Shown piece after piece: positions 1-64,000 of a stretch of DNA of 64,000 nucleotides. The notes beneath the pieces were generated by a model. It saw only the letters and a program-made list of their open reading frames with translations, was not told where the DNA came from and ran no database searches. The stretch's first letter is position 1, and each line of letters opens with the position of its first letter. The position numbers and the translations under genes are program-made. The stretch lies in NCBI GenBank assembly GCA_963810095.1, contig CAWEMM010000007.1, forward strand, positions 128,001 to 192,000, written 5' to 3'. The DNA is from an uncultured Chloroflexia bacterium (GTDB lineage Bacteria; Chloroflexota; Anaerolineae; CG2-30-64-16).

Positions 1-496
1 CGGCACCGTCTGGGGCAGCTCGTTCGATGCGGGGCTGCTGCTGGTGCGCAGCCGCCGCATGAAGCTGCTGATGGACGGCAACGGCGCGGAGAAGGCGTCG
101 CCAAAGGACGTTGGGCTGCGCCGCGCGCTGCAGAGCGTCGACCTGTTCCTGCCGAACCTGCGTGAGGCGAAGCACCTGACCGGCCAGTCTGACCCGTGCG
201 CCGCGCTGAGCGCGCTTGCGACACTGTGCCGCCTGCCGGTGCTCAAGGCGGGCGGAGACGGCGCGTATGCGATGGTCGCGGGCAGGATCGAACACGCGCC
301 GGCCATCCCGGTTACGCCCGTCGACACCACCGGCGCGGGCGACTGTTTCAACGCCGGGTTCATCAAGGCGTGGCTTGAAGGCCGGCCGGTGGAGGAGTGC
401 CTGCGCTGGGGCAACGCCGTAGGTGGGCTGTCGACCACCGTCGCGGGCGGCGCGTCCCGGAGGGTGACGCCGGAAGACATCGCGGCCTATCTTTAG
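1..496 (+). CDS. PfkB-family carbohydrate kinase (5' end lies outside the window)
   Basis: PfkB signature 'VDTTGAGDCFNAGF' and 'LPNLREA'; the frame runs from the window edge to TAG at 496. Confidence 0.9.
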   Translation, partial: GTVWGSSFDAGLLLVRSRRMKLLMDGNGAEKASPKDVGLRRALQSVDLFLPNLREAKHLTGQSDPCAALSALATLCRLPVLKAGGDGAYAMVAGRIEHAPAIPVTPVDTTGAGDCFNAGFIKAWLEGRPVEECLRWGNAVGGLSTTVAGGASRRVTPEDIAAYL

Positions 497-561
497 CGCG
501 TGGTATAATCGGCGCGCCGACGGGCTGCATGACAGCCTGCGCCGCAGGAGGATGAAGGCGT

Positions 562-910
562 ATGACCCCTTGGCTGACATTTGTCATCGGTATCATTCTC
601 GGCCTGCTGATTGGCTGGGTGATTGACCTCTTCTATCGCCAGCGCGCCGGTGGCAGAGCACGCATCTGAGTCGCCCGCGCCCCCGGTGTGGGCGCAGCCG
701 CTGCCCGACGAGGCAAGCACGAGCGGGGCTCTCGGGGTGAGCGATGCAGCGGGGTGGCCCGAGGTCTCCGGGCGGGTCGCAGAGGTGGCAGACGAGGCGC
801 CGGCGCTCCCGGCGGCAGAGGCGGAGGCCGGCCTGTCATCCGAGCAGGTCGAGTCCCTTGGTCCCGGCAGCGCGACCCAGGCACCCCCAGACGACACGCC
901 CGCCGCGTAA
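562..910 (+). CDS. Small membrane-anchored acidic protein (one frameshift near 645)
   Basis: AGGAGG at 546-551, ATG at 562; N-terminus MTPWLTFVIGIILGLLIGWVIDLFYRQR (TM helix); continues in the frame of ORF 623..910 as an acidic Ala/Pro-rich tail. Confidence 0.6.
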
Positions 911-992
911 CGGACCTGACGGCCAACGCGAAAGAGACCCCCGAGAACAACTCGGAGGTCTCTTTGTTTGATCCAATGGCCGCCGGCTCGCC

Positions 993-2712
993 CTACCGGT
1001 CGCTGCGGCCGGGCGCCGCCTTGGGCGTCAGCAGGAGCAGCGCCATGGCCAGCGCGAGGAAGAGGCCGAAGAAGGTCCACCGGGTCGCCGGCACGTCGCT
1101 CAGTGCGGCCAGGAAGCCGTCGCCGAACTCGGCGGCGGGCAGGCTGCCGGCCGTCGTCTGGCTGGCCCGTTGCTGGGCCGCCGCAATGGCCGTCTTGGTC
1201 GTAGCGTCGTTCGCCCCGCGGGCTGCGTCGGCCAGCGTCTTCTGCGCGTCCGGGCTGGCGATTTCGCCCAGCGCCCAAGCTGCCTGGGTGCGCACGCCCG
1301 GGTCGCTGTCTTTCAGCGCGGCCGCAAGTGGCTGCACCGCGTTTTCCGGCTTGATGTAGCCGAGCATTTCAGCGGCGTGGCTGCGCACGGCCGGGTTCTG
1401 CGATTTCAAGCTCGCCACGAGCGAGTCGCCGGCCTGTGGCCCCGCCTTCTCCAGCGCGGCCATGGCCGCATGGCGGGCCGGCGTCATCTCGACATCTGCG
1501 AGCGGGACCGTCAGTGCACTTCAGCGCGGCAGGCGTCCCGATGTTGGCCAGCGCCTCGGCCGAGCGTTGTGCGACCGCGGCACGGTCTGTCCGCAGGTGC
1601 TCGGCCAGCAGGTCCACCGCCGCCTCGCTCTTGAGCAGGCCCAGCGCGTATGCCGAACGTGCCCGAACAGCTTCCTGATTCGAGGCCAGCGACTGCATCA
1701 ACGCGGGCGCCACGCTCGTGTCGCCAAGCCGGCCAATCGCCTCGGCCGCTCGGTCGCCGGCCAGCGGGTCGCCATCGTCCAGGCGGTCCATCAGCGGCTG
1801 GACGCCGGCTTTGTCGCCCAGCAGACCCAACACCCGAGCTACAGAAGCCCGCACGGCCGGGTCACCGCTGTTCAATTCATTCACCAGGTCGGGCGTGTAC
1901 TTCAGCTCCTGGGTCACCACGCCCTTGCTCGTGTCGACCGTAACGGCCAACGGCTTGCCTTCGACCGTCTGGATCGTGGTCGCCGGGCCGCCGCTCATAG
2001 GCAGTTGGTCCATCTGGAGCCACAGCCGGCCGCCGTCGACGCTCACGAAGGTGCCCACCGGCGTCATCCGGGTTTCGCTCGTTCCGGTCCATACGGCCGT
2101 GCTGGCGTAGATGATGGATTCGTCTTTCGGGTCGATCTTCAACGCAGTCACCGCAACCGGCGCGGCACCGTTCATCGAGATGGTCGGGTCGTTGACCACC
2201 TGCCAGGTTTCGCCGCCATCGCGGCTGACTGCCAGCCCGACAGATTCGGTGCCCACAAAGATCGCACCGTTGCCCTTGCTCGTGACCGCCAGCGACATGG
2301 GCCGGCTCGGAAGCTGGCCTGCATGCGCCCAGCTGGCGCCTGCATCGCGGCTAACCCAAACCGCGTTCCCGCTGCGGCCGTACACGACCTGTTCGTCACC
2401 GGGAACTGCGATCACCTCGGAGACATTCTCAGGGATGCTGGCAACTGCGTGCCAGGTCTTGCCGCCATCATCACTCCGCTCGACCTGCGTCAGGGCGTCG
2501 CCCTGCACCGTGCTGCGGTAGACAAACGCCTGCGGTTCCGACGCCTGCGCTGCGGGGGCAGCGGCGGGCGCACGGGAAGCGCTGTTGCGCGGAAAAGAGT
2601 CGGACAGGATCGGCTGCCCGATTGGGGCCAGGCCGATCAGGATCAGCAATACGGCCAGGCTGATGCGCAGCGCGGGTCGGGTGGCGAGAGTTCTAAGCCA
2701 ATTGGATTTCAT
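993..2712 (-). CDS. Secreted/membrane protein with BNR/Asp-box repeats plus HEAT repeats (frameshift near 1510)
   Basis: N-terminal signal/TM segment; four SxDGGxTW-like Asp-boxes; PBS-HEAT repeats ('VRASVARVLG','VRSHAAEMLG','VRTQAAWALG'); C-terminal TM helix; joins ORFs 1369..2712 and 993..1487. Confidence 0.8.
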
Positions 2713-2838
2713 CTGAACTGTTCCTCCCGTAAGGGCCTCATCACGTTGTCAACTCACTGCCCTCACAATTTCACAACGCTGCACATAATCATTCGGTTCC
2801 AGGCGTCGGGAAGGATTGCACAGAGGCAAAGTGGGGGC

Positions 2839-2875
2839 AAAAAGACGCCAGGGGTTCCTGGGAAACCTGGTGTCT
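2839..2875 (-). terminator. Hairpin with U-tract on the minus strand, probable terminator of the CBS-MFS-ABM-ADH run
   Basis: agacgccagg...cctggtgtct inverted repeat preceded by an A-run on + (U-run on -). Confidence 0.55.
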
Positions 2876-2895
2876 CGTCGTGTTCGAAGAGGCGG

Positions 2896-3168
2896 TTTGG
2901 CGGGGACGCTCTTGCCCCCGCCGCCCCCGACCAGGGGCTGCGCCCCTTGGAACCCCAAAGGCAACGCTGCGGGTAGATGTTCGCCTGGCTAAGTCACTGT
3001 GCGGGGGATGTGCCGGGGACGGCAAAAACCACTCGTGTATGTATCCGCCGTTGTGTGCGAAGCGAGCGTGGCGGCCCCGCACGGCCGGGGGCCCACCAGT
3101 CAAGAGGCAGCTGGCTGGCCGGGAGCGTTGCCTCTAGGGGTTTCGGGCGCCGGCCGGCCCTCGCCAAA
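2896..3168. repeat. Nested-palindromic MITE/REPIN-like element, copy 1
   Basis: Ends TTTGGCG...CGCCAAA; aligns by eye over most of its length with the reverse complement of 45959-46275. Confidence 0.85.
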
Positions 3169-3218
3169 CAGCATGACCTACCTTGCATGGCCCGCCGACA
3201 ATTTCCCTGTGTTCGTGC

Positions 3219-4373
3219 CTAGATTGCGGCTTCGAGGATTTCGGTCAGCTCGGCGGGGGTGAGCACGATAGGGTTCGCCTTCGTGCTTGAAGCTGCGGCC
3301 GTCATCTGGACCAGCTCCGGCACGTGCTCGGCTGACACCCCGTACGCGGCCAGCGGGGGAATGTGCAGCTCGCGCGCCAGTTCCTGCACCCAGCGCACGG
3401 CGTCTGCAGCCCGGGCGGCAGCGCTGCCGGTCAGGATCGAGGCAACCTCGTCGTATTTCGCCAGGGCGGGGTGGCCGGGTTCGCGGTGGGCAAGGGCCCG
3501 GACGTTTATCGACATAACGGGAGGCAGCAGGGCCGCGCAGACTGCGCCGTGTGGTGCATGGAAGGCACCGCCGATGGGCCCGGCAAAGCCGTGCGCGGCG
3601 CCGAGCCCGGCGTTGGCCAGGCTTAAGCCGCCGAAGAGGCTTGCTAAGGACATGTCTTCGCGAGCGGCGACGTCGTCGCCGTGCTCGTACGCCCTGCGCA
3701 GCGAGCGTGCGACCCGCATCATGCCCTCACGACAGAGCGCGTCGGTCAGTGGGTTGGCGCGGCTCGACGTGAAGGGCTCGATCAGCTGCGTCAGCGCATC
3801 CAGGCCGGTGCTCGCGGTGACGGCGGGCGGCAGCGACAGCGTCAGCTCGGGATCGATCAGCGCGAGGCGCGGCAGCATCGTCGGGCTGCGCAGGCTCGCC
3901 TTGATCCCGTGCGCGGGCGACAGCAGCACGGCGTTGCGCGTTACTTCCGCGCCGGCGCCCGCGGTAGTGGGGATGGCGATGACGGGGAGCGAGGGCTGGG
4001 TAAGCAGCTTGCCGCGCCCGACGACCTCGAGATAGTCGAGGGGATCGCCGCCATTCGCGACCAACGCGGCCACTGCCTTCGCCGTATCCATGCTGCTTCC
4101 GCCGCCGAAGCCCACGACCAGGTCGCAGCCGGCGGCCGCGGCCGTGGCTGCCGCCGACCGGACCAGGTCCGTTGTCGGCTCGCCTGGCACCGCCGTAACG
4201 ACCGTCTCGAGCCCGGTCTCTGCCAGTATGTGGAGGGCACGCTCGGCCCGGACGGGGTCCGTCCCCACGGCAAGTAGGACCTTGCGCCCCATGCTCCGGG
4301 CCGCGGGACCCAGTTCCCGCAGGCAGCCGGGCCCTAAGACAATTCGCTGCGCGGTAGCAAACTCAAATCGCAT
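3219..4373 (-). CDS. Iron-containing alcohol dehydrogenase
   Basis: 'GFGGGSSMDTAK', 'IPTTAGAGAEVT', 'GLDALTQLIE', 'LGAAHG', 'PHG' motifs; start MRFEFAT at 4373. Confidence 0.93.
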   Translation of the reverse strand: MRFEFATAQRIVLGPGCLRELGPAARSMGRKVLLAVGTDPVRAERALHILAETGLETVVTAVPGEPTTDLVRSAAATAAAAGCDLVVGFGGGSSMDTAKAVAALVANGGDPLDYLEVVGRGKLLTQPSLPVIAIPTTAGAGAEVTRNAVLLSPAHGIKASLRSPTMLPRLALIDPELTLSLPPAVTASTGLDALTQLIEPFTSSRANPLTDALCREGMMRVARSLRRAYEHGDDVAAREDMSLASLFGGLSLANAGLGAAHGFAGPIGGAFHAPHGAVCAALLPPVMSINVRALAHREPGHPALAKYDEVASILTGSAAARAADAVRWVQELARELHIPPLAAYGVSAEHVPELVQMTAAASSTKANPIVLTPAELTEILEAAI

Positions 4374-4399
4374 GGTTACGGATTCCCCGAGGCCGGGTG

Positions 4400-4483
4400 A
4401 ACCACAAAGGCACGAAGACACCTGGGTCCACGAAGTGCTCCGATCGGCCTTGGTGAACCTTGTGGCTTGGTGTCTTTGTGGTG
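4400..4483. repeat. REP-like palindrome family A (CACAAAG/CACGAAG ... CTTTGTG)
   Basis: accacaaaggcacgaagacac ... ttggtgtctttgtggtg; similar units at 11961, 24655, 41035, 41948. Confidence 0.75.
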
Positions 4484-4494
4484 CGCTCTCCTCC

Positions 4495-4791
4495 TCACCC
4501 AGGAAGATAGACGCTCTCGTACTTCACCGCGAAGCGCGGCTCGGCCATCATGTCGGCCGCACTCTCGCGCCAGCGTGCATAGTGAGCCGTCGCCTTGTGT
4601 TGTGCGAGGGCATCGCCGTCGCGGTATGCCTCGATCAGCACGAAGCGGGTCGGATCGTCGACATTCTGCACCACGTCGAAGCGCGCAATTCCCGACTCTT
4701 GCACGCTGTTCGATGCGTTGTCCACGCATAGGGCCTTAAACGGCTCGATGAATTCCGGCTTGATGTGAACGTGGATGAATACAACCTGCAT
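4495..4791 (-). CDS. ABM-domain (putative quinol monooxygenase / LsrG-like) protein
   Basis: 98 aa; 'ESGIARFDVVQ..DPTRFVLIEAY..HKATAHY..W' ABM pattern. Confidence 0.88.
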   Translation of the reverse strand: MQVVFIHVHIKPEFIEPFKALCVDNASNSVQESGIARFDVVQNVDDPTRFVLIEAYRDGDALAQHKATAHYARWRESAADMMAEPRFAVKYESVYLPG

Positions 4792-6018
4792 CTAGTCCCT
4801 CCCCGCGGGCGCACGCCGTTGCGTCGCCCAGAGCGATCCAGCGACGCCGATCGCCAGCGTGGCAACGGCGGTGACGGCAAACATGGCCTGCAGCCCCGCC
4901 TTCGCCGCGATAATGCCGCTCAACCACGGGCCCGCGAACATGCCGAGCGCATAAACCGACTGGTGGACGCCCATCGCCGTGGCCCGCTCGGCCCCGTCGA
5001 CCTGCTCGATGCTCATACCCATGAGTATTGGGTAGCACAGGCCGTACCCGATGCCGACCAGCACCTGCACCGCCAGCAGCCATGCGATCGAGTTAGCCAC
5101 CGCGCCACATGCCGCACCGAGCGCGAGCGCGACGAAGCTCACGATGAGCAGGGGGCGCTTGTCAAAGCGTTTGACGAGAAACGCGGCCGCAAGGACCGCG
5201 GGCGTGAAAACCGCCAGGTGCACGACCGTTAGGTTGCTGACCATCGAGTCGGCCGCGCCCAGATTCTTGGCCAGGAGCGCCACGAACCCATACACCAGTC
5301 CCATAAGCACGTAGTGCGCCATTGCGCTCAGCCCCGCGGGCAGCAGGACGTCGGGGCGCCCCGCCAGCCGCCCGATGCCCTTGATTGTCGGGGCCTTGGC
5401 CGGCCGCCGGGGTTCGCCCGTGGGCAGCACGAGGACGATCGCGATACCCGCCAACACGGCCGCAGCGACAAATGCCAGCGGATAGCCGCCGAGCGCGTTG
5501 AGCGGGCCGGTTGATGCCGTCGCCAGCACCCGGGCGACCGCGGACATGACGGTCAGCGTGGTCGTCGCCTGCACGGCCTTCTCCGGGGGGTAGAGCGAAC
5601 TGAAAACCACCGTCAGCGGCACCCAGGTCGCCGCGGCAATGCCGGTGATCGAGCGGCCGATCAGCAGGGCCTGGGTCGAGTGCGCGGCGCCCATCAGCAG
5701 GGCCCCGGCCCCTGCCAGCGCCAGGCCGGCCGCGATAAAAGGCTTGCGCCGGCCGGCCCAGTCGGAGGCTATGCCGACTGGGAGACGGGTCAGCGCCTGC
5801 CACAACCCGTACATAGACAGGATCGTGCCAATCAGGGCCAGGTCGGGGGTGAGCGTTCCGGCGTAGGTGGGAAGGGTCGGTACGTAGGTGTAGAGGGATG
5901 CCCAATAGAGCAGCGCGACCGTCCCGTATAGCACGACCGCGACCCGGTGACTGCTGAGGCGCGCGGCGACTCCAGCCGGCGCCTTGGCCGGCTGCACCCC
6001 GGAGAGTGGATCTCGCAC
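4792..6018 (-). CDS. MFS transporter
   Basis: About 12 hydrophobic helices; motif A 'GIASDWAGRRK'; GTG start overlaps the CBS stop (TAGTG). Confidence 0.9.
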   Translation of the reverse strand: MRDPLSGVQPAKAPAGVAARLSSHRVAVVLYGTVALLYWASLYTYVPTLPTYAGTLTPDLALIGTILSMYGLWQALTRLPVGIASDWAGRRKPFIAAGLALAGAGALLMGAAHSTQALLIGRSITGIAAATWVPLTVVFSSLYPPEKAVQATTTLTVMSAVARVLATASTGPLNALGGYPLAFVAAAVLAGIAIVLVLPTGEPRRPAKAPTIKGIGRLAGRPDVLLPAGLSAMAHYVLMGLVYGFVALLAKNLGAADSMVSNLTVVHLAVFTPAVLAAAFLVKRFDKRPLLIVSFVALALGAACGAVANSIAWLLAVQVLVGIGYGLCYPILMGMSIEQVDGAERATAMGVHQSVYALGMFAGPWLSGIIAAKAGLQAMFAVTAVATLAIGVAGSLWATQRRAPAGRD

Positions 6019-6431
6019 TATCTGTGCTCCCTGGCTTCGAGTTTCACCATGTGGTAAACGACGTCCGCCGCGGAGACGACGGCGATCGGGCGCATCTTGT
6101 CGCCTTCGTGGCGGACGGCAACGACCCGGTGGATCCGTTCGTTCAGGAGGAGATCGCAGACCTCGGCAAGGGTAGTATCGAGGGTCACCGTCACGACGCC
6201 CGCGCTCATGTACTGTCCGACCGTCCGCCCGGCCCAAGGGCCGCCGTTCTCCCACGCTCGGAGCAGGTCGGTGCGGCTGAGGATGCCGGCCAGATAGCCT
6301 TCTTCGTCCACGACCACCAGCGCACTGACGTCTTCACCCGTCATGCGCCGTGCCGCCTCAACCAGCAATGTGCCGGGCGTACAGGTCAGCACACCCAACC
6401 GTTTGGCCTGCATCACCGTCGTGTTCGGCAT
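6018..6431 (-). CDS. CBS-domain protein
   Basis: Tandem CBS pair ('ALVVVDEEGYLAGILSRTDL','IHRVVAV...VVSAADV'). Confidence 0.9.
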   Translation of the reverse strand: MPNTTVMQAKRLGVLTCTPGTLLVEAARRMTGEDVSALVVVDEEGYLAGILSRTDLLRAWENGGPWAGRTVGQYMSAGVVTVTLDTTLAEVCDLLLNERIHRVVAVRHEGDKMRPIAVVSAADVVYHMVKLEAREHR

Positions 6432-6560
6432 CTCGTCCTCCGGGCACCCGGGCAGGGGCCGATGGTTACATCATCTCGTGCGATGACGAGGGTGGGCGCG
6501 TGCCTGCAATCCGCGGTACAAGGCGGACCCTCGTAGATTGTGAAAAGTATAGCCGGGGCG

Positions 6561-9500
6561 TTAAGCCATGTCAAGGACCTGCGTGATCTGTCCGGCTTGC
6601 AGCCACCCGACCCCGTACTCGTCGACCGTCCAGCGGCCCTGCACCAGCAGGGGCTTCCAGGGCGCCGGGCTGCGCGTGCCCTTCGCCGCGTGCAAGAACA
6701 CGAACCGCTCGCCATCGCCCAGGAAGAAGCCGGGCCCCCCGGTCCAGCCAGGGAGCCGCACGCCGGCTGTGAGCAGGGCCTTGCTGCGCGTAGCCATTAT
6801 CTCTGCCAGCGAGGCGTGGGCAGGAAGTGCCGCGCGCGCCGGCGCCAACGGGTCGGCCAGCGCGCTCACCGGCAGACCGAGCAGCTCTTGCTCCCATTCC
6901 CAGCGCCGGTCGACGGGCTCGGGTGGGGGCTGGGGCCGCGCGAAGTCGAAGGCGAGCTGATTGAGCCCGCCTCGTCTCCGCAACAGGTCCGCTTCGGCCA
7001 GTAGCTCGCTCCGGCTGCCCGCGCCGCCGAGCCCGTCGAGCGCACCGCAGCGGATCAAGTGGTCGAGCTCTTTTGGCTGCAGTTCCACCCGCAACAGCAG
7101 GTTCCGCAAATCGAGGTAGGGGCCGGGACCGCCAGGGCGGGCGCGCTCCGCCACAATAGCGGCCGCGGCGCTGTTGCGCAGGTCACGCACCTGGCCCAGG
7201 CCCATGTACAGCGTGCCAAGCGCGCCTTGACCGGGCACGAGCGTGAACTTGCTCCCGCTGAAGTTTACGTGCGGCGGACGGACGGGGATGCCGAGGCGCA
7301 CCGCCTCCGACATGTAGATCGCGGGATGGTGGAAGCCGCCCCAGTCCTGCAGGCGAGCGGCGAGGAACTCCGCAGGGTAGTGGGTCTTGAGGTAGGCACT
7401 GCGGAAGCTGACGTCGGCGTACGCGGTGGCATGGCCCTGGTTGAAGCCGTAGCCGGCGAAGGGAAGTATCTGCTCCCACAGCTGGACTGCAGTCGCCGGA
7501 GTCATGCCGGGCCCTGCCGGGGCGGGCCGGATGCACCCCTGGACGAACTGTTCCTGGAGTGCGGCGATTTCGTGGCGGCCGAAGTGGCTCATGCCGCGTC
7601 GCAGGTGATCGGCCTGGGCCCAGCTCAAGCCCGCCACCTCGGTCGCGATCCGCAGCACCTGTTCCTGGAAGATCAGTACGCCCTTCGTGGGCCCCAAGAT
7701 GGGCGCCAGGGACGCGTGCAGATACGTCGTCGGCTGCTCCCCCCGGTACCGTTTCACGAACTTGTCCGCCATGCCGCCCATCGCGGGGCCAGGCTTGAAG
7801 AACGCGTTGGCAATGGCCAGGTCGCGCACTCGCCGCGCCTTCAGCTTGCGGAGCGTTCGCTGTGCGCCTTCCGACTCACACTGGAAGACTCCGATGGTCT
7901 CGGCGCGCGCGATCAGATCGCCTGTCGCCCGGTCGTCGAGCGGGATCTTCGACAACTCGAACGCGGGGTCACGCTGCGCACGGACCATCTCGGCCGCGTC
8001 GGCCAACACCGTGAGCGCCCGGATGCCGAGCAAATCAAGCTTGGGCAGGCCGATCGCGGCCACGTCACCGTGTTCGTACTGGGTGACCAGGAAGCCCTTG
8101 GGCGTCCACTGGAGCGGCGCCATGTCGGTCATCGGGCCGGGCGAGATGACTACGCCGCCGGGGTGAATGCTGATGTGGTCGGGCGTGCCCACCAGGTCCC
8201 ATGCGGCCTGGGCCACCTCGCGCTCCCGGCTGTCCTCAATCTCGGGCAGGATGTCGGCGATCGTGCGCTCGTCGCGGCGACGGGGGTCCGGGTGCCAGCG
8301 CCCCGGCATCATCCCTGCGAGCTTGTTGATCGCCTCGTCGTCCAACCCGTAAGCCTTGCCCACCTCGCGCACGGCAGACTGGGGCCGCATGGTGCTGATC
8401 GTGCAGACCATGGCGACCCGGTCCGGGCCGTAATGGTCGCGCACGTAGCGCAGGACCTCGTCGCGGCGAGCGGAGCAGAAATCGAGGTCGATATCGGGTG
8501 GATCACGCCTGGCCGGGTTGAGGAAGCGCTCGAAAAGCAGGTCGTGCTCGATCGGGTCGACCGTCGTGATGCCCGCGCAGTAGGCCACCAGCGAGTTTGC
8601 CACGCTGCCCCGGGTGCTGACGGGCACGCCGTGCTCCCGTGCGAAGCGGACGATGTCGGCCACGACCAGGAACAGCGGCGCGTAGCCGTGCTCCGTGATG
8701 GCGGCGAGTTCCTTTTCGAGACGGTCTTCGGGAGGCGATTCGCGATAGCGCTCCTCCAGCCCGGCCTTCGCCGCGGCGGCGAGGGCGCCGGCAGGCGTTT
8801 GGCCTTGCGGCAGCGCGATGCTGGGCCAGACGGGCCGGCCGTCCGGCAGTGCGCGGCCGCACCGGGCTGCCACCCGCGCGGTCGCCTCGAGCGCATGCCC
8901 GTACCCGGCGTATCGAGCGGTCATCTCGGCTTCGGTCAACCAGTTCCGGCTCAGCTCGTCGCGCGGCTTGCCGGCGGGCCCACGCACGTCCGTGCCGGTG
9001 CGAGCCGTATACTCCGTTCTTGCCGTGTCTCGCACCGCCGGTCCGTCCCACATCCCCGCTTCGGGCGCAGCCTCGTCGCTCCCTTCGAGTGGCTCGTCAG
9101 ATTCGGGCACGGCGTCGAGCGGGCGGTTCGCCCGGATGGCCGCCAGCAGCCGCAGCCTCGGGGCTTCTTCCGGGCTGAGGCAGTAGATGGGCCGCACGGC
9201 GACCAACGGCATGCCCAGCCGCCGGGCCAGGCTGGCCAGTTCGGCCGCTCTCGGCGCATCCTGGACGCCGTCCAGTTCCAGCGCCAGGCACGCGTCCTCG
9301 TCGAAGGTGCCCGCAAGGCGAGCTGCAAACGCCTGCGCCGCGCCCGTTTCGCCGGCCGCCAGGAAGCGGTCGACCCAGCCGTCGCGGCCGCCGCTGAGGC
9401 AAATCAGGCCCTCCCGGTGCGTCGCGACCTGCTCCCAGAGCAGGCCCGTTTCTGAAACGGCCTCACGGTCCGCCCGGCCCTGGATGAGGGTGGAGAGGCG

Positions 9501-9824
9501 GCACAGCGAGCGGTAGCCGGACGCGTCCTTTGCGAGCAGGACGAGGTGGCCCGGACCCGTGTCGGCCTGCCCGGGCCGCGCTGCGCCGCTGGCGGGCCGC
9601 TGCAGGGTGACCGTCATCCCGACGATGGGCTGCACTCCGGCCTTGTCGCAAGCCCTGGCAAACGCGATTGCAGCGTACAGCGCGTTCGTGTCGGTCAGCG
9701 CGAGGTGGGTCATCCCCTCGCCGGCCGCGCGGGCGGCGAGGGCTTCGGGCGAGGGCGTGGCCCCGAGCAGCGTCAGGTTCGAGTGGACCTCGAGATGGGT
9801 GAATGGCACGTGGGCATGCGACAT
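6561..9824 (-). CDS. dnaE2: DNA polymerase III alpha subunit, DnaE2-like (error-prone type)
   Basis: PHP N-terminus (HLEVHS, LALTD); 'RGSVANSLVAY', 'FERFLN', 'PPDIDLDF', 'KLDLLG', 'YGFNQGHA'; degenerate PHP and short C-terminus indicate the non-replicative paralogue. Confidence 0.85.
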   Translation of the reverse strand: MSHAHVPFTHLEVHSNLTLLGATPSPEALAARAAGEGMTHLALTDTNALYAAIAFARACDKAGVQPIVGMTVTLQRPASGAARPGQADTGPGHLVLLAKDASGYRSLCRLSTLIQGRADREAVSETGLLWEQVATHREGLICLSGGRDGWVDRFLAAGETGAAQAFAARLAGTFDEDACLALELDGVQDAPRAAELASLARRLGMPLVAVRPIYCLSPEEAPRLRLLAAIRANRPLDAVPESDEPLEGSDEAAPEAGMWDGPAVRDTARTEYTARTGTDVRGPAGKPRDELSRNWLTEAEMTARYAGYGHALEATARVAARCGRALPDGRPVWPSIALPQGQTPAGALAAAAKAGLEERYRESPPEDRLEKELAAITEHGYAPLFLVVADIVRFAREHGVPVSTRGSVANSLVAYCAGITTVDPIEHDLLFERFLNPARRDPPDIDLDFCSARRDEVLRYVRDHYGPDRVAMVCTISTMRPQSAVREVGKAYGLDDEAINKLAGMMPGRWHPDPRRRDERTIADILPEIEDSREREVAQAAWDLVGTPDHISIHPGGVVISPGPMTDMAPLQWTPKGFLVTQYEHGDVAAIGLPKLDLLGIRALTVLADAAEMVRAQRDPAFELSKIPLDDRATGDLIARAETIGVFQCESEGAQRTLRKLKARRVRDLAIANAFFKPGPAMGGMADKFVKRYRGEQPTTYLHASLAPILGPTKGVLIFQEQVLRIATEVAGLSWAQADHLRRGMSHFGRHEIAALQEQFVQGCIRPAPAGPGMTPATAVQLWEQILPFAGYGFNQGHATAYADVSFRSAYLKTHYPAEFLAARLQDWGGFHHPAIYMSEAVRLGIPVRPPHVNFSGSKFTLVPGQGALGTLYMGLGQVRDLRNSAAAAIVAERARPGGPGPYLDLRNLLLRVELQPKELDHLIRCGALDGLGGAGSRSELLAEADLLRRRGGLNQLAFDFARPQPPPEPVDRRWEWEQELLGLPVSALADPLAPARAALPAHASLAEIMATRSKALLTAGVRLPGWTGGPGFFLGDGERFVFLHAAKGTRSPAPWKPLLVQGRWTVDEYGVGWLQAGQITQVLDMA

Positions 9825-9948
9825 GGCCGGCATGATAGCACATGGCATGTGATAGCACAGAAGTCTCATCCCGTGCTATGATGCCGGATGAACTCGGGCA
9901 GCCTGAGCGGCGTCGTGCGGGCCGCAACCACCCGTCAGGAGGGGTGCT

Positions 9949-11961
9949 ATTATCCCGCCATCGATCCTTGGCGTCGACGTCGGCGGCACGTTCACCGACT
10001 TCGTCTACATCGCCGGCGAGCAGGTAAAGATCACCAAGGTCCTTTCCACGCGGGCCGACCCGTCGCGGGCCATTCTGGAAGGTATCGATCGGCTTGGGGT
10101 GGCGCCCAACGCCGTCATCTCACATGGGACCACCGTCGCGACCAACGCCCTGCTGGAGCACCGCGGCGCGGCGACCGCCCTGATCACCACTTCCGGTTTT
10201 CGCGACGTGCTGGCCATCGGCCGGCAGACGCGGCCGAGCCTCTACCGGCTCTCCTTTCCGCCGCGGTGGACGCCTACCCCGGAGGCGCTGTGCTTCGGCG
10301 TGCCCGAGCGCGTCGCGCCCGACGGGTCCATCCTCGTGCCCCTGCAGGAGCACGAAGTCGAGCAGGTGCTGGACCAGGCGGTGGCCGGCGGCGCGGAATC
10401 GCTCGCAGTATGCCTCCTCTTCGCCTTCGCGAACCCCGCGCATGAGCAGTTGATCGGCGCGGCCGCACGGCGGCGCGGCTTGCCGGTTTCCCTTTCATCC
10501 GACATCCTGCCGGAGTTCCGCGAGTTCGAGCGTGCGTCGACCACGGTGCTGAACGCGTACGTCTCGCCGTTGATGCACCGCTACATTGCCGGGCTCCGGG
10601 CCGGCCTGGGCCCCGGCCGCCCACTGTGGATCATGCAGTCGTCTGGCGGCATCCTGACGGCGGAGGCCGCGCACGTTCAGGCTGTCCGCACGCTCCTATC
10701 GGGGCCGGCCGCCGGCGCACTTGGGGCATTCCACGTGGCTTCACAGGCGGGTCAGCCGAGGGTGATGACCTTCGATATGGGGGGCACTTCCACCGACGCG
10801 GCCCTCATCGACGGCCGGATCCCTCGTACCTCGGAGGGGAACATCGAGGGCTGGCCCGTGCGCGTGCCCACACTCGACATCCACACCGTTGGTGCAGGCG
10901 GCGGCTCGATCGGATGGGTCGACGCGGGCGGCGCGCTGCGCGTCGGGCCAGCGAGCGCAGGCAGTGAGCCGGGTCCGGCGTGTTATGGCCGGGGAGGTGA
11001 TCGCTTCACGGTCACGGACGCCAACCTGGTGCTTGGCCGGCTGCACCCCGGGCATTTCCTGGGGGGGCGGATGCGGCTGGATCCGGAGGCGGCGCGCTCT
11101 GCAGGCGAGCAGTTGGCCGGCCGTTTGCGCCTGAGCATGGAGGAACTAGCCGAAGGCGTGCTGCGGGTCGCGGATGCGCGCATGGAACAGGCGCTGCGGG
11201 TCATCTCCGTCGAGCGCGGCGCAGACCCGCGCGGCTTCACCTTGCTGCCCTTCGGAGGCGCCGGGCCGCTCCACGCCCTCTCGCTGGCCGAGGCTCTGCG
11301 CATCCCCCGGGTGCTGATCCCGCGGCATCCGGGCGTCCTGTCCGCGCTCGGGCTGGCGTTGGCCGACTTCATCGTGGACTTCTCGCAGACGGTGATGCTG
11401 CAGCCCTTGGAAGGGCAAGTGGACGAGGCCCAGCAGGTGCTCGCACGCGCCTTTGCTCCGCTCGAAGCGGCTGGCTGCGCCGCCCTTGCCGCCGAGGGAT
11501 TTGCGGGCGGCGATACCGCATTGTTGGAGCACGGCCTGGACGTACGGTATCAGGGCCAGTCCTTTGAGTTGAGCGTTCCGTTGGAGGGGATGGACCTTCG
11601 GCGGGCGCTCTCGGCCTTCCATGTCGCGCACGAGGTCAGGTATGGCTATGCCCGGCCCGGGGCGGCGGTCGAGATTGTCAACGTCCGGCTGACCGCCCGG
11701 GGGCTGCGGCCCAAGCTGTCGTTTCCCCCTGCTCCGCCCGCGGCCGGGTCCGACCCTGCCGTCGCGCTGGTCGACCGCCGGCCCATACACCTGCACGGAC
11801 GCTGGATGGAGGCGCCGGTGTACGAGCGCGGGCTGTTGAGACCGGGCCACACGCTGGCCGGGCCGGCCCTGGTCGTGCAGGAAGATGCCACGACCCTGGT
11901 CCTCCCCGGCTGGCGCGCGCGCGTCGACGCCTGGTTGAACCTGTCGCTAGAGGCTGATTAG
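9949..11961 (+). CDS. Hydantoinase/5-oxoprolinase subunit A (HyuA-like)
   Basis: 'GVDVGGTFTDF', 'HGTTVATNALLE', 'FDMGGTSTD', 'GAGGGSI', 'PGPACYGRGG'; start codon uncertain (see findings). Confidence 0.92.
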   Translation: MIPPSILGVDVGGTFTDFVYIAGEQVKITKVLSTRADPSRAILEGIDRLGVAPNAVISHGTTVATNALLEHRGAATALITTSGFRDVLAIGRQTRPSLYRLSFPPRWTPTPEALCFGVPERVAPDGSILVPLQEHEVEQVLDQAVAGGAESLAVCLLFAFANPAHEQLIGAAARRRGLPVSLSSDILPEFREFERASTTVLNAYVSPLMHRYIAGLRAGLGPGRPLWIMQSSGGILTAEAAHVQAVRTLLSGPAAGALGAFHVASQAGQPRVMTFDMGGTSTDAALIDGRIPRTSEGNIEGWPVRVPTLDIHTVGAGGGSIGWVDAGGALRVGPASAGSEPGPACYGRGGDRFTVTDANLVLGRLHPGHFLGGRMRLDPEAARSAGEQLAGRLRLSMEELAEGVLRVADARMEQALRVISVERGADPRGFTLLPFGGAGPLHALSLAEALRIPRVLIPRHPGVLSALGLALADFIVDFSQTVMLQPLEGQVDEAQQVLARAFAPLEAAGCAALAAEGFAGGDTALLEHGLDVRYQGQSFELSVPLEGMDLRRALSAFHVAHEVRYGYARPGAAVEIVNVRLTARGLRPKLSFPPAPPAAGSDPAVALVDRRPIHLHGRWMEAPVYERGLLRPGHTLAGPALVVQEDATTLVLPGWRARVDAWLNLSLEAD

Positions 11962-12033
11962 CCACAAAGACACGTGGGCTCAACGCTTCGCAATCCTCGT
12001 GGTGCGTCTTCGTGTCCTTGTGCCTTTGTGGTG
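11961..12033. repeat. REP-like palindrome family A
   Basis: gccacaaagacac ... gtgtccttgtgcctttgtggtg between hyuA and hyuB. Confidence 0.75.
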
Positions 12034-12054
12034 AAGGTAGTGTCGGAGTTGCGA

Positions 12055-13663
12055 ATGGCCGGTTTTGACCCTGTCTTGCTCGAGATCATGAACAGCTTGC
12101 TTGCGGCGGTGGCAGAGGAGATGGGCGCGGCCCTGCGGCGGACGGCCTACTCGCCAAACATCAAGGAGCGCCGCGACTTTTCCTGCGCGGTGTTCGACGC
12201 GCACGCTCATCTCGTCGCGCAGGCCGCACACATCCCCGTCCATCTCGGCGCCATGCCGCTGTCGGTCGCAGCCGCTATCGAGCGCTTCCCGCACCTGGCG
12301 GATGGCGACATCGTGGTCCTGAACGACCCGTACGCGGGCGGCTCGCACCTGCCCGACATCACGATGGTTGCGCCCGTCTTCGCAGCCGAGGAACCCGGTG
12401 ATCTGCTCGGCTACGTTGCCTCACGCGCCCACCATGCCGACGTGGGGGGCATTACGCCGGGCTCCATGCCCCTGGCCGACGAGCTTTTCCAGGAGGGCCT
12501 GATCATTCCACCGGTGCTTCTGCAAAGGCGGGGTGTGCCAGACGAGGGTGTGCGTGACCTGATCACCCGCAACAGCCGCACGCCGGAGGAGCGATTAGGC
12601 GATCTCGAGCGCGCAACTGTCGGCCCAACGACTGGGCGCCCGGCGGGTACAGGAACTGGCGGCCCGTTATGGTCGGGGCCTCTTGGCAGAGTACATGGCC
12701 CATCTCCAGGACTACGCGGAGCGATCGGTCCGTGTGTTGATCGACAGCATGCCGCCCGGCCAGTTTACCTTCGAGGACGTCATGGACGACGACGGGTTCG
12801 GGAATGTGGACCTGCCCATTCGCGTAGCCATAGAGGTGCAGGAAGGGGACCTTGTCGTGGACTTCACCGGCACCGCGCCGCAGACGCGGGGCGGTATCAA
12901 CGCGGTGCGTCCGGTGACGGTGTCTGCCGTCTACTACGTCGTCCGCTGCCTGATCGGCGACTCGCCTGTGCCGACCAACGCAGGGATCTTTCGCCCATTG
13001 CGGATAGTCACGCAACCTGGAACGCTGGTCGACGCACGATTTGGAGCCGCAGTTGCGGCCGGGAATGTCGAGACGTCGCAGCGCATCGTCGACGTCGTGC
13101 TGGGCGCGTTCGGACGCGCCTTCCTGCATGCCGCACCTGAGCGGGCGGTCGCGGCCTCACAGGGCACCATGAACAATATCACGATCGGCGGGATTGATCC
13201 CCGCAGCGGCCGGCCTTTCGCATACTACGAGACGGTTGCAGGGGGGATGGGCGGCAGTGGCGTATCAGACGGGCTTTCGGGTGTGCACGTCCACATGACC
13301 AATACCCTCAACACGCCGGCCGAGGCGTTGGAGTACGCGTATCCGCTGCGAGTGACACGCTACGAGCTTCGCCGCGGCTCGGGCGGCGCGGGACGGCAGC
13401 GGGGCGGCGACGGGCTGATCCGGGAGATCGAACTGCTGGGCGACGCGACAGTCACCCTGTTGTCTGAGCGGCGACGGCGCGCGCCGTACGGCTTGGACGG
13501 CGGCGGCGAAGGGAAGCGGGGCGAGAACTGGTACTGCCCGAACGGCGGCGAGCCGCGCCGGCTCGGCGGTAAGGCGACGTTCGGCGCGCAGCGCGGGGAT
13601 CGGGTGCGCATGGAAACCCCTGGCGGCGGGGGCACAGGCGTGATCGACGACCCGGCGGACTAG
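12055..13663 (+). CDS. Hydantoinase B/oxoprolinase subunit B (HyuB-like), frameshifted near 12610-12640
   Basis: 'AYSPNIKERRDFSCA', 'NDPYAGGSHLPD', 'HHADVGG', 'QGTMNN', 'NTPAEALE', 'TPGGGG'; split over ORFs 11974..13140 and 12683..13663. Confidence 0.92.
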
Positions 13664-13761
13664 CCGAATCGCAGCGCTGGGATGTGCGCTGGGGCCGGTC
13701 CCTGACCGGCCCCGGCCAAGACAAACGAACGAGCCTGAAGGACAGGTAGGCCCTGTACGCT

Positions 13762-14142
13762 CTATTCCGCCGTCCCGGACGTCTTCCGCGGTGCACGAAC
13801 CGGCTTCGCCCGCCGGCCATCGACCAGTAGGTGCATCACGGCCAGGTACGGGTGCTTCCACATCATCCGTGGCCCGGCGTACCGCATCACCTGGCGTACT
13901 TCTTCCCGCCGGTCAAGCTTGTAGCAGTGCGTCGGGCATTTCGCACAGGTGGTCTTCTGTTCCTGGTACGGGCATTTGTTCAGCCGCAGCCCGGCGTAGG
14001 ACTGCAGGCTCTGGCACGACTCGCACAGCGCGTCACCCCGGCTCCCGTGCTTGTCGTGGCAGTAGATGGCGACCATCGCCTCGATCGTTCGTGCCTCGCG
14101 CGCCATGCGCGGGCTCGTATTGGTCAGTTCGATGCGTTGCAC
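13762..14142 (-). CDS. YgbA-like (nitrous-oxide-stimulated promoter family) Cys-rich protein
   Basis: 'RE.RTI..M..IYC..KH..C..C..L..YA..RL.KCPY..KTTC.KC..HCY..VMRYAGPRMM..HP' pattern. Confidence 0.85.
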   Translation of the reverse strand: MQRIELTNTSPRMAREARTIEAMVAIYCHDKHGSRGDALCESCQSLQSYAGLRLNKCPYQEQKTTCAKCPTHCYKLDRREEVRQVMRYAGPRMMWKHPYLAVMHLLVDGRRAKPVRAPRKTSGTAE

Positions 14143-14503
14143 GCGTCCAACCCCTTGATAGTGTGATCACCGCCAGTATAGCGGTTATGTCCCGAGCCGC
14201 AGCGACTTTTGTCCCCTTCGCGCTGGCAGCAGAAAGTGGGCTGCCATCTTATCCGCGTCGCCTTGGCACCGGCATTCAAGACGACTTGCTTATTTGCAGC
14301 CTCACGCGCTATACTAGCGCCAGCCTGCCCCTCTGCAGGCGCATTGCCCCGCCAGGTCTCAGCGTTGAGCGTGCGCGCATGCACACATGCCCGGCATGTG
14401 CCCACATGCGTCGGCCGATGTCGGCCCGGACTGCGCCGCTCGAAGGCCGCGCCGCACGCGCACTCGACGCTGCTCATTGTTGGTCCCTGTTCGCACGGTC
14501 CAC

Positions 14504-14555
14504 ACCGCCCGGTTGCAAACCGCCCGATTGCAAACCGCCCGGTTGCAAACCGCCC
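14504..14555. repeat. 15-bp tandem repeat, 3.5 copies (ACCGCCCGRTTGCAA)
   Basis: Units start at 14504, 14519, 14534 and 14549 (partial). Confidence 0.9.
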
Positions 14556-14658
14556 TTTTCTGTTTAGCCTTGCCCTGGCAGCGTCTTGACCCTCCTTCGT
14601 AGCACACGCTAACCCGCACGCCCGCGGCCTGGCCCCATCCCAGGACGGAGGCTCGCAC

Positions 14659-16106
14659 ATGTACGTACGGCTCAGTAACGGCAGACAGATCCCGGTCGAG
14701 GCGCACAAGGTTAAGATCGTGCAGCGCACCGATCTCCCCCCGGTCGAGCAGCGCTTGCGTGCCATGCAGGAGGCCGGCTACAACACCTTCCTGCTGCGCA
14801 CCGCGACGTCTTCCTCGACATGCTCACCGACAGCGGCACCAATGCCATGAGCGACAACCAGCTTGCCGCCATGATGGTGGCCGACGATGCTTACGCCGGC
14901 TCCGAAAGCTTTTACAAGCTGGCCGATGCAGTGAAGGACGTTTTTGGCTTCAAGTACACCCTGCCCGTGCACCAGGGTCGGGCAGCCGAGCACCTGCTTG
15001 CCAAGGTGTTCATCAAGCCCGGCAGCTACGCCATTATGAACTATCACTTCACCACCAGCCGGGCGCACGTGGAGTTGGCGGGCGGCACGGTCCTGGAGCT
15101 GTACGGCGACGAGGCGCTTAACACCGACTCGGTCGACCCGTTCAAGGGCAACATGGACCTCGGCCGGCTGCAGGCGGCGATCGACAAGCACGGCGCGGAG
15201 AACATCGGCTACATCCGAATGGAGGCGACGACCAACCTAATCGGCGGGCAGCCCTTCTCCATGGACAACCTGCGCGCGGTCAAGGACATCGCCGGGCGGT
15301 ACGGCATCCCACTCGTCTTTGACGGCAGTCTCATCTCGGAAAACGCGTTCCTCGTGCGCGAGCGCGAGGCCGAATGCCAGTCGTGCTCGATTGCCGAAGT
15401 CATCCGCAAGATGATGGAGTACGTCGATATCCTCTACCTGTCGGGGCGGAAATCGGCGGCCGTGCGCGGCGGCCTCATCGCCACCAACGACGACAAACAC
15501 TACAACGACATCCTCAACTGGCTGCCGGTGTACGAAGGCTTCGCCACGTACGGCGGCATGTCGACGAAGGAAGTTGAGGCCATGGCGGTGGGCCTGCGCG
15601 AGATGACCGATCCAATGGTGGCCGGCTCGGGCGCCGAGTTTGTGCGCTATTTCGTCGAGCGGCTGTGTGAGGAAGGCGTGCCTGTCGTGACGCCGGCGGG
15701 TGGCCTGGCGTGTCACGTGGACGCCTGGCGCTTTGCCCCCCACATCCCCCAGAACCAATATATCGCCGGTGCGGTTGCGGCCGCTATCTATCTTGCATCT
15801 GGCGTCCGCAGCATGGAGCGCGGCACGATCTCCACGGACCGTGACCCCGTCACCGGCGCCGAAATCATGGCCGACCTCGAGTTGGCTCGCCTGGCCGTCC
15901 CCCGGCGCACCTACACGATGTCGCACATCGAATACACGGTCGACCGGATTGCCTGGCTCTATCGTCACCGGGAAATGATCCACGGCCTGAAGTTCGTCCA
16001 GGAGCCGCCGGTCTTGCGCTTCTTCTTTGGGCGCTTGGCGCCGGTAGACGGCTGGGCGCAGGAGCTCGCCGCCGCATTCAAAGCGGAGTACGGCGAAGCG
16101 ATGTAG
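14659..16106 (+). CDS. Tyrosine phenol-lyase/tryptophanase family beta-eliminating lyase (frameshift near 14800)
   Basis: GGAGG RBS; 'EAGYNTFLL..DVFLDMLTDSGTNAMS', 'HQGRAAE', PLP-Lys motif 'LSGRKS', 'TYGGM', 'RSMERG', 'LRFF'. Confidence 0.9.
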
Positions 16107-16204
16107 CGAGGACGGCTCGCAGATTGGACTGATGCGACCGATCTACCTGGTCTTGGAGCATCGCGGCGTTCTGCCGTCGATCAAAGCGAACGATCAGGAG
16201 AGCC

Positions 16205-17125
16205 TCAAGAAGCCAGGTTTCTAGCCGACACCTGGCTTCTTCTATAAGAGGTAAATCCTTCGATCCAGTAGATCGCCAGTGCGATCCAGATCACGACGAA
16301 GCCGATCAGCCGGGCCTGGTTGAACGGCTCGTCGAAGATGAACACCCCGATCATGAACTGGAGCGTGGGCGCGACGTACTGGAGCAGGCCGAGGGTGATC
16401 ATGGTGACGTGGCGCGCGCCGAAGTTGAACAGGAGCATCGGGATCGCCGTCGCCGCGCCCGCGCCGAGCAGCAGCAGCGTAGCACCTGTCCCCGAGCGGC
16501 CCAGTGCGCCCGTCCCCTGCCCGTTGAGTACCAGCAGGTAGGCGACACTGGGGATGAACAGGAGCAGCATTTCCAGGGTCGAACCCTCGATGGAGCCCAG
16601 CTTGCCTGTCTTCCGCAAGAGGCCGTAGACGCCGAACGTGAAGGCCAGCGTCAGCGCGACCCAGGGCAGCCGTCCCAGGTCCACCGTCAGGTACAGGACG
16701 CCCAGCAGCGCCACGAGCACCGCCGCAGCTTGCCAGCGGCGCAGCCGCTCGTGGAGGAATACGAGCCCCAGCAGCACATTGACCAGCGGGTTGATGAAGT
16801 AGCCAAGACTCGCCTCGACGAGATGGCCGCTGTTGTTCGCCCAGAGATACACGCCGTAGTTGATCGCCAGCAGGATGGCAGTAACCACATAGCGACTGTA
16901 ATCGACGGGGCGCCTGGTCACATCCCGCAGCCAACCCCATCGCCCGGTGATCGCAAGCACGATCAGGATGAACACCAGCGACCACACGAAGCGGTGGGCC
17001 AGGATCTCTTGAGCGGGCACACCCTTGAGCCCGTGCCAGTAGACGGGTAGAACACCCCACAAGACATACGCCAGGAGCGCGGCGAGCGCACCGTTCTTCT
17101 TCAACACGAGCCTCCCAACGGACAA
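16205..17125 (-). CDS. rarD: EamA/RarD-family transporter
   Basis: 'AYVLWG.LP.YW', 'EASLGYFINPLVNVLLG...ERL', 'LGLLQY.APTLQF' are RarD hallmarks. Confidence 0.9.
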   Translation of the reverse strand: MSVGRLVLKKNGALAALLAYVLWGVLPVYWHGLKGVPAQEILAHRFVWSLVFILIVLAITGRWGWLRDVTRRPVDYSRYVVTAILLAINYGVYLWANNSGHLVEASLGYFINPLVNVLLGLVFLHERLRRWQAAAVLVALLGVLYLTVDLGRLPWVALTLAFTFGVYGLLRKTGKLGSIEGSTLEMLLLFIPSVAYLLVLNGQGTGALGRSGTGATLLLLGAGAATAIPMLLFNFGARHVTMITLGLLQYVAPTLQFMIGVFIFDEPFNQARLIGFVVIWIALAIYWIEGFTSYRRSQVSARNLAS

Positions 17126-17180
17126 ACCGGCTGATTGTAGCCCGGGTCGGGAAGGGTGTCAACGAATGGTCGTTCCCGCT

Positions 17181-18068
17181 TCAGAAGCCGCCGCCGGAGG
17201 GGGCCCATGGCGCGGCCCACCTTCCACCTGGAGAAGCCGGGCCCAGGATGGGGCCGGCAGAAGGCGAGCCCGCCGCCCGAGACCACTGCCACGTGAACCC
17301 GTAGCTGGTGTGGATCGCCCATTGCGGTTGTTCGATGCTGCCCATGCCAAGGTTGGTTACGGCGTCGCCCGGGATGCCGTCGGCCGGTTTCACCTGGTAC
17401 ACGGGCGCGACGGCGTACATGGGGAAGTTGGCGGCGTACAACTCGCCCGGCTTCATCTCCGTGACGATGCGCTGATAGAGCGTCCCGCCATCCAGCGAGG
17501 TGACATTGAAAGCAATCCCCGGCTGGCGTTCGCCAGGGACGTTGCGCGCGTCCACCAGGATGTGGTGCTGGCCCGCGAACGGCGGTTCGTTCTCCGCGTA
17601 CCACACGCCCTTGATCAGCCGCCAGTACCACTGCCCCGGCTGCACCTGCGCGGGCAGGATCTTCGCGCCCCGTTGGTCGAGCCGCGGATCCCACTCGATT
17701 TGGCTGGGCGCACGCGTCGGGGTGGCCGTGGGGCTCGCAGTCATGGTCGGAGTGGGGCTTGGGGTGACCGGCACGGTATATGTCGCAGTCGGGGTCGGAG
17801 TGAAGGTCTGCGTCGCGGTGGGTGTTGGGCTCGGCGTCCAGGTCTCCGTGGGTGTGGGGCTCGGCGTGAAGGTTTCGGTGGCGGTCGGCGTCGGGCTTGG
17901 CGTCGACGTTGCCGTCGGCGTCGGCGTTGGCGGATTCGCTACGACCGGCAGATAGACCCACCATGAGGGTGGTTCGTCTGCAAAGGCCGGCCCGCGCGTC
18001 GACGGCAGCAGAACGGCGCAGACGGCGAGCAGGAGAACTGTAAACACGAGGACGAGGTGGCGTCGCAT
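17181..18068 (-). CDS. Secreted protein with Pro/Thr-rich linker and small C-terminal beta-domain
   Basis: Signal peptide (MRRHLVLVF...AFA); 'YLPVV' motif; ~60-aa TPTP repeat linker; globular C-terminus. Confidence 0.75.
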   Translation of the reverse strand: MRRHLVLVFTVLLLAVCAVLLPSTRGPAFADEPPSWWVYLPVVANPPTPTPTATSTPSPTPTATETFTPSPTPTETWTPSPTPTATQTFTPTPTATYTVPVTPSPTPTMTASPTATPTRAPSQIEWDPRLDQRGAKILPAQVQPGQWYWRLIKGVWYAENEPPFAGQHHILVDARNVPGERQPGIAFNVTSLDGGTLYQRIVTEMKPGELYAANFPMYAVAPVYQVKPADGIPGDAVTNLGMGSIEQPQWAIHTSYGFTWQWSRAAGSPSAGPILGPASPGGRWAAPWAPSGGGF

Positions 18069-18338
18069 AGGAGTCGCTCCGGGAGCGGGATGGGGTGCCC
18101 AAACGGGTCGCAAAACGAACGAGCTTTACGTGCGCAGCTCTCTAGACCGAGCGCCAGAGCGAACATTTTCACGCTGCGACTCGTTTTGAAGTGCCGCGCA
18201 GGTGACAGCGGACATCGTCATGTTGCGCCTTGTTTGGTGGGTATATTATGCCTCCCGACCGGGCTAACGGCCAAGCGAGAAAACCGTCTGAGAGATACGA
18301 TACGGTGCAAGCCCGTCGGGACGTGATATACTCGCCGC

Positions 18339-19001
18339 ATGGTCAACCCTGTGCTCACCGTCTACCGCCGCGCGTTCTTCCACTTGTATGGTTGGGCCAC
18401 GCTGCGCCTGTACGACGAACTGGCCTGGGCGTATGACCCGGTCAGCCGGTTGGTGAGCGGGGGGCGCTGGGACGCGTGGCGCCGCTTCGCACTCGACGAC
18501 GTGCAGGGGCCGCGCGTGCTCGAACTCGGCTTCGGCACCGGCGAGCTGCTCCTCGAGATGCGGCGCCGGGGCCTGGCGGCGGTCGGCCTCGACCCGTCGC
18601 GCCCCATGCACCGGGTGTTGAGCCGCAAGGGCGCCAGGCAGGGGCTGAACGTGCCGCGGCTGCTTGCGCGCGCCGAGGCGCTGCCGTTCCCGTCCTCTTC
18701 CTTCGACACCGTCGTCTCGACCTTCCCCGCCAACTACATCATCGAGGCGCCCACGCTGAGCGAGGTGGCGCGGGTGCTGGCGCCCGCCGGCCGCTTTGTC
18801 ATCGCCGGGCTGATCGTCCAGGTGCCCCACTCGGCGCGCTACCCGCTGTCGATCGTTCCGGATGGGCCATGGCCCCGGCTGTGGCGCTACTTCACCGGCG
18901 TGGCGGGTGAGGCGGGCCTGACCTGCCGCGTGACCTGGCGGGAGGATGGTCGTGCGCGGGTGCCCGTGGTCGTGTGCACGCCGGCGGAGACGGGGGCATG
19001 A
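18339..19001 (+). CDS. Class I SAM-dependent methyltransferase
   Basis: 'VLELGFGTG', 'GLDPS', 'AEALPF...FDTVV', 'RVLAPAGRF'. Confidence 0.9.
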   Translation: MVNPVLTVYRRAFFHLYGWATLRLYDELAWAYDPVSRLVSGGRWDAWRRFALDDVQGPRVLELGFGTGELLLEMRRRGLAAVGLDPSRPMHRVLSRKGARQGLNVPRLLARAEALPFPSSSFDTVVSTFPANYIIEAPTLSEVARVLAPAGRFVIAGLIVQVPHSARYPLSIVPDGPWPRLWRYFTGVAGEAGLTCRVTWREDGRARVPVVVCTPAETGA

Positions 19002-19792
19002 CGGCGCTGACATCGCACCTCGCGGGTGCGGCCGACGTCGTCTCTTCGACCGGCAGCACCCGGCTCGTCGTCCTGCGCGGCGAGCCGCGCCTTTACAGCA
19101 ACGCGCAACTCGACGACTACGCCGGCCTGCCCCGATCCAGGTTCCCCCACAAACCACCGTTGACCTTCAGCCTGCGGGCCAGGTTTTCACACGAAGCGGC
19201 GACGGAGCGGCGCGCAGGACTGGCGGGCACCGCGGGCTTCGGATTCTGGAACGACCCGTTCATGATGACCGAGCCGCGGCCGCCGCTGTTGCCGCGGGCG
19301 CTCTGGTTCTTTTATGCCAGCCCGCCGTCCGACATGAAGCTGGATCTGAACACGCCCGGTTGGGGCTGGAAGGCGGCTGCCATCGACGCGCTGCGCCCCT
19401 CGGTCATTGGGCCGGCGCTGGCCGCACCGCTGCTGGTGCCGCTGATGAACGTGCCGGTTCTTTACCGCCGGGCGTGGCCGGCGATCCAGCGCCGGCTGCG
19501 GATTGCCGAGGCGCTTGTCCCCGGACGGATGACCGGCTGGCACACCTACTCGATCGAGTGGGGTGTGGGGCCAGGGCTTGGCAGGGCCCGGTTCCGCGTT
19601 GACGGGGTACTGCTTCTCGACGCGCCGGCGCCCCGGGGCCCGCTCGGGCTGGTAACCTGGTGCGACAACCAGTACATGGTCGTCCTGCCGTGGGGCAGGT
19701 TGGGCCATGGCCTGCTCGAGACAGGCGAACAGTGGCTCGAGATCGCGGATATCGAGCTGGATCACTCAGCCGGGGAAGGCAGGGGCTCATGA
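18998..19792 (+). CDS. Hypothetical protein, ConA/GH16-like beta-sandwich suspected
   Basis: ATGA overlap with both neighbours; 'YSNAQLDDY', 'GTAGFGFWNDP', 'WHTYSIEW', 'FRVDG'. Confidence 0.65.
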   Translation: MTALTSHLAGAADVVSSTGSTRLVVLRGEPRLYSNAQLDDYAGLPRSRFPHKPPLTFSLRARFSHEAATERRAGLAGTAGFGFWNDPFMMTEPRPPLLPRALWFFYASPPSDMKLDLNTPGWGWKAAAIDALRPSVIGPALAAPLLVPLMNVPVLYRRAWPAIQRRLRIAEALVPGRMTGWHTYSIEWGVGPGLGRARFRVDGVLLLDAPAPRGPLGLVTWCDNQYMVVLPWGRLGHGLLETGEQWLEIADIELDHSAGEGRGS

Positions 19793-20460
19793 GGATCGAG
19801 GAACTCACGCTGGACGCCGCGGATCTCGCTCCGCTGTACGAGTTTTACGGGGGGGATCTCGGACTTCCGGTCGTGCGGCGCAGCGCCGACCTCCTGGCCT
19901 TGCAGGTTGGGGCAACAAGGCTGCAATTTCGGCGCGGTCCCGTACGCCCCTGCTATCACTTTGCCTTCAACGTCCATCCCGCGCGCTTCGAGCGGACGCG
20001 CGCTGCGCTCGCAGCGATCACCCCCCTGCTGAACGATGGTCACGGGGAAGAGGTCTTCGACTTTCGTGCCTGGGACGCGCGCGCTAGCTATTCGTTCGAT
20101 CCGGCGGGTAACGTCCTCGAGATCATCGGTCGCCGCGAACTCTCGGCTATGTCCGTGCCGGACGGGCCGGGTTGGCTGTGCGTGGGCGAGATCGGCCTCG
20201 TAACAGATGACGTGCCCGCGCTCGCCATCCGCATCGGCCGCGAGACCGGCACGCCTGTTTACCGGGAGTCGGCAGGCGAGACGTTTGCCGCGCTCGGCGA
20301 TGCCGAGGGCCTCCTGATTCTGGTCGAGCGGGGACGCCCATGGTACCCGGACACCGGGAAGCCGGCCGTCGCCGCGCCCGTCAGCGCCGTGGTCTCCGCG
20401 GGGGCGCAGGTCTGGCAGTTGCAGGGGCCGCCCTACGAGTTCGCTCCCCGCCCCAAGTAG
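19789..20460 (+). CDS. VOC/glyoxalase-superfamily protein
   Basis: 'FYGGDLGL', 'YHFAFNV', 'YSFDPAGNVLEII'; ATGA coupling to the upstream gene. Confidence 0.85.
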   Translation: MRIEELTLDAADLAPLYEFYGGDLGLPVVRRSADLLALQVGATRLQFRRGPVRPCYHFAFNVHPARFERTRAALAAITPLLNDGHGEEVFDFRAWDARASYSFDPAGNVLEIIGRRELSAMSVPDGPGWLCVGEIGLVTDDVPALAIRIGRETGTPVYRESAGETFAALGDAEGLLILVERGRPWYPDTGKPAVAAPVSAVVSAGAQVWQLQGPPYEFAPRPK

Positions 20461-20669
20461 CTCGAAAGGCACGCCCCGCTCGCCCTCCGTAATGCCGCCG
20501 CTTTGGGCGCCGCTCCGAACCCTCTGCTGCTACAATTGTCCTGTCTTGGGTGATTTGTCAATAATAATGGAACAAGCGCCCCGCGCGGCCACGTCTTGAC
20601 GCACGCTGCTGTTTCCGGCGCTCGCCAGTCCCGGTGACAGCAGATTGCACGGGGCGAGGGTTCGGATTG

Positions 20670-23174
20670 ATGCAGTGGACAGGGGAGTATCTGCGCCAGA
20701 AGTTTTCGGCGTGGCGCCCAGAGCGCGTCGCCTGGGTCGCACCGGTCGTGGCGCTGGCGGCATTAACGCTCGCATGGGCCTGGCCCCGGCCGGCAGCGAT
20801 CCTGCCAAGCCCTGAACCGCTGCACGGATCGCTGCCCTATGCCACGCTGCTCTGCGAGTTCGCCGGCGCCCCAACCGTCGATACTGCATCCTGGTCCGTC
20901 GCCTACTATGACCGGTTGATGCTGGGCGATCCGGACAGCGTAGACAAGTTCTGGCGCGAAGTGTCGTATGGCGCGATTAACCTCGCCGGCAGCAAGGCGT
21001 TCGGCTGGTTTCAGATGGCAAAGCCTGCTTCTGCTTATCGCCGCGGCAGCCAACCCGACCTCGACGCACTCGCGCGTGATTGCACGGCGACGGCCGACAG
21101 GGCTGCTGGCAAAGCCCTCTACTTCCCCAAATACGCAGGTCTCAACCTGGTCTTCAGCGAGTGCATCGACCGGTCGCGCGGGGGCGCAATGGAGCTCACC
21201 CTGGACGGCCGGCGGCAGACCTATCGAGTCACCTGGGTCTGCCCCGGCTACGCCAGCTCGCACCAGATCTTCAGTCACGAGATCGGGCATTCTTTCGGGC
21301 TGACGCATTCGGAGGATGCGCAGGGATCCGAATACGGGAACAACTGGGACGTGATGAGCAACGCTGCCTACTGCGCCCCCTCCACCCCCCTCGGCACGCT
21401 GGCGCAGCAGCCGATCGCCTACGATAAGGACGTGCTTGGTTGGATCGCGCCCCGGGATAAGTACATGGCGCGGGGGCCGGGCACGGTAACGATTCAGCTG
21501 GACAACCTCGAGCAGTTGCGGGCGAACTCGCCCGGCTATCTGCTCGCCGAGATCCCGCTGCCCGGCGGCCGGTTCTACACGGTCGAAGCCCGTGCGCGCA
21601 GCGGCTACGATCTCGCACTTCCCTCCGCCGGCGTGTTAATCCACGAGGTCGACCCGAGGCGCACGAATCGCGCCCGCCTGGTGACGGGCGACCCGACGGC
21701 CGGTCGCAATACGCTGCTGACCGCGATGGGCGGTTGGCCGGTCGGCTCGGCCTTCATCGACCGGGAAAACAATGTCGGGATCAGCGTCGATGCCCAAGTG
21801 GATCGCGGTTTCGTGGTCACCCTCTATCTTGCGGCTCTACCTTGGCCGCTCGCCCCGGGCCAGCAGGCACGGAGCGATGACCGGACGATGCTGGCATGGC
21901 AGCCGGCTCCGCGCGGCGAGTACGAGGTCCAGGTGTCGCGCATGGCATCCGGCTCTTCGACGGAGTGGGGCGCTACATTCGTGAGCACCCAGCCCTACCT
22001 CGAGGCGCCGCTGGCGCTTGGGCGGTATCGTTGGCAGGTACGCGCCGTTCCGGGCGGCATGTGGTCGCCGGCCCAAGACCTACTGGTAGACCGGAATCCC
22101 GGCTGGCACCCGCCCGAGCAGGTGGCCGGCGCCTTCGGTTCACTGCGGGTCCCGCCCGCGATCAGCGTCGGCGAAAACGGCCAGGTCGAGATCGCCTGGG
22201 CGCAGGACGGCCGGCAGCGCATGGTCGCCGTCACGCGGGCCGCGCTGCAGGCGGGCGCATGGGCGGTCGAGGACCTTTTCTCTCTCCCGCGGGCGTCGCA
22301 GCGCGACCTGGCGCTCTCGTTCACTCCCGCGGGCGACCTGAAGGTGGCGTGGCCGAATGGGGCCATCGGCAACCGCGGCGGGCCGTTTACCCCCGCGCTT
22401 GCCCTTGACGCAAGGGGCCGGGCGCATGCGATCTGGGCCGGCTCGGGCCAGGCGTCCGGCCTGTTCTCCGCTATCTTCGACGCGCAGGCGGCGACGGCCA
22501 GGCCGTTGGCCGCCCCACAGGTGGCCCTCGCGCCTGTCGTCCACCCGGTGCGCATCGCGGACGACGCGCCAAACGGCGAGAAGTACAGTCCCGCGCTGGC
22601 CTTGGATGGGAACGGCAACGCGCAGGCCGTGTGGATCGACACACGGGACGGGCATGCCGCGTTGTACGCCGCGCAGCAGTATTCGGGCGCCGCTTGGGGG
22701 CTCAGCCAGCGCTTGAGCGGACCAGGCACCGTCGTGTACGGGCGTCCGTCGGTCGCTGTGGATCGCACAGGCCATGCTTATTCGGTCTGGCAGAGCAGCC
22801 TTGACTGCGGCGAAGTGTCGACCCGCGAGCAAGTGAGCTTTGCCGAGCGCCTCGCCGGCCACGCATGGCAGCCCGCGGATACCTTGACCGTTGCATCGAG
22901 CGGTGCTCGCCTGATCGCGCCGGTGGTTGCGGCGAACGAAGGGGGCGAGGTGTACGCCGCTTGGGGCGAGTTGGACGGCGCCAGCTATCGCCTCTTCGCG
23001 GCCTACCGGGGCAAGGCCGGCGAGTGGAAGCCGCCCCAACTTGTGGGAGATGGGCCTGCGGAACTGGCGCCGGCCGCCTTGAGCCTGGCCGTCGGCGTGC
23101 GCGGCGACGCTTACCTCACCTGGGCCGAGACGCAGCCCGCGCACACGAGCATCCGTTTCGCCGCCGCTCACTAA
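20670..23174 (+). CDS. Secreted zinc metallopeptidase (M6/M11-like) with FN3-like and C-terminal repeat domains
   Basis: N-terminal TM/signal; 'FWREVSYG'; HEXXHXXGXXH ('HEIGHSFGLTHS'); Met-turn 'WDVMS'; 'YTVEAR..GYD'; C-terminal 'P.LALD..G.AHAIW' repeats. Confidence 0.8.
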   Translation: MQWTGEYLRQKFSAWRPERVAWVAPVVALAALTLAWAWPRPAAILPSPEPLHGSLPYATLLCEFAGAPTVDTASWSVAYYDRLMLGDPDSVDKFWREVSYGAINLAGSKAFGWFQMAKPASAYRRGSQPDLDALARDCTATADRAAGKALYFPKYAGLNLVFSECIDRSRGGAMELTLDGRRQTYRVTWVCPGYASSHQIFSHEIGHSFGLTHSEDAQGSEYGNNWDVMSNAAYCAPSTPLGTLAQQPIAYDKDVLGWIAPRDKYMARGPGTVTIQLDNLEQLRANSPGYLLAEIPLPGGRFYTVEARARSGYDLALPSAGVLIHEVDPRRTNRARLVTGDPTAGRNTLLTAMGGWPVGSAFIDRENNVGISVDAQVDRGFVVTLYLAALPWPLAPGQQARSDDRTMLAWQPAPRGEYEVQVSRMASGSSTEWGATFVSTQPYLEAPLALGRYRWQVRAVPGGMWSPAQDLLVDRNPGWHPPEQVAGAFGSLRVPPAISVGENGQVEIAWAQDGRQRMVAVTRAALQAGAWAVEDLFSLPRASQRDLALSFTPAGDLKVAWPNGAIGNRGGPFTPALALDARGRAHAIWAGSGQASGLFSAIFDAQAATARPLAAPQVALAPVVHPVRIADDAPNGEKYSPALALDGNGNAQAVWIDTRDGHAALYAAQQYSGAAWGLSQRLSGPGTVVYGRPSVAVDRTGHAYSVWQSSLDCGEVSTREQVSFAERLAGHAWQPADTLTVASSGARLIAPVVAANEGGEVYAAWGELDGASYRLFAAYRGKAGEWKPPQLVGDGPAELAPAALSLAVGVRGDAYLTWAETQPAHTSIRFAAAH

Positions 23175-23362
23175 GTATCTACCCGGGAATTAGCTGGGGC
23201 CGGTCTCTGACCGTGCCCCGTCTGGCCCGAGCACCGGCCAGGCTGGCGTACGAAACCGGCCAGAGCATTTTTAGATAGATTTCAAGCGGACCGCATCTGC
23301 CCGGCGTTCCGATTCGCGGCCGGCATACGGCCGGTTTGCTCCTGGTCCGATCGGATCCGCGC

Positions 23363-23388
23363 GCAACAAAACCCCGATTCGCTTCGTA
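23363..23388 (+). promoter_or_regulatory. Putative ECF sigma promoter (GCAAC-N17-CGTA)
   Basis: Matches the AAC/CGT ECF consensus, about 100 nt upstream of the membrane protein at 23492. Confidence 0.5.
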
Positions 23389-23491
23389 CAGATGGGTGCA
23401 GAGGATTGCTGCCCAACTTTGCAGTTGGCTGCGGACGCGACGGCGCACCGCGCGGACGGTGCGCCCGGAGCGGCGCTACAAGGAGCCATCT

Positions 23492-24046
23492 ATGAACGAC
23501 GATCGAGGACGCAATATCGGGGTGCTGGGGGTGGGCCTGGGCCTGATTGCGCTCGGCATTCTCTTCCTACTGGGAACGATCTTTCAGATCGATATCTGGG
23601 GTGTGCTCTGGCCGTTCTTCATCATCGTGCCGGGGCTGCTGTTCTTCGTCGCCATGATCAGCATCGGGAAACCGGGTGCGCCGCTCGCCGTCCCGGGGAG
23701 CATCGTGACGATGGTGGGCCTGATCTTATTCTTCCAGAACGTGACGGGGCTGTGGTCGACTTGGGCGTATGTCTGGGCGTTGATCTTTCCCACGTCGGTG
23801 GGCATCGGCATCGCGATCGCGGGGCTGTGGTCGGACGACACGAAGGCCATCCGTGCAGGCACCGCGATGGCCGGTGTGGGCGTGGCGATTCTCCTGTTCT
23901 TCGCCTTCTTCTTCGAGGTGATCCTCAACCTGAACGGCCTGCGCAGTGGCGCTATCGGCCGCATCCTGATCCCGGTGCTGGTGGTCGGCGCGGGCTTCGC
24001 ACTCCTGCTATTTGCATTGAAGCCGAAAGCAAGAATGGAACGCTGA
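23492..24046 (+). CDS. Multi-pass membrane protein (LiaF/DUF5668-like)
   Basis: AAGGAG RBS; 'GLIALGILFLL...LWPFFII' N-terminus; about 6 TM helices. Confidence 0.75.
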   Translation: MNDDRGRNIGVLGVGLGLIALGILFLLGTIFQIDIWGVLWPFFIIVPGLLFFVAMISIGKPGAPLAVPGSIVTMVGLILFFQNVTGLWSTWAYVWALIFPTSVGIGIAIAGLWSDDTKAIRAGTAMAGVGVAILLFFAFFFEVILNLNGLRSGAIGRILIPVLVVGAGFALLLFALKPKARMER

Positions 24047-24117
24047 TTGAACTGATATAGCTGATCCACTCGATCCAAAACAGATCAGGTAATCAGTCCG
24101 ATCAGTCCAATCAGCGT
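24043..24117. repeat. REP-like palindrome family C (CTGAT... / ...ATCAG)
   Basis: ctgattgaactgatatagctgatc ... gatcaggtaatcagtccgatcagtccaatcag; similar at 38682-38802 and, degenerate, at ~16120-16200. Confidence 0.7.
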
Positions 24118-24125
24118 TCTATTCG

Positions 24126-24626
24126 CTAATGCACGTGGCCGTCTTCGCTGTGGACGTGGCCGTGGTCCAGTTCTGTGGGCGTGGCCGGCCGGACGTCGAT
24201 CACCTTAACGTGGAATTGAAGGGTCTCGCCCGCCAGCGGGTGGTTGTAGTCGAGTACAACGGTGTCGCTGCGCACCTCGTAGACCGTGGCCTCGTAGGTG
24301 TCGCCCTCGTTGTCGGTCACCTCGAGCGGCATACCTTCCTCGAGCTCCATCTCGCCCGGCAAGTCGCTCTTCGCCACCTCTTCGAGCGCATCTTCATCCC
24401 AGTCGCCGTACGCGTCGTCCGGGCGCAGCGTGATGTCGCGCTCCTCGCCCACGTTCATGCCGATCATCGCGTCTTCCAGGCCGGGCAGCAACTGCTCCTG
24501 GCCCACGATGAAGCGCAGCGGCATATCCCCCTGCGTCGAATCTGCGACCTCTCCGCCGTCCAGGGTGAGCGTGAAGTCGAACGTCACCACCATGCCATCC
24601 GCCACCACGGGCGCCGTGCTATCCAT
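24126..24626 (-). CDS. slyD: FKBP-type peptidyl-prolyl isomerase SlyD
   Basis: 'GLEDAMIGM..GE', 'AYG', 'LDYNHPLAGETLQF.V.V..VR.AT..EL.HGHVH' with His-rich tail. Confidence 0.92.
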   Translation of the reverse strand: MDSTAPVVADGMVVTFDFTLTLDGGEVADSTQGDMPLRFIVGQEQLLPGLEDAMIGMNVGEERDITLRPDDAYGDWDEDALEEVAKSDLPGEMELEEGMPLEVTDNEGDTYEATVYEVRSDTVVLDYNHPLAGETLQFHVKVIDVRPATPTELDHGHVHSEDGHVH

Positions 24627-24654
24627 TAGAGTTCCCCCTTCTGAATCAGATTTC

Positions 24655-24725
24655 AACACAAAGACACCAAGGCACGAACGTTCACAAGGCCTTTGCGGGC
24701 CTTCGTGTCTTTGTGTCTTTGTGCT
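24655..24725. repeat. REP-like palindrome family A, overlapping the pepF 3' end
   Basis: aacacaaagacaccaaggcacgaa ... ttcgtgtctttgtgtctttgtg. Confidence 0.75.
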
Positions 24726-26529
24726 TATATGTTAGTTCTCGTTCTCGCTGCGCCAGCTTCTCGGCGTCGGCGACCATGCTTTCCAGGATGCTGAGACCGC
24801 CGTGCCAGAAGCCCGGGTCCTGCAGGTTCACGCCCAGGGGCGCGACGATCGCGTGCGGCCAGTCGGACCCACCGCGTGACAGCATTTCGAGGTAGGCATC
24901 GGCGAACCCTGCACCCACCTCCTTGTAGCGGGCGTACAGCGCCAACACGAGCAGCTCGCCAAATGCGTACGCGTAGACGTATCCGGGCGACCCGATAAAG
25001 TGCGGGATGTAGCTCCACCACAGCCCGTAATTCTCGGTCAGGGTGACGCTCTCGCCGAACATGGCCCGCTGTGTCTCCAGCCACAACTCGGAAAGTCGCT
25101 CGGCCGGCAGCTCGCCTTCTGCGCGGCGCGCCGTGTGGATCGCGTTCTCGAACCGGTTCATGCTGATCTGGCGGAAGGCGGTGGCGAACGAGTCTTCAAT
25201 CTTCTGCGTCAGCATGCCGAGCCGCACTTGCGGGCTCGACTCTTGCGCCATCATGGACTGAAACACCAGCATTTCGCCGAACACCGATGCGGTCTCCGCC
25301 GTGGTCAGCGGCGTATCAGCCTGCAGCACGCCCTGCACGCCCGCGAGCTTCTGGTGCACCCCGTGGCCGAGCTCGTGCGCCAGCGTCATTACGTCCCGCG
25401 GCTTGGCGTCGTAGTTCAGCAGCACGTACGGGTGGACCGAGGGCACTGTCGACGTGGCTGAAGGCGCCGCCATACTTGCCCGGGCCGGGGCGGCGCGTCG
25501 ATCCACCGCCGTTCGAAGAACCAGCCGGCGACCTCGGCCATGCGGGGATGGAACCGGCCGTACGCGTCGAGGACGATGCGCTTCGCCTCTTCCCACGTGT
25601 ACCGGTGGTCGGCTGCGGGCAAGGGCGCGTAGCGGTCGTAGTCAAACAGCTCGTCCAGCCCCAACAGTTGGCGCTTGAGCCGGTAGTAGCGCGCCACAAT
25701 GTCGTAGCGCGAGGTCACGGCATCGACCAACGCTTGCACGGTGGCGTCGTCGACCTCGTTTGCCATGTTGCGGCTGCTGATCCACGTCGGGTAGCGACGA
25801 AGCCGGTCGTCGGACGCCTTGTCGGCCAGGATCGTGTTGAAGATATAGGTGGAGCCCCGCTTCAGTCCTTGCAGCCCGCGGGTAAAGTTGCCGGCCGCCC
25901 GGCGCCGCAGCTCGCGGTCGGGCGCATACAGGTTGCTCAGAATCTGGTCGCGGCTCATTTCCTGCCCGTCCAGCTCGTAGCGCGCGGCCGACTGGGACTC
26001 GTCAAAGAAGCGTTCCCAGGCGTTGCGGCCCGTCACCGACTTCTCGGCCAGGATCTTTTCTTCCGGTTCGGTCAGCAGGTGCTTGCGATACAGGCGGACG
26101 ACTTCGAGCCAATGACGAAAGCGGGCGAGCTCGGGCGCGGCGTACCACCGGCTTGCAGCCTCGTCTGGCGCATGGGCCAGCTCCAGCTCGAGCCACACCA
26201 GCTTCTGCCCCAGCCGCGAGCCGCGCTCGGTCACCATCTGCATGCAGCGCGCCGCGCTGCGGGTCTTCGGTGTTTTGCGTCCAGTTCAACTGGGCGAACG
26301 ATCCGGCCCGACCCGCGCGCTCGCGGAGCGTCTCGAAGCGCCCCAGGAGTTCGGCAATCTCCGCAGTGGACAGGCCGGCGAGGCGGCCGCGGTACTGTGC
26401 GTCAAGCGCGTCGGCCTCCGCGTCGGCCGCATCGAGGTCGGCAATCAAGCGCGGGTCGTCCATGCCTCCGTAGAGGTCCGACAGGTCCCAGCTCGCCTCT
26501 TCGGCGCCGGTAAGAGTTGGTGTGGTCAT
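24682..26529 (-). CDS. pepF: M3B oligoendopeptidase F (frameshifts near 26240 and 25450-25490)
   Basis: 'WDLSDLY', 'WIDA...GKYGGAFS', 'TLAHELGHGVH', 'AETASVFGE', 'YVYAYAFG'; spread over three ORFs. Confidence 0.9.
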
Positions 26530-26618
26530 ATTTCTGGTTTGCTCCCAATCAGACAGCTAGCTATTCTAGAATGCTCCGGCCGGTCGGATAGACTGTAAGT
26601 GCTGCGTCGACTCATAGC

Positions 26619-26743
26619 AAAACCAGGTTTCCGCCAGAAACCTGGTTTTTGGCCACGCTGCTCGAATAGTAGGTGCGACATGTGTTTCTTGTCTGTATCC
26701 AGGTAAGCATTCAGAAACCAGGTTTCTGCCAGAAACCTGGTTG
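26619..26743. repeat. REP-like palindrome family B, two copies (AACCAGGTTTC-N-GAAACCTGGTT)
   Basis: aaaaccaggtttccgccagaaacctggtttt and gaaaccaggtttctgccagaaacctggtt; relatives at 16207, 28601-28657, 35071. Confidence 0.8.
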
Positions 26744-26749
26744 CCAACC

Positions 26750-28585
26750 CTATGCGCCCACAAAATCCATCTCGGGCGTCGCCAGCGCGGCCGTCCGCTC
26801 GTGCCGGAACTGCTGCGTGTACAGGCGATAGTACTTCCCATGCTGCCTTAGGAGCTCGGCGTGCGAGCCCTGCTCCACGATCCGGCCGTTCTCGATCACC
26901 ACGATGCGGGTGGCCTTCTTGATCGTCGACAGGCGGTGGGCGATGACGAAGCTCGTCCGCCCTTCCATTACCTGGTCCATCCCCTTCTGGATCAACGCCT
27001 CGGTCACCGTGTCCACCGAGCTCGTCGCCTCGTCCATGACCAGCACCTCGGGGTTTGCCAGCACTGCTCGGGCCAGGCTGATCAGCTGCTTCTGGCCCAC
27101 CGAGAGCCGGTTGCCGCCTTCGCCCACCTCGGCCTTGTACTTGCCCGTCAGCTTCGTAATGAACTCATCCGCGCCCGCGATACGCGCAGCCTCCTCCACC
27201 TCGGCATCTGTCGCGTTCAGCCGGCCGTAGCGGATGTTCTCCCGGATCGACCCCGAGAACAGGTGCGGCGTCTGCAGCACGACGCCGATGCGCGAGTGAA
27301 TGCTGTGCATGGTGAAGTCGCGGTAATCCTGGCCGTGGATCTTGATCGACCCGGCCTTGGGCTCATAGAAGCGGCAAACAAGGTTGACGATTGTCGACTT
27401 GCCGCCGCCCGTCGGACCGACCAGCGCGATCGTCTCGCCCGGCTGCACCTTCAGCGAGAAGTCCTGCAGCACCGGCTTGTCCGGTTCATAGTAGAAGTCC
27501 ACATGGTCGAACTCGATCTCGCCGCGGATCGTCGGCGTGGGTCGCGCGCCCTTCTTGTCATACACTTCCGGCTCCGCATCGACCAGCGAGAACGTGCGCT
27601 CGGCCGATGCGATGGCGTTCTGCATCTCGGAGTAGACGCGCGCCAGGTCCTGAACGGGCCACATCATGAACGTCACGTACGAGACGAAGGCCTGGAGCGA
27701 GCCGATAGTCATGCCGATCATGACGCCCGAGGTGCTGTCTGCCAGACCGGTGTACAGCACAATCGCCGCCACGGCGAACGCGCTGATGATCTGGACCACC
27801 GGCAGGAAGAGCGCCGAGAGCCACGCAGCCCGATACGAGGACTTGTACATGTCGTCGGTGAGGACCGCGAACTCGCGCAGGTTGGCATCCTCACGGCCCA
27901 GCCCCTTGACCACCCGCACGCCCGTGATGTTCTGGTTATACTCACCCGTGATCTTGGAGTTCAGCTTGCGCGCCTGGCGATACTGCACCAGGATTTTCGT
28001 CTTGAAGTAGATTGCAACGAAGATCAGGACCGGGATAACCGCCAGCACCACCAACGCCAGCCGCCAATTCAGCTTGAACATGAAGAACATGGACGAGCCG
28101 ATGCTGAAGAACGCCCAGGTCACGTCCAGCATGCCCCAGGTGACCAACTGCGCGATGCGCTCCGAGTCGGACGTGACACGCGACATGATCCAGCCGACGG
28201 GCGTCTTGCTGAAGTACGAGAACGACAGCTCCTGCAGGTGGTTAAACAGCTTCTTGCGCAGGTCGTATTGCACCCGCTCGCCCAGCGTGGCGGCCAGGTA
28301 GATGAAGATGAATACGCCAATGGCCTGGAATACCATCAAGGCCGCGTACTGGATGACGATCTCGCGGAGCGCGGCTGGATTCTGCGGTACGATCGCGACG
28401 TCGATGATCTGCTTCGACAGGTACGTGAAGACCGCATCCATCATCGCGACGACTGCGATGGTGATCAGGAATCCCGTGACCCACTTCCAGTGTGGGCGCA
28501 CCAGCCCGAGGATCCGCCGCAGCGTGCCGCCGTTGATCTTGGTATTAGAGAACTCTTCTTCTTCGAATTCGTAATTGTCTGCCAT
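26750..28585 (-). CDS. ABC exporter, fused permease/ATPase (second half of heterodimer)
   Basis: 6-TM domain; Walker A GPTGGGKS; signature LSVGQ; Walker B VMDEATS; IAHR. Confidence 0.93.
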   Translation of the reverse strand: MADNYEFEEEEFSNTKINGGTLRRILGLVRPHWKWVTGFLITIAVVAMMDAVFTYLSKQIIDVAIVPQNPAALREIVIQYAALMVFQAIGVFIFIYLAATLGERVQYDLRKKLFNHLQELSFSYFSKTPVGWIMSRVTSDSERIAQLVTWGMLDVTWAFFSIGSSMFFMFKLNWRLALVVLAVIPVLIFVAIYFKTKILVQYRQARKLNSKITGEYNQNITGVRVVKGLGREDANLREFAVLTDDMYKSSYRAAWLSALFLPVVQIISAFAVAAIVLYTGLADSTSGVMIGMTIGSLQAFVSYVTFMMWPVQDLARVYSEMQNAIASAERTFSLVDAEPEVYDKKGARPTPTIRGEIEFDHVDFYYEPDKPVLQDFSLKVQPGETIALVGPTGGGKSTIVNLVCRFYEPKAGSIKIHGQDYRDFTMHSIHSRIGVVLQTPHLFSGSIRENIRYGRLNATDAEVEEAARIAGADEFITKLTGKYKAEVGEGGNRLSVGQKQLISLARAVLANPEVLVMDEATSSVDTVTEALIQKGMDQVMEGRTSFVIAHRLSTIKKATRIVVIENGRIVEQGSHAELLRQHGKYYRLYTQQFRHERTAALATPEMDFVGA

Positions 28586-28654
28586 CGGAACCCCCCTCAA
28601 CAGACCGGGTTTCGCTCCAACCATGTTGGAGTTGCAGAAACCTGGTTTGCCAGG

Positions 28655-30535
<1,881 letters not shown>

Positions 30536-30802
30536 CGGAACGCTCCCGGTAAATGTCGTTCGGCCGGCCGGACCCGGCCGCGAACGATGATTGTACCATA
30601 GCAGTACAGCATCAACTAACTACGCAAAGACCGCGTGCGGGTTGCACGTGCGCTCCGCCCTTCGCGCTTCGTGTGCTTCGTTACGCTTCGCGTCGTCGTG
30701 TTCCAGGCCCCCTCCGCGTTCCGGCCTCACTGCGTGACCTTGCGCCGCAAATGGTGTAAGATTCGAGCGGAACCCGCTCTGAAAGGTCACCGTCACAAGA
30801 AC

Positions 30803-31909
30803 ATGAAGCGCTTGCATCCCCTATTCCGCCTGTGCGCCGTCGCCGTGCTCGCCGCGCTCCTTCTGGGGGCATGCAGTTCGGCTGACCTCTCGGCTGCCTA
30901 CCTCCAGGCGAATCGTACGCGGCTGGCGACGCCCGCGGCGGCCGAAAACAGGCCCACGCAGTTCGTCGTCGCGCCCGGTTCCACGGCACGGTCTATTGCG
31001 CAAAACCTGGCCGATCGCGGCCTGGTCACCGACGCCCGGCTGTTCGAGGCTTTTGTTCGCGTCAACGGGCTGGCAGCTAATCTCGAAGCCGGCACGTTTC
31101 AACTCAGCCCCCATATGACGATCCCGCAGTTGGCCTACGCCCTGACCGACGCCCGGGCAGCCGAGATCGCGATTCGGGTGCGCGAGGGCTGGCGCTTCGA
31201 GCAGACGGCCGATTACCTCAGCCAGAACACGCCGCTGGACGGGCAGGAATACCGCCAACGCGCGGCCCAGGGCGTGCTGACCGGGATCGATACGAGCAGC
31301 TACGCCGAGTTCCTCGACCCGCGGCCCGCTGGTGCGACCCTTGAAGGCTACCTAGTGCCCGACACTTACCGCCTGCCGGCCGAGGGCGCGACCGTGCTGG
31401 ACCTGTTGAAGCGGCAGCTCGACTCGTTTCGGGATCAAGTGATGCCCGCCTGGCGTGAGGCCAAGGCGGCAGGCAAGACGCAGCTCACCCTGCACCAGGT
31501 CCTCACCCTGGCCAGCATCGTGGAGCGCGAGGCGGTGGTCGACGACGAGCGGCCGACGATCGCCGCGGTGTACTTGAACCGGCTGGCGCGCAACATGCGG
31601 CTGGAAGCCGATCCGACGGTGCAATACGCCATGGGGTACCAGCCCGACAGCGGCCTCTGGTGGAAGGCGCCGGTTTACCTGCAGGAATACGACAAGGTGC
31701 AGAGCCCGTACAACACTTACAAGGTCAAGGGGCTGCCGCCGGGGCCGATCGCCGCGGCGAGCCTGAAGAGCATCGAGGCCGTGCTCAACCCGGACACGCA
31801 TGACTACCTCTTCTTCATGGCAAAGGGCGATGGGAGCGGACGGCACACCTTTGCGCGCACGTTCGAGGAGCACCTGAAGAACGTGGAGGCGTACCAGAAG
31901 GGCAACTAA
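30803..31909 (+). CDS. mltG: Endolytic peptidoglycan transglycosylase MltG (YceG)
   Basis: 'REGWR', '[10 protein letters not shown]', 'LASIVEREA', 'LEADPTVQY', 'SPYNTY..GLPPGPI'; lipobox-like LLLGAC. Confidence 0.93.
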
Positions 31910-32055
31910 CAACAGGCGTCTCAACCTGGCGTGCATTAGTGCCGCGGCGGGCTTGACACGCGCAGAGAGCGATTTGAGCCTGGTGCAAGAGTAGCGCGTC
32001 CTACGACACTCGGCGGCGTCTTGGCATATAGTGATTAATGGGGCAGGAGGAGAGG

Positions 32056-35048
32056 ATGGCGTTTCTTAGTCGTCTCCGGGCGGGCGCACGGGGTTTCGCC
32101 CCTGCAGCGCTGGTGAGGCACGGACGCGGCTTCCTCGTTGCGGCTGCCCTGCTGCTCGGCGCTCTGCTCCTTTCTTCCTGTGCACCCACGCAGCAGCTGG
32201 GCCCCAGGCCCGGCCAGACGCCGCTCGACGCGGCCGAGATCTACCTCCAGCGCTACCAACCCGGCACCAATCCCCGCGTCTTCCAGACCACCCGCATCTT
32301 CGACCGCAACGGCACCCTGATCGGGGAGCTGTGGAGCGAGGGCCGGCGCTCCTGGCTGCCGCTCAACCGTTTTTCCAAACAGTTGATCAACGCGACGATC
32401 GCAGCCGAAGACTCGACTTTCTACAACAACACGGGCGTGGACACCGCCCGCGTGTATCGGTGCGGCGCTGAAGAATTACGAGGCAGGCGAGATCGTTTCC
32501 GGCGCCTCGACCATCACGATGCAGCTTGCCCGCAACCTCTTCCTGGGGCCCGACCAGCGCTACGAGCAGTCGATGGACCGGAAGATGCTCGAGGCGGGCC
32601 TGGCGCAGGAGCTGACCGAGCTCTTCACCAAGGACGAAATCCTCGAGATGTACCTGAACCTGGCGAATTACGGCCACCTCGCGTACGGGCCTGAGGCGGC
32701 GAGCCAGGTATATTTCGGCAAGCCCGCGTCGCAGGCTGACACTCGCGGAGGCTGCCTTGCTGGCCGGGCTCCCCCAGTCGCCCGCGAACCTCGATCCCTT
32801 CCAGAACCTCCAGGGCGCCAAGGCACGGCAGCGCACCGTGCTCGATCTCATGGTGCGCCACGGCTACCTGACCCAAGCCAAGGCGGACGCAACTTACGCG
32901 GCGCCCCTGACGCTGAACCCCGACCCGGACCGCCGGGTCAACCTCGTGCCCCACTTCGTCAACTACGTGGCCGACGTGCTCGATGCGCGGCTGGGCGGCA
33001 GCGCGGGGCTGCGCTCGGGGCTGACGATCACCAGCACGCTCGACCTGCGCTTCCAGGCCTGGCGCAGGAGACGGTCGCGAAGCAGGTGAAGGCGCTCAAG
33101 CCCAAGCACGACCTGAGCAACGGCGCGCTGGTCGCCATGCTGCCCTACAGCGGCGAAGTTCTCGCGATGGTGGGCAGCGCGGACTTCAACGATACCAAGA
33201 TCGCCGGGCAGGTCAACGTCGCACGCAGCCTGCGCCAGCCCGGCAGTTCCATAAAGCCGGTGCTCTACGCGGCCGCCATGGACGACCTGCTGATCAGTCC
33301 GGCCACCGTGCTGTGGGACATTCCCGTGTCCTTCCCGATCACGGGCACCAAGCCTTACACGCCGCGCAACTACGACGGCAAGTTCCACGGGCCGGTGACC
33401 GTCCGCACGGCGCTGGCCAACAGTTACAACATCCCGGCCGTCAAGCTCCTCGACGCCGTGACCGTCGACCGCATGCTCAAGGGCGCGGAGTTGATGGGGA
33501 TCCGCAGCCTGTCGCAGTCAGACCGAACTTACGGACTGGCTCTGACGCTGGGCGGCGGCGACGTGACCCTGCTGGAACTGACGAACGCTTACAACGTGTT
33601 GGCGTCGGGGGGCCGGGCCGTGGCACCCGAGCCCATCCTGCAGGCGGTTGACGGTTACGGGCGGCCCGTGCTGACTGCGCGGCGCCCGGCCGGCGATCCC
33701 TTGCAGGCGGTGCGACCCAGCACCGCGTTCCTGCTGACGGATATCTTGAGCGACAACGATGCGCGCAAGCCGATGTTCGGGGTAAACAGCCCGCTGAAGC
33801 TCAGCCAGCCCGCTGCGGCAAAGACCGGCACGACCGACGATTGGCGCGACAACTGGACCCTTGGTTATACCCGCTATCTGGTGGCGGGCGTATGGGCGGG
33901 CAACAGCGACGGCCACCCGATGAAGAACGTGACGCGGCATCGCCGGTGCGGCGCCCATCTGGCATGACTTCATGGAGGCGGTGCTCAAGCAGCCCGACCT
34001 GCTCCGGGTAATCGGCGCAGCCGGTACCACGGACTCCGCGGCCTGGCAGTTTGAGCCCCCGGCCGACATCGTATGGGTGCCCGACGCGTGCCCCCCGCGG
34101 GTAACGTGCCGTAAGGGCGGCGAGATCTTTAGCACCGAGTGGATGGCGGCTGCCGGGGATGCAGGCCCCCTCGCAGACACGGTGATTCTGGCCCAGGCCG
34201 CGCCGGTTTACGTGGGCGGCGGGGGCTGGACGGCGTATTGCCGCACCGAGCCGGCCGCGCCGCGCGCGCTGCTCAGGCTGCCGGGGCCGCTCGGCATCAG
34301 CGGCGCCAGTGCAAGCGGGCCCGCGCCGGGGTCGCAGCTTGCCGCCAACTTGTCGCCGGACTCGGCGGCCGTCGCAGCCGGCCCCCGCGCGCCCCGGCAG
34401 GTCGATGTGCTGCGTGCGGTAGCATGGAGCCTGCGCACCCCCACGCCCGTCGACCTGGGACCCTGTGACCGGCTGGCGCAGACCGTGCGGGAATCAGGTG
34501 CGGGCGTTTCGGCCGGCGCGGATTTGAACGCGGCCGGGAATGCGGGCGCGGGCCCGTTCGCTGCGGCGGTGGCCTCGGTCAAGGGCATTGGCCCGACCCA
34601 GGCGCAGGCGCTGCTGCTCGCCGTGTCGCCCGCTTTGCCACCGGATGCGGAGCCCACAGTCGAGGCGACGCCGGCGATTGAAGCGACGCCCGCCGTGCTG
34701 GCTGCCGCGCCCGACTTCGGTTTCGCACTGGCCCGGGGCATCACGCACGACGACAACTGCGCTGGGCACTATATCCTGGGCTCCGTCATGGCGCGCAGCG
34801 GCGCGCCGATGCCGGGGGTTCATGTCGCGTTGGTGGACGAGTGGGGCAATCGGGCGGACGCGTGGAGCAAAGACGGCGTCACCGACGCGGGACGCTACGA
34901 CTTCCCGATCGGCTCGACGCCCAACCGCTACACGCTCACCATCATCGATGCCAACGGCGCGCCCGTGAGTGCGCCGGTGACGGTCGAGCACCAGCAAGGC
35001 TACGGCGGCACGCACCGCTGCCACACGATCATCTGGCAGGCGTATTGA
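32056..35048 (+). CDS. Class A penicillin-binding protein with C-terminal extension (about 4 frameshifts)
   Basis: GT51 motifs 'AAED.TFY', 'GASTITMQLARN', 'KDEILEMYLN'; transpeptidase SxxK 'PGSSIKP', 'SYN', 'KTGT'; lipobox-like LLSSC. Confidence 0.88.
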
Positions 35049-35070
35049 GCAACGCTGTGGTGACCCTTAC

Positions 35071-35113
35071 GAAACCGGGTTTCGCCTTCCATCGAAAGAA
35101 ACCCGGTTTCTTT
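35071..35113 (+). terminator. Family B hairpin, probable terminator after the PBP gene
   Basis: gaaaccgggtttc...gaaacccggtttc followed by a T-rich tract. Confidence 0.55.
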
Positions 35114-35176
35114 GTGTTTGTGTCAGTTCGTGTTAAACTACACAAGATATTCGCGAAAGCTAACGAGGAGCACGAC

Positions 35177-36124
35177 ATGATCGTTACCACCGCTCAGTTG
35201 TTCAAGGCCGCCTACGGCAAGTACGCCATCGGCGCGTATAACATCAACAACATGGAGCAGGCGCTCGGCCTGTTCCAGGGTCACATCGCGGCTCAGGCCC
35301 CGTTTATCATCCAGATTTCGAAGGGCGCGCGCAAGTACGCGGGCGTGCCGATGATCGAGGCCATCATCCGGGCGGCCGAGAAGATGTACCCGGAAGCCAT
35401 CTTTGCCGTCCACCTCGACCATGGCGACGAGCAGACGTGCTATGACTGCATCAACTCCGGATTCTACTCCTCAGTGATGATCGACGCGTCGCACGAGCCC
35501 TTTGCCGAAAACGTGGCCATTACGAAGCGGATCGTGGACGCGGCGCATGCCAAGGGTCTGTCGGTGGAAGCCGAAATCGGCCAACTGGGCGGCGTGGAAG
35601 AGGACATCAAGGTTGACGAGAAGAACGCGCACTTGACCGACCCGCACGAGGCGAAGGCGTTTGTCGAGCAGTCGGGCTGCGACAGCCTGGCCGTCGCGGT
35701 CGGCACCAGCCACGGCGCCTACAAGTTCAAGGGCCAGCAGTCCTTGCACTTCGAGGTCATCGAGGCGATCCAGAAGCTGCTGCCGGGCTTCCCGCTCGTG
35801 ATGCACGGCTCATCTTCCGTGCCTCAGGAAGAGGTGCTGCGGATCAATGCCGCGGGCGGGCAACTCGACCCGACGGCTCGCGGTGTCGACGAGAATGAGC
35901 TCCTGCGGGCTGCGTCGCTGGGCGTCACCAAAATCAACATCGATACGGATGGCCGCCTGGTTTGGACGCGGGTGCACCGCGAGTTCTTCCGCGACACGCC
36001 GAAGGAGTTCGACTTCCGGCCGGTAGGCAAGACCTTCGTGGCCGAGTACGCGAAGTTTATCGAGGGCCGCTCCAAGAAACTGGGTTCTGCCGGCCAGTTG
36101 GCCGAGGTGCGGGCCAGCCTGTAA
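35177..36124 (+). CDS. fba: Class II fructose-bisphosphate aldolase
   Basis: GAGGAG RBS; 'VHLDHG', 'SSVMIDAS', 'VEAEIG', 'GTSHGAYKF', 'VMHGSS', 'KINIDTD'. Confidence 0.93.
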   Translation: MIVTTAQLFKAAYGKYAIGAYNINNMEQALGLFQGHIAAQAPFIIQISKGARKYAGVPMIEAIIRAAEKMYPEAIFAVHLDHGDEQTCYDCINSGFYSSVMIDASHEPFAENVAITKRIVDAAHAKGLSVEAEIGQLGGVEEDIKVDEKNAHLTDPHEAKAFVEQSGCDSLAVAVGTSHGAYKFKGQQSLHFEVIEAIQKLLPGFPLVMHGSSSVPQEEVLRINAAGGQLDPTARGVDENELLRAASLGVTKINIDTDGRLVWTRVHREFFRDTPKEFDFRPVGKTFVAEYAKFIEGRSKKLGSAGQLAEVRASL

Positions 36125-36140
36125 TCTCAGACGCGACACC

Positions 36141-36170
36141 AAGACGCCAGGGCCAACCTGGCGTCTTTTT
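36141..36170 (+). terminator. Intrinsic terminator after fba
   Basis: aagacgccagg-gccaa-cctggcgtc followed by ttttt. Confidence 0.8.
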
Positions 36171-36249
36171 GCTTAAGCAGGGCTCGCACAGCATCAGGTG
36201 TATACTGGACGTGTCGTGTCTCGTCGGCACTTCGTGCGGGAGGCGCATT

Positions 36250-36720
36250 ATGAGCACCGGCACCGGTGTAGACCCCTGGTGGGGGGCCGTCACGATCTGG
36301 GCCGTCGTCAACTGCGTGAATCTGCTGCAGTCGGCTGGTTTTCTCTCACGGCTCCACACCCACAACCTGAGCCTGAACCACGCCCTCGGCTATGTCATGC
36401 TGGCACTGGGTGTTCCTGCAGCGGTCGCGCTTGTTACGTTCGTGCGCCAGGCTGCCCCGATTCAGCAATGGATCGGTGCGCTGGTCTACCTCATCTTCCT
36501 CGCGTTGATGATCGTGGTCGACTACGCTCGGCCGGTCGAATTCCGCGATCCACCCCGCCCGGCCATTCTGATCCCCTACCTCGCGCTCTTTTTCGGCGCG
36601 ATCGTGTTGATGGGCCTTCCGATGTACCGGCTCAGCCGGCCGCTGTGGCTGGTCACGGTGACAACGACGATCCTTCTTGTCGTGTCGATGCTCCTGGCTC
36701 GACGCGCCGGCGTGGGCTAG
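36250..36720 (+). CDS. Hypothetical membrane protein (about 5 TM)
   Basis: GGGAGG RBS; hydrophobic ORF with 'DYARPVEFR' loop. Confidence 0.7.
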   Translation: MSTGTGVDPWWGAVTIWAVVNCVNLLQSAGFLSRLHTHNLSLNHALGYVMLALGVPAAVALVTFVRQAAPIQQWIGALVYLIFLALMIVVDYARPVEFRDPPRPAILIPYLALFFGAIVLMGLPMYRLSRPLWLVTVTTTILLVVSMLLARRAGVG

Positions 36721-36766
36721 TGACGGCCGGGCGTAACGCGGGCAGGGCAGTGCTATAATCGGCCTT

Positions 36767-37823
36767 ATGCTCGAGCCGCCACCCATCTCTCACGCGGCCC
36801 TCGCCGCCTGCCTCCGCACGGAGTACGGGCTTCATGACCTCGCGCTCGAGTTCCTGCCGCTTGGGGCCGACCTAAGCGCCGCAGTTTATCGCGCCTCTGC
36901 CCCCGAGGCTCCCACCTACTTCGTCAAGCTCAAGTTCGGCGCGTTTGACGAGATGTCCGCGCTGCTGCCCCGCTGGCTGGCAGAGCAGCAGCCTGTAGGG
37001 GCAAAGGGCATCGCTGAGGTGATGGCGCCTCTGCCCGCAATCTCAGGCCGGCCGTGGGCCGAGACGGCGGACTTCCGCCTGCTGGTCTACCCGTTCGTAG
37101 ACGGGCGCGATGGCTACGAGGCCATGCTGTCCGAGTCCCAGTGGATCGGCTTCGGGCGAGCGATGCGGGCGATCCACGACGCGCCGCTCCCTGCGGCCCT
37201 CGCCCGGCGCGTCGGGCGGGAAGCATACACTTCCGCGCTTTCGAGACGAGCTGCGCCTCGTGATGGAGCAGTTGGGAGAGGGACCGTTACCCGACGCTCC
37301 CGCGAGGCGACTGGCAGCTTTTCTGAACGAGCGCCGGGGGGAGGTCCGTGAGTTGCTGGATCGGACAGAGCGGTTTGCCCTGGGGCTGCGCGCCGCGGGC
37401 CCGCCATTCGTCCTCTGCCACACGGACTTGCACGCGGGCAACCTGCTGCTGGCCGCCGACGGGCGGATGTTCATCGTCGACTGGGATGCGCCGCTCCTTG
37501 CGCCGCGGGAACGCGACCTGATGTACCCGGGGGGCGGCCAGGGCTTTCTGGGGCGGAGCCCACGCGAAGAGGAGGCGTTGTTCTACGCAGGCTATGGGAC
37601 CGTCACCGTGGACCTGCGGGCTGTGGCGTACTACCGGCTCGAGCGCATCGTCGAGGACCTGGCCGCCTTCTGCGCCCAACTGTTTAATCCCGAGGTCGGA
37701 CCGGGGGATGCCGGCAACACAGACCGGGAGCAGGCCGTGCGTTGGGCCATGTCGAACTTCGACCCCGGCAGAGTGCTCGAAATCGCCAATCGCACCGCAC
37801 GGCAAGCAGAGCCCGGGTCGTAA
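36767..37823 (+). CDS. Aminoglycoside phosphotransferase-family kinase (APH(9)-like), frameshift near 37235
   Basis: 'FLPLGAD', 'YFVKL', Brenner motif 'CHTDLHAGN', 'VDWD', 'PRERDL'. Confidence 0.85.
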
Positions 37824-37908
37824 GCGATGTGGTGACACGCCCGGCGAGAATCCCGGGAGGCCTAGCGGCCCGACGACTCGGGCACCGTGAAACCCCGGAT
37901 CGCGAGCG

Positions 37909-38571
37909 TTAGCTCGCGGCGCCGACGCGGCCCGAGCCTGAGATGTGCTGGTTGACGCGCGGCTGGCCGCGGTAGAAGACCGAGCCGCTGCCGCTCACGT
38001 TTACGCCCAGGTTGTTCGTCGCGTTCACCGCGGCCTTGCCCGAGCCGCTGATATGGATGTCCGTGTCGGCGGTCTCGAGACCGCTGTTCTGCACCGAGCC
38101 CGAGCCGCTGATATGAATGGACTGTCTCTCCGCGTGGCCCGCCATGGTGACGTTCCCCGAGCCGCTGATCTGCAGGCTGACCGTTTCCGCCTCGAGGCGC
38201 TCGATCTCGAGCTTGCCGCTGCCCGAAATGCCGAAGCGGCAGGACGCGCCCTGCAGGCCGGCCCCCACGATCTTACCACTCCCTGAGATGCTCGCGCCCG
38301 AGAACTGGCGCAGCTTGATGGTGTAAGTGACCTGCTTGTTGGTCATGAAGATCCATGTGAACCACCAGGTGAGCCACTCCCACCAGGCGAGGTCAAGTCC
38401 TAATACCAGGCAGTCATTGCGCACCTCGCTGCGGATGCGGGCGATGATGGCATCGTCTGCCTCGATCACGAGCCCCTCTGCGTCACCCTGAATCAGGGTC
38501 GCGTCGCCGAAGCCCTGCAGGGCAACCTCGCGAAAACCGGAAACGTCGCGCGTTTCAGTCGTGACAGCCAT
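37909..38571 (-). CDS. DUF2807 (head GIN domain) protein
   Basis: 'ETRDVSGF..V.L.G.G'; repeated 'ISGSG' beta-helix units; 'VFYRGQP'. Confidence 0.88.
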   Translation of the reverse strand: MAVTTETRDVSGFREVALQGFGDATLIQGDAEGLVIEADDAIIARIRSEVRNDCLVLGLDLAWWEWLTWWFTWIFMTNKQVTYTIKLRQFSGASISGSGKIVGAGLQGASCRFGISGSGKLEIERLEAETVSLQISGSGNVTMAGHAERQSIHISGSGSVQNSGLETADTDIHISGSGKAAVNATNNLGVNVSGSGSVFYRGQPRVNQHISGSGRVGAAS

Positions 38572-38611
38572 GGTGCCAACTCCTTAGTAAGCTGTTGCTT
38601 TCGTCTTCCAG

Positions 38612-38637
38612 TACGCAGAGGCTCGAAGTGGGTTGCA
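38612..38637 (-). promoter_or_regulatory. Putative ECF sigma promoter (TGCAAC-N16-CGTA)
   Basis: Minus strand tgcaac-ccacttcgagcctctg-cgta, about 40 nt upstream of the DUF2807 start. Confidence 0.6.
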
Positions 38638-38681
38638 CGGATATTCGGACGAGCACGACAAACCCGGGTTCGCGTTTCCTG

Positions 38682-38802
38682 GACTGATCTGAAATGGGAC
38701 ACTGATACAACTGATTGAACTGATCTGCTCTCCCCCTTGGGCAAGAGATCGTGATAATCAGTCAGATCACTCCAATCAGTGTCCCGTTTCAAATCAGTTC
38801 AA
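38682..38802. repeat. REP-like palindrome family C
   Basis: gactgatctgaaatgggacactgatacaactgattgaactgat ... aatcagtcagatcactccaatcagtgtcccgtttcaaatcagttc (long imperfect inverted repeat). Confidence 0.75.
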
Positions 38803-39914
38803 TCTCCGAAGGATATTCCCAGGTCACGAGCGGCCAGCATGGTATCGCTGCCCAGCGGCACGGACTTCATACGCCGGGTGGCTTCGTGGAGGGGCACGTA
38901 CAGGACGTCCGGGGGGTCGATGGCGACCATAATGCCCGACATGCCTTCTTCGAGGGCACGCACCGCTGCCGTGCCGAAGCGGAGCGCGATCAGCCGGTCT
39001 GCAGAGGTGGGCGAGCCGCCGCGCAGGAGGTGGCCGAGCACGACGACCCGCGCCTCACGGCCGGTCAGCGCCTGTAGCTCGGCCGCGACTTTTTCGCCGA
39101 CGCCGCCCAACCGCTCGGCCCGGCCCACTTCCTTGCTCAGCACCGACGCGCTGCCGCCCACCGGCTTGGCGCCCTCGGCTATGACCACCATCGTGAACTT
39201 GCTTCCCTGCGCCTCCCGCTGGTGGATCTTCTGAGCTACCTTTGTGAGATCATAGGGGATCTCCGGGATCAGGATGGCATCGGCGGACCCTGCGACGCCA
39301 CAGTGGAGCGCGATCCAGCCGGCGTAGCGGCCCATCACCTCCATGACCATGACGCGGCCGTGTGACTCGGCAGTCGAGTGCAGGCGGTCGAGCGCCTCGG
39401 TGGCGAAGGCGACTGCGGTGTCAAACCCAAACGTTACGACCGTCTTGTCCAGGTCGTTGTCGATCGTCTTTGGCACGCCGATGATGCGCAAGCCCTTGTC
39501 TGCCAGGGCTGTGGCAATGGCCATCGACCCGTCACCCCCGATCGCAATATGGGCGTCGACGTTGTGGAGGCCGAACGCCCGGACCAGTTCGTCGGTGCGA
39601 TCGATCTCCGTCGTAGACCCGTCGGGCATTCGAACCGGATAATGCAGCGGGCTTCCGCGGTTGGTAGTGCCGATGATGGTTCCACCCAGGTGGGTGATGC
39701 CTCGCACGCGCTCGCGCGTCAGGCGGACCAGCCCGCCTTCAGGGTACTCCTCGGGCATAAGCAGGCCGTTGTACCCGTCGCGGATGCCGACGACCTCCCA
39801 GCCCCGGTTGATGGCGGCGAGGGTTGCCGCCCGGATGACGGCGTTGAGACCCGGCGCGTCGCCGCCGCCGGTGCTGATGGCGATCTTGTGAATGGGGGTG
39901 GGTGGGGTGGTCAT
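38799..39914 (-). CDS. pfkA: 6-phosphofructokinase (PfkA family)
   Basis: 'TGGGDAPGLNAVIR', 'GGTIIGT', 'IGGDGS', 'PKTIDND', 'EVMGRYAGWIA', 'LGHLLRGG'. Confidence 0.92.
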   Translation of the reverse strand: MTTPPTPIHKIAISTGGGDAPGLNAVIRAATLAAINRGWEVVGIRDGYNGLLMPEEYPEGGLVRLTRERVRGITHLGGTIIGTTNRGSPLHYPVRMPDGSTTEIDRTDELVRAFGLHNVDAHIAIGGDGSMAIATALADKGLRIIGVPKTIDNDLDKTVVTFGFDTAVAFATEALDRLHSTAESHGRVMVMEVMGRYAGWIALHCGVAGSADAILIPEIPYDLTKVAQKIHQREAQGSKFTMVVIAEGAKPVGGSASVLSKEVGRAERLGGVGEKVAAELQALTGREARVVVLGHLLRGGSPTSADRLIALRFGTAAVRALEEGMSGIMVAIDPPDVLYVPLHEATRRMKSVPLGSDTMLAARDLGISFGD

Positions 39915-40083
39915 GGCTTGTCTCTTTCACATGGAGAAGGGAAGGCTGCCGGCGTCAATCCAGGCGTTGTGCGCCGGCGGTCCCCGCACTTGCTTTCTTT
40001 TCCGTTCGCCTGTGCGCCGAGCACGGTTCTCGGCCTGCCGCCGGCCGTTAGTCAGCCGGTCGCTGTTACTCAGCCGCCGGCTG

Positions 40084-41010
40084 CTAGCCAGCCGCACGCT
40101 CTTCTGCTTGCCGCGCTTCGATGTCGGTCCGGCTCGGAATGCCCTGGCGCCCGCCGGGGCGGGTGGCCTTCAGCCCGGCGGCGGCATTGGCCGTCTCGAG
40201 GGCGTATTCAATCGTCGCGCCGCGCGCCAACTCGGCCGCGTAGGCCCCGTGGAACACGTCGCCGCAGCCGGTCGTATCGACGACGTCCACCTTGAGCGCC
40301 GGACGGTGCTGGATCCGCATGCTGCCCTGTTCGACCCACCAGTACCCGTGCCCGTCGGCCGTCACCGCGGTCAGCGCCTGGTCGCGGCGCAGCGCGGCCA
40401 GCGAGTGCAGGGCCGCTTCCGGGTCCTTCTCGCCTGTCGCTGCGGTGGCAAACACTCGTCCCACGATCAGATGGTCGACCTCGCGCAGCGACTCGGCCAC
40501 GCCCGGACGCAGCTCTTCAAGGTCGGCGACGGTGGGAACGCCTGCTTGCCTGGCGAGTTGGAGGATGTGCGACGAGAGCTCGCCGATCGTATGGTCGAGG
40601 AACACGACCCGCGCCTGAGAGATCAGCTCGGGACCCACCTCGTCCGGCGTCAGCTGCTGGACGCCGTCGAACGAGTACAAGATTGTCCGCGTGCCGCCTG
40701 CCCGTTCGACCAGGATGATCGAATGGATCGGCCGTGCCGCGCCGAAGCGGATCACCGGCTCAATGTCGACGTGGGCCTTGTTGAATTCCTCCAGCGTCCA
40801 CACCGACAGGTCGTCGAAGCCCAGCACGCCCGCCCACGCCGCACGTGCTCCCAGCCTGGTTGCCGTGACCAAAGCCGTGCCGGCCATCCCACCGCCGTCA
40901 CGCGCCTTTCCGCGCATCGCAACCTTGTCGTCCGCCTGTGGGTAGCGGTCCAGGTACACCAGGTCGTCCACTGCGACCGCTCCGAACCCCAGCAGATCCC
41001 AGCGTTTCAT
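40084..41010 (-). CDS. PfkB-family sugar kinase (YihV/sulfofructose kinase-like)
   Basis: 'GGGMAGTALVTATRLG', 'VDVVDTTGCGDVFHGAY'. Confidence 0.85.
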   Translation of the reverse strand: MKRWDLLGFGAVAVDDLVYLDRYPQADDKVAMRGKARDGGGMAGTALVTATRLGARAAWAGVLGFDDLSVWTLEEFNKAHVDIEPVIRFGAARPIHSIILVERAGGTRTILYSFDGVQQLTPDEVGPELISQARVVFLDHTIGELSSHILQLARQAGVPTVADLEELRPGVAESLREVDHLIVGRVFATAATGEKDPEAALHSLAALRRDQALTAVTADGHGYWWVEQGSMRIQHRPALKVDVVDTTGCGDVFHGAYAAELARGATIEYALETANAAAGLKATRPGGRQGIPSRTDIEARQAEERAAG

Positions 41011-41108
41011 GGTTTCCTCGCTCTCTCTTCACCAGGTTACGAAGAACACGCAGCTCACAAAGTCACTTGCGAGGCTTTATGGCGCTTCGGGTTTGTGGTT
41101 TTCTGTTG

Positions 41109-41918
41109 CTAGCTCATGCCCACCTGCGCCAGCGCCTCGGCAGGCGTGCGGCGCTCGTGGATGACGGCCTTGAATGCTTCGACGTTGGCGGTGATGTTCG
41201 GGAAGCCCCAAACGTTCCGGCCAATCGTCGCGCCCAGAGCGCCCGCCTCGACGACTTCCCACATCGCCTGGAGGGCATCGGCCAGCGTGCTGGTCTTGGG
41301 GCCGCCAGCCGCAACCAGGGGCACGGGGCAGTCTTCGGCAATCTGGCGGTGCGCGGCCAGGTCGCCGCAATAGGGGGTCTTCACCACGTCGGCGCCCACC
41401 TCCACCGCGCAGCGGGCCGCCCACGCGATATCCTCGGGCGTATACGAAATGCTGACGCCGCCGTTCGCATCCCAGCGTCGCGGGTAGATGTGGCAGATGA
41501 CGGGCAGGTCGAAACGAGCAGCGTCGCGGACTGCATCCGCCACTGCTCGGAGTGCGGCCCCTTCCGTCGCGCCGCGAATGAAGGCGGCCACCGCGTACGC
41601 ATCGGCGCCGAGCCGGACCGCGTCCTCCGGCGTCGCGAAGATCTCGCGTGCCATGTCATCGTTCTTCACACCCGACCCCTGGATAATCAGCGGCGCCTGG
41701 CCGGCGTAGGGCGCCCACAGGGAGGCAGCAATACCCTTGTGCATGGTGACTGCATCCGGCCGGGCGGCCATGATGGCAGCCAACGTCGGGCGGATATGGA
41801 GGAGGCCCGGCGGCATGTCCTGGCCGTAGCCGAGGAGGTGGTCGACCGCGATGGAGCAGAAGCGGCCCGACGGATGGGAAAAGATGCGCTTCAGGCGAAT
41901 GGTTTTGCCGAGATTCAT
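41109..41918 (-). CDS. Class I aldolase (DhnA/LsrF/ADH-synthase family)
   Basis: 'IAVDH', 'DAVRLGADA', Schiff-base 'GADVVKTPY', 'AAGGPK', 'IGRNVW'. Confidence 0.88.
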   Translation of the reverse strand: MNLGKTIRLKRIFSHPSGRFCSIAVDHLLGYGQDMPPGLLHIRPTLAAIMAARPDAVTMHKGIAASLWAPYAGQAPLIIQGSGVKNDDMAREIFATPEDAVRLGADAYAVAAFIRGATEGAALRAVADAVRDAARFDLPVICHIYPRRWDANGGVSISYTPEDIAWAARCAVEVGADVVKTPYCGDLAAHRQIAEDCPVPLVAAGGPKTSTLADALQAMWEVVEAGALGATIGRNVWGFPNITANVEAFKAVIHERRTPAEALAQVGMS

Positions 41919-41947
41919 TGCGTGGCTGGCTCCTAAGTTGACGCGGG

Positions 41948-42022
41948 CAACACAAAGACGGCGAGGCACAACGATTTACAGGCGCCACGTCCAAAACGCT
42001 GTGTCATCGTGCCTTTGTGTTG
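41948..42022. repeat. REP-like palindrome family A
   Basis: caacacaaagacggcgaggcac ... gtgtcatcgtgcctttgtgttg. Confidence 0.7.
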
Positions 42023-42029
42023 CTGGCTT

Positions 42030-43844
42030 TTACAGTGCGCAGTATCGCTCGATCTTCTGGCCGATCACCGCGAGGCTGTCATCCCAGAACTTCCGCCCTC
42101 GCAGGTCGATGCCAAAGCGGGCCGCGAGATCGGCCGCGCGTCCTTCGCCCGTCGAAGCCAACAGGTTGATGTAATCGTCGACGAAGGTCGGCCCCCGCTG
42201 CTGATAGATCGCGTACAAGCCCGTTCCGAAGAGCAGACCGAACGCGTACGGGAAGTTGTAGAACGACTGCTCGGCCCGGTAGTAGTGCGGCTTCCAGGTC
42301 CACATGTAGGGGTGGAGATGGGCCGGATCGATTCCGTCACCGTACGTCGCGACCTGTGCCCGGCTCATGATCTCGCAGAGGTCATCGGCCGAAAGCTCGC
42401 TCTTCTCGCGGCGCTCGAACACCTCTTTTTCGAAGAGGTAGCGCGAGTAGATGTCTACGATGACCTGGCTGTCGCCGATGAGCGAGGTCTCGAGGATCTC
42501 GAGCTGCTTCCCCGGATCGGTCGTCTCGGACAGCACCGCCTGCATGACGATGGTCTCGCACATGATCGAAGCGGTCTCGGCGAGCACCATGGGCGTGCTG
42601 GCCTGGAGGGGCGTCTTGCCTGCTGCGAAATGGCACTCGTTGTGGAACGCGTGGCCCAGTTCGTGCGCGAGGGTGGAAACCTGGTCCAGCGTGCCGTCGA
42701 AGTTGCTCAACACCCGAGACTCGCGGGGCCCCCACACCTTCATGCAGAATGCACCCCCGCGCTTGCCCGGCCGCTGCTCCGCGTCGATCCAATTCCCATC
42801 GAACGCGCGCCGCGCCAGATCGGCCAGCTTGGGCGAGAACGAGCCGAAGTTCTTGAGGATGAAGCTCCGGGCTTCGTCAAAGGCGTAGCCCTGTCCGGTT
42901 TCGCCGCTCTGGGGCGCCGGCGCCCAGAGGTCCCACCACGCCAACCGGTCCTTGCCGAGCCGCTGCGCCTTCTTTTGCCAATACTTGCGGAAGGTGGGGA
43001 AGCTATCGGCCATGGCCGCCAGCATCGCATCCAGCGTCTCGCGGTCGATCCGCGCCCGGTCCACCGGCTCGTGCAGCGCGTCCGTCCGGCCGCGGCGGCG
43101 GCTCAGCGTGTTGACCGTGCCCTTGATCCCGTTCATGCATGCGGCGAGCGGCTCGCGGGCCGATGCCAGCAGCACGAGCTCTGCCTCGTGCGCTCGACGC
43201 CGCACATCCTCGTCGGGATGCGAGTGCAGGTTGATCAGCGCAGGCAGCGGCAGCCGCTGCACCTGACCGTCCAATTCAAAGTCGGCCGTTAACTGCGAGG
43301 TGACGATGCCCTGCAGGTTGTTCCAGAGGCTGGTGCTGTTCAGCGACAACTCGGCCGCAAGGCCCTCCAACTCCTCGGCCATCAGGTAGCGGCTCTGCTC
43401 GGCCATCTCCCGGAGTGCGAAGGCGTGCGCGGCCAGGTTCTCACGGCGGCCAAGGACAGTCTCCAGCCGGGGACCCAGGCTGCCCACCCACGCCTCGAAC
43501 CGCGTGTTCAACTGCCGCAGCCGGACCGCAACCTGCTTGTGCTCGGATTCGAGACGCCGTGCGAGCATGTCGAGCGAGTCCGTACTGACAAAGGAAGAGA
43601 TATAGGGCACGATCGTCGCATTCAAGACGCCGAGGTTGTTGAACCGCACCACGAGATCGTCGAGCAGCGCCGCGAGCGCTTCCGGGTCTGCGTCCGCAGT
43701 GGAAGCAGACGGCACGACGCGCTCGTCAAAGACGCGCTCAAGCTCGTCCACCGCCCGCTCGAACTGCTGGGTCGCGACTGCGAATTCGGGCGAGTTCAGC
43801 CCGGGGAAAACGTTGGAAAGGTCCCACCGAGGGGGTGTAATCAT
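42030..43844 (-). CDS. pepF: M3B oligoendopeptidase F (second paralogue)
   Basis: 'WDLSNVFP', 'WIDAEQRPGKRGGAFC', 'TLAHELGHAFH', 'AETASI.CE', 'FYNFPYAFG'. Confidence 0.92.
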   Translation of the reverse strand: MITPPRWDLSNVFPGLNSPEFAVATQQFERAVDELERVFDERVVPSASTADADPEALAALLDDLVVRFNNLGVLNATIVPYISSFVSTDSLDMLARRLESEHKQVAVRLRQLNTRFEAWVGSLGPRLETVLGRRENLAAHAFALREMAEQSRYLMAEELEGLAAELSLNSTSLWNNLQGIVTSQLTADFELDGQVQRLPLPALINLHSHPDEDVRRRAHEAELVLLASAREPLAACMNGIKGTVNTLSRRRGRTDALHEPVDRARIDRETLDAMLAAMADSFPTFRKYWQKKAQRLGKDRLAWWDLWAPAPQSGETGQGYAFDEARSFILKNFGSFSPKLADLARRAFDGNWIDAEQRPGKRGGAFCMKVWGPRESRVLSNFDGTLDQVSTLAHELGHAFHNECHFAAGKTPLQASTPMVLAETASIMCETIVMQAVLSETTDPGKQLEILETSLIGDSQVIVDIYSRYLFEKEVFERREKSELSADDLCEIMSRAQVATYGDGIDPAHLHPYMWTWKPHYYRAEQSFYNFPYAFGLLFGTGLYAIYQQRGPTFVDDYINLLASTGEGRAADLAARFGIDLRGRKFWDDSLAVIGQKIERYCAL

Positions 43845-44000
43845 CGTCGACTGGCTCCCGCTGAGTTTCGCTGGTCGCTGGACACCGGGGTCCGCAAGCC
43901 TGCGAAAGTCTATGCCCCGCTGCGTGATAAGTCAAGCCAACGCGGCGGGCGGACGCACTTTCCCTGGTGGCATGCGCTCCGGATCAGCCCCATTCGCGCG

Positions 44001-44404
44001 CTAGGCGGCTGCGGTGGCCGCTTCTACCACGAGCTCCCGGAGCGCAGCGGCGTCGACGTCGCTGAGGCGCTTCACATACAGGCATCCCTTGCCGGCCTTA
44101 TACTTGCCGACCGCGCCAACGCGCCGGCGTGCATTTCGACGCAGTTGCCGAGATACAGGGTCAAAGCATCCTTACGGGAGGCGAACCCCACCTTCATCCA
44201 CTCGCCGCTCCGACCCGACGCGTAGTGGTAAGTGTATCTGCCGAAGCCTACGATGCTTTCGCCCCACATCACGGGTGGTTCACCCGTCACGTCTTGCATT
44301 AATTCGGCTACGGCCTGGCAGTCCTGCCGGCGCTGGGGGTCGGGAATTGCCGCGATATGGTCCCAGGCGCTTGCCGCTGTCGGTTGGGTTTTGGGTTCGG
44401 CCAT
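44001..44404 (-). CDS. DUF1801 (YdhG-like) protein, frameshift near 44125
   Basis: 'MWGESIVGFGRY.Y.YASGRSGEW..VGFASRK..LTLY', continuing in another frame as 'GKYKAGKGCLYVKRLSDVD'. Confidence 0.85.
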
Positions 44405-44414
44405 GCTGATCTCC

Positions 44415-44810
44415 TCAGGAAAACGACGCAACTGTCTCGGCGAGATCGCGGTGCATCTCGAGCAGCAGGTCCAGTCCGCTCAATTCCAGCACCTTCACGA
44501 CCTCCGGATTTGGATTCAGCAGCTTCAGATAGCGCGCCTTGCTGCCGGTTCGCAACACCCGCCGGGCGTCCTCGTCCGTTAGCCCGTTTGCCTGGTAGAG
44601 TGCGACGAGCGTCTTGTTGATCGACCGGATGCCGAAGCTGCCCACGAAGGGAACCTCGGTCAGGTCCAGGATGAGGTCGCGGGTACCGTTCGCAATCGCT
44701 AGCGCCACCGCAGACTCGAACTGACCGGCCGTATCCGCCGTCATCTCGCCTTTCACGTGTAACACCGTGACCGGAACGCTAGCCCGTTCCTGGCTCACCT
44801 TGATCTCCAT
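44415..44810 (-). CDS. STAS-domain anti-sigma factor antagonist
   Basis: 'VLHVKGE', 'LILDLTEVPFVGSFG', 'V.KVLELSG'; GGAGG RBS. Confidence 0.85.
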   Translation of the reverse strand: MEIKVSQERASVPVTVLHVKGEMTADTAGQFESAVALAIANGTRDLILDLTEVPFVGSFGIRSINKTLVALYQANGLTDEDARRVLRTGSKARYLKLLNPNPEVVKVLELSGLDLLLEMHRDLAETVASFS

Positions 44811-45051
44811 GCTGCCTCCTATTCCCGCGCCGTGCTACGAGGGGCGCACGGGTATCATACGAAAAGGTTTGCGCTCATGTCAGGCGCGAGGACTACAAAC
44901 AAGGGACGCGGAGTTCGAGGCCGCGCATCGTGTGCGACTCTACAGCCCCGGCAGCCCGTCTTTACTATACTGATCGCAACTTGTTTTGCGCTAGTGCGAC
45001 GAATCAAGCCGCGCCGGTGCAGGTTTCGGGCCGAGCGAGTATCGAGGTGTC

Positions 45052-45952
45052 ATGACTGAGCCAGCCAGGAGTCCTTTGCCTGAAGACGAGGTGGAGTTGC
45101 GTGGGGACGAGGAGCCACAGGTGGCGCCGGCCGCCGGGGGCTGCGGCCGGGCAGGCTGCGGGTTCGTGCTGGGCGTGTTGGGGAGCGCTCTGGTAACCGT
45201 CCTCATCATCGCAACCCTGCTCACCCGCGGACACCCGATTACATTTGCGAGCCGGCTGATTTCTCGGCCAACTGCCACACCGTCTCCTACGGCCCCTGGT
45301 GGCGCAGGGACGGGTGGGGTCCGGTCGGTGGCGTCCGCCACGCCACCCGCGGCCACCCGCGCGCCCGCGGCCACCCCGACCTTCATTCCCGTGCCCACGG
45401 CCGTGCCGACCCGCACGCCGACACCGACGCCCATCGCCTACGCCCACGCCAATCATCGCCCTGCGCCAGGTGAACGAGCTGGGCCGGTACGAGTCCATGC
45501 AATTCGTGATCCAGACGGTGGTGGACCTGTCGCGCGAACCGAGCAACTTCTGGGAACGCATCTGCGGATCGGATCAGCTGCTGCTGGTGGCCGGGGGCGA
45601 GGTCATCGCGGGGTTCGACCTGGGCAAGGTGGGACCGGGCGACTTGCAGATCACGGGCCGCAGGCTCAGGCTGACTTTGCCGCCGCCCGAGGTGTTCAGC
45701 TACTTTGTCCGAGAGGACCAGACGTACGTTTATCTGCGCAACACGGGCCTGCTGTGCAAGCCTGACCCGGGCCTGGAGACCCAGGCGCGGCGCCAGGCAG
45801 AGCAGCGGCTGCTGGACTACGCGATGCAGCAGGACATCCTCGTTCGGGCGCAGAAAGCTGGTTTGACGCAGTTGGAGGCTTTCTTCAGGGACCTGGGGTT
45901 CGAGCAGGTGGAGCTGACGGTCAAGCCGGGCAGCGCCGGCGCCGACGGCTAA
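45052..45952 (+). CDS. DUF4230-domain membrane-anchored protein (frameshift near 45435)
   Basis: TM helix and PT linker, then 'LLLVAGGEVIAGFDL', 'LTLPPPE', 'LETQARRQAE', 'LGFEQV'. Confidence 0.8.
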
Positions 45953-45958
45953 TGACGA

Positions 45959-46275
45959 TTTGGCGGGGGCACTCTGCCCCGCCGCCCGGCCGCCGCCGCT
46001 CCCGCTTCGGGGGCGTCGCCCCCGAAACCCCCAAAGGCAATGCTCCCGGAGGGTCGGCTGCCTCTTGACTGGCAGGCGCCCGGCAGTGCCGGGCAGCGGC
46101 CGTGCTCGCTTCTCACACAACAGCGGTTACGAGCACGCATGGTTCTAATCGCCCCTGCCTCGTCCCCCGCACAGTGACTTATCCGGGCGAACGCGTACCC
46201 GCAGCGTGGCCTTTGGGGTTCCAAGGGGCGTAGCCCCTGGTCGGGGGCGGCGGGGGCAAGAGTGCCCCCGCCAAA
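45959..46275. repeat. Nested-palindromic MITE/REPIN-like element, copy 2 (inverted relative to copy 1)
   Basis: ~30-bp imperfect TIR tttggcgggggcactc(t)tgcccc(c)gccgccc; core matches 2896-3168. Confidence 0.85.
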
Positions 46276-46339
46276 AAGTCATTGAAACCCGCCCCAGCTA
46301 ACTCTCGGATGGATACTCAGGTGCAGCGAGCCGAGCTGC

Positions 46340-47116
46340 TTACAGGTCGAGCGTCAACCCAACGGGGCAATGATCCGACCCTTTGACGTCGGGCAGGATG
46401 AACGCGTCGACGACCAGTGGCGCCAGGTCGGCCGTCACGAAGAAGTAGTCCAGCCGCCAGCCGATATTCCGCTCGCGCGCCTGGCCCCACTGCAGCCACC
46501 AGGTGTACGCGCCGGCCGTCTCGGGGTAGAGGTGGCGGAAGGTGTCGACATAACCGGCCTCGGTCCAGCGGTCGAGCCAGGCACGCTCTTCGGGCAGAAA
46601 GCCCGTGCTTTTCAGGTTCTGCTTAGGCCGGGCCAGGTCGATCTCCCGGTGCGAAGTGTTCACGTCGCCACATACGACGAGCGAGCGGGACTGCTGCCGC
46701 AAGTCGTCGCAGAACTTCAGAAAGGCGTCGTAGAACGCCAGCTTGTAGGGCACCCGTTCCTGATCGCGCCCGCCGTTGGGAAAGTAGCAGTTGACGAGGA
46801 CGAAGCGGCCGAAGTCGGCCACGAGCGTGCGGCCTTCGTCATCGAACTCCGCGCTGCCAATGCCCGGGCTGACCGTGAGCGGTTGGGCCTTGCTCAGAAT
46901 CGCGGTCCCCGAATGGCCTTTCTTGCGCGTCGAGTGTGTCCAGTAGCCGAAATAGCCGGGCGGTTTGGCGAGGTCGGGCGGCAGCTGGCCTTCTTCTGCC
47001 CGTGTCTCCTGCAGGCACAGGATATCGGGGGCAGCGGTCGCAAGCCAGGGCAGGAAGCCGGCCCGGTGGATGGCGCGCGCGCCGTTGACGTTCCAGGAAA
47101 GCAGGGTCAGGGTCAT
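46340..47116 (-). CDS. xth: Exodeoxyribonuclease III (AP endonuclease)
   Basis: 'SWNVNG', 'CLQET', 'EGR', 'YFPNG', 'CGDVN', 'YTWW', 'GWRLDY', 'SDHCP'. Confidence 0.95.
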   Translation of the reverse strand: MTLTLLSWNVNGARAIHRAGFLPWLATAAPDILCLQETRAEEGQLPPDLAKPPGYFGYWTHSTRKKGHSGTAILSKAQPLTVSPGIGSAEFDDEGRTLVADFGRFVLVNCYFPNGGRDQERVPYKLAFYDAFLKFCDDLRQQSRSLVVCGDVNTSHREIDLARPKQNLKSTGFLPEERAWLDRWTEAGYVDTFRHLYPETAGAYTWWLQWGQARERNIGWRLDYFFVTADLAPLVVDAFILPDVKGSDHCPVGLTLDL

Positions 47117-47164
47117 GGCGCCTGGAGTATAATGGGTTCTCAAACAGGACACAAGGAGCGGCTC

Positions 47165-47632
47165 ATGGCACAAGTCAGCGCGGGAATCCTTCTTTACCGG
47201 CTGAACGGGACTTGTCCCGAGGTCTTTCTGATCCACATGGGCGGGCCGTTCTGGGCGCGCAGGGACGCGGGCGCATGGTCGATCCCAAAGGGCCTGGTGG
47301 ACGAAGGCGAGGAGTTGCTGGCGGCAGCGCTGCGCGAGTTCCGGGAGGAAACGGGGCAGCTGCTGGCCCCTGCCGAGCCCCCACACCCGCTGTCGCCCAT
47401 CCGCCAGTCCGGCGGCAAGGTTGTACACGCGTGGGCGGTGAAGGGCAATGCAGACCCCGAGCACATTGTGAGCAACACCTTCCAGGTCGAGTCGCCCCGG
47501 GGGTCAGGGCGGTGGCGCAGTTACCCCGAAGCAGACCGCGCGGCGTGGCTCGGCCTCGCGGAAGCGCATGACAAGATCGTAACAGGACAGCGCGGCCTGC
47601 TCGACGAACTGGCAGCCCTCCTCGGGTGCTAG
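47165..47632 (+). CDS. NUDIX hydrolase
   Basis: AAGGAG RBS; 'SAGILLYR', 'HMGGPFW', 'WSIPKG...AALREFREETG'. Confidence 0.92.
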   Translation: MAQVSAGILLYRLNGTCPEVFLIHMGGPFWARRDAGAWSIPKGLVDEGEELLAAALREFREETGQLLAPAEPPHPLSPIRQSGGKVVHAWAVKGNADPEHIVSNTFQVESPRGSGRWRSYPEADRAAWLGLAEAHDKIVTGQRGLLDELAALLGC

Positions 47633-47760
47633 CGTCCGCTTCTGCTCCTCCAGGATGGCGAAGTCCCCGCATCACCACCGTCGTTCCTCGAACCCGCTCT
47701 GGTGACCGGCAGTCATAGTGTCACGAATTGTTTGTATATTCCAGATTTGTAGCAATAAGC

Positions 47761-47830
47761 ATGACGCGTTGCGTCATTTTTGCGATACAGCAAATTACGT
47801 ATTGTTCGCTCCAACGCCTTGTGCTATAGT
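47761..47830 (+). promoter_or_regulatory. Putative promoter/operator region of the PKS
   Basis: Dyad ATGACGC-gtt-GCGTCAT (47761-47777) and extended -10 TGcTATAGT (47822-47830) in a locally AT-rich intergenic stretch. Confidence 0.45.
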
Positions 47831-47976
47831 GCACACAGTGCGTCCGGTTCACGTACGACACTGTATCCCTTATCCGATCTTCCCGGCACCCGGTTTTAGC
47901 AGGCTGGAGGTTCACCAGGCACAACAATTGAGGGCAGCCCTTCCCCCTGGGGTTGTCTGCCTAAGGAGCGACAACG

Positions 47977-50900
47977 ATGCGCGGGCAGAGAGGCGGCAGC
48001 AACGCTCTCGATCGGAGCGGTGGCCGGGGGAGCAGGCTCCCTGTGGCCATTGTCGGAGTAGGCGCGATCCTTCCTGATGCGCCATGTGCGCCGGCATACT
48101 GGCAGAATATCCGCAGCCGGCGGTACAGCATCACCGAGGTCCCCAGTGACCGGTGGCGGATCGAGGACTATTACGATCCCGATCCGAGTGTCCGGGATAA
48201 GACCTACAGCAAAATCGGCGCCTGGGTGCGCGGCTTTACATTCGACTGGAAGGGCTTTCGGATCCCGCCGAAAGTCGCTGCTGCCATGGATGAAGGGCAG
48301 CAGTGGGCGGTGACCATTGCCGCCGAGGCCCTTGCCGATTACGGGTATCCGGCTCGTTCGCTCGATACGGAGCGCACGGGAGTCATTCTCGGCGCCGCAA
48401 TGGGTGGCGAGCTTCATTACATCACCGGCCTGCGGGTTTTCTTCCCCGAGTACGCCAACGCGCTGGCCGCGGTGGATGAGTTCCGGTCGCTGGGCCACGA
48501 ACAGCGGGCCGCGCTCGTCCAAGGGCTGCGCGGCTGAGGTCGACCGCCGGATCCCCGGCATCAGCGAGGACAGCATGCCCGGCGAGCTGGCGAACGTCAT
48601 CGCCGGCCGGGTTGCCAACGTTTTCAATTTCCGCGGCCCCAATTTCATTGCCGACGCGGCGTGTGCATCGTCATTCGCCGCGCTCGAATCCGCGTGTGAT
48701 CTCCTGGCCCACGGCAAAGCCGACGCCGTCCTGTGCGGCGGCGTCGACCGCAACATGGGCCCCTCAACCTTCGTCAAGTTCTGCAAGATCGGCGCACTCA
48801 GCGCAACCGGCACCCGGCCTTTTGGAGAGGGTGCGGACGGTTTCGTCATGGGTGAGGGCGCGGCCGCGTTCCTGCTGCGCCGCCTGGACGACGCGATAGC
48901 CGACGGCGACAAGATCTACGCGGTCATCCGTGGCATCGGCGCGGCCAGCGACGGTAAGGGCAAGGGCATCACCGCGCCCAACCCACAGGGCCAAATCCTC
49001 GCGGTGCGCCGGGGCTGGGAAGACGCCGGGCTGGATCCGGCGACGTGTACGCTCGTCGAGGCCCACGGCACGAGCACGAAGGTGGGCGACGTCGTCGAGG
49101 TGAACAGCCTGAGCGAAGTCTTTGCCACGGCGCGGCGGGGCAGCATCGGGCTGGGCTCGGCCAAAAGCAACGTCGGCCATCTGAAAGCCGGCGCGGGCGC
49201 GGCGGGACTGCTGAAGGCGGTTTATGCCCTGCATCACAAGGAACTGCCGCCGACGCTCAACGCCGAGCGGCCGAACCCGGCCATCGATTTCTCCTGCACG
49301 CCGTTCCGCCTGGTCCACGAGCCGGCTGCGTGGGAGCCGGATGGTGGGCTGCCGCGGCGCTGCGGCGTCAGCGCGTACGGCTTTGGCGGCACGAACTTCC
49401 ACGTGGTGTTGGAGGAGTACCGGGCCGGGCGAACTCGAGCAGGCGTCGCGCAGGTGAGCAGCGAGCGTCCGGCGGAGGCCGGCAGGTAGTTTTGCCGGGC
49501 GAAGTCGAAGGAGCGGAACTGCTCACGGACCTCTTCGCATCCTTCGGCGCGCACCGCGAAACAGCGGGCGGGAAACGTCAGCGAAGCTGACGCCCGCTCA
49601 GATGCTGGCCGCTGCCACTCCGCGGCGTGCTGGCGCTTGGCGCGGATGACGCCCGCAGGGCTTACGGGGCAGTTGGACGAAGTCGCCGGCAAGGTGGCCG
49701 GCGGCTGGCTTCCGCCGCCGGCCGCGCCCGCCGCGGTCGTGCTGTCTGCAGCCGAGCGCCTGGTGGTCGACTTCAGCACGCCAGAGGAACTGATCGAACG
49801 GATCAAGGCCGCCCGACAGGCGCTGCAGAGCGAGCAGCCCGCGGCCTGGCGGGCGCTGGCAAACCGCGGCATCTTCCGCGGCCGGGGCGAACCGGCGGGG
49901 AAGGTGGCCTTCCTCTTCCCCGGCCAGGGCAGCCAGTACGCCAACATGGGCCGCACGTTCGCAGACCTGCCGCCGTTCGCCGCGACCTTCGCCGAAGCGG
50001 ACGCAGTGCTGACGCCCATACTCGGGAGGCCGCTTACCAGCTACATCTTCAGCGACCCTGACGATGCGGCCGCGCTGCGGGCGGCCGAAGAAGCGCTGCG
50101 CCAGACCGCCATCACGCAGCCAGCCGTCCTGACTCTCGACGTCGCGCTCTGCCGCCTGCTGGCCGCGTACGGTTTCGCGCCGGACATGGTGATGGGCCAC
50201 TCCCTGGGCGAGTATGCCGCGCTGGTCGTCGCGGGCGTGCTGCCCTTTGCCGATGCGCTCGAGGCTGCGGCGGCCAGGGGCGCAGAGATGACGCGGGTGA
50301 GCATGGAAGACAACGGCTGGATGGCCGCGGTGATGGCGCCCCTCGACGTGGTGCAGGACATTCTCGAAGGTGTCGAGGGATATGTCGTGCCGGCAAACAT
50401 CAACAGCCTGGGCCAATGCGTGATCGGCGGCGCAAGCCGGCCGGTCGAGGACGCGATTGCGGCGTTCAAGGCCAAGGGCTTCGAGGCGCAGCGCCTCCCC
50501 GTGAGCCACGCATTCCACACCGCGATCGTCGCCCCGGCCAGCAAGCCCTTGCGCCAGGTCCTCGACCGTCTACACGTGGGGCCCCCGGCGCTGCCGGTCA
50601 TTTCGAACGTCACAGGTGACTTCCATCCCCACGACGTAAAGGGCATTAAGGACTTGCTCGAGCAGCAGATCGCCTCGCCGGTCCAGTGGGTGTTGGGGCT
50701 GGATGCGCTGTACAGGCACGGGTGCCGCACCTACGTCGAGGTCGGACCCAAGCGTGCGCTCAAGGGCTTCGTGGACGAGGTGCTGGGGACGCGCGAAGGC
50801 GTGAGCAGTGTGTTGACCTGTCACCCGAAGACGGGCGAAGCGGCCACCTTCAACCAAGCGCTGTGCAGCCTGTGGGCAGGAGGGTACGGGCTTGGATCGG

Positions 50901-53900
50901 ATGAGCTTACTGGAACGATCAGGAACGGCAGCACGGTCCATCATTGGCGAAGCGGACGAAGAAACGGAAACACGCGTGAGGAGGATGGCGGCATGGTGGG
51001 CAGCAATGGATTGAATGGCCATCGGGATGTGCTATCGCGGGGCGGCAACGGAAGCTCCGCTGCAGTGGGTTCGCGCATTGCCACGGATGGGGTCGACGTG
51101 TTGGCGCAGGCGCTCGCCCTCGCGCTGGAGCGCATGAGTTCGGCGCCCGTTCAGGCCCCCGGCGCCCTCGCGGAACATGCGGCGCAAGCGCAGCCGGCGC
51201 CGGCTGCGCTTGCGCCGCACGCCGCGTTCCCCGCGCCCGCCCCGTGGGACCGGACGACCACACCCGCCGGCTCCGTCGTCATCAGCGGCACCGGCCTGGG
51301 CCTGCCCGGCACGGCCAAGCGCATCATGGACCCCGACAACGCGCTCCGCGTGCTGCGGGGCGAGCAGTTCATCGACCTCGTGCCCGAGCCCTTCCGCCGC
51401 GAGATGCTCGCCAAGCGGGTCACCCGGCTCGTCAAGTCTGCCGACGGCGGGGGCAGCTTCCAGGTGATCGCCGATCCCGACGAAGTGATCCGGCTCGCGG
51501 GCCGCGGCGGTCCGTTCGACCTGGCCGACGAATACGGCGTGCCACAGAAGCTAGTCGAGAGCCTCGACATCACGTCGCAGCTCGCCATGGCCGCCGGCCT
51601 CGACGCCCTGCGCGAGGCCGGCATTCCCCTGGTGCAGACGTGGCGGTCCACTTCGACCGGTAAACATCTGCCCGACCGGTGGCTGATCCCCGCCGCGATG
51701 CGCGATGAGACCGGCGTCATCTTCGCCAGCGTGTTCCCCGGCGGCGCGGCCCTTGCGGGGGAGCTTGAACGGTATTACCAGTGGGAGAAGCGACTGGATG
51801 CGGTCGAGGAGCTGGAGGACTTGCGCCGGTACGTCCGCGACTTCGATGCACAGGCCGAGATCTGCCGGCGCATCGCGCAAGCTGCGCGACGAGATCTCCG
51901 CGCAGCCGTACGAGTTCGACCGCCGCTTTATCTTCCGCATTCTCTCCATGGGCCACAGCCAGTTCGCCGAGTACATCGGCGCCCGCGGGCCCAACACCCA
52001 GGTTAATGCCGCCTGTGCGACGACCACTCAGGCCATCGCGCTGGCCGAGGACTGGATCCGTTCGGGTCGCTGCCGCCGGGTGCTTGTCATCGCGGGCGAC
52101 GACGTCACCGGCGACTCGCTGATGGAATGGGTGGGTGCGGGCTTCCTCGCATTGGGCGCCGCGGCCACCGACGACCGGGTAAGCGAAGCCGCGCTGCCCT
52201 TCGACCGTCGCCGCCACGGCACGATTCTGGGCATGGGCGCGTGCGCGCTGGTGGTAGAGAGCGAAGACGCCCTGCGCGAGCGCGGGATGCGCGGCATCGT
52301 CGAGTTACTGTCGACCGAGGCCGCGAACAGCGCATATCACGGGTCGCGGTTGGACGTGGACCACATCGGCGACGTCATGGAAGGGCTGGTCTCGACGGCG
52401 GAAAAGCGGTTCGGCGTCAACCGCTATGCGATCGCGCCCTACACCGTTTTTGTCTCCCACGAGACTTACACGCCGGCCCGAGGCGGCAGTGCAGCGGCCG
52501 AGGTCGTCGCGCTGCGCAAGACTTTCGGCGAGGCGGCCCGGCACATCGTCGTCTCGAACACCAAGGGTTTCACCGGCCATGCGATGGGCGTGGGGGTGGA
52601 AGATGTATTGGCCGTCAAGATGCTCGAATATGGCATCGTGCCCCCCGTCCCCAATTTCCAGGAGGTGGATCCCGATCTTGGCGTGCTGAACCTCAGCCGT
52701 GGAGGCAATTACCCGATTGCCTATGCGCTTCACCTGGCCGCCGGCTTCGGTTCGCAGGTCTCGATGACGCTGCTGCGCCGGGTGCCGGGCGGCCCCGACC
52801 GCGTTGAAGACCGCCTGCGCTACCAGCACTGGTTGGACGCGGTGAGCGGCTACGACCGGGCACAACTCGAAACCGTGCAGCGGGTGCTGCGCGTGCAGTC
52901 GGAGGACGGCCCGGGCCGCAGCCCGCAACCGTCGCAGTGGCGTCGTGGGCAGGGCCCTTGCGAACGGGCCGCAGCCCCCGGCGAAGGCATCCCCGGCGCA
53001 GTTCGTCCCGCGCCGCTGTGGAAAGTGGCCGACAAGCTGGGTGGCGAGGCGGGGAAGACGGTCACCACCGGGCGCGTGGAACACGAAGGCACTAAAGTGG
53101 CGGTGCGCGACGAGGCGAAGGAGATGGCACGCGAACACACGCAGGCGGTGGAGGTCACGGAGCGCGAAGGGGTGGCGAAGCGCAGCTTCGTCGACCCCAC
53201 CGGTGCCTCTTCCCGAGCCCTCTACGCCAGCGGTGTCCTCGGTGGCAGAACAAGACGCGGTCACGGCCAAGGTGCTGGAGATCGTGGCGGGCAAGACCGG
53301 TTATCCGCAGGACATGCTCGACCTCGACCTGGACCTGGAGGCCGACCTGGGCATCGACACGGTAAAGCAGGCCGAGACCTTTGCCGCCATTCGCCAGGCG
53401 TATGATATCCCGCCCCAGCAGGGGTTAAGCCTGCGCGATTACCCGACCCTCAAGTCGGTCGCCGGCTTCGTGCACAAGCTGCGGCCCGATTTGGCCACCG
53501 AGCGCACAGAGACTGCGACGAGAGGCGTCGAGCATTCTGCGCCCGCAGCAGTTGCTTCTCCTGCCCCTGCCGCCGCGCCGGTGTCCTCGTCAGTCGTCTC
53601 CGGGCCCTCGGTGTCCTCTGTGGGAATGGAGGACCCCGTCACGGCCAAGGTGCTGGAGATCGTGGCGGGCAAGACGGGCTATCCCCAGGACATGCTCGAC
53701 CTGGACCTGGACCTGGAGGCCGACCTGGGCATCGACACGGTGAAGCAGGCCGAGACGTTCGCCGCCATCCGCCAGGCGTATGATATCCCGCCCCAGCAGG
53801 GCCTGAGCCTGCGCGATTATCCAACCCTCAAGTCGGTTGTCGGCTTCGTGCACAAGCTGCGGCCGGACTTGGCCGAGGGGACTCCCGAAACGGAGGCCGC

Positions 53901-56486
53901 GCGCCCTTTTGAGGTGGCCGGGCCCGGCGAGGGGCCGCCCACAGCCCGGCCCGCGCTCCACACTATCGGAACGCTCGAGGATGCCGACCGCATCGCCCGC
54001 CGCGTTCCTCGGGCTGCCCTGCGTCCGGCGCTCGAGCTCTGCAAGCCGACCGGCGTGGTCCTCGAGCAAGGCAGCCGAGTGGTGGTCATGCTGGACGAAG
54101 GGTGTGTGGGCACGGAGCTGGCCCACCGTCTGGCCGAGGCGCGCGTCGAGCCACTGCTGCTGGAGCCCGGCATCGATACTGCGTCCTTAACCGAGCGGCT
54201 GCGCGAGTGGCAGGCACAAGGTTCGATCCAGGGCGTTTACTGGCTGCCCGCGCTCGACGTCGAGCCGTCGCTCGACAGCATGGACCTCTCGGCATGGCGC
54301 GAGCTGAACCGCCGCCGCGTCAAGAACCTCTATGCAGCCATGCGCGCGCTGTACGACGGGGTGGCTCGGCAAGGCACCTTCCTACTGAGCGCAACTCGCC
54401 TGGGCGGCCTGCACGGGTACGGCGAGGACGGGGCAACTGCGCCGCTCGGCGGTGCGGTCACCGGGTTCACAAAGGCCTACACGGCCGAACAGGGGCTGGC
54501 CGCGGCCGGCACCGGTGGAAGCGGTCCGCTGGTCAAGGCGGTCGACGTCGCCGCGGGCGTACCTGATGCCCAGGTGGCGCGCTGGCTCATTGGCGAGACC
54601 CTGGTCGATCCGGGGATCGTCGAGGTCGGCTACCGTGACGGCCTGCGCTTCACAGTCAACCTGGAGGAGGAGCCGGCGCGCGATGGAGGCGCAGGGCTTA
54701 GTGCTCGGTCCCGAGACAGTCGTGCTGGTCACGGGCGCGGCAGGCGGGATCACGAGCGCGATCGTGGCGGATCTCGCCGCGGCAAGCGGCGGAAGCTTCT
54801 ACCTGCTCGACCTCGCGCCGCTGCCTGCGCAGGACGACGAACATGTGCGACTGTTCTGCGCGGGCCGTGAGGCGCTCAAGCAGGCGCTGATCGAGGCTGC
54901 CCGCAGGGCCGGCGGCAAACCAAAGCCTGCCGAAATCGACCGCCAGATCGCGGCCGTGGAGCGCCAGGCGGCCGCGCTGGCGGCGGTGCAAGCCGTCGAG
55001 GCCGCGGGCGGAAAGGCCCACTACCGCAGCCTCGACTTCCGCGATCTCGCCGCGGTGGAGGCCGTCATCGACGAGGTGCGCGCCGCGCACGGCCGCATCG
55101 ACCTGCTGGTCCACGCCGCGGGCCTGTTGATCGATAAAACGCTGCCCGACAAGCAGCCCGAGCAGTTCGACCTGGTTTTCGACGTGAAGGCCGACGGCTT
55201 TTTCAACCTGTTGAAGGCAAGCCAGGCCCTTCCCATCGGCGCGACCGTCGCATTCAGCTCGGTTGCAGGGCGCTTCGGCAATAACGGGCAGGCGGACTAC
55301 TCCGCCGCCAATGACCTGCTCTGCAAACTGACCCACAACCTGTCACACTGGCGGCCGGCAACGCGGGGCATCGCGATCGACTGGACGGCATGGGGCGGCA
55401 TCGGCATGGCGGCCCGCGGCTCGGTGCCGCAAATCATGGAGGCACTCGGCGTCGACATGCTCCCACCCGAGGCAGGCGTGCCAACCGTCCGCCGCGAGCT
55501 GACCTACGGGGCCGCCCGTGGGCGAGGTGCTCATCGCGGGGCGGCTGGGCGCCTGGCTTGAGGAGCGCGATGCCAGCGGCGGCCTGGACCCGAACAGGGT
55601 GGATGCCGCGCTCGGCGCTCAGGCGCGACTGATGGCGGGCCGGCTGGTGGGGACACCCTCCCACGGTGGGGTCGACATCGAGACCACACTCGACCCCCGG
55701 GCACAAGCGTTCCTGTACGACCATGCGCCCGACCCCGACACGCCCTGGCTGCCCGGCGTGATGGCCATCGAGGCGCTGGCCGAGTCGGCGCAGCTGCTCG
55801 CGCCTGACCACCAGGTGGCGGCGGTCGAGGACGTCCGGATGCTTGGGGCCTTCAAGTTCTTCCGCATGGAGCCGCGCACGCTCCATGTCGCGGGAACGGT
55901 GAGGCCGGTGGGCGACGAACTCCATGGGTCCATGGTCCTGCGCTCCGTCACGCAGCCCCTTAGGCCCGAGATGCCGGCGCAGGTGAAGGAGCACTTCGTC
56001 GGAAAGGTCCGGCTCGCCAGGTCGGTCCGCGAGCCCGTTCGCATCTCGCCCGAGGCCGTCGTGCTCCCGGAGTCAGCGCTGACAATCCGGGCGGCCAGCA
56101 TCTATCCGCCCTTCTTTCACGGTCCGGCGTACCGTGTAGTCGACGGGGCCACGGTTGCAGGCGGCCGGGTCGTTGCCCGCATGACCGCGGGCTTACCGCC
56201 CCAGTCAGCGCCGGCCGGTGCGGCAACGCTCATGGCGCCCCGCCTGGTGGAACTTTGCTTCCAGGCCGCCGCGCTCTGGAGTCTGCAGACGGCGGGTGCG
56301 ATGGCCTTCCCTGCAAGCCTCGCCAGCCTGGTCGTCTATCGCCAGGAGCCTCAGGAACCCGCTGACCGGCTCTGGTGCACGCTGGAGACGGGTGACGGAT
56401 CGACTTTTGAGGGCCAGGTGGTGGACGAAGAGGGCAACGTGTACGTGGCGTTGAAGGGGTACCGAACGATCGCCAGGCCGGGCTGA
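47977..56486 (+). CDS. Stand-alone type I PKS/FAS, KS-AT-KS-ACP-ACP-KR-DH (broken by about 8 frameshifts)
   Basis: AAGGAG RBS. KS1 [21 protein letters not shown]; AT GQGSQY/GHSLG/HAFH; KS2 [23 protein letters not shown]; two ACPs [15 protein letters not shown]; KR TGAAGGI/FSSVAG/YSAAN; DH FLYDH....WLPGV. Consecutive overlapping ORFs span 47977-56486. Confidence 0.9.
53255..53870 (+). repeat. Duplicated ACP-coding units (~53255-53490 and ~53630-53870)
   Basis: Near-identical protein ([67 protein letters not shown]); differences are mostly synonymous. Confidence 0.9.
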
Positions 56487-56575
56487 CCGCCTACCGGCGA
56501 CCCGGCCAACCCGCAAAGGGGTGGCGCTAGAGATCGAAAACCGAGGCCACTTCGAGCCCTTCTGGCAGAGTGGCC

Positions 56576-59420
56576 TCAGTTGGGATCCGTATACCGGACC
56601 GAGATGCGCGTGCCTGATTCCGGTGCGCTCTCGATTGACAGGGTTGCGCCCACTCGCTCCGCCCGTTCCCGCATCGAGCGGAGGCCCAGGTGCCCCGGAT
56701 ACGAGCCGTTGGGATCGAACCCTTTCCCGTTGTCGGTCACTTCCAGGTCGGCCCGGCCGTCACCCTGGCTGAGTTTGACCTCCATGCGGGTCGGCTTCGC
56801 GTGTTTGAGCGCGTTATTGATGGCCTCCTGCGCAATGCGGTAGAAGGTCTCCTTAACCGGCAAAGGCAGCTCGGGCTCATCGCACAGCGCCACGTCGAGC
56901 TGGAACTGGCCGCGCTGCTGCAGCGCGGTGGTCTGCAACTCCAGCGCCTTGACCAATCCGTCCGTCTCCAACTGGTCGGGCCGCAGCTCGAAGATCAGGG
57001 CCCGCATCTCGGCCTGGGCCGTCCTCGCCAGCTGGGCGGCGGCCTCGACGCGGACACGCGCAACGTCCGGTTTCTTCTCCCAGTTATTCAGCGCACCATG
57101 CGTCGCCATCACCACGCCAAACAGCGCTTGTGACACAGAGTCGTGCAGATCGCGGGCGAGCCGCTGGCGCTCCTCCAGCACGGCAAACTCCTGGGCCTGT
57201 TGGTAAAGACGGGCATTTTCGATGGCGATTGCCGCCTGGTTCGCGATCGCGGTTGCGAGGCGAGCGTGGTCCGCGGTGAAGCGGCCCGGCTCGTTGTGCG
57301 TAAGCCGCAGGATGCCGATCGGTCGGTTCTTGACCATGATCGGCACGGCCAGATAGGAGCGCGCCTTGCCGGCCAGCCGCCGCTGATCGACTGCCTGGGG
57401 CGCGTGCCACGCCCGAGCGAGGGGTGTGTTCTCATCCAGGTCCGTGATATAGACAGGCTTGCGATCGCGCACGGACTGCCAGAGGCCTGACGTTTTGCGC
57501 AGCGACATGCGGGTGGCCATGGCGTCGGCGCGCGGCAGCGGGCCGACATACTCCTGCACCACCAGGTCGTCGCCCTCGATCAGGTAGATCGTGACCCCAT
57601 CCGAATCGATCACGCCGTGCAGTTCCTGAACGAGCCGCGCCAGGACCTGTGGCAGATCAAGCGTCGAGACGAGCGTCTGGCTGACGGCCAGGAGGCTGGC
57701 GAGTTCGTCACGGGTGTGGCGCAACACCCGCTCGTCCGCAATCCGATCGCTGACGTCGGTGAACGACACGACGGCCGCGATGATCTCGCGATTGCGATCG
57801 TAGATGGGTGCAGAGCTGACGGACATGACGCCCCAGGTGTCGTCGCCGCGCAGGAAGTCTATCTCTTGCCCATGCACCACTTCGCCCTTGGCCAGGGACC
57901 GAGCAAGCGGCCATTCTTCGGGCAGGTAGGGCCGGCCGTCGGCGTGGAAGCCCTGGTACGCCCGGTAGGCCGCGGTTTCGGGCGATGGAATGAACGGGTG
58001 GCGCCAGATTTCCTCCGCCCGACGGTTACTCAGGACCAGCCGGCCGGTGGGCGCCTCGGCCAGGATGACGCCGATGGGCATATTCTCGATGAGCGCGGCG
58101 AGGCGCGCGCGTTCCACGTCCAGCGCATGGCCGATGCTGCTCAGTTCGCTCGCTTGCGCCTGGAGCTCGACTGCCTGCGCCTCGGCCCGGTGGAGCAACT
58201 GCTCGAGCTCGCGCCGGTTTAGCACCTGCTCCGTGACCTCGATGGCCACAAGCATCAGGTCGCGGTCAGCCTCGGGTGCGCCGCGTCACCGAGGCAGCGC
58301 CGTAGTAGAAGGGCAGCACCGAATAGCGCCAGTAGGTCGTGCCGCGGGCAAAGCCTTCGTGGCGATACTCGGTGTCCAGGTGCGGCTCGCCGGTCTCCAC
58401 AATGCGGTGAAACAGGTCGAGGAGACCCTGCTCTTGCGCGCGGGGGACGAATTCATCGAAAGCCAGCCCGGCAATGCCCTCGCTCCGGAACGGCTCGTCC
58501 AGGAACTGCTGGTAGGCGGCGTTTGCATACTTCACGCGGAGGTCGCGGCCCGACAGGACGCAGATGCCCGCCGGGGCAGATGACAGGAGGGCGTCATAGA
58601 ACTCGCGCTGGCGCTGCATCTCGGCGGCCAGGAGCTTGCGCTCCGTGATGTCGTGGAAATAGACGTCGATGACGTTGCCGCGCGGAAATGCGTGCACTTC
58701 GTGCCAGCGCTGCGTGATGGCCGATAGACCCTCGAAATGCACGGGGCGCTCCTCGGCAAAAGCGCGGGCGTAATTGTCATAAAACAACGTCTTCTTCGCG
58801 GCCGGAAACTCCTCCCACATGTCCTTTCCCAGGAGCTCGGCCTGGGACCGGCCGAAGAGTGCAGCGGCGACCGGGTTGATCTCCAGAATCCGCCAGTCGC
58901 GCGACAGCGAAATATAGGCTTCGAGGAGGCTGTTCAGTACGGCAGAGACTCGCCGGCCTGCCTGCTCGGCACGCTCCTGTGCGGCGCGCATCTCCGTCAC
59001 ATCGGAGAAGGTGACGACGACGCCGGTGACCGCCCCTTCGGGACCGCGCATCGGCGCGGCGCTCACTGTCGCCCAGGACGGCCGCCGCGTTTCGGGGTGC
59101 TCGAAGGTGAGGAGCATGCCGCGTACGGTTTCGCCGCGCAGCGCGCGGGGCATCGGCAATTCCGCCGCGTTTTCGACGGTCACGCCGTCGCTCCACTGGA
59201 AGTGCAGGGCCTGAATCCGCCGTTCGAGGTCAGGCTCGTAGTGTTCCGGTGAATAGCCGAGCAGGCGTTGCGCGACCGGGTTCATGCGCAGGATCCGGCC
59301 CTGTGCGTCAAACAGCATCAGGCCGTCGGAGGTCGCACCGAAAATAGCCTCGAGTTCGGCCGTGCGTTTCGCTGCCAAACGCTCGAGCTCGAGTGGCGAG
59401 AGGTCTGCGGTATCAGTCAT
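56576..59420 (-). CDS. Multi-PAS/GAF sensor histidine kinase, HisKA_3 (NarX/DegS-type); frameshift near 58270
   Basis: Several PAS domains and a GAF; 'EERQRLARDLHDSVSQ', 'QEAINNALKHA', 'DNGKGF', 'GLRSMRERA'. Confidence 0.9.
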
Positions 59421-59567
59421 TTTGGACGAGATGTCTCTAGGCTGGCTTGGATTGTGCACATATCATACCACATCGAGATGCACGGAGTCACTTTATGATC
59501 CATGCGAGATAGATCAACGCCAGTCAAAACAAATAGATACGGGGAGGGACGTCGCGCAGGGACATGA

Positions 59568-59613
59568 AAGGCGCCGGGAATGGACTCCAAGGGGAATCCA
59601 CTCCCGGCGCCTT
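59568..59613 (-). terminator. Hairpin downstream of the Kelch surface protein gene
   Basis: aaggcgccggga...tcccggcgcctt stem with a short U-run on the minus strand. Confidence 0.55.
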
Positions 59614-59634
59614 CTGATCACCGGCGTTTCGAGA

Positions 59635-62600
59635 CTAGCGCACGCTCACCGCGGAGGTGGCGCTGCCGCCCAGGCTGCTGCGCACCGTCACGTTCTGCGG
59701 GGCGGCCGGCAGCGGGAACGTGCCGCTGTACGTTGTGCCCTTAAGGGTCAGCGTGCCAATCAGCGCACCGGTTGCCGTGTCATACACCTTCAGAACGGCG
59801 TTGGACCCGGATGAGGTGGCGTCGACCAGCAGCGTGCCCTGCGACGTGCGATACAAGGCCCGCGTGATGCGGACGGTATCGCCGGCCGGCGCGCCGGTCG
59901 CTGTGCGGGTGGGCGATGGTGTCGCAGTCGGTGCGAGCGTCGGCGTGCGCGTCGGCGTGGCTGTGGCGGCAATCTGCGTCGGCGTCGGCGTACGCGTCGG
60001 CGTGAACGTCGGCGTCGCGGTGGCGCTCGCCTGCGTCGGAGTCGGCGTGAACGTCGGCGTCGCAGTGGCGCTTACCTGCGTTGGAGTCGGCGTGAACGTG
60101 GGCGTCGCAGTGGCACTCGCCTGCGTGGGCGTCGGCGTGAACGTGGGTGTTGCGGTTCCCGCCGACCCGAGGCTGAACGCCTCGTTGACGTCGGTGAACG
60201 CGGAACCGCCCGTGGGGCCGCCGCCCGCCACGTACACGACGCCGTTCACGGTTGCGGCCGAGGCGCCATGGCGCGGGGTCAGCATCGGCTGGAGCGTCCG
60301 CCACGTATTGGTGAGCGGGTCGTACTCTTCGTTTTGGCTGAAGGTTCCGCCCGAGGGCGTGCGCTCGCCGCCGATGAGCTGCGCCCGACCGTTGAGGTAG
60401 CCGGTCACCATCGTGCGCCGGCCCGTTGGCATCGGGCGCGCGCGGTCCACGTGTTGGTAGTCGGATCGAACATCTCGGCCGATGCGAGGGTGCCGTTGAC
60501 CTCTGTGCCGTCTGCGTTGCGCGTCCGCCCGCCAAACACGTACATCTTGCCGCCCAGAATTGCCGAACCCGGGTTGTCACGGCGCTCGATCATCGACGGC
60601 GCCGCGCTCCAGCTGTTAGTCGCCGGGTCATACACCTCGACGCTGTTCAGCGACGCGCCGTCGTTGCCCATCCCGCCGGCCACGTAGATCTTGCCGTTGA
60701 GCACTTGGGCCGTCGGGTCCGCCGCGCCCGGTCGCCATCGACGCCAGCATCGTCCACTGGTTCGTGGCCGGATCGTAGACCGCTGCGTTGGCGACTGCGC
60801 CGGTGAAGGCCGCGGTCGACCCGGCGAATACGTAGAGCTTGCCGTTGTACGATGTGACCGCAGGGTTCTCAACCGCCGGGTACGAGGTGGGCAGGTCGGG
60901 TCCCTGGCTCCACACGTTCGTGGCGGGATTGTAGATGTACAGCGTGCGCTGGTGAATGTCGCCCGTGATTTTGCCGGCAACCGAGTAGAGCTTGCCGCCA
61001 AGCTCGGCGCCGCCCGCATCGAGCAGGGAGACCGGCATCTTCTGCTTGACAGTCCAGGCGCCCGGCGCGCTGCTCGTCGGCGAGGGTGTCGGGGTGACGG
61101 TCGGCGTCGACTGTGCGAAGCCGGCCGGGATCAGCGCGGTGACGCGCTGCGCGCCCAGCTCGCCCACGAAGATCGTCCCGTCGGGCGCCTGCGCCAGGGG
61201 CAGCGGATCGCTCAGCCCGCCCGCCAACTGCGTCGCCTGCAAGACGGTCGTGCCGTCGGCCGAGAGCTTGATGCGGGTGATGTCGTCGCCAACCGAGTAG
61301 TTCGCGACGAGGACTTCACCCTTCAGGGTCCCGTCAAACGCGTCGGCCGTGTACTCAATCGTCCCATCGGACGAAGTGTTCATGCCCATCGTGTGAATCG
61401 GGTTGAGATAGTTGGCTGCGGGCGAAACACTCTGGTAGTGGCCGTCCTTGAAGATGCACTCGTTCCGATAGGGATTCGGATGGCCGAACGTCTTCCCCTG
61501 GATCAACCGGTGGAAGAGATCAGGCTGGATGCCCGGGTTGTCGCCGCCCTGGGTCCAACTGGTCGTATCGCCGTAGCCTTCGCACGGCGGCGTCGGGTTG
61601 GGCGGGAAGCTCCCGGTCACGCCCAGGCCATTGTCCGGACCGTAGGCGTTGCCGTTCGAGTGCCAGACGAAGTCGTACATGTTGCGCAGGCCCGAAGAAT
61701 ACACCTGTACGCTGCAAGGCGAAGGGCCGTAAGTGTTCTCAGGCGTCGCGCAGGTCCCGTCGAAGCCGGCTGCCTTCACGTCTGCCACCAGGAACGCGGC
61801 CGACAGCGGCTGTTCGGCGCGCGTGCCGAATTCCGTATTGGCGGTGTTGGGCGCGCCCGCGCCGGTGTTGCCGCCATTGGCGATGTACAGCTTGCCGTCG
61901 GGCCCAAAGTGGACCGCGTTGATCGCATGGTTGGCGATCGCGCGCGGCAGCCCGGTGATCACGTCCTGGCGCGTTGCGAAGTCCGCGCCCGAGAGCCTCG
62001 TCACCGTGCTCGAGTTCAGCTCGCCGTTATCGGTCGACGGGCTGGAATGGGAGACCCACAGGATGACGTTGCTGGGCGTCGATGCGGGATCCACGGTAAT
62101 GCCGAGCGTGAGTCGCGAGCCCAGCGTCGTGATCACCTGGTCGGCCGTGACCTGCTTGGCGCTGTCGAGCGTGAGTGCATGGATCTTGCCGAACATCTCC
62201 GTGACATACAGGCGGTTGTCCGGCCCCCATACCATGGCAGTTGGGTTCGGGATGGGGAAGCTGACGCGGTTGAAGTTGAGGTCCGACGTCGAGCCGGTCG
62301 TAGTTTCGGCGGTCACCGAGAAATCGTCGAATGCGTAGGTCAAGGCGGCCTGGCTGTACCGGTGCGAGGCGAAGACGCCACCGAAGCTGCGGGTGCCAAT
62401 CGCGGGATCGATCCCCGCGGCGTCGAAGCTGAAGAACTCCCCGGGCACGATGAACGTGCCCAGTTGGGTCAGGTCTGCGCCGTTGATGCTGAAGTATGCG
62501 GCGACCGTCCGGTCCGTCGGATTCGCGCGCAGACGCAGGTTGACGCGGGACGTTGCGACCGAAAGCGGCCCGGTCACGAACGAGCCCGTGCGGACGCCGC

Positions 62601-63864
62601 CTGATTCGAAGAGGTATTCGATGCGGGTCGTCGGGCCAGGCTCCGACAGGATTTCCAGCTTCAGGTAGTTGTCCTGGTCGTTGCCGAACCAGAGGCCGCC
62701 CTGCTCGTAGTTGCCCGTGCCGACGGGTGGGTTCACCACCGTGGTCTGGATGAGCGAGATCTGGTCGGGCGCATCCACGCCGACCGCGAGCGCGTTGTCC
62801 TGCGAGTTCGAGGTCCCAAACATCAGACCCTTGGTCGTGGTGACATTCAGCGTGCCCGTGCCGCTGGTGTCCACCCGCAGGTTCGCTGGGATATAGCCCG
62901 TCCCGTTGGTCGGCTGATCGATGTAGGTGAAGCCTGTGCCCACCCCGGCCCCATCGACGATTTTGCCCGCGTCTGTCGCGAAATCCAGCGTGTAGGGCGC
63001 GTGCACCAGGATTTCCGAGCAGGCCAGGGGCGAGCAAGTCGTGGCTGCAGCAACGTCAAGCGTCACGGTCGTCGTCGCTGCCGCGACCCCGTCGCCCGCG
63101 GCGGTCACGGTCGCAGTGTAAGCGCCCGGTTGAAGCCCGGAGGCGTCGACATTCAGCGTTCGTACTGCCGGCGTGCTTCCCTTGCGCCCGTTACCGAGCG
63201 GCTGGGGCGCCTCGAATGTCAGCCACGGGGCGCTGCTCGATAACTGGAAGTTCGCGTCCTTGCCATCGCTTGCGAAAATGCGCAGGGTCTTTTCATCACG
63301 CCCGCCCCGGGTCACATTGAAGTGCAGGCGCTCGGGGCCGAAGAGCAGCGCCCGGGGACCGTTGTGCGCCTGGAACTGCACGCTCTCCACTGCCGTCGAA
63401 CCATCGTTCAGGTCGATGGCGGCAATAAGTGTGTGCGGGCCGTTCGCCAGGGCGGCCGTGTCGAAGCCGCGGGGCTGCGCGCTCGCGTCCAGCCCGCCCA
63501 GGTCAAACGGCGGCTTATCCGCGACCGCGTCCGGCGTGAGCGCGGCAAGCGTGCCTTCCAGCGAGTCTTGTGCCGGGTCAATAAAATATCGCACGCGTGC
63601 GACCCCGGCGGGCGGGGTGACGAAGATGTAGGCCCTGCCCGAGAGGACGGCGACCTCGTCGAGTGCGACATGCCCGCCCCGGTTGGCCGAGCGGCTGATG
63701 TGGAGGCGGTAGTCGGCATGGCCGGCCTGAGCAGCCGCTGCCGCGGGCTTGGATGCTGCGCTTGGTGCGGCCGCACCCGAACTCGCCGCGGGGAACGCCA
63801 CCGCTGCGATTAGCAGGAGCGCAAGCAGCGCGAGGTAAGGACGAAGTTTGCTCGTTCGAGCCAT
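59635..63864 (-). CDS. Large secreted multidomain protein: BACON-like, ConA-like, glucose/sorbosone-dehydrogenase propeller, Kelch repeats, PT linker (frameshifts near 60720 and 60440)
   Basis: Signal peptide; 'APWL' BACON-like; 'WGPDNRLYV', 'FGPDGKLY', 'GLRNMYD' GSDH-like; Kelch 'GKLYVFAG..YDPATNQW'; C-terminal beta-domain. Confidence 0.82.
59990..60160 (-). repeat. 45-bp coding tandem repeat (ATATPTFTPTPTQAS, about 3.5 copies)
   Basis: Seen in the translation of ORF 59635..60450. Confidence 0.8.
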
Positions 63865-64000
63865 GTGAACCCCTTTGCTACGGGAATTGAGTCTGCGTGG
63901 CAACAACTACTGAAAGCCTGCCTGGCGCGCTATATTATGATTGCTATGTCTGTCTCGGTCATCGCCCCAATGACGCACGTTGGTGTAAGGCTTTTGTCTG

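What the first reader, a model, noticed from the sequence alone, without database searches (positions are those of the whole stretch)
53341..53760. Both PKS ACP domains carry threonine, not serine, at the phosphopantetheine site (GIDT)
Seen: both ACPs read [15 protein letters not shown], with ACG codons at 53359-53361 and 53737-53739. Neighbouring codons differ synonymously between the copies (gta vs gtg), so the Thr is not a one-off base-calling error. Established: carrier proteins are phosphopantetheinylated on an essentially invariant Ser (PfaA-type [18 protein letters not shown]). These are the only ACPs in an enzyme whose KS, AT, KR and DH sites look intact. Inference: either Thr-linked phosphopantetheinylation by an unusual PPTase, a different prosthetic chemistry, or structural ACPs with a carrier supplied in trans.
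Basis: partly seen in the sequence, partly recalled or inferred. Interest (0 to 1): 0.85.

Follow-up and report, generated by a model that had tools for sequence, protein, structure and literature searches.

The report
Threonine carrier sites in lipid synthase
A widespread but uncharacterised family of bacterial lipid-building megaenzymes carries threonine where all other known carrier domains have the serine that holds the phosphopantetheine arm, which suggests an undescribed threonine-linked version of this modification.

Summary
Both carrier (ACP) domains of the window's PKS-like gene read [11 protein letters not shown], with ACG (Thr) at 53359-61 and 53737-39. That Thr aligns with the phosphopantetheine Ser of solved ACPs and sits at the start of helix II in a confident ACP-fold model.

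It is neither an error nor lineage decay. The gene belongs to the "Type R secondary lipid synthase" family (Shulse & Allen 2011; KS-AT-KS'-ACPn-KR-DH, product unknown).
- In 120 homologues found with the ACP region, 597 of 598 carrier motifs have Thr.
- In 150 representatives found with the KS' domain alone, there are 337 Thr, 10 Ser and no other residue.
- The Ser cases are 4-5 independent switches nested in Thr clades.

An Sfp-type PPTase gene lies next to the synthase in relatives and next to the paralogue on another contig of this genome. All 8 relatives' genomes with the synthase have it. All other carriers in this genome use Ser.

Best reading (about 0.65): Thr is the phosphopantetheine attachment site, served by the cluster's own PPTase. 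This is unproven. I found no report of it in print.

At 3 of the 5 junctions, short-read contigs from other runs lack the extra base, so assembly indels are likely.

The parts
47977..56486 (+). Type R PfaA-like megasynthase gene (KS-AT-KS'-ACP-ACP-KR-DH), read across at least 5 frame junctions in this assembly.
   Evidence: ORFs and frames. Pfam domains on the pieces. tblastn of intact homologues L013 (3028 aa) and L021 (2104 aa, cut by its contig end) against the window.
48043..49435 (+). KS1 ketosynthase domain. The frame junction at about 48531 lies inside it.
   Evidence: Pfam ketoacyl-synt, Ketoacyl-synt_C and KAsynt_C_assoc. tblastn. A contig of run X2 leaves out 1 nt at 48531.
49910..50761 (+). 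Acyltransferase (malonyl-type AT) domain.
   Evidence: Pfam Acyl_transf_1, E 2.8e-40, residues 92-375 of ORF 49637-52006.
51269..52919 (+). KS', the second ketosynthase-like domain (called 'CLF' in the 2011 catalogue). The frame junction at about 51878 lies inside it.
   Evidence: Match to the L013 KS' query at G000:C7:179269-180919. Pfam ketoacyl-synt and ACP_syn_III. Cys/His/His are conserved in 121/122, 121/122 and 122/122 family rows. Contigs of X1 and X3 leave out 1 nt at 51877/8.
53248..53505 (+). ACP domain 1. The Thr codon ACG at 53359-53361 stands in place of the phosphopantetheine Ser.
   Evidence: AF2 model with pLDDT 84.8, helix II starting at this Thr. Foldseek best hits are AcpP chains.
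53626..53883 (+). ACP domain 2. The Thr codon ACG is at 53737-53739.
   Evidence: Contig X3 record 22 covers it unchanged.
54719..55396 (+). Ketoreductase (KR) domain.
   Evidence: Pfam KR, E 2.5e-25, residues 90-315 of ORF 54452-55561.
55641..56468 (+). PKS-type dehydratase (DH) domain. The frame junction at about 55520 lies just upstream.
   Evidence: Pfam PS-DH and PKS_DH_N on ORF 55518-56486. A contig of X4 leaves out 1 nt at 55520.

Best explanation
The two domains are working acyl carrier domains of a Type R secondary-lipid megasynthase. In this family the 4'-phosphopantetheine arm is most likely attached to the hydroxyl of a conserved Thr instead of the usual Ser. The likely enzyme is the Sfp-type PPTase encoded in the family's gene cluster. 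In this genome that PPTase lies beside the paralogous synthase on another contig and would act in trans on the window's copy.

Shown: the Thr is real, it sits at the Ser position of an ACP fold, it is conserved family-wide, and it is exchangeable only with Ser. A dedicated PPTase is adjacent to, fused with, or co-occurring with the synthase.

Inferred: that the Thr is actually modified, and that the cluster PPTase rather than AcpS or the NRPS-linked PPTase does it.

Speculation on why Thr: insulation from other PPTases or phosphodiesterases, or a linkage more resistant to beta-elimination.
For: (1) Position and fold. The Thr aligns with the Ser of solved ACPs. It is the first residue of helix II in a model of pLDDT 84.8. 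That model's best structural matches are E. coli AcpP chains, TM-score by target 0.84-0.89.

(2) Conservation. All 33 of 33 motifs in relatives' loci have Thr, and 597 of 598 in 120 homologues. With the family defined independently by the KS' domain, 125 of 150 representatives have a recognisable motif. Of these, 120 are Thr-only, 4 Ser-only and 1 is Ser-Thr-Ser. That gives 337 Thr, 10 Ser and 0 other, although the pattern allowed any residue.

(3) On a KS' tree of 122 rows, the Ser-bearing rows are 4-5 separate switches. For each of the 4 the output printed (the fifth, P0262, was not shown), the row is nested in a well-supported small clade of Thr rows. Ser and Thr are therefore functionally interchangeable here, and a hydroxyl is required.

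(4) The flanking PPTase-recognition motif (DLG-x-D, helix II) and the whole domain are strongly conserved, with 37 invariant columns of 86 in 19 domains. The window's two copies differ by 15 synonymous codon changes and 1 internal non-synonymous one.

(5) An Sfp-type PPTase gene follows the synthase in L014, L015 and the own-genome paralogue L016. In P0055 it is fused to the synthase. The 2011 catalogue lists the downstream PPTase as part of the cluster (PMC3098273, passages).

(6) Among 41 related genomes, all 8 with evidence of the synthase have a strong orthologue of this PPTase, against 1 of the other 33.

(7) The cluster holds no other carrier. In this genome PP-binding matches occur only in these synthases, in one NRPS region and in AcpP, and all of those others have Ser.

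(8) A complex model of the own-genome cluster PPTase with CoA, Mg and ACP1 scored 0.64 against a best control of 0.00. That mark was reached by 58 of 80 solved complexes and 2 of 110 mismatched pairs. The runs agree in at least 94% of contacts, and the partner pLDDT is at least 80. The Thr touches the Glu of the W-x-x-K-E motif, and the preceding Asp touches the second acidic residue of G-A-D-I-E. PPTase-carrier complexes are solved, so this pass may reflect likeness only.
Against: - There is no direct evidence of modification.
- In E. coli, ACP S36T 'cannot be post-translationally modified by 4'-PP' and is non-functional (PMC3340395, passages). Thr is therefore not a general PPTase substrate.
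- The cluster PPTase has the ordinary Sfp catalytic motifs and no demonstrated adaptation.
- One relative (G016, 97% complete) has the PPTase orthologue but no synthase was found, either genome-wide with two queries or within 17 kb upstream.
- The window's own copy has no PPTase or acyl-CoA dehydrogenase beside it and is frame-broken as assembled.
- The complex model may pass from memory of solved Sfp-PCP and AcpS-ACP structures.
- The homologue set was found with the ACP region itself, so only one search is an unbiased count.
Confidence: 0.65

Rival explanations
1. The Thr hydroxyl carries a different chemistry, such as direct O-acyl tethering, phosphorylation or another prosthetic group, rather than 4'-phosphopantetheine.
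For: Only a hydroxyl is strictly conserved: 347 of 347 motifs are Thr or Ser. E. coli AcpS does not modify ACP S36T (PMC3340395). The family's product and mechanism are unknown (PMC3098273; no later work found).
Against: The adjacent, fused or co-occurring enzyme is a PPTase with intact CoA/Mg catalytic motifs. The rest of the PPTase-recognition surface of the ACP is conserved. Family members with Ser at the same place look like ordinary carriers. Both KS domains keep the Cys-His-His triad expected for thioester chemistry.
Confidence: 0.13
2. The ACP domains stay apo and act as structural or docking modules. The growing chain would be carried by a separate holo-ACP, or as CoA thioesters, which would fit the acyl-CoA-dehydrogenase partner.
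For: Thr normally blocks modification. The cluster's redox partner belongs to the acyl-CoA dehydrogenase family. The Pfam PP-binding scores of 30-39 bits are lower than those of the genome's other carriers, at 50-70 bits.
Against: No stand-alone ACP gene lies in the clusters or near the window gene. A purely structural site should tolerate Ala, Gly or Asn, but only Thr and Ser occur. Tandem copy number varies from 2 to 8, as in PUFA synthases, where the number of ACPs scales output (PMC5067506, abstract seen in the listing). This model leaves the dedicated PPTase unexplained.
Confidence: 0.12
3. The Thr is an artefact or a sign of decay: a base-calling error, or a dead paralogue whose carrier sites have drifted.
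For: The window gene is split over at least 5 frames and has one in-frame stop. The assembly is 88.5% complete in 16 contigs, and its AcpS gene is also split.
Against: Thr is found in intact homologues of 2093-3175 aa, in hundreds of database proteins across phyla and in a contig from another run. At 3 of the 5 frame junctions, near-identical contigs (97.6-99.5% alike) from other runs lack exactly one base, at 48531, 51877/8 and 55520. A further one-base difference lies at 49651. The frame breaks are therefore most likely assembly insertions. The ACP copies show purifying selection.
Confidence: 0.03

Closest known systems
Type R secondary lipid synthase gene cluster (Shulse & Allen 2011, PLoS One 6:e20146, PMC3098273; Roseiflexus castenholzii, Ca. 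Koribacter versatilis, Ca. Solibacter usitatus, Elusimicrobium minutum)
   Same: One pfaA homologue with KS-MAT-'CLF'-ACP(n)-KR and a PPTase gene in the cluster, spread over Chloroflexi and Acidobacteria, with unknown product (passages read). The window gene has this order plus a DH. Named homologues include Roseiflexus sp. and Korobacteraceae.
   Different: The paper does not contain the word 'threonine' (0 occurrences) and treats the ACPs as ordinary. It calls the second KS a CLF, although the Cys-His-His triad is conserved. The window copy has 2 ACPs rather than 3-6, and no PPTase beside it. The PPTase lies by the paralogue on contig C9.
PfaA of PUFA synthases (NCBIfam TIGR02813)
   Same: KS-AT, tandem ACPs, KR and a DH-like tail. 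It is the best NCBIfam match of the intact homologue L013.
   Different: The score of 958.4 is below the cut-off of 1010.1. There is an extra KS' between AT and the ACPs. No PfaB/C/D partners are present, and an acyl-CoA-dehydrogenase-family gene stands in their place. The ACP motif has Thr, whereas PfaA ACPs have Ser. The PfaA motif is recalled and comes from no call.
Canonical carrier proteins (Pfam PF00550; E. coli AcpP, PigH, CurA ACPs) primed by Sfp-type PPTases
   Same: The four-helix ACP fold, the D-L-G-x-D motif before helix II, and the predicted docking of helix II on the PPTase active site.
   Different: The modified residue position holds Thr. In E. coli AcpP, the S36T change abolishes modification (PMC3340395).

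Membership tests
Type R secondary lipid synthase cluster (Shulse & Allen 2011) | A single pfaA homologue with domain order KS-MAT-CLF(KS')-ACPn-KR | tested here: met
   Pfam on the window's pieces. Colinear tblastn with the intact homologues L013 and L021. The intact homologue L013 shows KS, AT, KS', 3 PP-binding, KR and DH.
Type R secondary lipid synthase cluster (Shulse & Allen 2011) | PPTase gene directly downstream of the synthase | tested here: not met
   There is no PF01648 match inside the window. The next gene downstream is a histidine kinase on the minus strand. The feature is met for the paralogous cluster of the same genome (G000:C9; L016 13684-14397) and for L014 and L015.
Type R secondary lipid synthase cluster (Shulse & Allen 2011) | Close sequence relationship to the named Type R members (Roseiflexus, Koribacter lineage) | tested here: met
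   The homologue list includes proteins named Roseiflexus sp. and Korobacteraceae with the same Pfam set and the same Thr motif. The search query was the family-level relative L013, not the frame-broken window gene.
PfaA (NCBIfam TIGR02813) | Whole-protein score over the curated cut-off | tested here: not met
   958.4 bits against a cut-off of 1010.1 for the intact homologue L013. The window gene itself could not be scored whole because of its frame breaks.
Acyl/peptidyl carrier domain (Pfam PF00550) | Profile match over the cut-off, and the ACP fold | tested here: met
   30.9 and 30.5 bits against a cut-off of 20.8. AF2 model of pLDDT 84.8. Foldseek to AcpP, TM-score by target 0.84-0.89.
Acyl/peptidyl carrier domain (Pfam PF00550) | Ser at the start of helix II as the phosphopantetheine attachment site | tested here: not met
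   Thr (ACG) in both copies. It aligns to the Ser of solved ACPs.
Acyl/peptidyl carrier domain (Pfam PF00550) | Covalent 4'-phosphopantetheine on that residue | not testable with these tools
   This needs mass spectrometry. There is only indirect support.
Sfp-type PPTase (the cluster's PPTase, outside the window) | PF01648 match and the Sfp catalytic motifs (His motif, G-x-D-x-E, W-x-x-K-E-x-x-x-K) | tested here: met
   PF01648 E 1.4e-20 and 1.3e-17. Alignment to Sfp 1qr0/4mrt, E 5e-8, with the motifs aligned. The motifs are present in 9 cluster PPTases.

The most novel reading that the evidence does not exclude
Threonine-O-4'-phosphopantetheine is a natural, family-wide post-translational modification. 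In thousands of Type R lipid synthases across Chloroflexota, Acidobacteriota and other phyla, the carrier arm hangs on Thr. A dedicated clade of Sfp-type PPTases has evolved to prime a secondary alcohol. The result is a carrier system insulated from the cell's other PPTases and phosphodiesterases, or chemically tougher.
Probability: 0.55. Interest if true: 0.85.

Novelty: new variant of a known kind. Interest (0 to 1): 0.72.

Why it matters
The phosphopantetheine Ser is treated as invariant in fatty-acid, polyketide and non-ribosomal peptide enzymology. It is used by annotation tools to call carrier domains 'active'.

A large, phylum-spanning family that uses Thr would have several consequences:
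- It would add a new acceptor residue for a universal modification.
- It would define a PPTase specificity useful as an orthogonal protein-labelling pair.
- It would warn that S-to-T 'dead' controls and motif-based 'inactive ACP' calls are not universally safe.
- It might explain why Type R synthases, catalogued in 2011, still have no product. Heterologous expression with Sfp or AcpS alone might leave them apo.

The family has cultured hosts (Roseiflexus, Koribacter, Solibacter, Elusimicrobium), so the question is directly testable.

Tried and rejected
- Literature. Six full-text searches for a natural Thr carrier site or Thr-linked phosphopantetheine found nothing relevant. The hits opened concerned other matters. 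Searches for later work on Type R found only the 2011 catalogue. Subscription journals and supplementary files were not searchable, so 'not in print' holds only for this library.
- Expression. The look-up of sequencing runs listed no RNA holder. This says nothing about expression.
- Frame junctions. The junctions at 53039-53206 and 54563-54699 were not resolved by the laid contigs. The bin 54501-54787 had no cover in any of the 4 runs. The KS-AT linker (49430-49650, with the in-frame stop at 49487-9) aligns poorly even to the same-genus orthologue, and only one indel there (49651) was seen in a contig. A possible sixth junction near 56228 rests on a 37-bit match and is not claimed.
- Pseudogene reading. 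I judged it less likely than assembly error, as set out under the rival explanations.
- PPTase adaptation. I looked for an active-site adaptation in the cluster PPTase and found only one candidate, an Ala before the catalytic Asp in 8 of 9 sequences. One Thr-family PPTase (L031) has Val there, so it cannot be essential.
- Taxonomy. The window's organism is known only through coded relatives and through the names on homologues of a family-level relative (Caldilineaceae, Anaerolineae).
- Earlier scan notes. By place and by words they returned nothing. By sequence they returned two notes on the same family.
Full report
**Observation**

The window reads ACG (Thr) at 53359-53361 and 53737-53739. 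Both lie inside two near-identical stretches...[22 protein letters not shown]..., in one frame (ORF 52945-54870). Pfam PP-binding matches both stretches. In a whole-genome scan they score 30.9 and 30.5 bits against a cut-off of 20.8.

phmmer against all PDB chains aligns the Thr with the Ser of the D-S motif in both ACPs of PigH (5y08), in CurA ACP (2liu) and in a type II ACP (2cnr/2koo).

An AlphaFold2 model of ACP1, built on an alignment of 19 family domains, has mean pLDDT 84.8, and helix II starts exactly at the Thr. Its best Foldseek matches in the PDB are E. coli AcpP chains, with TM-score by target 0.84-0.89. So the Thr occupies the structural position of the phosphopantetheine Ser.

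The two copies share 227 of 258 bases. They differ by 15 synonymous and 7 non-synonymous codons, of which only one non-synonymous change is internal to the domain. Both copies are therefore maintained by selection. A short-read contig from another public run covers the second ACG without change.

**What the gene is**

The surrounding gene (about 47977-56486, + strand) encodes KS, AT, a second ketosynthase-like domain (KS'), two ACPs, KR and a PKS-type DH.

Intact homologues in related genomes are single ORFs of 3028 aa (L013, 3 ACPs), 3175 aa (L014, 6 ACPs) and 2093 aa (L015, 2 ACPs, with KS-AT on a separate upstream ORF). The best NCBIfam model is PfaA (TIGR02813), but the score of 958 bits is below the cut-off of 1010.

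The layout matches the 'Type R' secondary lipid synthase cluster of Shulse & Allen 2011 (PMC3098273; passages read). That cluster is one pfaA homologue, KS-MAT-CLF-ACP(3-6)-KR, followed by a PPTase gene. It occurs in Roseiflexus, Ca. Koribacter, Ca. Solibacter and Elusimicrobium, and its product is unknown. Database homologues carry source names such as Roseiflexus sp., Chloroploca, Oscillochloris fontis, Viridilinea, Kouleothrix, Caldilineaceae, Korobacteraceae, Terriglobales and a Bacteroidia MAG.

Two earlier notes of this scan, on other genomes, reached the same family assignment.

**The Thr is a family trait, not decay**

- In 12 loci from relatives, all 33 carrier motifs have Thr, encoded by ACG or ACC. 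These are 24 distinct sites, since two pairs of loci overlap and one locus is the window itself.
- In the best 120 of 4670 database homologues, 597 of 598 motifs have Thr. Those homologues were found with the ACP region of L013, so that set is biased towards the motif. The single Ser is the first of six ACPs in P0055, a 3709-aa protein that also has a fused PPTase domain.
- To avoid defining the group by the feature being counted, I searched 1.84 billion representatives with the KS' domain alone. That gave 8390 hits at E<=1e-3 and 682 at E<=1e-30.
- Among the best 150 of those, 125 have a recognisable carrier motif. Of these, 120 are Thr-only, 4 are Ser-only and 1 reads Ser-Thr-Ser. The motif totals are 337 Thr, 10 Ser and no other residue, although the pattern allowed any.
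- On a FastTree of the KS' domain, the Ser state needs 4-5 independent changes. The tree has 122 rows; 4 representatives were dropped because their KS' match covered fewer than 400 query residues. Of the five Ser-bearing rows, the output printed four, and each sits inside a strongly supported small clade of Thr rows; the fifth, P0262, was not shown.

Thr is thus the prevailing state of the family. Ser appears sporadically, and nothing without a hydroxyl is tolerated.

In the window's own genome, every other carrier domain has Ser: 16 PCP/ACP domains of an NRPS region on contig C11, and AcpP.

**The PPTase**

In relatives the conserved neighbourhood is an acyl-CoA-dehydrogenase-family gene, then the synthase, then an Sfp-type PPTase, then a carboxyltransferase.

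The window's copy lacks these neighbours. Upstream are an exonuclease III-like ORF and a NUDIX-like ORF, both labelled by eye and not scanned. Downstream is a histidine kinase.

The same genome has a second, paralogous synthase on contig C9, with the acyl-CoA dehydrogenase upstream and the PPTase directly downstream (L016). Two paralogues per genome, only one of them with the PPTase beside it, is also seen in G012. G001 and G007 likewise carry two copies, on separate contigs.

The genome encodes two further PPTases. One is an AcpS, split by a frame break. The other is an Sfp-type enzyme next to the NRPS region.

Among 41 related genomes, a strong orthologue of the cluster PPTase (E<=1e-20) occurs in 9. 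Eight of these are exactly the genomes with evidence of the synthase. In G004 the contig starts inside the ACP region. In G026 the ACP region is collapsed to 188 nt between KS' and KR. The ninth, G016, has the orthologue but no synthase was found.

The PPTase has the ordinary Sfp motifs, aligned to Sfp 1qr0/4mrt. The only family-typical difference I saw is an Ala before the catalytic Asp, G-A-D-[I/V]-E, in 8 of 9 sequences.

A complex model of the C9 PPTase with CoA, Mg and ACP1 passed. It scored 0.64 against a best control of 0.00, a mark reached by 58 of 80 solved complexes and 2 of 110 mismatched pairs. The runs agree in at least 94% of contacts, and the partner pLDDT is at least 80. It places the Thr against the Glu of W-S-A-K-E and the preceding Asp against the G-A-D-I-E acidic residue. 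Because PPTase-carrier complexes are solved, this shows likeness to the canonical docking mode, not proof of binding.

**Most likely mechanism**

The ACPs are working carriers whose phosphopantetheine arm is attached to Thr by the cluster PPTase. Both KS domains keep Cys-His-His. For KS', the counts are 121/122, 121/122 and 122/122. The enzyme therefore looks like a thioester-based iterative synthase that needs a thiol arm.

The steps shown are position, fold, conservation, Ser/Thr exchangeability and PPTase linkage. The step inferred is the modification itself.

The main counter-evidence is that E. coli ACP S36T cannot be modified and is non-functional (PMC3340395, passages), and that no adaptation of the PPTase is demonstrated.

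The rivals are a different chemistry on the hydroxyl, apo 'structural' ACPs with chains carried in trans or as CoA esters, and artefact or decay. The field for rival explanations weighs each of them. The PPTase linkage and the strict hydroxyl requirement argue against the first two. The family-wide data argue against the third.

**State of the gene in this assembly**

As assembled, the gene is not an intact ORF. Colinear matches to intact homologues switch frame at about 48531, about 51878, 53039-53206, 54563-54699 and about 55520. There is also an in-frame stop at 49487-9.

I laid contigs of four public metagenome runs (two studies) on the gene. Near-identical pieces (97.6-99.5% alike) leave out exactly one base at 48531 (X2), 51877/8 (X1, X3) and 55520 (X4). 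That matches three of the five junctions. Another piece leaves out one base at 49651. The other two junctions were not covered or not resolved.

The same assembly also breaks its AcpS gene and the C9 paralogue, and it is 88.5% complete in 16 contigs. I therefore read the frame breaks as insertion errors of the assembly (about 0.8) rather than true pseudogenisation (about 0.2). Either way the Thr finding stands on the family data.

**Novelty**

The family is catalogued, but its 2011 description does not mention threonine (0 occurrences). My full-text searches found no report of a natural Thr carrier site or of Thr-linked phosphopantetheine, and no later characterisation of Type R. Subscription journals and supplements were not searched.

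I rate this a new variant of a known kind.

Noticed in passing
window 47977-56486 (junctions at about 48531, 49487-49651, about 51878, 53039-53206, 54563-54699, about 55520): The synthase gene is split over at least 5 frames and has one in-frame stop. At 3 of the 5 junctions, contigs of other runs lack exactly one base, and a fourth one-base difference lies at 49651. The assembly probably carries insertion errors.
   Followed up: yes
window 51269-52919; family alignment of 122 KS' domains: The domain called 'CLF' in the 2011 catalogue keeps the full Cys-His-His ketosynthase triad (121/122, 121/122, 122/122). It is probably a second active KS, not a chain-length factor.
   Followed up: partly
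L016 13684-14397 (G000:C9), L014 16029-16889, L015 13776-14573, L025-L031: 8 of 9 cluster PPTases read G-A-D-[I/V]-E, with Ala before the catalytic Asp. The genome's NRPS-linked PPTase has Val there and Sfp has Ile. This could make room for the Thr methyl. L031 has Val, so it is not essential.
   Followed up: partly
G000:C9 about 244.4-254.4 kb (L016 2776-14397): The genome holds a second, paralogous Type R cluster: acyl-CoA dehydrogenase, a synthase with 3 Thr-ACPs that is also frame-broken twice, and a PPTase. G001, G007 and G012 also carry two synthase copies each.
   Followed up: partly
P0055 (3709 aa) and P0235 (2353 aa): These are natural mixed proteins. P0055 has Ser in the first ACP, Thr in the next five, and a C-terminal fused PPTase domain. 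P0235 reads Ser-Thr-Ser. They are good substrates for a side-by-side test of Ser and Thr priming.
   Followed up: partly
L035 (G026:C71) 3684-3872: In this relative only 188 nt separate the KS' and KR matches, and no carrier motif is present. The tandem ACP region is either collapsed by short-read assembly or deleted.
   Followed up: no
L029/L034 (G016:C4:45462-46154): A strong orthologue of the cluster PPTase (47% identity) lies in a 97%-complete genome in which no Type R synthase was found, either genome-wide or within 17 kb upstream.
   Followed up: partly
G000:C7:16331-16652 (outside the window): The AcpS-type PPTase match is split into two adjacent frames. This is another likely indel error, in an essential gene.
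   Followed up: no
G000:C11 about 78-144 kb (outside the window): A large NRPS/PKS region with 17 PP-binding matches has an Sfp-type PPTase at its end. Every carrier site that could be read is a canonical Ser motif (GGHSL, GGDSI, GLDSI).
   Followed up: no
window 60628-63906 (-): A 1092-aa ORF for a secreted-looking protein has a last stretch of about 40 residues that is Arg/Gly-rich and reads like an out-of-frame tail. It may be another indel. This was not checked.
   Followed up: no
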